A DNA stretch of 20,650 nucleotides, taken from assembly GCA_003144275.1 (NCBI GenBank), contig NJBF01000051.1:1-20650 (forward strand). Reading direction: 5' to 3'. The position numbers were made by a program, and so were the translations under genes. Below the pieces are notes generated by a model. It saw only the letters and a program-made list of their open reading frames with translations, made no database searches and had not been told where the DNA came from. This document shows, one piece after another, positions 1 through 20,650 of the stretch (positions within the stretch are counted from its first letter, which is position 1; every line of letters starts with the position of its first letter). The DNA comes from Candidatus Heimdallarchaeota archaeon B3_Heim. GTDB lineage: Archaea > Asgardarchaeota > Heimdallarchaeia > Hodarchaeales > Hodarchaeaceae.

Positions 1-177
1 TCTAATAGATTGAATGATGACATTACACCGTTAAATATTGATATGTTGACAACAGCATGTCCTCTTTGTCAAATGAACTTTAGAATTACCGCAAAAAGAA
101 AATCAATACCATTAAAAGTTAATGATATTACAGAAATTGTCGGATCTGTATTGAAAACGACTCCTGGCAAACTTTAA
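1..177 (+). CDS. 3' end of a CCG-domain Fe-S protein (HdrD/HdrB/GlpC family), partial
   Basis: Frame 1 is open from base 1 to TAA at 175-177: ...IDMLTTACPLCQMNF...LKVNDITEIVGSVL. The TxCPxC plus DIxE pattern is typical of the end of a CCG domain. Not in the ORF track because the start lies outside the window. Confidence 0.7.
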   Translation, partial: SNRLNDDITPLNIDMLTTACPLCQMNFRITAKRKSIPLKVNDITEIVGSVLKTTPGKL

Positions 178-674
178 GTCGCTGTCAACAATTTTTGCAT
201 TAGTTCGGAAAATCTTTGAGCTGCAACTCTACGCTTATGAAAATTTATAGCGGTTCCTTCAATGAACTGAAGCGCTTTCGGTTCACAATTCTTAACACAC
301 AACGGATCTCCATCACAAAGGTCACATTTCGTAATTTTCCCATTTTTACTTATCATAACTCCACCAAAGGGACAATGTGTTACACAAAGTTTACAGCCTA
401 CACATAGATCATAATCAATCAGAATAGCTCCAGTAGTTTCATCCTTAAATACCGCTCCCATGGGACAAACGGTCTCACAAATTGGATCTTCACACTGCTG
501 ACAAACTATCGGTATATATAAACCTGAACTCTCCCATTTAATCACTTGAATTCGTGCATAAGTCGGATTACAAACTTTTTCGTGGTGAAGAGAACAGACG
601 GTTTCACAAATTCGACACCCAGAACAATTCTCAGGATTTATAAATAGAAATTTCTGCATTGTAAGATTCTCCAT
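174..674 (-). CDS. 4x[4Fe-4S] electron-transfer subunit (DmsB/CooF/AorA-like), small subunit of the adjacent AOR
   Basis: Four Cys motifs: CSGCRICETVC, CQQCEDPICETVC, CVGCKLCVTHC, CDLCDGDPLCVKNC. Starts 10 nt downstream of the aor stop. Confidence 0.9.
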   Translation of the reverse strand: MENLTMQKFLFINPENCSGCRICETVCSLHHEKVCNPTYARIQVIKWESSGLYIPIVCQQCEDPICETVCPMGAVFKDETTGAILIDYDLCVGCKLCVTHCPFGGVMISKNGKITKCDLCDGDPLCVKNCEPKALQFIEGTAINFHKRRVAAQRFSELMQKLLTAT

Positions 675-684
675 TTCAGATGTT

Positions 685-2568
685 TTATGACTGTTTATTT
701 TCTATTCCAAGCCTCTGAAGAGTTTCTTCACTAGGAACTCCATTATTATCCCATTTATGAAGAGAATAGTATTCATCAATTAGAGAATTGAATTTTTCTT
801 TTTCGATCTTCTTTCCTTTGATTATAGGAAGTCCCAAAGGTGTTGGTTCTTTAAAGAATCGCTCAGGTAATTTATCGTCTTTTCTGGAAAATCCTTCGCG
901 ATTATTAAACATTCGCTCAGTTGTTACTATTCTTTCGCCGATTTCCATAAGTTCGGGCTTTGAAATTTTCAGAGCAGAAGTATATTCAATAAGCTTAGAA
1001 AATTCTTCGAATTTAGGCGCATTTACAGCGCAAAAAACAGTTTGAAACTTGCATATGCCAATTGAATCTGTAACTGCATATAAGAGCTCCTGCCACCAGA
1101 CCATACGGCTTTTTCCTTTATATGATGTATAATCTGAAGACATTGGTGCACCATAAATCTCTTCCAAGAGTTCTTCTGGGAGTCCATAAAGATCTATGGC
1201 AGGACGACTTCTCAAGTGATCCGCACCTCGAGTAGAAGTCGCGATACCCAACGCTAAACTTGGTGTAGGACGTTCGTCGGAATGTAAATTACTCATGCCT
1301 TTAATTTGCATGGCATAATACTCTGATTCCTTCCCTATTTTTGCTATTGCTGGTAGAAAACCATCAGCAAGTATGTTCCCTAAATCACCTTCTCTCATAC
1401 TGATTCTTTTGATGAGCTCGAAAACAACCTCTTCATTCCCCCATTCAAGATTTAAGCCATCGGTCATCTTTTCTGAAAGTAACCCCTTCTCATTAAGCTC
1501 CATAATCCAAGCTATTATCCCACCAACTTCTAGTGTATCAATACCATACTTATTTACAAGATGATTGCCAATAAGAATGGTTTCCATTTTTTTACAATCA
1601 ACCATTGTGCCAAACGCCCCAAGTGAAGTGTATTCTGGACCTTCACCAAAAATAGGAGCGTAAGGGCCTTCTTTTAGTACATATCGGTGACGACAGTGAA
1701 CACTGCAACCATAACAACCAGACATTCCAATTGTATATTCATCCATTACTTCAGGCTCTAAGTTTTCGCCATCCTCGAGCAAATTAAGCTGAAAATTACG
1801 TGTTCTAATTAATCCAGTAGTATTTGTGTTGCTATAGATTATGAGTGTTCCCCATTTTGATTGGGCACGTGCCCATCGTGAGCTTGTAATTTGATTATTC
1901 ATCTCTGAACAATAATCTAGCAATTTGTCAGGATATGCAAATTCTACGTCCATAGTTCCTCGGGTAGCAACTGCTTTCAAGTTCTTTGATCCCATAACGC
2001 ATCCCATCCCTGTTCGTCCAGCAGCATTCTTCATCCCAGTTCTTACATTTGCATATCTAACAAGATTCTCTCCTGCCTTGCCTATTACTAAACTCTTAAT
2101 CTGTTCATCATTGTGATCGGATCGGATTTGGTCTTGGGTTTCAAAGGTATCTTTCCCCCATAAATGGGTTGCATCATGAATTGATACTTCTCCATCATTT
2201 ATCCAAACATAACTTGGTTTTTCAGCTTTCCCAGTAATCATTAAATGATCAAAACCCGCGAATCTCAACTCAGGAGCAAAAAACCCCCCTATATTCGAAT
2301 CCCCAACTGCACCCGTTAAAGGTGATTTTGCTGCAATGTCACACCTTCCAGCACCTAGAGCTGGAATTCCTGTAAGTAAACCACTTCCTATGAGTAATAG
2401 ATTTTCAGGACCTAAGGGATCAATTCCAGCTTTGAGGTTATGATAGAGGTGGTACATATTTAGTCCTCTCCCGCCCAAGAATTGTTTCCGAAGGGATTTA
2501 GAAATTTCTTTTGTTTTTACCTTCCCCGTTGTTAGATTAATATACGCGATTTTCCTATTCCAGACCAT
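685..2568 (-). CDS. aor: tungsten-dependent aldehyde:ferredoxin oxidoreductase family protein (AOR/WOR)
   Basis: 627 aa with LGGRG, KSPLTG, GENLVRYA, GRTGMGCVMGSKNLKA, the Fe-S motif CYGCSVHC plus GICKF, GPEY, RGADHL and a C-terminal W-x3-GVP. GAGG RBS upstream. Confidence 0.93.
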   Translation of the reverse strand: MVWNRKIAYINLTTGKVKTKEISKSLRKQFLGGRGLNMYHLYHNLKAGIDPLGPENLLLIGSGLLTGIPALGAGRCDIAAKSPLTGAVGDSNIGGFFAPELRFAGFDHLMITGKAEKPSYVWINDGEVSIHDATHLWGKDTFETQDQIRSDHNDEQIKSLVIGKAGENLVRYANVRTGMKNAAGRTGMGCVMGSKNLKAVATRGTMDVEFAYPDKLLDYCSEMNNQITSSRWARAQSKWGTLIIYSNTNTTGLIRTRNFQLNLLEDGENLEPEVMDEYTIGMSGCYGCSVHCRHRYVLKEGPYAPIFGEGPEYTSLGAFGTMVDCKKMETILIGNHLVNKYGIDTLEVGGIIAWIMELNEKGLLSEKMTDGLNLEWGNEEVVFELIKRISMREGDLGNILADGFLPAIAKIGKESEYYAMQIKGMSNLHSDERPTPSLALGIATSTRGADHLRSRPAIDLYGLPEELLEEIYGAPMSSDYTSYKGKSRMVWWQELLYAVTDSIGICKFQTVFCAVNAPKFEEFSKLIEYTSALKISKPELMEIGERIVTTERMFNNREGFSRKDDKLPERFFKEPTPLGLPIIKGKKIEKEKFNSLIDEYYSLHKWDNNGVPSEETLQRLGIENKQS

Positions 2569-2587
2569 AGTAATAACCTCGAACGAT

Positions 2588-2734
2588 TTATTTTGCTAAA
2601 CCACGAATCTTTGGTTGATCTGGCTTGGGCCAAGAAATTCTATATTGAGTATTACATTGGGGGCATTCAGCTTTTTCACTATTAAATTTAACTTGAAATC
2701 TTTTCATACAATTTAAGCATCTGACTTCATTCAT
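2588..2734 (-). CDS. 48-aa CxxC-x14-CxxC zinc-ribbon/rubredoxin-like protein
   Basis: Manual translation: MNEVRCLNCMKRFQVKFNSEKAECPQCNTQYRISWPKPDQPKIRGLAK*. AGGTG RBS upstream of the ATG. It fills the moaD-aor gap with 15-nt and 19-nt spacers. Confidence 0.85.
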   Translation of the reverse strand: MNEVRCLNCMKRFQVKFNSEKAECPQCNTQYRISWPKPDQPKIRGLAK

Positions 2735-2749
2735 TGTAACAACACCTGT

Positions 2750-3034
2750 TTAACCGCCACCTACAGGAAGACTGAATATCAAAACATCTTTATCTTTTAT
2801 TTTCTCATCAGTATCTCTAATTCCTTTTCCATTCAACATCACAAGAATATCGTTAGAAATTTTACCTGTTTGAGAGTTAATAACGTTATGAAAATCATTA
2901 CCGTACTTTTTCACTAAACGTGTTAAAATTCTTTCAAAAGTACATTCTTCACTTATTTCTTCAATGATTTTCCTTTTTTTAGTAATTTGTCTGAAAGATG
3001 CATGAAATAAGATTTCAATACTACCTTTCATCAT
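2750..3034 (-). CDS. moaD: MoaD/ThiS/SAMP-family ubiquitin-like sulfur carrier
   Basis: Beta-grasp pattern (ILFHASFRQIT, VMLNGKGI, DVLIFSLPVGGG) with C-terminal di-glycine. ATG at 3034/3031 preferred over the TTG at 3064. Leads the AOR operon, consistent with a pterin-cofactor sulfur carrier. Confidence 0.85.
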   Translation of the reverse strand: MMKGSIEILFHASFRQITKKRKIIEEISEECTFERILTRLVKKYGNDFHNVINSQTGKISNDILVMLNGKGIRDTDEKIKDKDVLIFSLPVGGG

Positions 3035-3094
3035 AATATTCAATCTCGTAGTAATAATCTTCAAAGGTATTATTCTCGTTCTTCATGTTTTTTA

Positions 3095-3110
3095 TTTTAT
3101 ATGCTTTTAT
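3095..3110 (-). promoter_or_regulatory. candidate archaeal BRE/TATA box for the moaD-aor operon
   Basis: Minus strand reads ATAAAAGCA-TATAAAA about 60 nt upstream of the moaD ATG. The region is AT-rich, so a chance match is possible. Confidence 0.4.
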
Positions 3111-3140
3111 TTGAATTCTGAATTAAGTAATTATATGGTA

Positions 3141-3151
3141 TCACATAGTGA
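3141..3151. promoter_or_regulatory. short palindrome TCAC-N3-GTGA, candidate operator in the divergent promoter
   Basis: tcacatagtga lies between the two divergent TATA candidates. Confidence 0.3.
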
Positions 3152-3170
3152 ACTCTGAGCAGCCACAAGG

Positions 3171-3180
3171 TATATATATA
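3171..3180 (+). promoter_or_regulatory. candidate TATA box for the DUF2080-GNAT-bzd operon
   Basis: TATATATATA upstream of the first operon gene. Self-complementary, so it could act on either strand. Confidence 0.45.
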
Positions 3181-3264
3181 GTAATACTTGCGAATATCTG
3201 AGAGATTTTGGAGGGTTCATTTATACTAAACACTCCCAAAAAACAGCCAAAGCATTTAGTAAGA

Positions 3265-3462
3265 ATGGTGAATAACGTGATCGAGCTAGTAGAAGAGCTT
3301 CCATCGGAATTAAAGGTTACTGGATTTGAAATGATAGAACGTGAGGTTAAACAAAGTGGAAATACAGGCCGCGTCTATTTGCCAAAAAATTGGATTGGAT
3401 CTACCGTCAAGATTATACGAGTTTCGAAAAGAAAAGGAGTATCAAGACAAACGAAGGACTGA
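3265..3462 (+). CDS. DUF2080-family small protein (AbrB-like fold inferred)
   Basis: EMIEREVKQSGNTGRVYLPKNWIGSTVKIIRV matches the DUF2080 pattern VKxxGNxGRVYLPxxWxGxxVKII. ATG 3265 gives 65 aa; the ORF track uses TTG 3208. Confidence 0.8.
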   Translation: MVNNVIELVEELPSELKVTGFEMIEREVKQSGNTGRVYLPKNWIGSTVKIIRVSKRKGVSRQTKD

Positions 3463-3480
3463 AACACATAATTTTGTGAG

Positions 3481-3930
3481 ATGATCATTCTGAATATACG
3501 GAAAAAAATTAGTATTAGGAAAATGAAGGAATCTGACATCAATTCAATTATCTCTCTTGATGAAGTCATTTCTGGAAAATCCCGATCTGAAATGTGGATA
3601 TCTGAACTACACCATTATCTTAAAAACAACAGTATTGGTCTTGTTGCAGAAATTCAGGAGCAGGTAATAGGATTTATGATTGGAACAATCCATCCTTGGT
3701 TATTTGGTATCGAAAACGGAGGATGGATCGAAATTCTTGGAGTTGATCCGAAGCACACTGCTAAGGGAGTAGGAAAAAAACTTGGAGAAAAGCTTCTCGA
3801 AGATTTCAAATCACGAGGGATAAAAGTTGTCCATACAACTGTTGAGTGGACATCCAGCGATTTACTTGAATTTTTTCATACACTTGGAATGACCAAAAGC
3901 GACTATATTACTTTAATGAAGGAATTATGA
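3481..3930 (+). CDS. GNAT-family acetyltransferase-fold protein
   Basis: IRKMKESD, LVAE...VIGF, WIEILGVDP-x3-AKGVGKKL (motif A) and FFxxLG; 149 aa. Confidence 0.88.
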   Translation: MIILNIRKKISIRKMKESDINSIISLDEVISGKSRSEMWISELHHYLKNNSIGLVAEIQEQVIGFMIGTIHPWLFGIENGGWIEILGVDPKHTAKGVGKKLGEKLLEDFKSRGIKVVHTTVEWTSSDLLEFFHTLGMTKSDYITLMKEL

Positions 3931-4007
3931 AATTAAAACAATACCAAACTGAAGAAAAAGAAAGTATGTGTATCAGATTGATTTCTTGATCTAAAGGTGT
4001 TTGAATC

Positions 4008-5159
4008 ATGCAACTTGTACAAAAAGAAGAAAATAATTTTTTCAACCAATTCAAGGATTGGTACGAAGATCGACATGAGTATGCAAAGGCTTGGAAAGAA
4101 CGCACTGGGGGAAAGGTGATAGGATATTTCTGTACCTACGTACCCGAAGAAATTCTTTATGCCGCAAACATACTTCCAGTCCGTATTTTAGGAAGTCATG
4201 AACCACAGGATGTTACAGAACCACATATTTTCGCGATGTTCTGTCCGTTTTGTCGCGATTGCCTTGCACAAGGATTGAAAGGCCGTTTTGACTATCTAGA
4301 TGGAATAATGATCGCTCAAAGCTGTCTTCACATCAGACAGGCATATACAAGCTGGGATCTCCATATTCCCACAGATTATAGTTACTACCTACCTCATCCA
4401 ATGCATGTCCAGAGTCCTCATGCTATTCCTTACCTAAAGGATGAGTTGATTCAATTCAAAAAATCTCTAGAAAAATGGATTGGTCATCCTATCACTGAGA
4501 AGGACTTAAAAAATGGTAGTGAACTAATGAACAAAAATCGACGCTTGATGAATCAAGTGTATGAGCTTAGAAAAAAACCCAACCCACCCCTTACAGGATT
4601 AGAAGCAATGTACATGGTAGTATCAAGTCAAATGATAGATAAGGAAGAACATAACAGTGAGTTGGAGGTGCTTCTTCAAAAGCTACCTTCACGTGATATA
4701 GGTGATCCTGGAGAAAGGCTAATAATCATAGGGTCTGAAGATGACGATACAAAGTTTATAGAAATGGTGGAAGATCTAGGAGCAACATTTGTTACTGACG
4801 ATCATTGCACAGGTACTCGTTATTTCCAAGAAGAAGTGAATCCATCAGAAGATTTAATGACTGCAATTGCAGAACGATATGTAAAACGCGTACCATGCCC
4901 GTCTAAAGATTGGCCTAAACGCACTAGACTTGATCATATTATGCGAATGAGTAAGGAATATTCAGTTCAAGGGGCCATATTGATACAACAGAAATTTTGT
5001 GATCCACACGAATTGGATACACCCGCAATAAAAGAAAAACTAGAAGATAAGGGAATTTCAACTTTATTCCTTGAGTTTGATGTTACTGTGCCAATTGGTC
5101 AATTCAAAACCCGTGTTGAGGCATTTCTTGAAATATTACGAGAGGAGGATTTATTTTAG
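4008..5159 (+). CDS. bzdN: benzoyl-CoA reductase, bzd-type, subunit N
   Basis: [51 protein letters not shown] and LFLEFD...LF closely match Azoarcus-type BzdN as recalled. First gene of the N-O-P-Q order. Confidence 0.93.
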
Positions 5160-5167
5160 GAGGAAAT

Positions 5168-6484
5168 ATGATGAGTAAAGCAAAATACCCAAGTGAGAAA
5201 TTGAAAAGCTGGGGAAAAGCGAAGATTCTGCGTGAGAATTATTATAGAGACTTCGCAGAAGCCCATGATAAGGGTGGAATACGCTGGGCTGGAGGGGCTT
5301 GGTCTTTCGATGCTATTCCTGCCGGATTGGGTGAAGATGTATGGTGCTTAACAGGGGAGCCTTATGGCGCAACTATTGCCTTTAATAAAGACTTAGCTTT
5401 AGAATGTCAAGAAGCTATCGAAACCAAAGGATATGCAAGAGACCTATGTTCATATATGCGAAATTATTGGGGATCGATTATTCTAAACAAATACGCCTGG
5501 CCACAATTCTCAGAGGAATTTCCAAAGCCTGATTTTATGTGGCAAGATCACATTTGCTGCTCACATGCTAAATGGTATCAGGTTGCTAGTGATCTTGAAG
5601 GAGGGATTCCCATGTATAGCATTGATGTATCAGTGGGCCCTTATGAAGAACTAACCGAAAGTAGAATTAATTATGTTGTAGGACAAATGCATGATGGAAT
5701 AAAATGGCTCGAAAAACAAACTGGTAGAGATTACGATGATGAACTCCTCATCAAAGCAGTTCACAACGAATTTCGGAGTTGTCATTACTGGGCAGCTATT
5801 TGTGAGCTTAATAAAACAATACCTGCGCCGTTAGATGAAAAAACAATGTATGCTTTATACGTTCTAGGTACATTAAGAAAATCTTCACAATGGACTGCCG
5901 ATTTCTATGAGAAAGAGCTATATCCTGAAGTTAAAAGTCGAGTAGAGAGAGGAATTGCTGCTGTAGAAAACGAACAATGTCGTATTATGACCGATACCCA
6001 ACCTCCATGGGCATTCCTTAAAGTTTTTCGGTATATGGAGAAATATGGTTGTGTATCAATAGGAAGTCTTTATACTTTCTCACTCATTGGATTGTGGGAA
6101 GATAGGGAAGATGGGACATGGGGTCCAAGAGCTATTCCTGAAATTGAGATATCAAATCGCGATGAAGCCCTACGAGCTCTTGCAAAGTGGAATTTAAGTA
6201 AACCTGAATGGCAACATTTCTATCATCCCAAATTGAAATCTGAGATGATGATTCGGATTGCACGCGAATGGAAGCTTAATGGAGCTCTATTACACTTTAA
6301 TAGGGGTTGTGAAGGGCTAAGTCTAGGAATTGCTGAAAATCGTTTGGCGATTCAAAAGGCTGGATTTCCAGTAATGCCATTTGAAGGAAATATGGGTGAT
6401 GAAAGAGAATTCGATCTTACCAGGACAATGACTCGGATAGATGCATTCATGGAAAGCCTCGGAATAAAGAAATTAGTGGATTAA
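5168..6484 (+). CDS. bzdO: benzoyl-CoA reductase, bzd-type, subunit O (catalytic)
   Basis: [76 protein letters not shown]. Confidence 0.94.
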
Positions 6485-6499
6485 ATGTGGAGAATTCTT

Positions 6500-7288
6500 A
6501 TGACAGTAATTGGAATTGATTTAGGAGCAAAAAATACAAAAGTTGTGATATTGAGAGAAGGTGAAATTCTGACAACTGCCTCGGCCTTAAGTGGATTTGA
6601 TCAAAAAGCTTCTGCAGATGAAGCAGTAAACAACGCATTAAAAAGTGTTGGAATAGCTCGAGATGAAATTAAACACATCACAGCAACAGGAGCTGGAATG
6701 GACGCCATTACTTTTGCAAATGATACAGTCACTGAAATTAGCGCAAATGCACGTGGAATATTCACAGTTTTTCCTTCCGTACGTACCGTGATAGATGTAG
6801 GAGCTGAAGAAGGACGAGCTATTCGCTTAAATGATGATGGAAAAGTTGTAGATTTTGGGATAAATGAAAAATGCGCTGCAGGTGCAGGTGCTTTCACAGA
6901 AGCCATGGCAAGAGCTTTGGAAGTAGAACTGGAAAAAATGGGAGAAATGTCCTTGAAATCCACAAAAGCAGTTCCTATGAACGCTCAATGTACTATTTTC
7001 GCAGAATCAGAAGTAGTCTCATTAATCCACCAAAAAACACCGAAAGAAGATATTATTCGAGCAGTACATGACGCTATTGCCGATCGAATTACTAGCATGG
7101 CTCGTAGAGTCGGTATTGAGAAAGAAGTGGCTCTGAGCGGGGGGGTTGCTAACAATATTGGTTTTGTCAATTCAATGACACGTAACCTTGGATATGATCT
7201 TCTGGTGCCCAGAGATCCCGTAATGCCAGAATTTATTCCAGCTTATGGAGCTGCTCTTTTAGCTCAAGATAAATTGAATGGAGGATAA
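6500..7288 (+). CDS. bzdP: benzoyl-CoA reductase, bzd-type, ATPase/activator subunit P
   Basis: ASKHA activase motifs GIDLG, TVIDVGAEE, NEKCAAGAG and CTIFAESEV. ATG 6500 has GGAG upstream; the track starts at 6485. Confidence 0.9.
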   Translation: MTVIGIDLGAKNTKVVILREGEILTTASALSGFDQKASADEAVNNALKSVGIARDEIKHITATGAGMDAITFANDTVTEISANARGIFTVFPSVRTVIDVGAEEGRAIRLNDDGKVVDFGINEKCAAGAGAFTEAMARALEVELEKMGEMSLKSTKAVPMNAQCTIFAESEVVSLIHQKTPKEDIIRAVHDAIADRITSMARRVGIEKEVALSGGVANNIGFVNSMTRNLGYDLLVPRDPVMPEFIPAYGAALLAQDKLNGG

Positions 7289-7292
7289 AAAC

Positions 7293-8174
7293 ATGGCTAA
7301 TTCGGAAAGTAAAGAGTATTGGAGATGGACTGAATCGCGTTGGACCAATCCAGATCTTGATTGGAAAAACGGAGATATAATTTCCGCAGGAGTAGATGTA
7401 GGTTCAGTTAGTACACAATCGGTTGTGATGGTTGATGGCGAAATATTCTGTTATGCGAATATGAGAACTGGAAGTGATAGTCCAGATAGTGCAAATAATT
7501 CAATGAATTGGGCACTAGATGGGACTGGTCTTCCATTGGATAAAATTGAATATGCTGTCGGTACAGGTTATGGCCGTGTAAATGTACCTTTCGCAAAAAG
7601 AGCCCTCACAGAAATTGCCTGCCATGCTCGTGGGGCTAATTTTATGTATGGTCCTTCAATTCGTACAGTATTAGACATGGGAGGCCAAGATTGTAAAGCA
7701 ATACGTTGTGACAATCGAGGTAAAGTGACTGCATTTCTAATGAATGATAAATGCGCAGCAGGAACAGGAAGAGGTATGGAAGTGTTTGCAGATCTTCTTC
7801 AGATCCATATTAATGATGTAGGACAAATGTCTTTAGTTGATGAAGAACCAGAACCAGTAAGTAGTACTTGTGTTGTTTTTGCTAAATCTGAAGCAGTTGC
7901 TTTGTTACGAAAAGGTTGGACTAAAGAAACGGTCTTAGCTGCTTATTGCGGAGCGATGGCTCATCGAGTAGTGACCCTTTTAGAACGACTTGGAGTAGAA
8001 AATGATTTCGCTATAACTGGAGGAATTGCGAAGAATATTGGTGTCGTTTCTCGAATTGAAGAAGAATTAAAGATAACTGCTCCCGAACCAAGTATTGATC
8101 CACAGCTTGCTGGTGCAATAGGTGGTGCTTTGTTTGGGAAAGCTCTGGTTGAAAAAGCTAAAAAAAAGGCTTAA
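7293..8174 (+). CDS. bzdQ: benzoyl-CoA reductase, bzd-type, ATPase/activator subunit Q
   Basis: N-terminal YWRWTESRWTNPDLDW typical of BzdQ; GVDVGS, GTGYGR, DMGGQDCK, NDKCAAGTG, CVVFAKSE. ATG 7293 follows GGAGGA; the track starts at 7278. Confidence 0.93.
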   Translation: MANSESKEYWRWTESRWTNPDLDWKNGDIISAGVDVGSVSTQSVVMVDGEIFCYANMRTGSDSPDSANNSMNWALDGTGLPLDKIEYAVGTGYGRVNVPFAKRALTEIACHARGANFMYGPSIRTVLDMGGQDCKAIRCDNRGKVTAFLMNDKCAAGTGRGMEVFADLLQIHINDVGQMSLVDEEPEPVSSTCVVFAKSEAVALLRKGWTKETVLAAYCGAMAHRVVTLLERLGVENDFAITGGIAKNIGVVSRIEEELKITAPEPSIDPQLAGAIGGALFGKALVEKAKKKA

Positions 8175-8212
8175 AAAACTGCATACAATTTGTAAAGTAA
8201 AGTGAGTAAAAA

Positions 8213-8500
8213 ATGAAGGCAAATTATGGCTATAAAGACGGTTCGGGAGAATATTATATTACTATCGAAACCGAACTCTGCAATGGATGTGCTAAATGTG
8301 TCGAAGCCTGCCCTGAAAATGTCTTAGAAGTAGTTGAAAATGAGATGGATCCTTTAGCGGAGGATCTCGTTGCAAGGGTTTCTGATGAGCATCGTAAGAA
8401 AATTAAATATTCCTGTGCTCCTTGTAAACCTACTATGGGCCCCATAGAACTTCCTTGTGTCCAAATTTGTGAACCTAGTGCTATTACACATTCATGGTGA
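8213..8500 (+). CDS. bzdM: 2x[4Fe-4S] ferredoxin, BzdM type
   Basis: ANYGYKDGSGEY N-terminus, CNGCAKCVEACP and CAPC-x9-CVQIC; directly after bzdQ. Confidence 0.8.
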   Translation: MKANYGYKDGSGEYYITIETELCNGCAKCVEACPENVLEVVENEMDPLAEDLVARVSDEHRKKIKYSCAPCKPTMGPIELPCVQICEPSAITHSW

Positions 8501-8572
8501 ATTTTCAGTAATCTTAATCCAATTGTGTCTATTTGTCAATGGAATGAAAAAGAAAGTTATGGGGCTTCAAAA

Positions 8573-11104
8573 ATGGAAAAAGTATCTCTCACTATAAATA
8601 GTACAGAGATTTCTGCTGCAAAAGGAACATCCATTCTGGAAGCAGCTCAAAATTCTGGAATCTATATACCGAAACTTTGTACACATCCAGATTTACCCCC
8701 CTCCCAAAGCCTGAAGCCAGTGGAATTTGTTTATCGTGGAGATGTACAATATAAAAATGACAATTCATCATCATCGAAAGAACATGAAGGTTGTCAGCTT
8801 TGTGTTGTAAAGATTGAGGGAGAAGAAGAACTTTTAACAGCGTGTAATAAAGAAGTCGAGGAAAATATGACAATCTGGACTGATACATCTGAGATCCAAG
8901 ATTTTCGTCGGGAAAAAATGATGAATATCTTATCAAAACATCACCATGCATGTCTAACTTGCGCTCAGCAAGCTGGGTGTAGCAGGGAACCATGTTCAAC
9001 AAATGTCCCAGTAGAAGAACGTTGCTGTCCAGAATTTGGTAGATGTGAATTGCAAAAACTTGCAGAATACATTGGAATCAGAGAAGATACACCTCGTTAC
9101 ATTCCTAAAGAAACTCAGGTTCTCGACGATGAACCTTTGTTCATAAGAAATTACGAACTATGTATTGGTTGTACGCGATGTGTAAGAATATGTAGAGACA
9201 TCAGGGGAGTGGAATCACTTGGTTTTGTATTTTCAAATGGTGAAACGATTGTAGGGAGTATTGCACCGACATTGAAAGAATCAGGGTGTAAATTCTGTGG
9301 AGCTTGTGTAGAAGTATGTCCTACAGGAGCCTTATCGGATAAGGATATACTTTGGAGTGAACGTGAAAGAGCCCTTGTACCCTGTCGTGACACATGTCCT
9401 TTAGAAGCTGATGTTCCACGTTATATCCGTTATATTGCTGAAAGAAAGTTTGATGAGGCCGTCGCAGTCATTCGAGAGAAAACTCCATTTCCCTTAGTTC
9501 TTGGAAGAATTTGTTTTCATACCTGTGAAGAGAAATGTTGTAGAAACGAAATTAACGAACCAATTGCAATATGTGCACTCAAGCGTTTTGCAATGGAACA
9601 TGATACAGGAACTTGGAAATCAAAGGTGAAAGTTGCTCCTGCTACGGGTAAAAAAATCGCAATAGTAGGATCTGGACCAGCTGGACTCACTGCTGCTTAT
9701 TATTTAGCGAAAGCTGGCCATTCAATGACAGTATTTGAAGCAGAATCAAGAGCAGGAGGTATGATGAACTTCGGGATACCAGAGTACCGATTACCAAGAG
9801 AGATCCTGAAAAAAGATCTTGAGTATATCATAAACATGGGAGTCAAAATTAAAACTGAAGAAATGATTGGAGAGAATTTAACACTTAAAGACCTGAATAC
9901 TCAAGGATATGAGGTAATCTTTTTAGCAATTGGAGCTCAACAAGCAAAAAAGCTAAGAATTGATGGAATAGAACATGAAAATGTTCTCTGGGGATTAGAT
10001 TTCCTGAAAAAGGTTAATTTAAATTATGAAGTAAATGTTGAAAAACGGGTTATTGTAATAGGTGGGGGAAATGTTGCAATGGATGTAGCATTAACTGCTC
10101 TTCGGCTAGGTGCAAATGAAATCATAATAATTTGTTTAGAATCTAGAGAGGAGATACCAGCTCACGAATGGGAAATTAAAGAAGTAGTAGAGGAAGGTAT
10201 TAAACTCAATTGTTCATGGGGGCCAAAACAAATCCTTTCAAAAGATGGAAAAATAACAGGAATTGAATTAATTAAGTGTACTAGTGTTTTTGACACCAAA
10301 GGAACTTTTTCCCCGATCTTCGATGAAACAATAACACAGACTATTGAAACTGAAATGGTCATAATGGCCATCGGTCAAGATGCCGATTTATCAGTTTTAA
10401 ATAAAGAAACTCAAGATGAAATTTCCCATGGGAGATTCATCAAGATCAATGAAGATAGCCTAGAAACAACTATACCTGGAGTTTTTGCAGGAGGAGAAGT
10501 TACAGAAGGACCTATTTCTGTCGTTGAAGCACTGGAAATGGGTCGAAAAGCCGCACAGACAATTGATAAGTATTTAGGAGGCACTGGAAATATTGATGAA
10601 GTGTTGGCGGAGATAGAAACTCCCAACGCTTGGTTAGGTCGTGAGGAAGGCTTTTATGATAAACAACGTGTTGAGATACCCGCCATACCCATATCGGAAC
10701 GATCAAAAGGATTTAATGAAATAGAACTCGGTTACATGGAAGAAATGGCAGTCGAAGAAGCGAAACGCTGCCTTCGCTGTGATTTGAGGTTACAAATTTC
10801 TCCAGTAATTTTACCTCCAGAAAAATGGTTAGAATTGTCTACCGAGAATGTACAGAATGTTCCAGAAAGTGGAGGAGCATTCCAACTTCTTGATGAGAAT
10901 AAACATGTGATTTTTATACAAGGTACTCCTAATCTACGGCAGGTACTAGAGGAGAAGGTTTCCAGTATGCCTAATGCTTGTTATTTTGGATTTGAGGAAG
11001 ATCCGATGTATACCAAGAGAGAGAGCGAAATCCTTCAACAGTTTATGCAAGAGTTCGGAAGAATGCCTGAAGGTAATGAAGAGTTGGACGACGACCTATT
11101 TTGA
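8573..11104 (+). CDS. multi-domain Fe-S flavoprotein, BzdV-like NAD(P)H:ferredoxin oxidoreductase (NuoG-like N-terminal Fe-S domains + GltD/NfnB-like module + C-terminal GIY-YIG-like domain)
   Basis: [2Fe-2S] PKLC..GCQLC..AC; His-ligated cluster H..CLTC..CELQ; 2x[4Fe-4S] CIGCTRCVRIC and CKFCGACVEVCP; GRICFHTCEEKC; FAD motif VGSGPAG; dinucleotide motif IGGGNVA; EAKRCLRC. ATG 8573 preferred to GTG 8525. Confidence 0.82.
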   Translation: MEKVSLTINSTEISAAKGTSILEAAQNSGIYIPKLCTHPDLPPSQSLKPVEFVYRGDVQYKNDNSSSSKEHEGCQLCVVKIEGEEELLTACNKEVEENMTIWTDTSEIQDFRREKMMNILSKHHHACLTCAQQAGCSREPCSTNVPVEERCCPEFGRCELQKLAEYIGIREDTPRYIPKETQVLDDEPLFIRNYELCIGCTRCVRICRDIRGVESLGFVFSNGETIVGSIAPTLKESGCKFCGACVEVCPTGALSDKDILWSERERALVPCRDTCPLEADVPRYIRYIAERKFDEAVAVIREKTPFPLVLGRICFHTCEEKCCRNEINEPIAICALKRFAMEHDTGTWKSKVKVAPATGKKIAIVGSGPAGLTAAYYLAKAGHSMTVFEAESRAGGMMNFGIPEYRLPREILKKDLEYIINMGVKIKTEEMIGENLTLKDLNTQGYEVIFLAIGAQQAKKLRIDGIEHENVLWGLDFLKKVNLNYEVNVEKRVIVIGGGNVAMDVALTALRLGANEIIIICLESREEIPAHEWEIKEVVEEGIKLNCSWGPKQILSKDGKITGIELIKCTSVFDTKGTFSPIFDETITQTIETEMVIMAIGQDADLSVLNKETQDEISHGRFIKINEDSLETTIPGVFAGGEVTEGPISVVEALEMGRKAAQTIDKYLGGTGNIDEVLAEIETPNAWLGREEGFYDKQRVEIPAIPISERSKGFNEIELGYMEEMAVEEAKRCLRCDLRLQISPVILPPEKWLELSTENVQNVPESGGAFQLLDENKHVIFIQGTPNLRQVLEEKVSSMPNACYFGFEEDPMYTKRESEILQQFMQEFGRMPEGNEELDDDLF

Positions 11105-11137
11105 GTTAAGAATACATATGAGAAGAATTGATTAAGC

Positions 11138-11407
11138 TTGCCAGCGAATAAAATTCCTAAGAGAAATCAATTGGAAAAAGAGGGATGGATAAAGAAATTT
11201 ACTATTGAAGAATATCGAGTGAACGAGTACGTAGAATTATATGAATCATTGGATCAAGAAGTAAGAGTTGAACCTGTGATTCTCAGTGAGATGGAGGGTT
11301 GTAATGAATGTTTTAAGGTGGAATGTAGTAATTATCGTGTAATCTACACGCGAAGACTAAGAGAGTTTAGAACTAAAGAGAAAAACTCCTCTAATCAGAT
11401 ATACTAG
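11138..11407 (+). CDS. 89-aa hypothetical protein with CxxC
   Basis: LEKEGWIKKF, VELYESLDQEVRVEPV, CNECF, YRVIYTR. TTG start 33 nt after the bzdV-like stop. It looks like a real conserved small protein, but no function is recognised. Confidence 0.7.
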   Translation: MPANKIPKRNQLEKEGWIKKFTIEEYRVNEYVELYESLDQEVRVEPVILSEMEGCNECFKVECSNYRVIYTRRLREFRTKEKNSSNQIY

Positions 11408-11450
11408 TTTCTATAGAACAGCAAAAATCGATGAAGTACTCATTTTAATT

Positions 11451-12401
11451 TCAAAATTTAGTTTCTATAGCATGGACATAAGTGGTAGTCGCCTCATTAA
11501 ATGGGACAGGAACATTATTTTTCTTTCCAAGTTCGACAATCTTACCATTTAGAAAATCAATTTCCGTAGGATTTCGATTCTCTATATCAATTAACATTGA
11601 AGGTTTATGATGTCCACCTTTGGATAAATATCCCATACAAATGTCATGAAAATCTGATCCAAATGAAATCCCAATAGCTTCTGTAACTGCAATACCTTCA
11701 CGTATTAATTCACTTGCGAGTTTATTCGTGTCTGTAAAGTCCATTGCTTCTTTCATTGTTTGACCTGCTATAGCACATACTGGGGCTAAAGCAGAATTTA
11801 AAATTACTTTTTTCCAAACAGCAGGTTGAATATCTTCAACAGATATGGTACCAAATTCAGGTGAATTCATCAATTCAGCTATAGCATTAGCTGTATCATT
11901 CATACTAGGTGATATTGCACCAACAAAATTCGGTGGATTAAAAAAGGTCATATCTATCTTTCCTGCTTCAACGATATTTCCAGCGTAATTTATGACATCA
12001 CGAAATGTCCTCTCTTCTCCAAATACGTCTAATATGACATTTTCTGTGTGTAACCCATTTTGATGGCTAACGATTAGAGAATCATTTGGAAGGACTTCCT
12101 TTAAATCATCAACAACTCTTTTCAAGTATGGAGTTTTAGTAGCGATAAATACAATGTCAACATCTGTTCCTCTAAGGTCTTTAACGGACGTTTTTAGATG
12201 ATCCGCATCAAAAGAAATAGTTAAATCTGAAACACCAGCTATTTTCAATCCAGATCTTTGAATTGCCTCAATGTGATCTATCCAAATATCTACTAAAGTA
12301 ACTTCTATCCCTTTTTGAGATAAAAATGCTCCTAAAATGCCGCCAGAAGGCCCTACGCCCACAATTGCAACCTTATAATCCTCTTTACTCATAACAATCA
12401 C
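11451..12401 (-). CDS. panE: ketopantoate reductase PanE/ApbA-family 2-oxoacid reductase
   Basis: GVGPSGG Rossmann motif, IATK, HQNGL, catalytic WKKVILN, SMLIDIENRNPTEIDFLNGKIV. Starts at GTG 12401 or ATG 12392. Confidence 0.85.
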   Translation of the reverse strand: MIVMSKEDYKVAIVGVGPSGGILGAFLSQKGIEVTLVDIWIDHIEAIQRSGLKIAGVSDLTISFDADHLKTSVKDLRGTDVDIVFIATKTPYLKRVVDDLKEVLPNDSLIVSHQNGLHTENVILDVFGEERTFRDVINYAGNIVEAGKIDMTFFNPPNFVGAISPSMNDTANAIAELMNSPEFGTISVEDIQPAVWKKVILNSALAPVCAIAGQTMKEAMDFTDTNKLASELIREGIAVTEAIGISFGSDFHDICMGYLSKGGHHKPSMLIDIENRNPTEIDFLNGKIVELGKKNNVPVPFNEATTTYVHAIETKF

Positions 12402-12437
12402 TTTTGATATCAGAAATTGAACAGAATAATTTGTAAA

Positions 12438-12458
12438 ACATTATTATTTCGATAATGT
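12438..12458. promoter_or_regulatory. inverted repeat ACATTAT-N7-ATAATGT upstream of panE
   Basis: Perfect 7-bp arms in the 141-nt gap between the activase gene and panE. Confidence 0.3.
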
Positions 12459-12542
12459 ATCTATTTATTAATTATTTTCATAGGATATTCTATGTCTCTA
12501 GGATGCGAATAATACCTTGATGTTACTAGATTTGCTGGAATT

Positions 12543-13334
12543 CTATTTATCTTGACCTTCAAGAGCATATAGTGCTGCTCCCAAAGCAACAAATGACTGA
12601 GGAGTAGGGGGAACAGAGATTGGCTGTTCTAAAAGTTCTTCAAATATGTTTACAATAACAGAATTGTGGGCAATTACCCCACCCGTCAATACAACCCTAT
12701 TATCAAAAGTATCGATTTCAAGAACTCGCTTGACAATAGAATGGTATGCTCCTCGAACCATATCCTCAACCTTTGCTCCTTCTCTAATACGACTAAGAAT
12801 TTCAGTTCCTGCAAAAACTGTACAATAACTACTAATTTTTGCAGGGTTTGTAGATAATTTTCCTAGGTTATTTAACTCCGTGGATTCAATCCGTAATTTT
12901 AGTGCAAGTTCTTCGAGAAATGTTCCTGTTCCTGCAGCGCACTTCCGATTCATTTTAAAACTGGAACGTCTGCCGTCTCGAATTTTTATTATTTTGGAAT
13001 CTTGCCCGCCAATATCAACAATCGTAACATCCTCCTCTGGATATACAAATCTTGCAGCTTTTGCGGAACACGAAATCTCTGTTATATTAGAAGTAATAAT
13101 ATCTTCAAAATGTGTATTCTTACGACCATACCCTGTTATCACCATTTTCTTGATATTATCTTCATCAGATTTTGCTGATAACGATTCTTTCAAAGCTTTT
13201 TCAGCAGCAACATGTAATTTTATTCCTGAATGAATAGTACTCGATCCAATTATATTTTTATTTGCATTAATTGTAACAGCTTTAGTAAAAGATGAACCAA
13301 TATCAATTCCAGTAAAGAGGAAATTATTAGGCAA
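12543..13334 (-). CDS. ATP-dependent acyl-CoA dehydratase/reductase activase (HgdC/FldI/HadI family)
   Basis: GIDIGSS, TGYGR, DIGGQDSK, NRKCAAGTG, CTVFAGTE. TTG start with GGAG RBS. Confidence 0.9.
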   Translation of the reverse strand: MPNNFLFTGIDIGSSFTKAVTINANKNIIGSSTIHSGIKLHVAAEKALKESLSAKSDEDNIKKMVITGYGRKNTHFEDIITSNITEISCSAKAARFVYPEEDVTIVDIGGQDSKIIKIRDGRRSSFKMNRKCAAGTGTFLEELALKLRIESTELNNLGKLSTNPAKISSYCTVFAGTEILSRIREGAKVEDMVRGAYHSIVKRVLEIDTFDNRVVLTGGVIAHNSVIVNIFEELLEQPISVPPTPQSFVALGAALYALEGQDK

Positions 13335-13374
13335 GAAATACTCTCCATTTAGGTAATTTTACTTTAATATTTTC

Positions 13375-14601
13375 TTAAATTCCGGCAAGTTGTTCGATAA
13401 ATGCTTCAATATTTGTTTTAGTTTGTTCCTCACTATAAACATTTAAATCATTAAGATCAGCATCGATTTGTAAAGAAGGGATTCCAGTTAGGTTTTCTAA
13501 TCGTTTTGGCAAACCATAATTTGTATTGGAATTATTTGGGCAAGTCCTAGCATTATGGTATATCATACCATCTATGCTAAATTTATCAACCATTTTCTTT
13601 AGATATTTTTCTTTGCTTGATTCAGATCGATTTATGAACAATTCTGTGTATGCTTTTGCCATGCTTCTGAATGGTTCTTGTGGATTGAAATCACTGAATA
13701 TCCAACTATTGCAATAAGTTGATGCAACAATACATGTTTTCAATTCTGAAAATTGATTCGACAATGCTCTTAATTTTCCCCAGATGGGCATTCCTTCCCA
13801 AAAACATCTAAATGATTCCTCAGCAACTGCTGCAATTCCGTTTTCGATTCTTAGTTTGAGTTCTTGTTCTAGCATATTATAATAGTCAACTGCAATTTGT
13901 GTTCCTCGTAAAACTACAGCAGGAAGCATATGAATACAGCCATCAAAAAACGTTAAAGGTGAGGGAATGGACGAAGCTGTTTCTAAGACAGAATTCCATT
14001 TATTACTACACTCAAGCGAAAGTTGTAGCTTATTTTCTAACTTTTTTCTTTCAAAACTCTGATCTGTGATTTTTTCAAGAGTTTCTGCTATATCTTTCAG
14101 CTGTTCTTCCACAGTTTTAAAGTGAGTGTTTGATAATTCGTCAATGAAGGTAGGGGAATTAACTCCTAGAATTGGAACCTGAAACTCTCTTGCATAATAA
14201 TTGAACCAATCTTGGACATCACGACATTGATTTGTGTTAAAAATGAGTACATCTGGCTTTGGAACTTTTTCTATTCCATAGGCTCTCTGTAATCCTGTTT
14301 CATTTTTTAAATAAGCACCTATATCACTCGTGAGATAAGAACATATTTCTGGGGAATAACCCTGAGCAACTGCTAATGGAATGTATTTATTTGCACTACG
14401 ACTGGCGCCTAAAATGGCGGTATGATTCTCTGGATAATATACATTGAAATCAAACGCTAAAAGGAGTTCTGCGGGGCCCACACTAGAACACCAAGCAACT
14501 TTTTTATGTGGATCTTTTGATGCTTCATCCAAATTCTGATAGTAGTCTGTAGCTATTTTTTTAAGTTCGTGGACCGATTTAATCTGATTTTCTTGGGTCA
14601 T
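13375..14601 (-). CDS. 2-hydroxyacyl-CoA dehydratase-family Fe-S subunit (HgdA/FldB-like or DCCP-like)
   Basis: YPEN, EICSY, PKPD, NQC, WEGMPIW, RTC, IDADLND, TNIEAFIE. ATG 14601 has an AGGA RBS; the track starts at 14682. Confidence 0.88.
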   Translation of the reverse strand: MTQENQIKSVHELKKIATDYYQNLDEASKDPHKKVAWCSSVGPAELLLAFDFNVYYPENHTAILGASRSANKYIPLAVAQGYSPEICSYLTSDIGAYLKNETGLQRAYGIEKVPKPDVLIFNTNQCRDVQDWFNYYAREFQVPILGVNSPTFIDELSNTHFKTVEEQLKDIAETLEKITDQSFERKKLENKLQLSLECSNKWNSVLETASSIPSPLTFFDGCIHMLPAVVLRGTQIAVDYYNMLEQELKLRIENGIAAVAEESFRCFWEGMPIWGKLRALSNQFSELKTCIVASTYCNSWIFSDFNPQEPFRSMAKAYTELFINRSESSKEKYLKKMVDKFSIDGMIYHNARTCPNNSNTNYGLPKRLENLTGIPSLQIDADLNDLNVYSEEQTKTNIEAFIEQLAGI

Positions 14602-14705
14602 CTCTATCCTATCATCAAAATTCTGAATTAAGGTATTTGGGATGAAAATAGAAACCAACTTTTTATAATAGTTGGGCTGCATTTATAGCTGTTATCTAGC
14701 TGCTT

Positions 14706-15230
14706 TTAATCAATCTGTTTAAAATTCTCTCTGTATCGTTTTGGCAGTGTTTGATAAAGTTTAGTTGCCCACCAGCTATATTCACGATGCGAATCGGAAA
14801 GTTTGCCAATCACTTTACCAGGAATGCCTACAACAATGCTTTCATCTTCAATTTTCATTTTTCTCGGTACTAATGCTCCTTCACCGATGATACAATTGTC
14901 TCCAATTTCAGCCCAATCCCCAACTACAGCATTTATTCCTACGACGACATGTTTTCCTAATGTTGCTTGATGTACAACTGCACCATGGCCAATATGACAA
15001 TTTTCGCCTAAGGAAGTAGTTCCATTAGGCACCGAGTGAATGACACAAGTATCTTGAATGTTTGATCCATTTCCTATCTCAATGGAACCCCAATCTCCTC
15101 TTAGAACCGCGTTCGGGCCAATGAAACAATTTTCACCAATTTTTACATCTCCGATTATCGTGGCAGTGGGAAATATAAAAGAAGTTTCTGAAATCTCAGG
15201 CTTTTTCCCCTCAAATTCATATACAACCAT
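14706..15230 (-). CDS. gamma-carbonic anhydrase-family hexapeptide-repeat protein (PaaY/CaiE-like)
   Basis: IIGDVKIG, AVLRGDWGSIEIG, NIQD and three Zn-ligand His (VIHS, IGHG, VVHQ). ATG 15230 fits the usual length; the track starts at 15278. Confidence 0.88.
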   Translation of the reverse strand: MVVYEFEGKKPEISETSFIFPTATIIGDVKIGENCFIGPNAVLRGDWGSIEIGNGSNIQDTCVIHSVPNGTTSLGENCHIGHGAVVHQATLGKHVVVGINAVVGDWAEIGDNCIIGEGALVPRKMKIEDESIVVGIPGKVIGKLSDSHREYSWWATKLYQTLPKRYRENFKQID

Positions 15231-15536
15231 TTTTAACACAGATAGAAAAGATCTCTGGTAGAGATTTAAAATTTTCATGAGGGAAAAAATGAATATTGAA
15301 TCATTGCGTTAAATATACTTCTCACCTGTTTATTCAAAAAAAAGATATAAAATCATTACAAAAAAACTACTTTTCACGATATAAGAAGGATTATCATCTC
15401 TCAAATACTGTTTAAGGAAGATAATCCATTATTCAAGTATGAGTCTAACTTCTTAGATCATGATTCCGATAATAATAATACCTCATTTGTTAATTTTGCA
15501 TCTTCATAATAGAAAAAGGGTAATTGGCTAATAATA

Positions 15537-17360
15537 ATGATTTCTGATAATAGTTCTTCTTCTAAAGATACTTTACACAACGATGGATATGATAGATTTA
15601 GCTTGCGGTGGGGTGGTGCTGCTGGGGATGGATTGTGGTATATTGGGATATTACTTCAGAAGTATTTCAATCGCCTTGGTTATTATGTTCAGGGCTTCCC
15701 AGGGACACAAAGCACTATCCGTGGTGGACATGTTTGGCAACACATTGAATTTTCAACACAAAAGTTCGGAAGCTTTGATAGTCAGCTAGATCTCTTAATT
15801 GCTTTTAATTCAGTTACTCTTGATGTTCATCTACATCATCTCAAAAAACATGGGTGTCTTATTTATAATTCTGATATGAAGAATAATAACGATTATAAAG
15901 AAGATATTGCTAGTCGAAAATTGACCGTTATAGAAATACCATTAAAAATTCTTGCAAAAGAAATTGATCCTTCAACTCCTGTTCTTGCCAATTCTTTGGC
16001 GGTCGGTGTTCTTATTGAATTCTTGGATTTAGACATAGGTGAATTTATCGCCATTTTGAAACAAAAGTATAGTGAAAGAAAAGAAATTCTGACTAAAAAT
16101 CTTATAGCTCTAGAGAACGGATGCAAATACTTCTCAGAGAATTATTCAACTAAATGTAAATGCTGTAATTCAACTGTAGAACGTAAAGACCAACTCATTA
16201 TCAGTGGAAATCATATGATTGCCTTGGGTGCTGTTGCTAGTGGATTAAAATTTCTTGCTCAATATCCTATTACTCCAGCATCATCAATATTATCTTTTCT
16301 AGCAAATCGTGCAGAAAAATATGGTGTAGTAGTTCGACAAGCTGAGGATGAACTTGCTGCTCTATCGATGTGTATTGGAGCATCATTTGCAGGAGCAAGA
16401 TCTATGACTGCTAGTTCAGGCCCAGGAATTTCATTAATGTCAGAAACTCTAGGTTATGCAGCCATGACAGAAACACCTGTAGTCATAGTAAATTCGATGA
16501 GAGCTGGACCATCAACAGGTATTCCCACTAAAATGGAGCAAGCAGATTTAATGTCAGCCATCTATATGTCGCATGGCGAATCACCTCGAGTCATATTAGC
16601 CCCTCGTAATGTCCAAGAATGTTTTGATATAACAACCCGTGCATTCAATATAGCTGAACGATATCAAGTTCCTGTCATAATATTATCTGATTTTGCTCTA
16701 AGTGAACGAACTGAAAGTGTTACTCCTTTCAATTTGGATGTAAATATTGATCGTGGGATAATATGGGAGGGAGAAACAAAAGAATATTCTAAATTTAAAC
16801 GCTACCAGTTATCTGATAATGGGATATCTCCACGTGCCTTTCCTCCTACTAAAAATGCTGAATATATACTTGTAGGAGCTGAACATGATGAATTGTCTCA
16901 TTCACTCTCAGGAAATCGATGTGGTCTTCCTTTATCTGGAAATATAAGAAAAGAGATGTTTAAAAAGCGGTTTCGTAAACTAGAGCTAATTAGAGAGCAA
17001 GAAATGAATCCACCCGAAATATATGGACCAATACAGGCTGATCATACTATTTTATGTTGGGGAAGTACTCAAGGAGCGGTTATGGAAGTCATCGATCAAC
17101 TGAATTCTGCAAAGGGAGCATCTTGGAATATGTTATCATTTTTTGATCTATTTCCTCTTCCCTATCAAAAAATCCAATCTTATTTAGACAAAATTCAGAA
17201 TTCACTCATTATTGAAGTCAATTACACAGGTCAGTTAGAAAATCTCCTTCATTCTCATCTGAATTGGAGGCCTGATGATAGAATTCATCCCTTATCTGGA
17301 GAAAATCCTACTCCTAGTTATATTTTGACCGAACTAGAGAAATTTTCAGAATACTTTTAG
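15537..17360 (+). CDS. korA: 2-oxoacid:ferredoxin oxidoreductase alpha subunit (fused gamma-alpha)
   Basis: GGAAGDG, IRGGH, YPITPAS, QAEDELAA, SSGPGISLM, MRAGPSTGIPT, EVNYTGQL. Confidence 0.88.
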   Translation: MISDNSSSSKDTLHNDGYDRFSLRWGGAAGDGLWYIGILLQKYFNRLGYYVQGFPGTQSTIRGGHVWQHIEFSTQKFGSFDSQLDLLIAFNSVTLDVHLHHLKKHGCLIYNSDMKNNNDYKEDIASRKLTVIEIPLKILAKEIDPSTPVLANSLAVGVLIEFLDLDIGEFIAILKQKYSERKEILTKNLIALENGCKYFSENYSTKCKCCNSTVERKDQLIISGNHMIALGAVASGLKFLAQYPITPASSILSFLANRAEKYGVVVRQAEDELAALSMCIGASFAGARSMTASSGPGISLMSETLGYAAMTETPVVIVNSMRAGPSTGIPTKMEQADLMSAIYMSHGESPRVILAPRNVQECFDITTRAFNIAERYQVPVIILSDFALSERTESVTPFNLDVNIDRGIIWEGETKEYSKFKRYQLSDNGISPRAFPPTKNAEYILVGAEHDELSHSLSGNRCGLPLSGNIRKEMFKKRFRKLELIREQEMNPPEIYGPIQADHTILCWGSTQGAVMEVIDQLNSAKGASWNMLSFFDLFPLPYQKIQSYLDKIQNSLIIEVNYTGQLENLLHSHLNWRPDDRIHPLSGENPTPSYILTELEKFSEYF

Positions 17361-17368
17361 ATATAAAT

Positions 17369-18262
17369 GTGAGTAAAATGGGAACAGAAAGCCAAAGATA
17401 CGATAAAAAGTTATTCAAGGCGAATTTAAAGCCTAATTGGTGTCCAGGTTGTGGTGATTATGGATTATTGTCAGCTTCAACTAAAGCTCTTTCTAAACTT
17501 AAGTTTCAGCCAAGCAATGTTGTCTTTATAAGCGGAATCGGGTGTTCAAGTTCTTTTCCACATTGGACAAATGCTTATGGTATTCACATGGTACATGGAC
17601 GGGCATTACCTACAGCGACTGGAGTGAAAATGGTTAACCCTGAACTGACAGTAATTGCCGTTGGTGGTGATGGAGATGGTTATGGCATCGGTATTGGTCA
17701 TTTCATTCATTCAGCTAGAAGAAATCTTGATATAACCTATATGGTCATGAATAATCAAATATATGGTCTTACTATGGGCCAATCTTCTCCATCATCACAA
17801 TTAGGACTTGTTACATTAACAGCTCCACAAGGTGTAGATGAACTACCAATTAATCCTCTTGCTCTATCTCTTGGAGCTGGTGCTTCATTTGTAGCAAGAG
17901 GTTTTAGTGGAGATCGCAAGCATTTACAGGTTATAATTGAGAAGGCCTTAAATCATAACGGATTTTCTTTTATAGATGTGCTCAGTCCTTGCATTACTTT
18001 TAACAAATTGAATACTTATGAATGGTTTCGTAAAAGGGTATATAAACTTGATGAGAATCATGATCAGACAGATATTGAGGCTGCTTTTGCGAAATCACAG
18101 GAGGGGAATGGTAGAATTCCTATAGGAATATTCTACAAGTCTGAAAGACCTTCATTACATGATCTTGATCCCGTAACAAAGAATAAGATCCCTGTAAAAG
18201 AACCTCTTGGATTCAAGGCGCAAGGGATTGACGTTCAAGAAGTATTTGATGATTTCAGATAG
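17369..18262 (+). CDS. korB: 2-oxoacid:ferredoxin oxidoreductase beta subunit
   Basis: WCPGCG, GIGCSS, HGRALP, TPP motif GGDGDG...NNQIYGLT, SPCITFN. Confidence 0.9.
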   Translation: MSKMGTESQRYDKKLFKANLKPNWCPGCGDYGLLSASTKALSKLKFQPSNVVFISGIGCSSSFPHWTNAYGIHMVHGRALPTATGVKMVNPELTVIAVGGDGDGYGIGIGHFIHSARRNLDITYMVMNNQIYGLTMGQSSPSSQLGLVTLTAPQGVDELPINPLALSLGAGASFVARGFSGDRKHLQVIIEKALNHNGFSFIDVLSPCITFNKLNTYEWFRKRVYKLDENHDQTDIEAAFAKSQEGNGRIPIGIFYKSERPSLHDLDPVTKNKIPVKEPLGFKAQGIDVQEVFDDFR

Positions 18263-18333
18263 TTTTCAACCATATGGAATGAATGAAAACACTTATTCCA
18301 TCAGAATTTAAATAAAATAGGAGTGATAAAATA

Positions 18334-19107
18334 ATGTACAAGAACCTAAATTTTGAAATCAAAGATGAAGGTATTGCTATAATTACATTTACGAGAGTAA
18401 AAGCACTTAATGCTATTAATAATGAAACTGTGAAAGAATTAGACCAAATCATAGGTATAATCGAAAATGATTCATCCATACGAGTCTTAGTATTCCAAGG
18501 ATCTGGTAAAGCTTTCATAGCGGGGGCTGATATAACAGAATTCAAAGGAAGAACGGTTGTTGAAACAAAAACCTTTTCTGAATTTTTACAAAATATTTAT
18601 AATCGGATTGAGAAATTACCATTGCCAATGATTGCCGCAATTAATGGTTATTGTCTTGGTGGCGGATTAGAGCTTGCAATGGCTTGTGATTTTCGAATTG
18701 CATCAACAAAAGCCATATTTGGTCAACCAGAAATAAAATTAGGATTAATCCCTGGTGCAGGAGGAACACAACGCCTTCCACGATTAATAGGAAAGACTAT
18801 GGCAAAAGAATTGATTCTTCTTGGAGAATCAATTAATGCAGAAAAAGCATTATCAATTGGACTAGTCAATACAGTCGTAGATCCTGAAAAACTGGTTATA
18901 ACTGCAATGGAATATGCTCAAAAACTAGCTAAAGGATCTCGGTTCGCGATAACCCAAGCTAAAGAAGCAATAAATCGTGGAATAGAAATGGCTTGGTTGG
19001 ACGCTTTACAAATGGAATCAAATCTTTTTGTTCGCTGTTACTCACACGAGGATTTTATTGAAGGAGTATCTGCATTTTTAGAAAAACGTACACCTAATTT
19101 CAAATGA
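18334..19107 (+). CDS. enoyl-CoA hydratase/crotonase
   Basis: AFIAGADI, both catalytic Glu motifs (LGGGLELA and FGQPEIKLGLIPGAGGTQRL), EGVSAFLEKR. GGAGTG RBS. Confidence 0.92.
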   Translation: MYKNLNFEIKDEGIAIITFTRVKALNAINNETVKELDQIIGIIENDSSIRVLVFQGSGKAFIAGADITEFKGRTVVETKTFSEFLQNIYNRIEKLPLPMIAAINGYCLGGGLELAMACDFRIASTKAIFGQPEIKLGLIPGAGGTQRLPRLIGKTMAKELILLGESINAEKALSIGLVNTVVDPEKLVITAMEYAQKLAKGSRFAITQAKEAINRGIEMAWLDALQMESNLFVRCYSHEDFIEGVSAFLEKRTPNFK

Positions 19108-19217
19108 AATATGACTGATATTGAAGAGTGTTTGCAAAAATTAGTTCCAGGGGCCGTGAATCCTGTTCCATAGTATTCAAAATTGTTAATAAGGAAAATA
19201 AATGAGAATTAATTGAT

Positions 19218-19380
19218 ATGCCTCCTACCTCCAGCCATGGCTTGATTGGTCTTCTGATAGCTGGAAAAATAAATTCAAAGTCTGGTAAGATTGGTTTTGC
19301 ATTTTTTCTTATTTTTCCTTAAATTTGACATCCTATGGTGTTGTAACTCTGTATACAATACTGATTATCTATATGAATGA
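19218..19380 (+). pseudogene. possible eroded remnant of a membrane metal-dependent hydrolase gene
   Basis: ATG 19218 gives MPPTSSHGLIGLLIAG...FAFFLIFP* (stop 19320-19322). The +1 frame continues KFDILW, resembling the N-terminal H and PDxD motifs of YdjM-like hydrolases, and then stops. Confidence 0.3.
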
Positions 19381-19539
19381 ATTCCTCCCACCAAAATGAT
19401 TATTTGTTTTTCTTTTTTCAATTCAATGGTTATAATTTAAGAGCTGGCTATAAGTCATTTCACGTGGGTTAGGTTATGAAAAGTATATGCAAGATCATAA
19501 AAATTTGGAAGAACCAATATTGGAAACGAGATTGAAAAG

Positions 19540-20406
19540 ATGGAATACGAATCAAAGAATCTCAATGCGGCAGAAAGACGCTCCCTTCCTGGGAAATTCG
19601 TTGAAATTTCTGGTGGGCAAGTTCACTATGAGTTAGAAGGACCAGAGAATGGGAAAAAAGTCATTTTGGTTCCAGGATTTACAGCTCCCTTGATTGTCTG
19701 GGATCATACCTTTAGAACACTTGTTAATTCTGGCTTCCGAGTTCTCAGATATGATCTTTTTGGTCGGGGTTTTTCTGACCGGCCGAAAGCAAAATACACA
19801 ATGGATTTTTTTGTAGATCAACTGTATAAACTGTTAGAAAGGCTCAAAATGCACGACTATGATTTATCACTTGTTGGTTTTAATTTAGGTGGAGGAATTT
19901 GTACGACATTTGCGGATCTCTATATGAATATGATTAGCAGAATTTCATTAGTTTCTCCAATCGGCTTTCCTTCTGATTCCAGTACTACTCCCTTTTATCT
20001 ACGCATACCACTACTGAATCAGCTCACAATGAGATTTTTTAGTCCTGAAATGTTGATTGAAGGCCAACAATCTGATTATCAACATCAGAATCCAAATGTG
20101 AAGGAATACATGACAAGGTATAAGGAGCAATTCCAATATAAAGGAATCATGCAAGCCCTGCGATCGACACTAAAGAGTATTTCTTTTACAAATATGGAAG
20201 ATGTGTATACCAGAGTGGGAAAGAAAATACCAATGCAGTTATTTTGGGGTGAACTTGACCAGAATCTCCCATATTCTGGTCATAACAAAGTAACCGAAGC
20301 AATACCCGAGATAGAATTTCATGGGATCACTGGAGGTGGGCATATCCCCCAATATACTCATTCAGAATTCGTAAATCCACTGTTAAAGAAATTTCTGGAG
20401 AAATGA
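19540..20406 (+). CDS. alpha/beta hydrolase fold protein with non-canonical nucleophile elbow
   Basis: YDLFGRGFSDRP, elbow GFNLGG, WGELD and C-terminal GGHIP. Confidence 0.85.
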   Translation: MEYESKNLNAAERRSLPGKFVEISGGQVHYELEGPENGKKVILVPGFTAPLIVWDHTFRTLVNSGFRVLRYDLFGRGFSDRPKAKYTMDFFVDQLYKLLERLKMHDYDLSLVGFNLGGGICTTFADLYMNMISRISLVSPIGFPSDSSTTPFYLRIPLLNQLTMRFFSPEMLIEGQQSDYQHQNPNVKEYMTRYKEQFQYKGIMQALRSTLKSISFTNMEDVYTRVGKKIPMQLFWGELDQNLPYSGHNKVTEAIPEIEFHGITGGGHIPQYTHSEFVNPLLKKFLEK

Positions 20407-20436
20407 CCAAATAACATTATTGGCGATAGTTATCAC

Positions 20437-20447
20437 TTTTTTTTTTT
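20437..20447 (+). terminator. oligo-T terminator candidate (archaeal type)
   Basis: T11 run 30 nt after the hydrolase stop, with no GC-rich hairpin in front. Confidence 0.55.
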
Positions 20448-20449
20448 GG

Positions 20450-20528
20450 CACAAGTCGTTGGTTATACAGACGTTTTGTTAACAAATTGTTAACATGTTT
20501 AATATAACCTAAAACAGAACGACTTGTG
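20450..20528. repeat. nested inverted-repeat structure enclosing a probable promoter
   Basis: CACAAGTCGTT (20450-20460) / AACGACTTGTG (20518-20528); GGTTATA (20461-20467) / TATAACC (20503-20509); two TGTTAACA palindromes (20477-20484, 20488-20495). Confidence 0.75.
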
Positions 20529-20535
20529 ATATGAA

Positions 20536-20650
20536 ATGGATGTGTTTTGCATACAAAAGCGTAAGAAAAACGCAGGGATATTTTCATTCACGCTAATCAT
20601 GTCCTTACTTCTTTCTTTTATCAGCGTTCCTAGTTTAAGTTTACACAAAA
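20536..20650 (+). CDS. 5' end of a probable secreted or membrane-anchored protein, partial
   Basis: MDVFCIQKRKKNAGIFSFTLIMSLLLSFISVPSLSLHK..., open to the window edge. A basic stretch followed by a hydrophobic stretch looks like a signal peptide. TTTAATATA box about 30 nt upstream. Confidence 0.6.
   Translation, partial: MDVFCIQKRKKNAGIFSFTLIMSLLLSFISVPSLSLHK

What the first reader, a model, noticed from the sequence alone, without database searches (positions are those of the whole stretch)
2588..2734. Unannotated 48-aa four-cysteine protein inside a tungsten AOR operon
Below the ORF-track cutoff, yet it has its own AGGTG RBS, tight spacing to both neighbours, two CxxC pairs (CLNC, CPQC) and a WPKPDQPKIRG tail. 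Its position between the sulfur carrier and the W enzyme suggests a metal (Zn/Fe) binding maturation factor or a rubredoxin-like electron carrier for this AOR (inference). Characterised AOR operons such as that of Aromatoleum aromaticum also include small accessory genes, but I cannot assign this one to a known family.
Basis: partly seen in the sequence, partly recalled or inferred. Interest (0 to 1): 0.65.

Follow-up and report, generated by a model that had tools for sequence, protein, structure and literature searches.

The report
Zinc-ribbon partner of tungsten enzyme clade
The 48-residue four-cysteine gene is real and belongs to a large, unnamed family of tiny zinc-ribbon proteins that always accompanies one distinct branch of tungsten-type aldehyde-oxidoreductase enzymes in bacteria and archaea, so it is probably an overlooked small partner needed to build or run that enzyme.

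Summary
Observation confirmed. The ORF lies on the minus strand at 2588-2734, with an AGGTG ribosome-binding site, 15 nt after a MoaD/ThiS-like gene and 19 nt before an AOR-family gene. It is under purifying selection (dN/dS about 0.10).

It is not a lineage oddity. At least 1,275 protein clusters belong to the family, all labelled hypothetical or mis-named RpoP, Nob1 or DUF1610. No Pfam, NCBIfam or PDB family fits beyond a generic zinc ribbon.

- A pattern scan built from the peptide alone gave 105 family loci in many bacterial and archaeal phyla; 100 hold an AOR gene, usually directly downstream (median gap 11 nt).
- All linked AORs form one clade (support 1.0) that excludes 27 unlinked paralogues.
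- Among 400 Asgard genomes, all 57 with this AOR clade have the gene.
- The clade replaces two of four conserved active-site residues (PfAOR Glu313 to Thr, Tyr427 to Ser).
- In at least eight lineages the protein is fused directly after the Gly-Gly end of the MoaD-like protein.

AlphaFold2 gives a confident zinc ribbon plus beta-hairpin.

Best reading: a WorL-binding accessory microprotein that works with the MoaD-like WorX in assembly or cofactor loading. Binding is inferred, not shown. A rubredoxin-like carrier is unlikely.

This scan noted the same gene earlier on other DNA (e1-925511, e1-5541770, e1-5645575).

The parts
2588..2734 (-). 48-aa Cys4 zinc-ribbon microprotein (P0001), the subject of the finding
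   Evidence: Translation; dN/dS 0.10; AF2 pLDDT 92.8 with five beta-strands; family of at least 1,275 clusters.
2743..2747 (-). AGGTG Shine-Dalgarno-like site 8 nt upstream of the microprotein ATG
   Evidence: Sequence; GGTG-type motifs at the same place in 17 orthologous loci.
2750..3031 (-). MoaD/ThiS-like ubiquitin-fold protein ending GGG ('WorX' of PMC13328260). The likely start is the ATG at 3031 (93 aa), not the TTG at 3064.
   Evidence: Pfam ThiS 24.0 bits (cut-off 22.5) and TIGR01687 46.5 bits; orthologues are 93 aa; fused to the zinc ribbon in other lineages.
2576..2580 (-). GAGGT ribosome-binding site of the AOR gene, inside the 19-nt gap after the microprotein stop
   Evidence: Sequence; conserved GAGG in orthologues.
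685..2568 (-). AOR/WOR-family large subunit (WorL), 627 aa, of the clade that always carries the zinc-ribbon partner. Thr314 and Ser430 replace PfAOR Glu313 and Tyr427.
   Evidence: AFOR_N + AFOR_C; PDB best match 1aor, E 3.6e-105; clade support 1.0; residue counts.
174..674 (-). Poly-[4Fe-4S] ferredoxin subunit (WorS/AorA-like), last gene of the operon
   Evidence: Fer4 families; PDB 9mqx_E and 8c0z_C at E about 4e-36; a convergent ORF follows at 1-177 on the + strand.

Best explanation
The gene encodes a compact, basic, Cys4 zinc-ribbon microprotein. It is a dedicated partner of one monophyletic, catalytically divergent clade of AOR/WOR-family pterin enzymes (WorL plus poly-ferredoxin WorS). 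Proposed mechanism, which is inferred: it binds the WorL subunit of this clade through a conserved interface, and it also docks or escorts the operon's MoaD-like ubiquitin-fold protein (WorX). In that way it acts in assembly or tungsten-cofactor loading of the enzyme. My own split on whether it stays bound afterwards as a small third subunit is about 55:45 in favour of retained over transient. Shown here: it is a real coding gene; it is strictly co-inherited and operon-coupled with this AOR clade; it diverges together with WorL; it is recurrently fused behind the Gly-Gly of WorX; and it is predicted with high confidence as a zinc-ribbon fold. Not shown: metal identity, physical binding, and any effect on activity.
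For: - Coding: dN/dS 0.10.
- Linkage, from a pattern built on the peptide alone: 105 family loci across Chloroflexota, Desulfobacterota, Myxococcia, Gemmatimonadota, Bathyarchaeia, Archaeoglobi, Methanomethylicia and Asgard lineages. Of these, 100 hold an AOR, and 0 of 15 non-family control loci do.
- The gap from the zinc-ribbon stop to the AOR start has a median of 11 nt; 67 of 85 are 30 nt or less and 8 overlap.
- Specificity: 3-15 AOR paralogues but one intact zinc-ribbon gene beside an AOR per complete genome (G087 also has a second, partly masked copy); own genome 8 AORs, one zinc ribbon.
- All 85 linked AORs form one clade with support 1.0, excluding 27 unlinked paralogues.
- Phyletic pattern in 400 Asgard genomes: 57 have both, 0 have the clade AOR alone, and 2 have the zinc ribbon alone, one of them (G311) at a contig end. 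Within the genus the pattern is 16 of 16 with both and 0 of 6 with either.
- Constraint resembles a structural subunit: median pairwise identity is 0.47 for the zinc ribbon, 0.57 for AOR, 0.50 for the ferredoxin and 0.24 for MoaD-like. Distance correlation is 0.80-0.85 with AOR and 0.46 with MoaD-like.
- Link to WorX: at least 8 natural fusions of ThiS domain, GG, then zinc ribbon; MoaD-like gene upstream of and near the zinc ribbon, in the same orientation, in about 20 loci (immediately adjacent in about 15).
- Fold: pLDDT 92.8. In the fusion only the GGG junction is disordered.
- Context from the literature: MoaD-like AorD/E raise activity and W content of Aromatoleum AOR (PMC9295118). AOR-adjacent Ubls matter for W enzymes in Thermococcus kodakarensis (PMC11323500).
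Against: - No direct evidence of binding. AF2 here is single-chain, so no complex of the zinc ribbon with WorL could be modelled.
- In the natural fusion the two domains are not confidently docked (pTM 0.64, flexible GG linker).
- No zinc-ribbon fusion to WorL or WorS was found in 1.84 billion representative proteins.
- Gene position is not universal. About 9 Asgard loci have it divergent from the AOR. Some operons place it last: AOR-Fd-MoaD-Z, with an FAD-subunit (AorC-like) gene between MoaD and Z confirmed in L070, or AOR-Fd-Z.
- One Bathyarchaeial locus (L048) has a MoaD-like/zinc-ribbon pair with no AOR within 3.7 kb, and one genome has an orphan second copy.
- The MoaD-like gene is in only 43 of 105 loci.
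- Characterised WOR enzymes purify without such a subunit, but none of them belongs to this clade.
Confidence: 0.58

Rival explanations
1. It is purely a cofactor-biosynthesis partner of the MoaD-like protein. It acts on WorX (for example its activation, thiocarboxylation or MPT-synthase step) and never touches the AOR. Its linkage to the AOR only reflects a shared operon.
For: Fusions directly behind the GG of the ThiS domain; an orphan MoaD-like/zinc-ribbon pair without AOR in L048; WorX-type proteins are held to act in pterin biosynthesis (PMC13328260; PMC1779556).
Against: The MoaD-like gene is absent from 62 of 105 loci, whereas an AOR is present in 100. The zinc ribbon co-diverges with AOR (0.80-0.85), not with MoaD-like (0.46), and is far more conserved than MoaD-like. 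It accompanies only one of 3-15 AOR paralogues that all need the same cofactor.
Confidence: 0.15
2. It is a rubredoxin-like Fe(Cys)4 one-electron carrier for this AOR.
For: Four Cys in two CxxC knuckles. Small FeS or Zn subunits of redox enzymes appear among weak fold matches (9o8u_D Z 3.5, Rieske-type domains Z 2.5).
Against: There is no rubredoxin family hit. Knuckle spacing is 14 residues, and no Gly follows the first knuckle. The protein is strongly basic, pI 9.6. The best fold matches are the Zn proteins LysW and IBR/RING2. The enzyme already has a dedicated poly-ferredoxin wire. Fusion to a ubiquitin-fold sulfur carrier makes no sense for a redox carrier.
Confidence: 0.05
3. It is a nucleic-acid-binding regulator, transcriptional or translational, of the AOR operon and not a partner of the enzyme.
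For: It is basic. Weak similarities to RpoP, Brz-type and ribosomal zinc ribbons. It is divergently transcribed from the AOR in one Asgard family.
Against: The same 45-residue core is conserved across bacteria and archaea, whose transcription machineries differ. In most loci it is translationally coupled inside the operon. Bacterial operons have their own divergent IclR regulator. The RpoP model scores 21.7 against a cut-off of 84. Fusion to MoaD-like is unexplained.
Confidence: 0.07
4. It is a passive passenger: a conserved microprotein with an unrelated cellular role that happens to be syntenic.
For: Function is untested. There is an orphan copy in one genome.
Against: Co-occurrence is perfect with one AOR clade across about ten phyla and several gene orders. 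It is lost together with the AOR within a genus.
Confidence: 0.03

Closest known systems
WorX / AorD-AorE: MoaD/ThiS-like accessory proteins of AOR/WOR operons (PMC1779556; PMC9295118; PMC13328260)
   Same: Small accessory genes encoded beside WorL and not counted among the catalytic subunits. AorDE improve activity and W loading. The window's operon has such a gene directly upstream of the microprotein, and other lineages fuse the two.
   Different: WorX is a beta-grasp protein with a Gly-Gly end. The microprotein is a Cys4 zinc ribbon with no Gly-Gly end, is much more conserved, and is restricted to one WorL clade. It is not mentioned in the papers read here.
LysW, the zinc-ribbon amino-group carrier protein (PDB 3wwl, 3vpb)
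   Same: Best structural match (Z 4.8, rmsd 1.9 A over 45 of 48 residues). About 50 aa, Cys4 zinc ribbon, operon-encoded helper of enzymes.
   Different: It has no acidic EDWGE-type C-terminal tail for substrate attachment, the opposite charge, and no sequence relationship. Z below 5 is within the range of generic small-fold resemblance.
Ubiquitin fused to zinc-binding ribosomal proteins eL40 and eS31 (established knowledge, not tested here)
   Same: Same layout in the fused relatives: ubiquitin-fold domain, Gly-Gly, then directly a small basic Cys4 zinc-binding protein destined for a larger assembly.
   Different: There is no detectable homology of the zinc ribbon to eL40 or eS31. Cleavage at Gly-Gly is not shown. 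In the window the two are separate genes.
Zinc-ribbon modules of metalloenzyme maturation factors (HypA, FdhE)
   Same: CxxC...CxxC modules in proteins that mature Ni or Mo enzymes. There is a weak HypA zinc-domain similarity (E 0.004).
   Different: Scores are far below family cut-offs (17.7 against 28.9). It has no metal-delivery domain and is only 48 aa.
RpoP/Rpo12 RNA polymerase subunit (the name given by some JGI records)
   Same: Size and Cys4 zinc ribbon.
   Different: NF001608 scores 21.7 bits against a cut-off of 84. The genomic context is always an AOR, and the family also occurs in bacteria, which lack RpoP. This is a mis-annotation.

Membership tests
Zinc ribbon (generic fold; Pfam Zn_ribbon_4 PF13717, NCBIfam TIGR02098 MJ0042_CXXC) | Two CxxC knuckles on beta-hairpins that form one Cys4 metal site | tested here: met
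   C6-x2-C9 and C24-x2-C27 are invariant in 47 diverse members. The AF2 model (pLDDT 92.8) places the knuckles between strands 3-5/12-14 and 21-23/30-37.
Zinc ribbon (generic fold; Pfam Zn_ribbon_4 PF13717, NCBIfam TIGR02098 MJ0042_CXXC) | Score above the curated family cut-off over the whole domain | tested here: inconclusive
   PF13717 scores 25.2 against 30.3 (below cut-off). TIGR02098 scores 25.7 against 20.9 (above), but only 13 residues per stretch match the first 15 model positions.
RpoP / Rpo12 | Equivalog model score at or above cut-off | tested here: not met
   NF001608 scores 21.7 bits against a cut-off of 84.
Rubredoxin | CxxCG ... CPxCG knuckles about 29 residues apart with an aromatic core, and a family model hit | tested here: not met
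   No rubredoxin family at E up to 1 in Pfam or NCBIfam. The spacing is 14 residues and the first knuckle is followed by L, M or F.
LysW amino-group carrier | Acidic C-terminal tail ending in Glu for substrate ligation | tested here: not met
   The C-terminus is KIRGLAK and the net charge is +6. Only 2 of 47 members touch PF21344, at E about 9e-4.
LysW amino-group carrier | Fold similarity | tested here: inconclusive
   3wwl_A gives Z 4.8, rmsd 1.9 A over 45 residues, which is not separated from unrelated zinc ribbons.
MoaD/ThiS ubiquitin-fold sulfur carriers (neighbour gene, 2750-3031) | Beta-grasp domain ending in Gly-Gly | tested here: met
   PF02597 scores 24.0 against 22.5; the protein ends GGG. 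Thiocarboxylation was not testable.
AOR sensu stricto (partner enzyme, 685-2568) | AFOR_N + AFOR_C domains and four Cys for the [4Fe-4S] cluster | tested here: met
   PF02730 scores 259 bits and PF01314 376 bits. The CxxCxxxC motif and the distal Cys align with PfAOR C288, C291, C295 and C494.
AOR sensu stricto (partner enzyme, 685-2568) | Second-shell catalytic residues Thr243, Glu313, Tyr427 and His448 (PfAOR numbering; PMC12096430, PMC13328260) | tested here: not met
   Thr and His are kept, but the Glu313 position is Thr (71 of the 86 ZnR-labelled AORs in the alignment, which include all 85 clade members; never Glu) and the Tyr427 position is Ser (74 of 86). Unlinked paralogues have Glu in 25 of 27 and Tyr or His in 20 of 27.
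Class II WOR (WorSL) of PMC13328260 | WorL plus an adjacent poly-ferredoxin WorS, without FAD or Bfu subunits | tested here: met
   The operon is MoaD-like, zinc ribbon, WorL, WorS, followed by a convergent ORF. The extra zinc-ribbon gene is not part of that class definition.

The most novel reading that the evidence does not exclude
The zinc ribbon is an obligate third subunit of a new kind of tungsten pterin enzyme. This enzyme's active site has lost the catalytic Glu and Tyr of aldehyde oxidoreductases. In some archaea the subunit is made as a ubiquitin-fold-GlyGly-zinc-ribbon precursor that is cut by a JAMM protease, a prokaryotic counterpart of the eukaryotic ubiquitin-eL40 and ubiquitin-eS31 fusions in which the ubiquitin fold escorts a small basic zinc protein into its complex. 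The basic subunit may help bind an acidic or CoA-type substrate.
Probability: 0.15. Interest if true: 0.85.

Novelty: new variant of a known kind. Interest (0 to 1): 0.64.

Why it matters
[quoted passage not shown] This work defines a large, unnamed microprotein family (at least 1,275 clusters). The family is a perfect genomic marker of one WOR clade with a remodelled active site, found in anaerobes that dominate sediments and aquifers (Dehalococcoidia, Anaerolineae, Desulfobacterota, Bathyarchaeia, Asgard archaea), often beside aromatic and acyl-CoA pathways.

Practical consequences:
- Heterologous expression or structural work on this clade that omits the 150-nt gene may fail.
- Gene callers and operon-based WOR classifications miss it.
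- The fusion behind a ubiquitin-fold Gly-Gly gives a testable case of Ubl-precursor processing, or Ubl-assisted assembly, outside eukaryotes.

Tried and rejected
Genome searches and a DNA pattern scan replaced it.
It was rewritten with gap notation.
- Programmed read-through or a recently split gene: in the window the MoaD-like gene and the microprotein are in the same frame, separated by TAA plus 5 codons. Across 15 adjacent pairs the frames are 0, 1 and 2 in roughly equal numbers and each gene has its own RBS, so this idea was rejected.
- A hidden RNA gene: nothing in Rfam.
- RpoP, Nob1 and DUF1610 names from JGI records: rejected on scores and context.
- Fusion to WorL or WorS: none among hits in 1.84 billion representatives. 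The long hits are multi-zinc-ribbon proteins that match only the knuckles.
- A recalled YqeB/XdhC-like identity for the N-terminus of P0022: no Pfam support, so it was dropped.
- Whether Aromatoleum AorD or AorE belongs to this family could not be tested, because no sequence was accessible. The authors call both MoaD-like.
- Foldseek against the PDB gave no match at E 0.001 or better. The ESM Atlas gave only hypothetical clusters.
- No cultured organism was identified among the family loci; the 105 with a strong family match are all MAG records, so no proteomic evidence could be looked up.

Full report
**1. The observation**

The window's minus strand carries a tight four-gene operon:
- a MoaD/ThiS-like gene at 2750-3031, ending GGG;
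- the 48-aa ORF at 2588-2734;
- an AOR-family gene at 685-2568 (AFOR_N + AFOR_C);
- a poly-[4Fe-4S] ferredoxin at 174-674.

The gaps between them are 15, 19 and 10 nt. The ORF has AGGTG 8 nt before its ATG, two CxxC knuckles 14 residues apart, and the C-terminal RISWPKPDQPKIRG stretch. A convergent ORF at the window start shows that the operon ends with the ferredoxin. The genome is an Asgard (Hodarchaeales-type) MAG, judged from the names of near-identical database proteins. It has 8 AOR paralogues and 5 ThiS/MoaD-like genes but only one copy of this ORF.

**2. It is a real gene**

Seventeen orthologous loci in 16 of the 22 genomes of the genus (15 of the 21 other than the window's own) keep the order MoaD-like, zinc ribbon, AOR. 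Among 15 orthologues the median dN/dS is 0.10. Third codon positions vary in 39 of 45 columns against 12 of 45 for second positions, and the other frames contain stops. Twenty-five residues are invariant among the 12 aligned sequences. Rfam finds no RNA here.

**3. What family**

Pfam and NCBIfam give only sub-threshold or partial generic zinc-ribbon hits, and the RpoP model is far below its cut-off. A profile search of the PDB finds only generic zinc ribbons. The family is nevertheless large:
- 92 representatives at 50% identity;
- at least 1,275 clusters at 90% identity with E of 1e-6 or better, all hypothetical or mis-named RpoP, Nob1 or DUF1610.

The consensus is R-C-x2-C-x2-R-x11-C-P-x-C-x4-[YW]R[IL]SW-x5/6-[PA][KR][IV]RG, and bacterial members often continue with PVW. 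The core is basic, with a median pI of 9.4; the window's protein has pI 9.6 and net charge +6.

AlphaFold2 with a 47-sequence alignment gives pLDDT 92.8 and five strands (3-5, 12-14, 21-23, 30-37, 40-46). The conserved 'tail' is therefore a beta-hairpin packed onto a zinc ribbon. The best fold matches are LysW (Z 4.8) and the IBR/RING2 domains of RBR ligases (Z 3-4.6). All are weak and none implies function.

**4. Linkage to one AOR clade**

A DNA pattern back-translated from the peptide's invariant residues alone was scanned over one genome per prokaryotic species.

| Measure | Result |
|---|---|
| Family loci holding an AOR | 100 of 105 |
| Family loci without an AOR that are cut by a contig end | 4 of 5 |
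| Non-family control loci holding an AOR | 0 of 15 |

Gene orders, where Z is the zinc ribbon, A the AOR, F the ferredoxin and M the MoaD-like gene:

| Order | Loci |
|---|---|
| Z-A-F | 32 |
| Z-A (truncated) | 22 |
| Z-A-F-M | 12 |
| M-Z-A-F | 8 |
| M-Z-A | 3 |
| Divergent Asgard form | 9 |
| A-F-M-Z, with about 1.0-1.3 kb (an FAD-subunit/AorC-like gene, confirmed in L070) between M and Z | 4 |
| Fused M=Z before A | 1 |

The Z stop to A start gap has a median of 11 nt; 67 of 85 are 30 nt or less, and 8 overlap. In bacteria a divergent IclR regulator often precedes Z, which makes Z the first gene of the operon.

Five complete MAGs have 3-15 AOR paralogues each. Each has exactly one intact Z next to one of them, and one MAG (G087) also has a second, partly masked copy. 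In a 113-sequence tree, all 85 linked AORs form a single clade with support 1.0 that excludes all 27 unlinked paralogues.

Across 400 Asgard genomes the hits to the window's AOR are bimodal: 68% identity or more, or 45% or less. All 57 genomes with the high-identity enzyme have Z, none has the enzyme without Z, and two have Z alone, one of them (G311) at a contig end. Within the genus, the 6 genomes without Z also lack the enzyme.

**5. The partner enzyme is not an ordinary AOR**

An earlier scan note (e1-925511) suggested this, so I tested it. Aldehyde-oxidising AORs conserve Thr243, Glu313, Tyr427 and His448 in PfAOR numbering (PMC12096430, PMC13328260). The window's enzyme keeps Thr and His but has Thr314 for Glu313 and Ser430 for Tyr427.

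| PfAOR position | 86 ZnR-labelled AORs (all 85 clade members plus one linked AOR outside the clade) | Unlinked paralogues (27) |
|---|---|---|
| Glu313 | Thr 71, never Glu | Glu 25 |
| Tyr427 | Ser 74 | Tyr or His 20 |

The clade's closest solved relatives are PfAOR, WorL of WorABCSL and AorB. Its ferredoxin matches WorS/AorA.

**6. Link to the MoaD-like protein**

A search among longer proteins and the representative search found seven distinct clusters in which a complete ThiS domain ending in GG, GGG or GGGGG is followed within 1-8 residues by the zinc ribbon. These are P0016, P0017, P0020, P0021, P0044, P0052 and P0067. A GTDB-representative Methanomethylicia gene (L102) is an eighth case, and it sits directly before its AOR.

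AF2 of one fusion gives two confident domains, with only the GGG junction below pLDDT 50 and pTM 0.64. This is a flexible, exposed Gly-Gly linker rather than a docked pair. The genome with the fused gene encodes two JAMM proteases, which shows only that cleavage is plausible.

A MoaD-like gene lies upstream of and near Z, in the same orientation, in about 20 loci (immediately adjacent in about 15) and elsewhere in the operon in about 20 more, but is absent from 62 of 105 loci. Reading frames across the M-to-Z junction vary, so these are separate genes and not read-through products.

**7. Relative constraint**

| Protein | Median pairwise identity |
|---|---|
| Zinc ribbon (Z) | 0.47 |
| AOR | 0.57 |
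| Ferredoxin | 0.50 |
| MoaD-like | 0.24 |

Z distances correlate with AOR distances at 0.80-0.85 and with MoaD-like distances at only 0.46. Z therefore evolves like the structural ferredoxin subunit and together with WorL. Shared ancestry contributes to these correlations, so they are supportive only.

**8. Interpretation**

Shown: a translated, strongly constrained zinc-ribbon microprotein, strictly co-inherited and mostly translationally coupled with one catalytically divergent WorL/WorS clade, and recurrently fused behind the Gly-Gly of the operon's ubiquitin-fold protein.

Inferred: it binds WorL and works with WorX in assembly or cofactor loading, and it may remain as a small subunit.

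Literature context:
- MoaD-like genes are strictly adjacent to AOR genes in scattered lineages (PMC1779556).
- AorDE raise the activity and W content of Aromatoleum AOR (PMC9295118).
- AOR-adjacent Ubls contribute to W-enzyme activity in Thermococcus kodakarensis, whose authors note an unknown mechanism that directs the cofactor to particular enzymes (PMC11323500).
- None of the papers read, including the 2026 five-class operon classification that names the ThiS-like gene WorX, mentions a zinc-ribbon partner.

The rivals are scored separately: WorX-only cofactor-biosynthesis partner, rubredoxin-like carrier, regulator, and passenger. The rubredoxin idea is the weakest, given the spacing, the charge, the lack of any family hit, and the enzyme's own ferredoxin wire.

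**9. Exceptions and limits**

- One Bathyarchaeial locus has an M-Z pair with no AOR nearby.
- One genome has a second, partly masked orphan copy.
- All 105 strong family loci are MAG records, so no proteomic or genetic data could be tied to the gene.
- Metal identity, binding, Gly-Gly cleavage, and W versus Mo are all untested.
- The scan had already flagged this gene on other DNA. Those notes were leads, not evidence.

Noticed in passing
window 685-2568 (-): The AOR-family enzyme has Thr314 and Ser430 where aldehyde-oxidising AORs have the catalytic-sphere Glu313 and Tyr427 (PfAOR numbering). A clade-specific His sits at 429. The whole zinc-ribbon-linked clade shares these changes, so the substrate may not be a simple aldehyde.
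   Followed up: yes
window 2735-2752 (-): The MoaD-like gene and the microprotein are in the same reading frame, separated only by TAA and five codons. This mimics the natural fusions. Orthologues show all three frame relations, so it is coincidence, not read-through.
   Followed up: yes
L036 (G000:C101:659-3832), 1498-2417 (-): Another AOR paralogue of the same genome is preceded by three tandem small ORFs: one ThiS-like ending GGG, and two of 97-112 aa that look like degenerate beta-grasp proteins. There is no zinc ribbon.
   Followed up: partly
window 11451-14682 (-) and L086 3364-5697: The PanE-like reductase plus HGD-D dehydratase-type subunit (with a BcrAD-type activase in the window) recurs near the zinc-ribbon/AOR operon in unrelated lineages such as Anaerolineales. 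Thiolase, CoA-ligase and IclR genes are also frequent neighbours. This hints at a shared acyl-CoA or aromatic pathway context.
   Followed up: partly
L081 5687-7836; also L069, L111, L119, L138, L152, L156: In one Asgard family the microprotein is monocistronic and divergent from AOR-ferredoxin (about 280-320 nt apart). It is followed by a 516-aa CCG/Fer4 (HdrD/GlpC-like) gene on the other strand and then a co-directional MoaD-like gene.
   Followed up: partly
L047 6710-7021; proteins P0019, P0037, P0058, P0066: A Chloroflexota-type subgroup carries a conserved C-terminal extension (PGPGPWP-GWPGELD...) after the zinc ribbon. In L047 the gene sits after the ferredoxin instead of before the AOR.
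   Followed up: no
L190 (G087:C1:1031000-1039500), 4086-4298 (+): There is a second copy of the microprotein in a Bathyarchaeota genome, far from any AOR and next to membrane-protein genes. Its 3' half is masked (reads N), so it could not be judged.
   Followed up: partly
L070 2960-7122 (-): A gammaproteobacterial MAG has AOR, ferredoxin, MoaD-like, Pyr_redox_2 (AorC-like FAD subunit) and zinc ribbon in that order. The microprotein therefore also occurs in NAD-type (Class III-like) operons of this clade.
   Followed up: partly
window 3064 versus 3031: The mechanical ORF of the MoaD-like gene starts at TTG 3064 (104 aa). Orthologues are 93 aa, which points to the ATG at 3031.
   Followed up: partly

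What the first reader, a model, noticed from the sequence alone, without database searches (positions are those of the whole stretch)
3265..3930. DUF2080 + GNAT pair leading the bzd operon: candidate new acyl-CoA-sensing regulatory system
No recognisable classical regulator (BzdR, BadM/Rrf2, MarR, two-component system) is in the window. Instead the operon opens with a 65-aa DUF2080 protein, a family labelled transposon-associated but with an AbrB-like swapped-hairpin signature, and a GNAT-fold protein; no transposase is nearby. In Rhodopseudomonas palustris the GNAT BadL acts with the repressor BadM in the benzoate cluster, which is a precedent for GNAT-linked control. Inference: DUF2080 binds the divergent promoter and the GNAT modifies it or senses CoA esters.
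Basis: inference. Interest (0 to 1): 0.7.

Follow-up and report, generated by a model that had tools for sequence, protein, structure and literature searches.

The report
DUF2080–GNAT control cassette of ring reductases
A tiny DNA-binder-like protein and a small acetyltransferase-like protein open this archaeal operon for oxygen-free benzene-ring reduction, and the same pair sits in front of both known kinds of ring-reducing enzyme in many anaerobic bacteria and archaea, so it is probably an undescribed gene switch.

Summary
A 65-aa DUF2080 protein (3265-3462) and a 149-aa GNAT (3481-3930) head a bzdNOPQ-type benzoyl-CoA reductase operon in an Asgard (Hodarchaeales-like) genome. No classical regulator or transposase is in the window.

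The pair is strongly linked to ring reduction. All 13 congeneric genomes with a BzdN orthologue have the DUF2080 gene 0.6-0.7 kb upstream. Among the 80 closest DUF2080 loci (Asgard, Thermoplasmata, Desulfobacterota), 76 have the GNAT adjacent. Of these, 22 carry class I reductase genes and 17 carry bamB (class II).

In the bacterial loci the DUF2080 genes are preceded by arrays of TAGYTA half-sites (palindrome TRTAGCTAYA) spaced exactly 11 bp, over the core promoter. The same arrays occur before bamB, a BCR-like operon and a kor gene elsewhere. They track one residue of DUF2080 (E/D before the invariant Trp: 40/70 against 0/58).

I read the pair as a transcription-control cassette. DNA binding, the GNAT's role and the operator in this window (an N-type protein with only degenerate sites) are not shown. 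A paralogous, reversed pair lies elsewhere in the genome, away from aromatic genes. This scan has flagged the same cassette before on other DNA. The literature searched mentions the pair once and dismisses it.

The parts
3137..3187 (.). Conserved promoter-proximal block. It is the candidate operator plus core promoter of the DUF2080-GNAT-bzd unit.
   Evidence: This is the only well-aligned block of the intergenic region among the window and its closest orthologous loci L031-L035. G005 has TATCACAATGTA at the same place, which resembles the bacterial GTCACAATGTAGCTA. The only two intergenic ATAGTRA sites in the window lie here. It is not the canonical TAGYTA array.
3265..3462 (+). DUF2080 protein, 65 aa, the candidate DNA-binding component. 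The conserved core runs from about residue 14 to 54 and has a GRVYLP-x-x-W-I-G motif.
   Evidence: family matches. (72-sequence alignment: E22, V28, G35, R36, Y38, L39, P40, W43 and G45 invariant across archaea and bacteria).
3481..3930 (+). GNAT-fold protein, 149 aa. The CoA pyrophosphate-binding glycines are kept. The usual general-acid Tyr position is Phe (F132), invariant in the family.
   Evidence: The gap to the DUF2080 gene is 18 nt here. In relatives the gap ranges from an 8-nt overlap to about 45 nt.
4008..11104 (+). Controlled operon: bzdN-, bzdO-, bzdP- and bzdQ-like class I benzoyl-CoA reductase genes, a ferredoxin and a BzdV-like Fe-S flavoprotein.
   Evidence: HGD-D x2, BcrAD_BadFG x2, Fer4, Pyr_redox_2/Fer4_20. 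Orthologues follow the pair in all fetched loci.
11138..11407 (+). 89-aa protein of no known family that closes the operon. It is a third gene that travels with DUF2080 in other genomes.
   Evidence: Homologues lie beside DUF2080 or the pair in 13 of 80 loci, in some directly behind a solo DUF2080. No Pfam, NCBIfam or PHROG match. The Atlas shows only unnamed clusters from Asgard and Thermodesulfobacteriota.

Best explanation
The DUF2080 and GNAT genes form a dedicated transcription-control cassette for the benzoyl-CoA reductase operon they head. The 40-residue DUF2080 core most likely forms a dimer or higher oligomer. It would bind repeated sites on one face of the DNA over the core promoter, repressing its own transcription unit and, in other genomes, further ring-reduction and ferredoxin-supply promoters. 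The GNAT keeps its CoA-binding loop but has Phe where most GNATs have the catalytic Tyr. It is the likely signal-input partner: it would bind an acyl-CoA (benzoyl-CoA or acetyl-CoA) and relieve or tune DUF2080 binding, by contact or by acylating a conserved lysine. Shown here: the genes exist, the synteny is conserved across domains and across both enzyme classes, and phased operator arrays are tied to DUF2080 genes and to bamB, BCR-like and kor promoters. Inferred: that DUF2080 is the protein that binds them, that it represses, what the GNAT does, and which sites are used in this Asgard window.
For: (1) Genus-level co-occurrence. The BzdN orthologue is present in 13 of 22 congeneric genomes. 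In all 13 a DUF2080 match lies 0.6-0.7 kb upstream on the same strand, and the GNAT between them was confirmed in the 7 loci fetched. Genomes without BzdN lack this pair. Two genomes have a variant pair before another HGD-D/BCR-like operon.
(2) Conservation across phyla. Of the 80 best DUF2080 loci among 536 relatives, 76 have the GNAT adjacent. 22 hold class I BCR genes and 17 hold bamB. The bamB identification was verified at 1263 bits to PDB 4Z3W_A, with BamC- and BamD-like genes behind it.
(3) Reciprocal test starting from BamB. Of 74 usable loci, 17 have the pair and 7 have a solo DUF2080 directly before bamB. Others have a solo DUF2080 upstream and a pair about 10 kb away, including cultured Desulfosarcina widdelii PP31.
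(4) Operator. T[AG]TAGCTA[CT]A occurs 24 times in 821 kb, and 22 of these lie within about 340 nt upstream of a DUF2080 start, which is 5.5% of the sequence. At least two half-sites within 40 nt occur in 20 of 56 dereplicated upstream regions, against 2 of 497 control windows. The spacing between neighbouring half-sites is exactly 11 bp in 84 cases, 22 bp in 10 and 33 bp in 2. The arrays sit from the -10 box onward behind TTGACA. In Thermoplasmata they sit directly after a TATA box.
(5) Sites acting in trans. The same arrays lie before a bamBC without an adjacent pair, before a BCR-like operon and before a KorA-like gene. They also lie before bamB in many loci without DUF2080.
(6) Protein-operator co-variation. 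With E/D before the invariant Trp, 40 of 70 have phased arrays. With other residues, 0 of 58 do.
(7) GRVYLP resembles the AbrB/SpoVT/MazE G-x-V-x-I-P strand.
Against: No DNA binding has been measured for any DUF2080 protein that I could find. The AbrB/MazE relationship is weak: hhalign probability is 29% over 12 columns, and the monomer model has no structural match. The canonical operator is missing from the window and from all 14 Asgard bzd loci. The reading is therefore carried over from bacterial and Thermoplasmata relatives to an N-type protein. Another, unlinked factor could bind the arrays. Related genomes are not independent, so the counts overstate the support. A paralogous pair with reversed gene order sits next to M28 peptidase and HEAT-repeat genes in nearly every genome of the genus. 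The module therefore has at least one role unrelated to aromatics. One proteomic study did not detect the two proteins in a benzene-degrading culture (PMC13101534).
Confidence: 0.55

Rival explanations
1. The pair acts on proteins of the pathway, not on DNA. The GNAT (nearest relatives are RimI/Ard1/Naa-type N-terminal acetyltransferases and YpeA) acylates a reductase subunit, the ferredoxin or a CoA ligase. DUF2080 is its adaptor, substrate or inhibitor. The operator arrays belong to another regulator.
For: The nearest solved relatives are protein N-acetyltransferases. The two genes are tightly coupled. From established knowledge, lysine acetylation controls benzoate-CoA ligase BadA in R. palustris.
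Against: It does not explain why solo DUF2080 genes without a GNAT sit directly before bamB with their own arrays. It does not explain why the arrays track a DUF2080 residue. The usual catalytic Tyr is Phe throughout the family.
Confidence: 0.15
2. A BadL-like small-molecule route. The GNAT acetylates an aromatic amine or similar metabolite to make an effector, as BadL does for BadM. DUF2080 is either the effector-responsive repressor or unrelated.
For: BadL and its Geobacter (Gmet_2096) and Magnetospirillum homologues sit with a repressor next to bad/bam genes and acetylate aminobenzoates. BadM itself was not acetylated (PMC6191541). GNAT plus repressor beside ring-reductase genes is thus a recurring layout.
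Against: The partner here is not an Rrf2 protein, and its 40-residue core is too small for an obvious ligand pocket (inference). Similarity of this GNAT to BadL was not tested. The Tyr-to-Phe change argues for low transferase activity (inference).
Confidence: 0.12
3. A genuine type II toxin-antitoxin (or defence) pair, with GNAT as toxin and DUF2080 as antitoxin and autorepressor, that merely hitch-hikes on aromatic-degradation islands.
For: The layout is TA-like: a small upstream gene, overlapping or near-overlapping cistrons, and palindromic operators at the promoter. A DUF2080 protein was validated as the antitoxin of a nuclease toxin (PMC10440598). CalpT joins a MazF-like domain to a DUF2080 domain.
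Against: Synteny with BzdN is strict in 13/13 genomes of the genus, and the pair is lost together with BzdN. The pair holds the same position before two unrelated enzymes, in three phyla. Operator copies sit at other ring-reduction promoters. No GNAT toxin appears among PDB profile hits at E<=1e-3. There are no PADLOC hits. The family has Phe where, from my memory of the TacT/AtaT literature, a Tyr-to-Phe change inactivates the toxins.
Confidence: 0.08

Closest known systems
BadM/BadL of Rhodopseudomonas palustris (and the Rrf2+GNAT pairs of Geobacter metallireducens Gmet_2096 and Magnetospirillum amb3392)
   Same: A repressor gene and a GNAT gene are encoded together beside benzoyl-CoA reductase genes. 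The GNAT supplies the signal that lifts repression (PMC6191541).
   Different: The DNA binder here is a 48-65-aa DUF2080 protein, not an Rrf2 winged-helix protein. The operator is a phased 11-bp array. The GNAT has Phe at the usual catalytic Tyr position, and its relation to BadL was not tested. The cassette leads the operon and occurs in archaea as well.
Type II GNAT toxin-antitoxin modules (TacAT, AtaRT, KacAT, ItaRT)
   Same: A small DNA-binding protein is encoded just upstream of a GNAT, and the promoter carries repeated operators. In TacAT the GNAT also acetylates its partner (from memory).
   Different: The antitoxins there are RHH/DUF1778 proteins, and the GNATs acetylate aminoacyl-tRNA and need the Tyr that is Phe here. 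This pair is fixed in front of metabolic operons and its operator recurs at other metabolic promoters.
AbrB / SpoVT / MazE swapped-hairpin DNA binders (Pfam PF04014 clan), and MraZ, which binds phased direct repeats (from memory)
   Same: It shares the G-R-V-x-[IL]-P strand motif, a very small domain that needs oligomerisation, and recognition of repeated sites.
   Different: Only sub-threshold profile similarity was found. The second hairpin of the AbrB domain is missing from the 40-residue core. The fold is not confirmed.
Other DUF2080 proteins: 'transposase-associated' archaeal proteins (NF033496), the SpnP2/DUF2080 antitoxin (PMC10440598) and the C-terminal domain of the CRISPR-Lon substrate CalpT
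   Same: Same sequence family. It is a small partner-binding or DNA-binding module used in two-gene systems.
   Different: No transposase, nuclease toxin or CRISPR context here. The partner is a GNAT and the neighbourhood is ring reduction.

Membership tests
DUF2080 (Pfam PF09853 / NCBIfam NF033496) | Match to the family profile above the curated cut-off | tested here: met
   Pfam 23.9-24.5 bits against 21.5. NF033496 67 bits against 22. All 72 aligned relatives match PF09853.
DUF2080 (Pfam PF09853 / NCBIfam NF033496) | Association with a transposase, as the family name says | tested here: not met
   None of the 20 main ORFs of the window carries a transposase domain. The recurrent neighbours in 80 loci are GNAT, BCR, Bam, CoA-transferase and Kor genes.
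AbrB/SpoVT/MazE swapped-hairpin superfamily | Significant profile similarity to PF04014-type domains | tested here: inconclusive
   48 of 72 members give sub-threshold PF04014 hits, best E 0.003. hhalign against 20 archaeal PF04014 domains gives 12 columns, P 6e-4, probability 29%.
AbrB/SpoVT/MazE swapped-hairpin superfamily | Dimeric swapped-hairpin beta-barrel fold | tested here: inconclusive
   The monomer AF2 model has pLDDT 74 and two strands. Foldseek finds only weak DZBB-fold dimers at E about 7. VIA wide search finds nothing. No dimer model could be made.
GNAT (Pfam PF00583) | GNAT fold and profile match | tested here: met
   E 3e-11. AF2 pLDDT 91. Foldseek probability 1.00 to many GNATs.
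GNAT (Pfam PF00583) | CoA pyrophosphate-binding loop (x-x-G-x-G/A) | tested here: met
   K-G-V-G-K in the window protein. G96 is nearly invariant (at least 90% of sequences) and G98 is invariant in the 65-sequence alignment.
GNAT (Pfam PF00583) | General-acid Tyr four residues before the G-F of motif B | tested here: not met
   F132 occupies that profile position (profile coordinates). F131 and F132 are invariant in the family. That this Tyr is the catalytic residue is established knowledge for many, but not all, GNATs.
BadM/BadL switch | Rrf2-family repressor partner | tested here: not met
   No Rrf2 domain in the window. The partner is DUF2080.
BadM/BadL switch | GNAT orthologous to BadL and acetylating aminobenzoates | not tested
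The activity needs an assay.
Type II GNAT toxin-antitoxin | RHH/DUF1778 antitoxin and a TacT/AtaT-like GNAT | tested here: not met
   The partner is DUF2080. No GNAT toxin appears among 58 PDB profile hits at E<=1e-3 or among the top 50 Foldseek hits.
Type II GNAT toxin-antitoxin | Patchy, mobile distribution independent of neighbouring genes | tested here: not met
   13/13 synteny with BzdN in the genus. Fixed position before bzdN or bamB in three phyla.
Bzd-type class I benzoyl-CoA reductase operon (the controlled genes) | Two HGD-D-family subunits plus two BcrAD/BadFG ATPase subunits with a ferredoxin | tested here: met

The most novel reading that the evidence does not exclude
A cross-domain master switch for anaerobic ring reduction. 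A roughly 40-residue DNA binder would read 11-bp-phased TAGYTA arrays and be governed by a catalytically weakened GNAT that serves as a benzoyl-CoA (aryl-CoA) receptor. It would be derived from a toxin-antitoxin-like ancestor and would control class I and class II benzoyl-CoA reductases and their ferredoxin supply in Desulfobacterota, Thermoplasmata and Asgard archaea.
Probability: 0.3. Interest if true: 0.8.

Novelty: new variant of a known kind. Interest (0 to 1): 0.62.

Why it matters
How strict anaerobes such as sulfate reducers, syntrophs and archaea switch their benzoyl-CoA reductases on is largely unknown. The described regulators (BzdR, BadR/BadM, BamVW, BgeR) come from a few cultivated Proteobacteria and Geobacter. 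A cassette that precedes both enzyme classes in three phyla, with a simple and recognisable operator, would give a testable regulon marker for anaerobic aromatic degradation in metagenomes. It would also give a compact sensor part for benzoyl-CoA, and an example of one small regulator working with both bacterial sigma-70 promoters and archaeal TATA promoters. Desulfosarcina widdelii PP31 carries the system and is cultivated, so the question can be tested directly.

Tried and rejected
Complex prediction of GNAT with DUF2080, both given as alignments, returned no verdict with score 0.00. It counts neither for nor against binding.

Structure route for DUF2080: the monomer model was middling. Foldseek against PDB gave nothing at E<=0.001. 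VIA wide search gave nothing. A sequence profile against PDB gave nothing meaningful.

I keep it only as part of a block conserved in close relatives.

A search for the canonical TAGYTA operator in the window and in 14 Asgard bzd loci found it absent.

GTATCA[CG]A occurs only at 3138 and 3970, before DUF2080 and before bzdN. The second copy is not conserved in relatives, so it is not used.

PHROGs and PADLOC give no hits for DUF2080 and only generic acetyltransferase hits for the GNAT.

Public runs hold only small shares of the stretch (at most 0.10). One 197-nt contig of a metatranscriptome (run X5, 5 differences) spans the DUF2080-GNAT junction at 3401-3597. DNA carry-over cannot be excluded, and uncovered parts say nothing.

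A literature search for the palindrome found nothing relevant. The AbrB of Geotalea daltonii acts on the rpoN promoter and is a different system.

bzdS/T/U of Azoarcus as possible counterparts could not be checked, because no usable text or sequence was found.

Full report
WHAT IS THERE

The window is contig C46 of a 3.9-Mb, 94%-complete archaeal genome. Close relatives are labelled Hodarchaeota, Heimdallarchaeota or Promethearchaeota MAGs.

On the + strand, the ORF at 3265-3462 encodes 65 aa. The ORF at 3481-3930 encodes 149 aa.
- The first ORF matches Pfam DUF2080 just above threshold (23.9-24.5 bits against 21.5). It matches NCBIfam NF033496 clearly (67 bits).
- The second ORF is a GNAT (Acetyltransf_1, E 3e-11). 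It has a confident GNAT model (pLDDT 91). Its nearest solved relatives are YpeA, RimI/Ard1/Naa-type N-terminal acetyltransferases and AAC(6') enzymes.

Behind the pair lie two HGD-D genes, two BcrAD/BadFG ATPase genes, a ferredoxin, a BzdV-like flavoprotein and an 89-aa orphan. This is a Bzd-type class I benzoyl-CoA reductase operon. Divergently upstream lie a ThiS-like gene, a tungsten-type AOR and an Fe-S protein. No regulator or transposase domain is present in the 20 main ORFs.

IS THE PAIR TIED TO RING REDUCTION?

Within the genus, the BzdN orthologue is found in 13 of 22 genomes. In each of the 13, a DUF2080 match lies 0.6-0.7 kb upstream on the same strand. G005 was missed by the Pfam screen but was recovered. 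The GNAT lies between the two genes in all seven loci that I fetched. Genomes without BzdN lack this pair. Two genomes (G001, G016) have a variant pair before a different HGD-D/BCR-like operon.

Beyond the genus, a scan of species-representative genomes with a DUF2080 alignment found 536 relatives. Among the best 80 loci, 76 have the GNAT adjacent, always in the order DUF2080 then GNAT. The gap between the genes ranges from an 8-nt overlap to about 45 nt. The loci come from Asgard archaea, Thermoplasmata and many Desulfobacterota, including Desulfarculaceae, Desulfotignum, Desulfobacula, Syntrophaceae and Desulfatiglandales.
- 22 loci carry class I reductase genes.
- 17 loci carry an AOR-family gene directly behind the pair. 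One such gene scores 1263 bits to BamB of Geobacter metallireducens (PDB 4Z3W) and is followed by BamC- and BamD-like genes.
- 19 further loci (Desulfotignum/Desulfobacula type) have Kor subunits, an Fe-S protein and an 871-aa molybdopterin enzyme upstream.

The reciprocal test started from BamB, not from DUF2080. Of 74 usable loci:
- 17 have the pair directly before bamB.
- 7 have a solo DUF2080 directly before bamB.
- 9 have DUF2080 and GNAT genes in the locus without a complete pair directly before bamB. Several of these, including cultivated Desulfosarcina widdelii PP31, have a solo DUF2080 before bamB and a pair about 10 kb away.

AN OPERATOR

I found these arrays before I consulted the scan's earlier notes.

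Upstream of the bacterial DUF2080 genes there is a sigma-70-like promoter (TTGACA, about 17 nt, TATAGT/TATAAT). It is followed immediately by two to four copies of a motif whose full form is the palindrome T[AG]TAGCTA[CT]A.
- The 10-mer occurs 24 times in 821 kb of fetched loci. 22 of these lie within about 340 nt upstream of a DUF2080 start, which is 5.5% of the sequence.
- The half-site TAGYTA is 16-fold enriched there, at 3.3 per kb against 0.20 per kb.
- At least two half-sites within 40 nt occur in 20 of 56 dereplicated upstream regions, against 2 of 497 control windows.
- Neighbouring half-sites are spaced exactly 11 bp in 84 distinct contexts, 22 bp in 10 and 33 bp in 2. Almost no other spacing occurs. 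The sites therefore lie on one face of the helix.
- In Thermoplasmata the same motif follows a TATA box directly.
- The palindrome is rare genome-wide, at 3-6 sites in three Desulfobacterota genomes, fewer than the reversed control.
- Some sites away from DUF2080 genes form arrays before a bamBC pair, before a BCR-like operon and before a KorA-like gene.
- Many bamB loci without a DUF2080 gene still carry 11- or 22-bp-spaced half-sites 60-250 nt upstream.
- The arrays co-vary with the protein. DUF2080 proteins with Glu or Asp before the invariant Trp have phased arrays in 40 of 70 cases. Those with Asn, Ser or other residues have them in 0 of 58. Relatedness inflates this contrast, but the split is clean.

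No other conserved regulator gene recurs in these neighbourhoods. Solo DUF2080 genes have their own arrays. The simplest reading is that DUF2080 binds the arrays and autoregulates.

WHAT THIS MEANS FOR THE WINDOW

The window protein is of the Asn type (P-K-N-W). Neither it nor any of 14 Asgard bzd loci has the canonical array.

What the window does have is a block at 3137-3187. It is the only well-conserved part of the intergenic region among the six closest orthologous loci. The block contains:
- a TATA-like run at 3171-3179;
- two degenerate half-sites, ATAGTGA and ATAGTAA, the only intergenic copies in the window.

In G005 the first element reads TATCACAATGTA. This is close to the bacterial GTCACAATGTAGCTA that follows the -10 box. 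The sister group of Asgard loci carries a different repeated element, CACTTACAATACACT, next to its TATA-like element. An earlier scan note reports the same. The operator in this window therefore remains a candidate, not a finding.

WHAT THE PROTEINS LOOK LIKE

The DUF2080 core is about 40 residues with consensus K-F-E-V-Y-G-E-E-M-I-E-K-E-V-K-Q-S-G-N-S-G-R-V-Y-L-P-P-E-W-V-G-K-x-V-K-I-I-R. It is strikingly conserved between bacteria and archaea, while the GNAT partners share only 30-40% identity. G-R-V-Y-L-P resembles the G-R-V-V-I-P strand of AbrB/SpoVT. From memory, the Arg in that strand contacts DNA.

The measured similarity is weak. PF04014 matches are sub-threshold in 48 of 72 members. hhalign gives probability 29% over 12 columns. 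The monomer model has no structural neighbour. I therefore treat 'AbrB-like' as a working analogy, not as family membership.

The GNAT keeps the glycine-rich CoA loop. It has Phe (F132, invariant together with F131) at the profile position of the general-acid Tyr. This favours a ligand-sensing or weakly catalytic role, but that is inference. A midpoint-rooted tree of the GNATs separates three groups: the Asgard operon-linked clade, the second Hodarchaeal paralogue clade, and a bacterial clade that includes the Thermoplasmata sequences. This fits Thermoplasmata keeping the bacterial operator.

MECHANISM AND RIVALS

Best reading (0.55): a control cassette. DUF2080 oligomers occupy phased sites over the core promoter and repress. 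The GNAT couples this to an acyl-CoA signal.

The layout is that of a type II toxin-antitoxin operon, and DUF2080 domains do serve as antitoxin or partner-binding modules elsewhere. A domesticated TA-like origin is therefore plausible. A live TA pair (0.08) fits poorly with four observations:
- the strict synteny;
- the shared loss with BzdN;
- the operator copies at other metabolic promoters;
- the absence of similarity to GNAT toxins.

A protein-modification role for the GNAT with DUF2080 as adaptor (0.15) is not excluded. A BadL-like small-molecule route (0.12) is also not excluded. Neither explains the solo DUF2080 genes with their own arrays before bamB.

A caution applies to all readings. 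The same genome has a second pair with reversed order (GNAT then a 48-aa DUF2080) between an M28 peptidase gene and a HEAT-repeat gene. That pair is conserved in nearly every genome of the genus, and its DUF2080 is 90-100% identical across them. The module is thus not confined to aromatic metabolism.

KNOWN OR NEW

DUF2080 appears in four papers of the library, none of them on aromatic metabolism. [quoted passage not shown] Neither was detected in the proteome, and the authors set them aside (PMC13101534). Database names for the GNAT are generic. I found no description of the operator.

This scan has met the same cassette before on other DNA. Notes e1-1390328 and e1-5303658 have follow-ups reaching the same reading. 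Notes e1-5507016, e1-5454854 and e1-5540175 are first-reader notes. These are unchecked AI notes and I do not count them as independent support.

I class the finding as a new variant of a known kind: a small repressor plus a GNAT beside ring-reductase genes, as in BadM/BadL, but with an unrelated DNA binder and operator, and with cross-domain reach.

Noticed in passing
G000:C38 (L001 1489-2151, - strand): A second, paralogous pair with reversed order: a 167-aa GNAT followed by a 48-aa DUF2080, between an M28 peptidase gene and a HEAT-repeat gene. It is conserved in nearly all genomes of the genus. Its DUF2080 is 90-100% identical across them while its GNAT is only 62-98% identical. No aromatic genes or TAGYTA sites lie nearby.
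   Followed up: partly
L008 1435-1832; L022 1450-1859; L023: In a sister family of the same class, a 70-aa DUF2080 gene is followed, overlapping by a few bases, by a 61-66-aa protein with a signal/TM segment and an Arg-rich tail. No GNAT is present.
   Followed up: no
window 11138-11407; L048 6838-7409; L051, L052, L064, L068, L073, L091, L094, L101, L105: The 89-aa orphan that closes the bzd operon has homologues beside DUF2080 or the pair in 13 of 80 loci. In some it lies directly behind a solo DUF2080 gene, as if it could take the GNAT's place. No known family matches.
   Followed up: partly
window 3208-3267: A GGAGG conserved among Asgard orthologous loci lies about 50 nt upstream of the ATG at 3265, with no start codon behind it. 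A 13-nt inverted repeat (3218-3230 / 3255-3267, 85% complementary) could pair with the start codon region. The leader may have a role of its own.
   Followed up: no
L003, L004, L042, L043: A variant DUF2080-GNAT pair (Asgard; DUF2080 with a long acidic N-terminal extension) heads a different operon. That operon has two distant HGD-D proteins (22-29% identity to BzdN/HGDD2), two activase-type ATPases and an orf89 homologue (61% identity). It is possibly another ATP-dependent aryl-CoA reductase or dehydratase.
   Followed up: no
L056, L060-L069, L072, L074, L081-L083, L100, L103-L105, L108: In Desulfotignum/Desulfobacula-type loci the pair lies behind Kor subunits, a Fer4_11 protein, an 871-aa PhsA-like molybdopterin oxidoreductase and a conserved 301-aa protein of no family. 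Their promoters carry other repeats, such as tandem AGCTAAC heptamers in L063 and L103, in place of the 11-bp array.
   Followed up: partly
L193 (Desulfosarcina widdelii PP31, NZ_AP021875.1) 9620-10005: A cultivated, fully sequenced sulfate reducer has TTGACA followed by three half-sites, a solo DUF2080 gene and, 31 nt behind it, bamB. A GNAT-DUF2080 pair lies about 10 kb away on the other strand. This is a practical test organism.
   Followed up: partly
window 3138 and 3970: GTATCA[CG]A occurs only twice in the window, once before the DUF2080 gene and once in the GNAT-bzdN spacer. The genome frequency is 0.065 per kb. The second copy is not conserved in relatives.
   Followed up: yes
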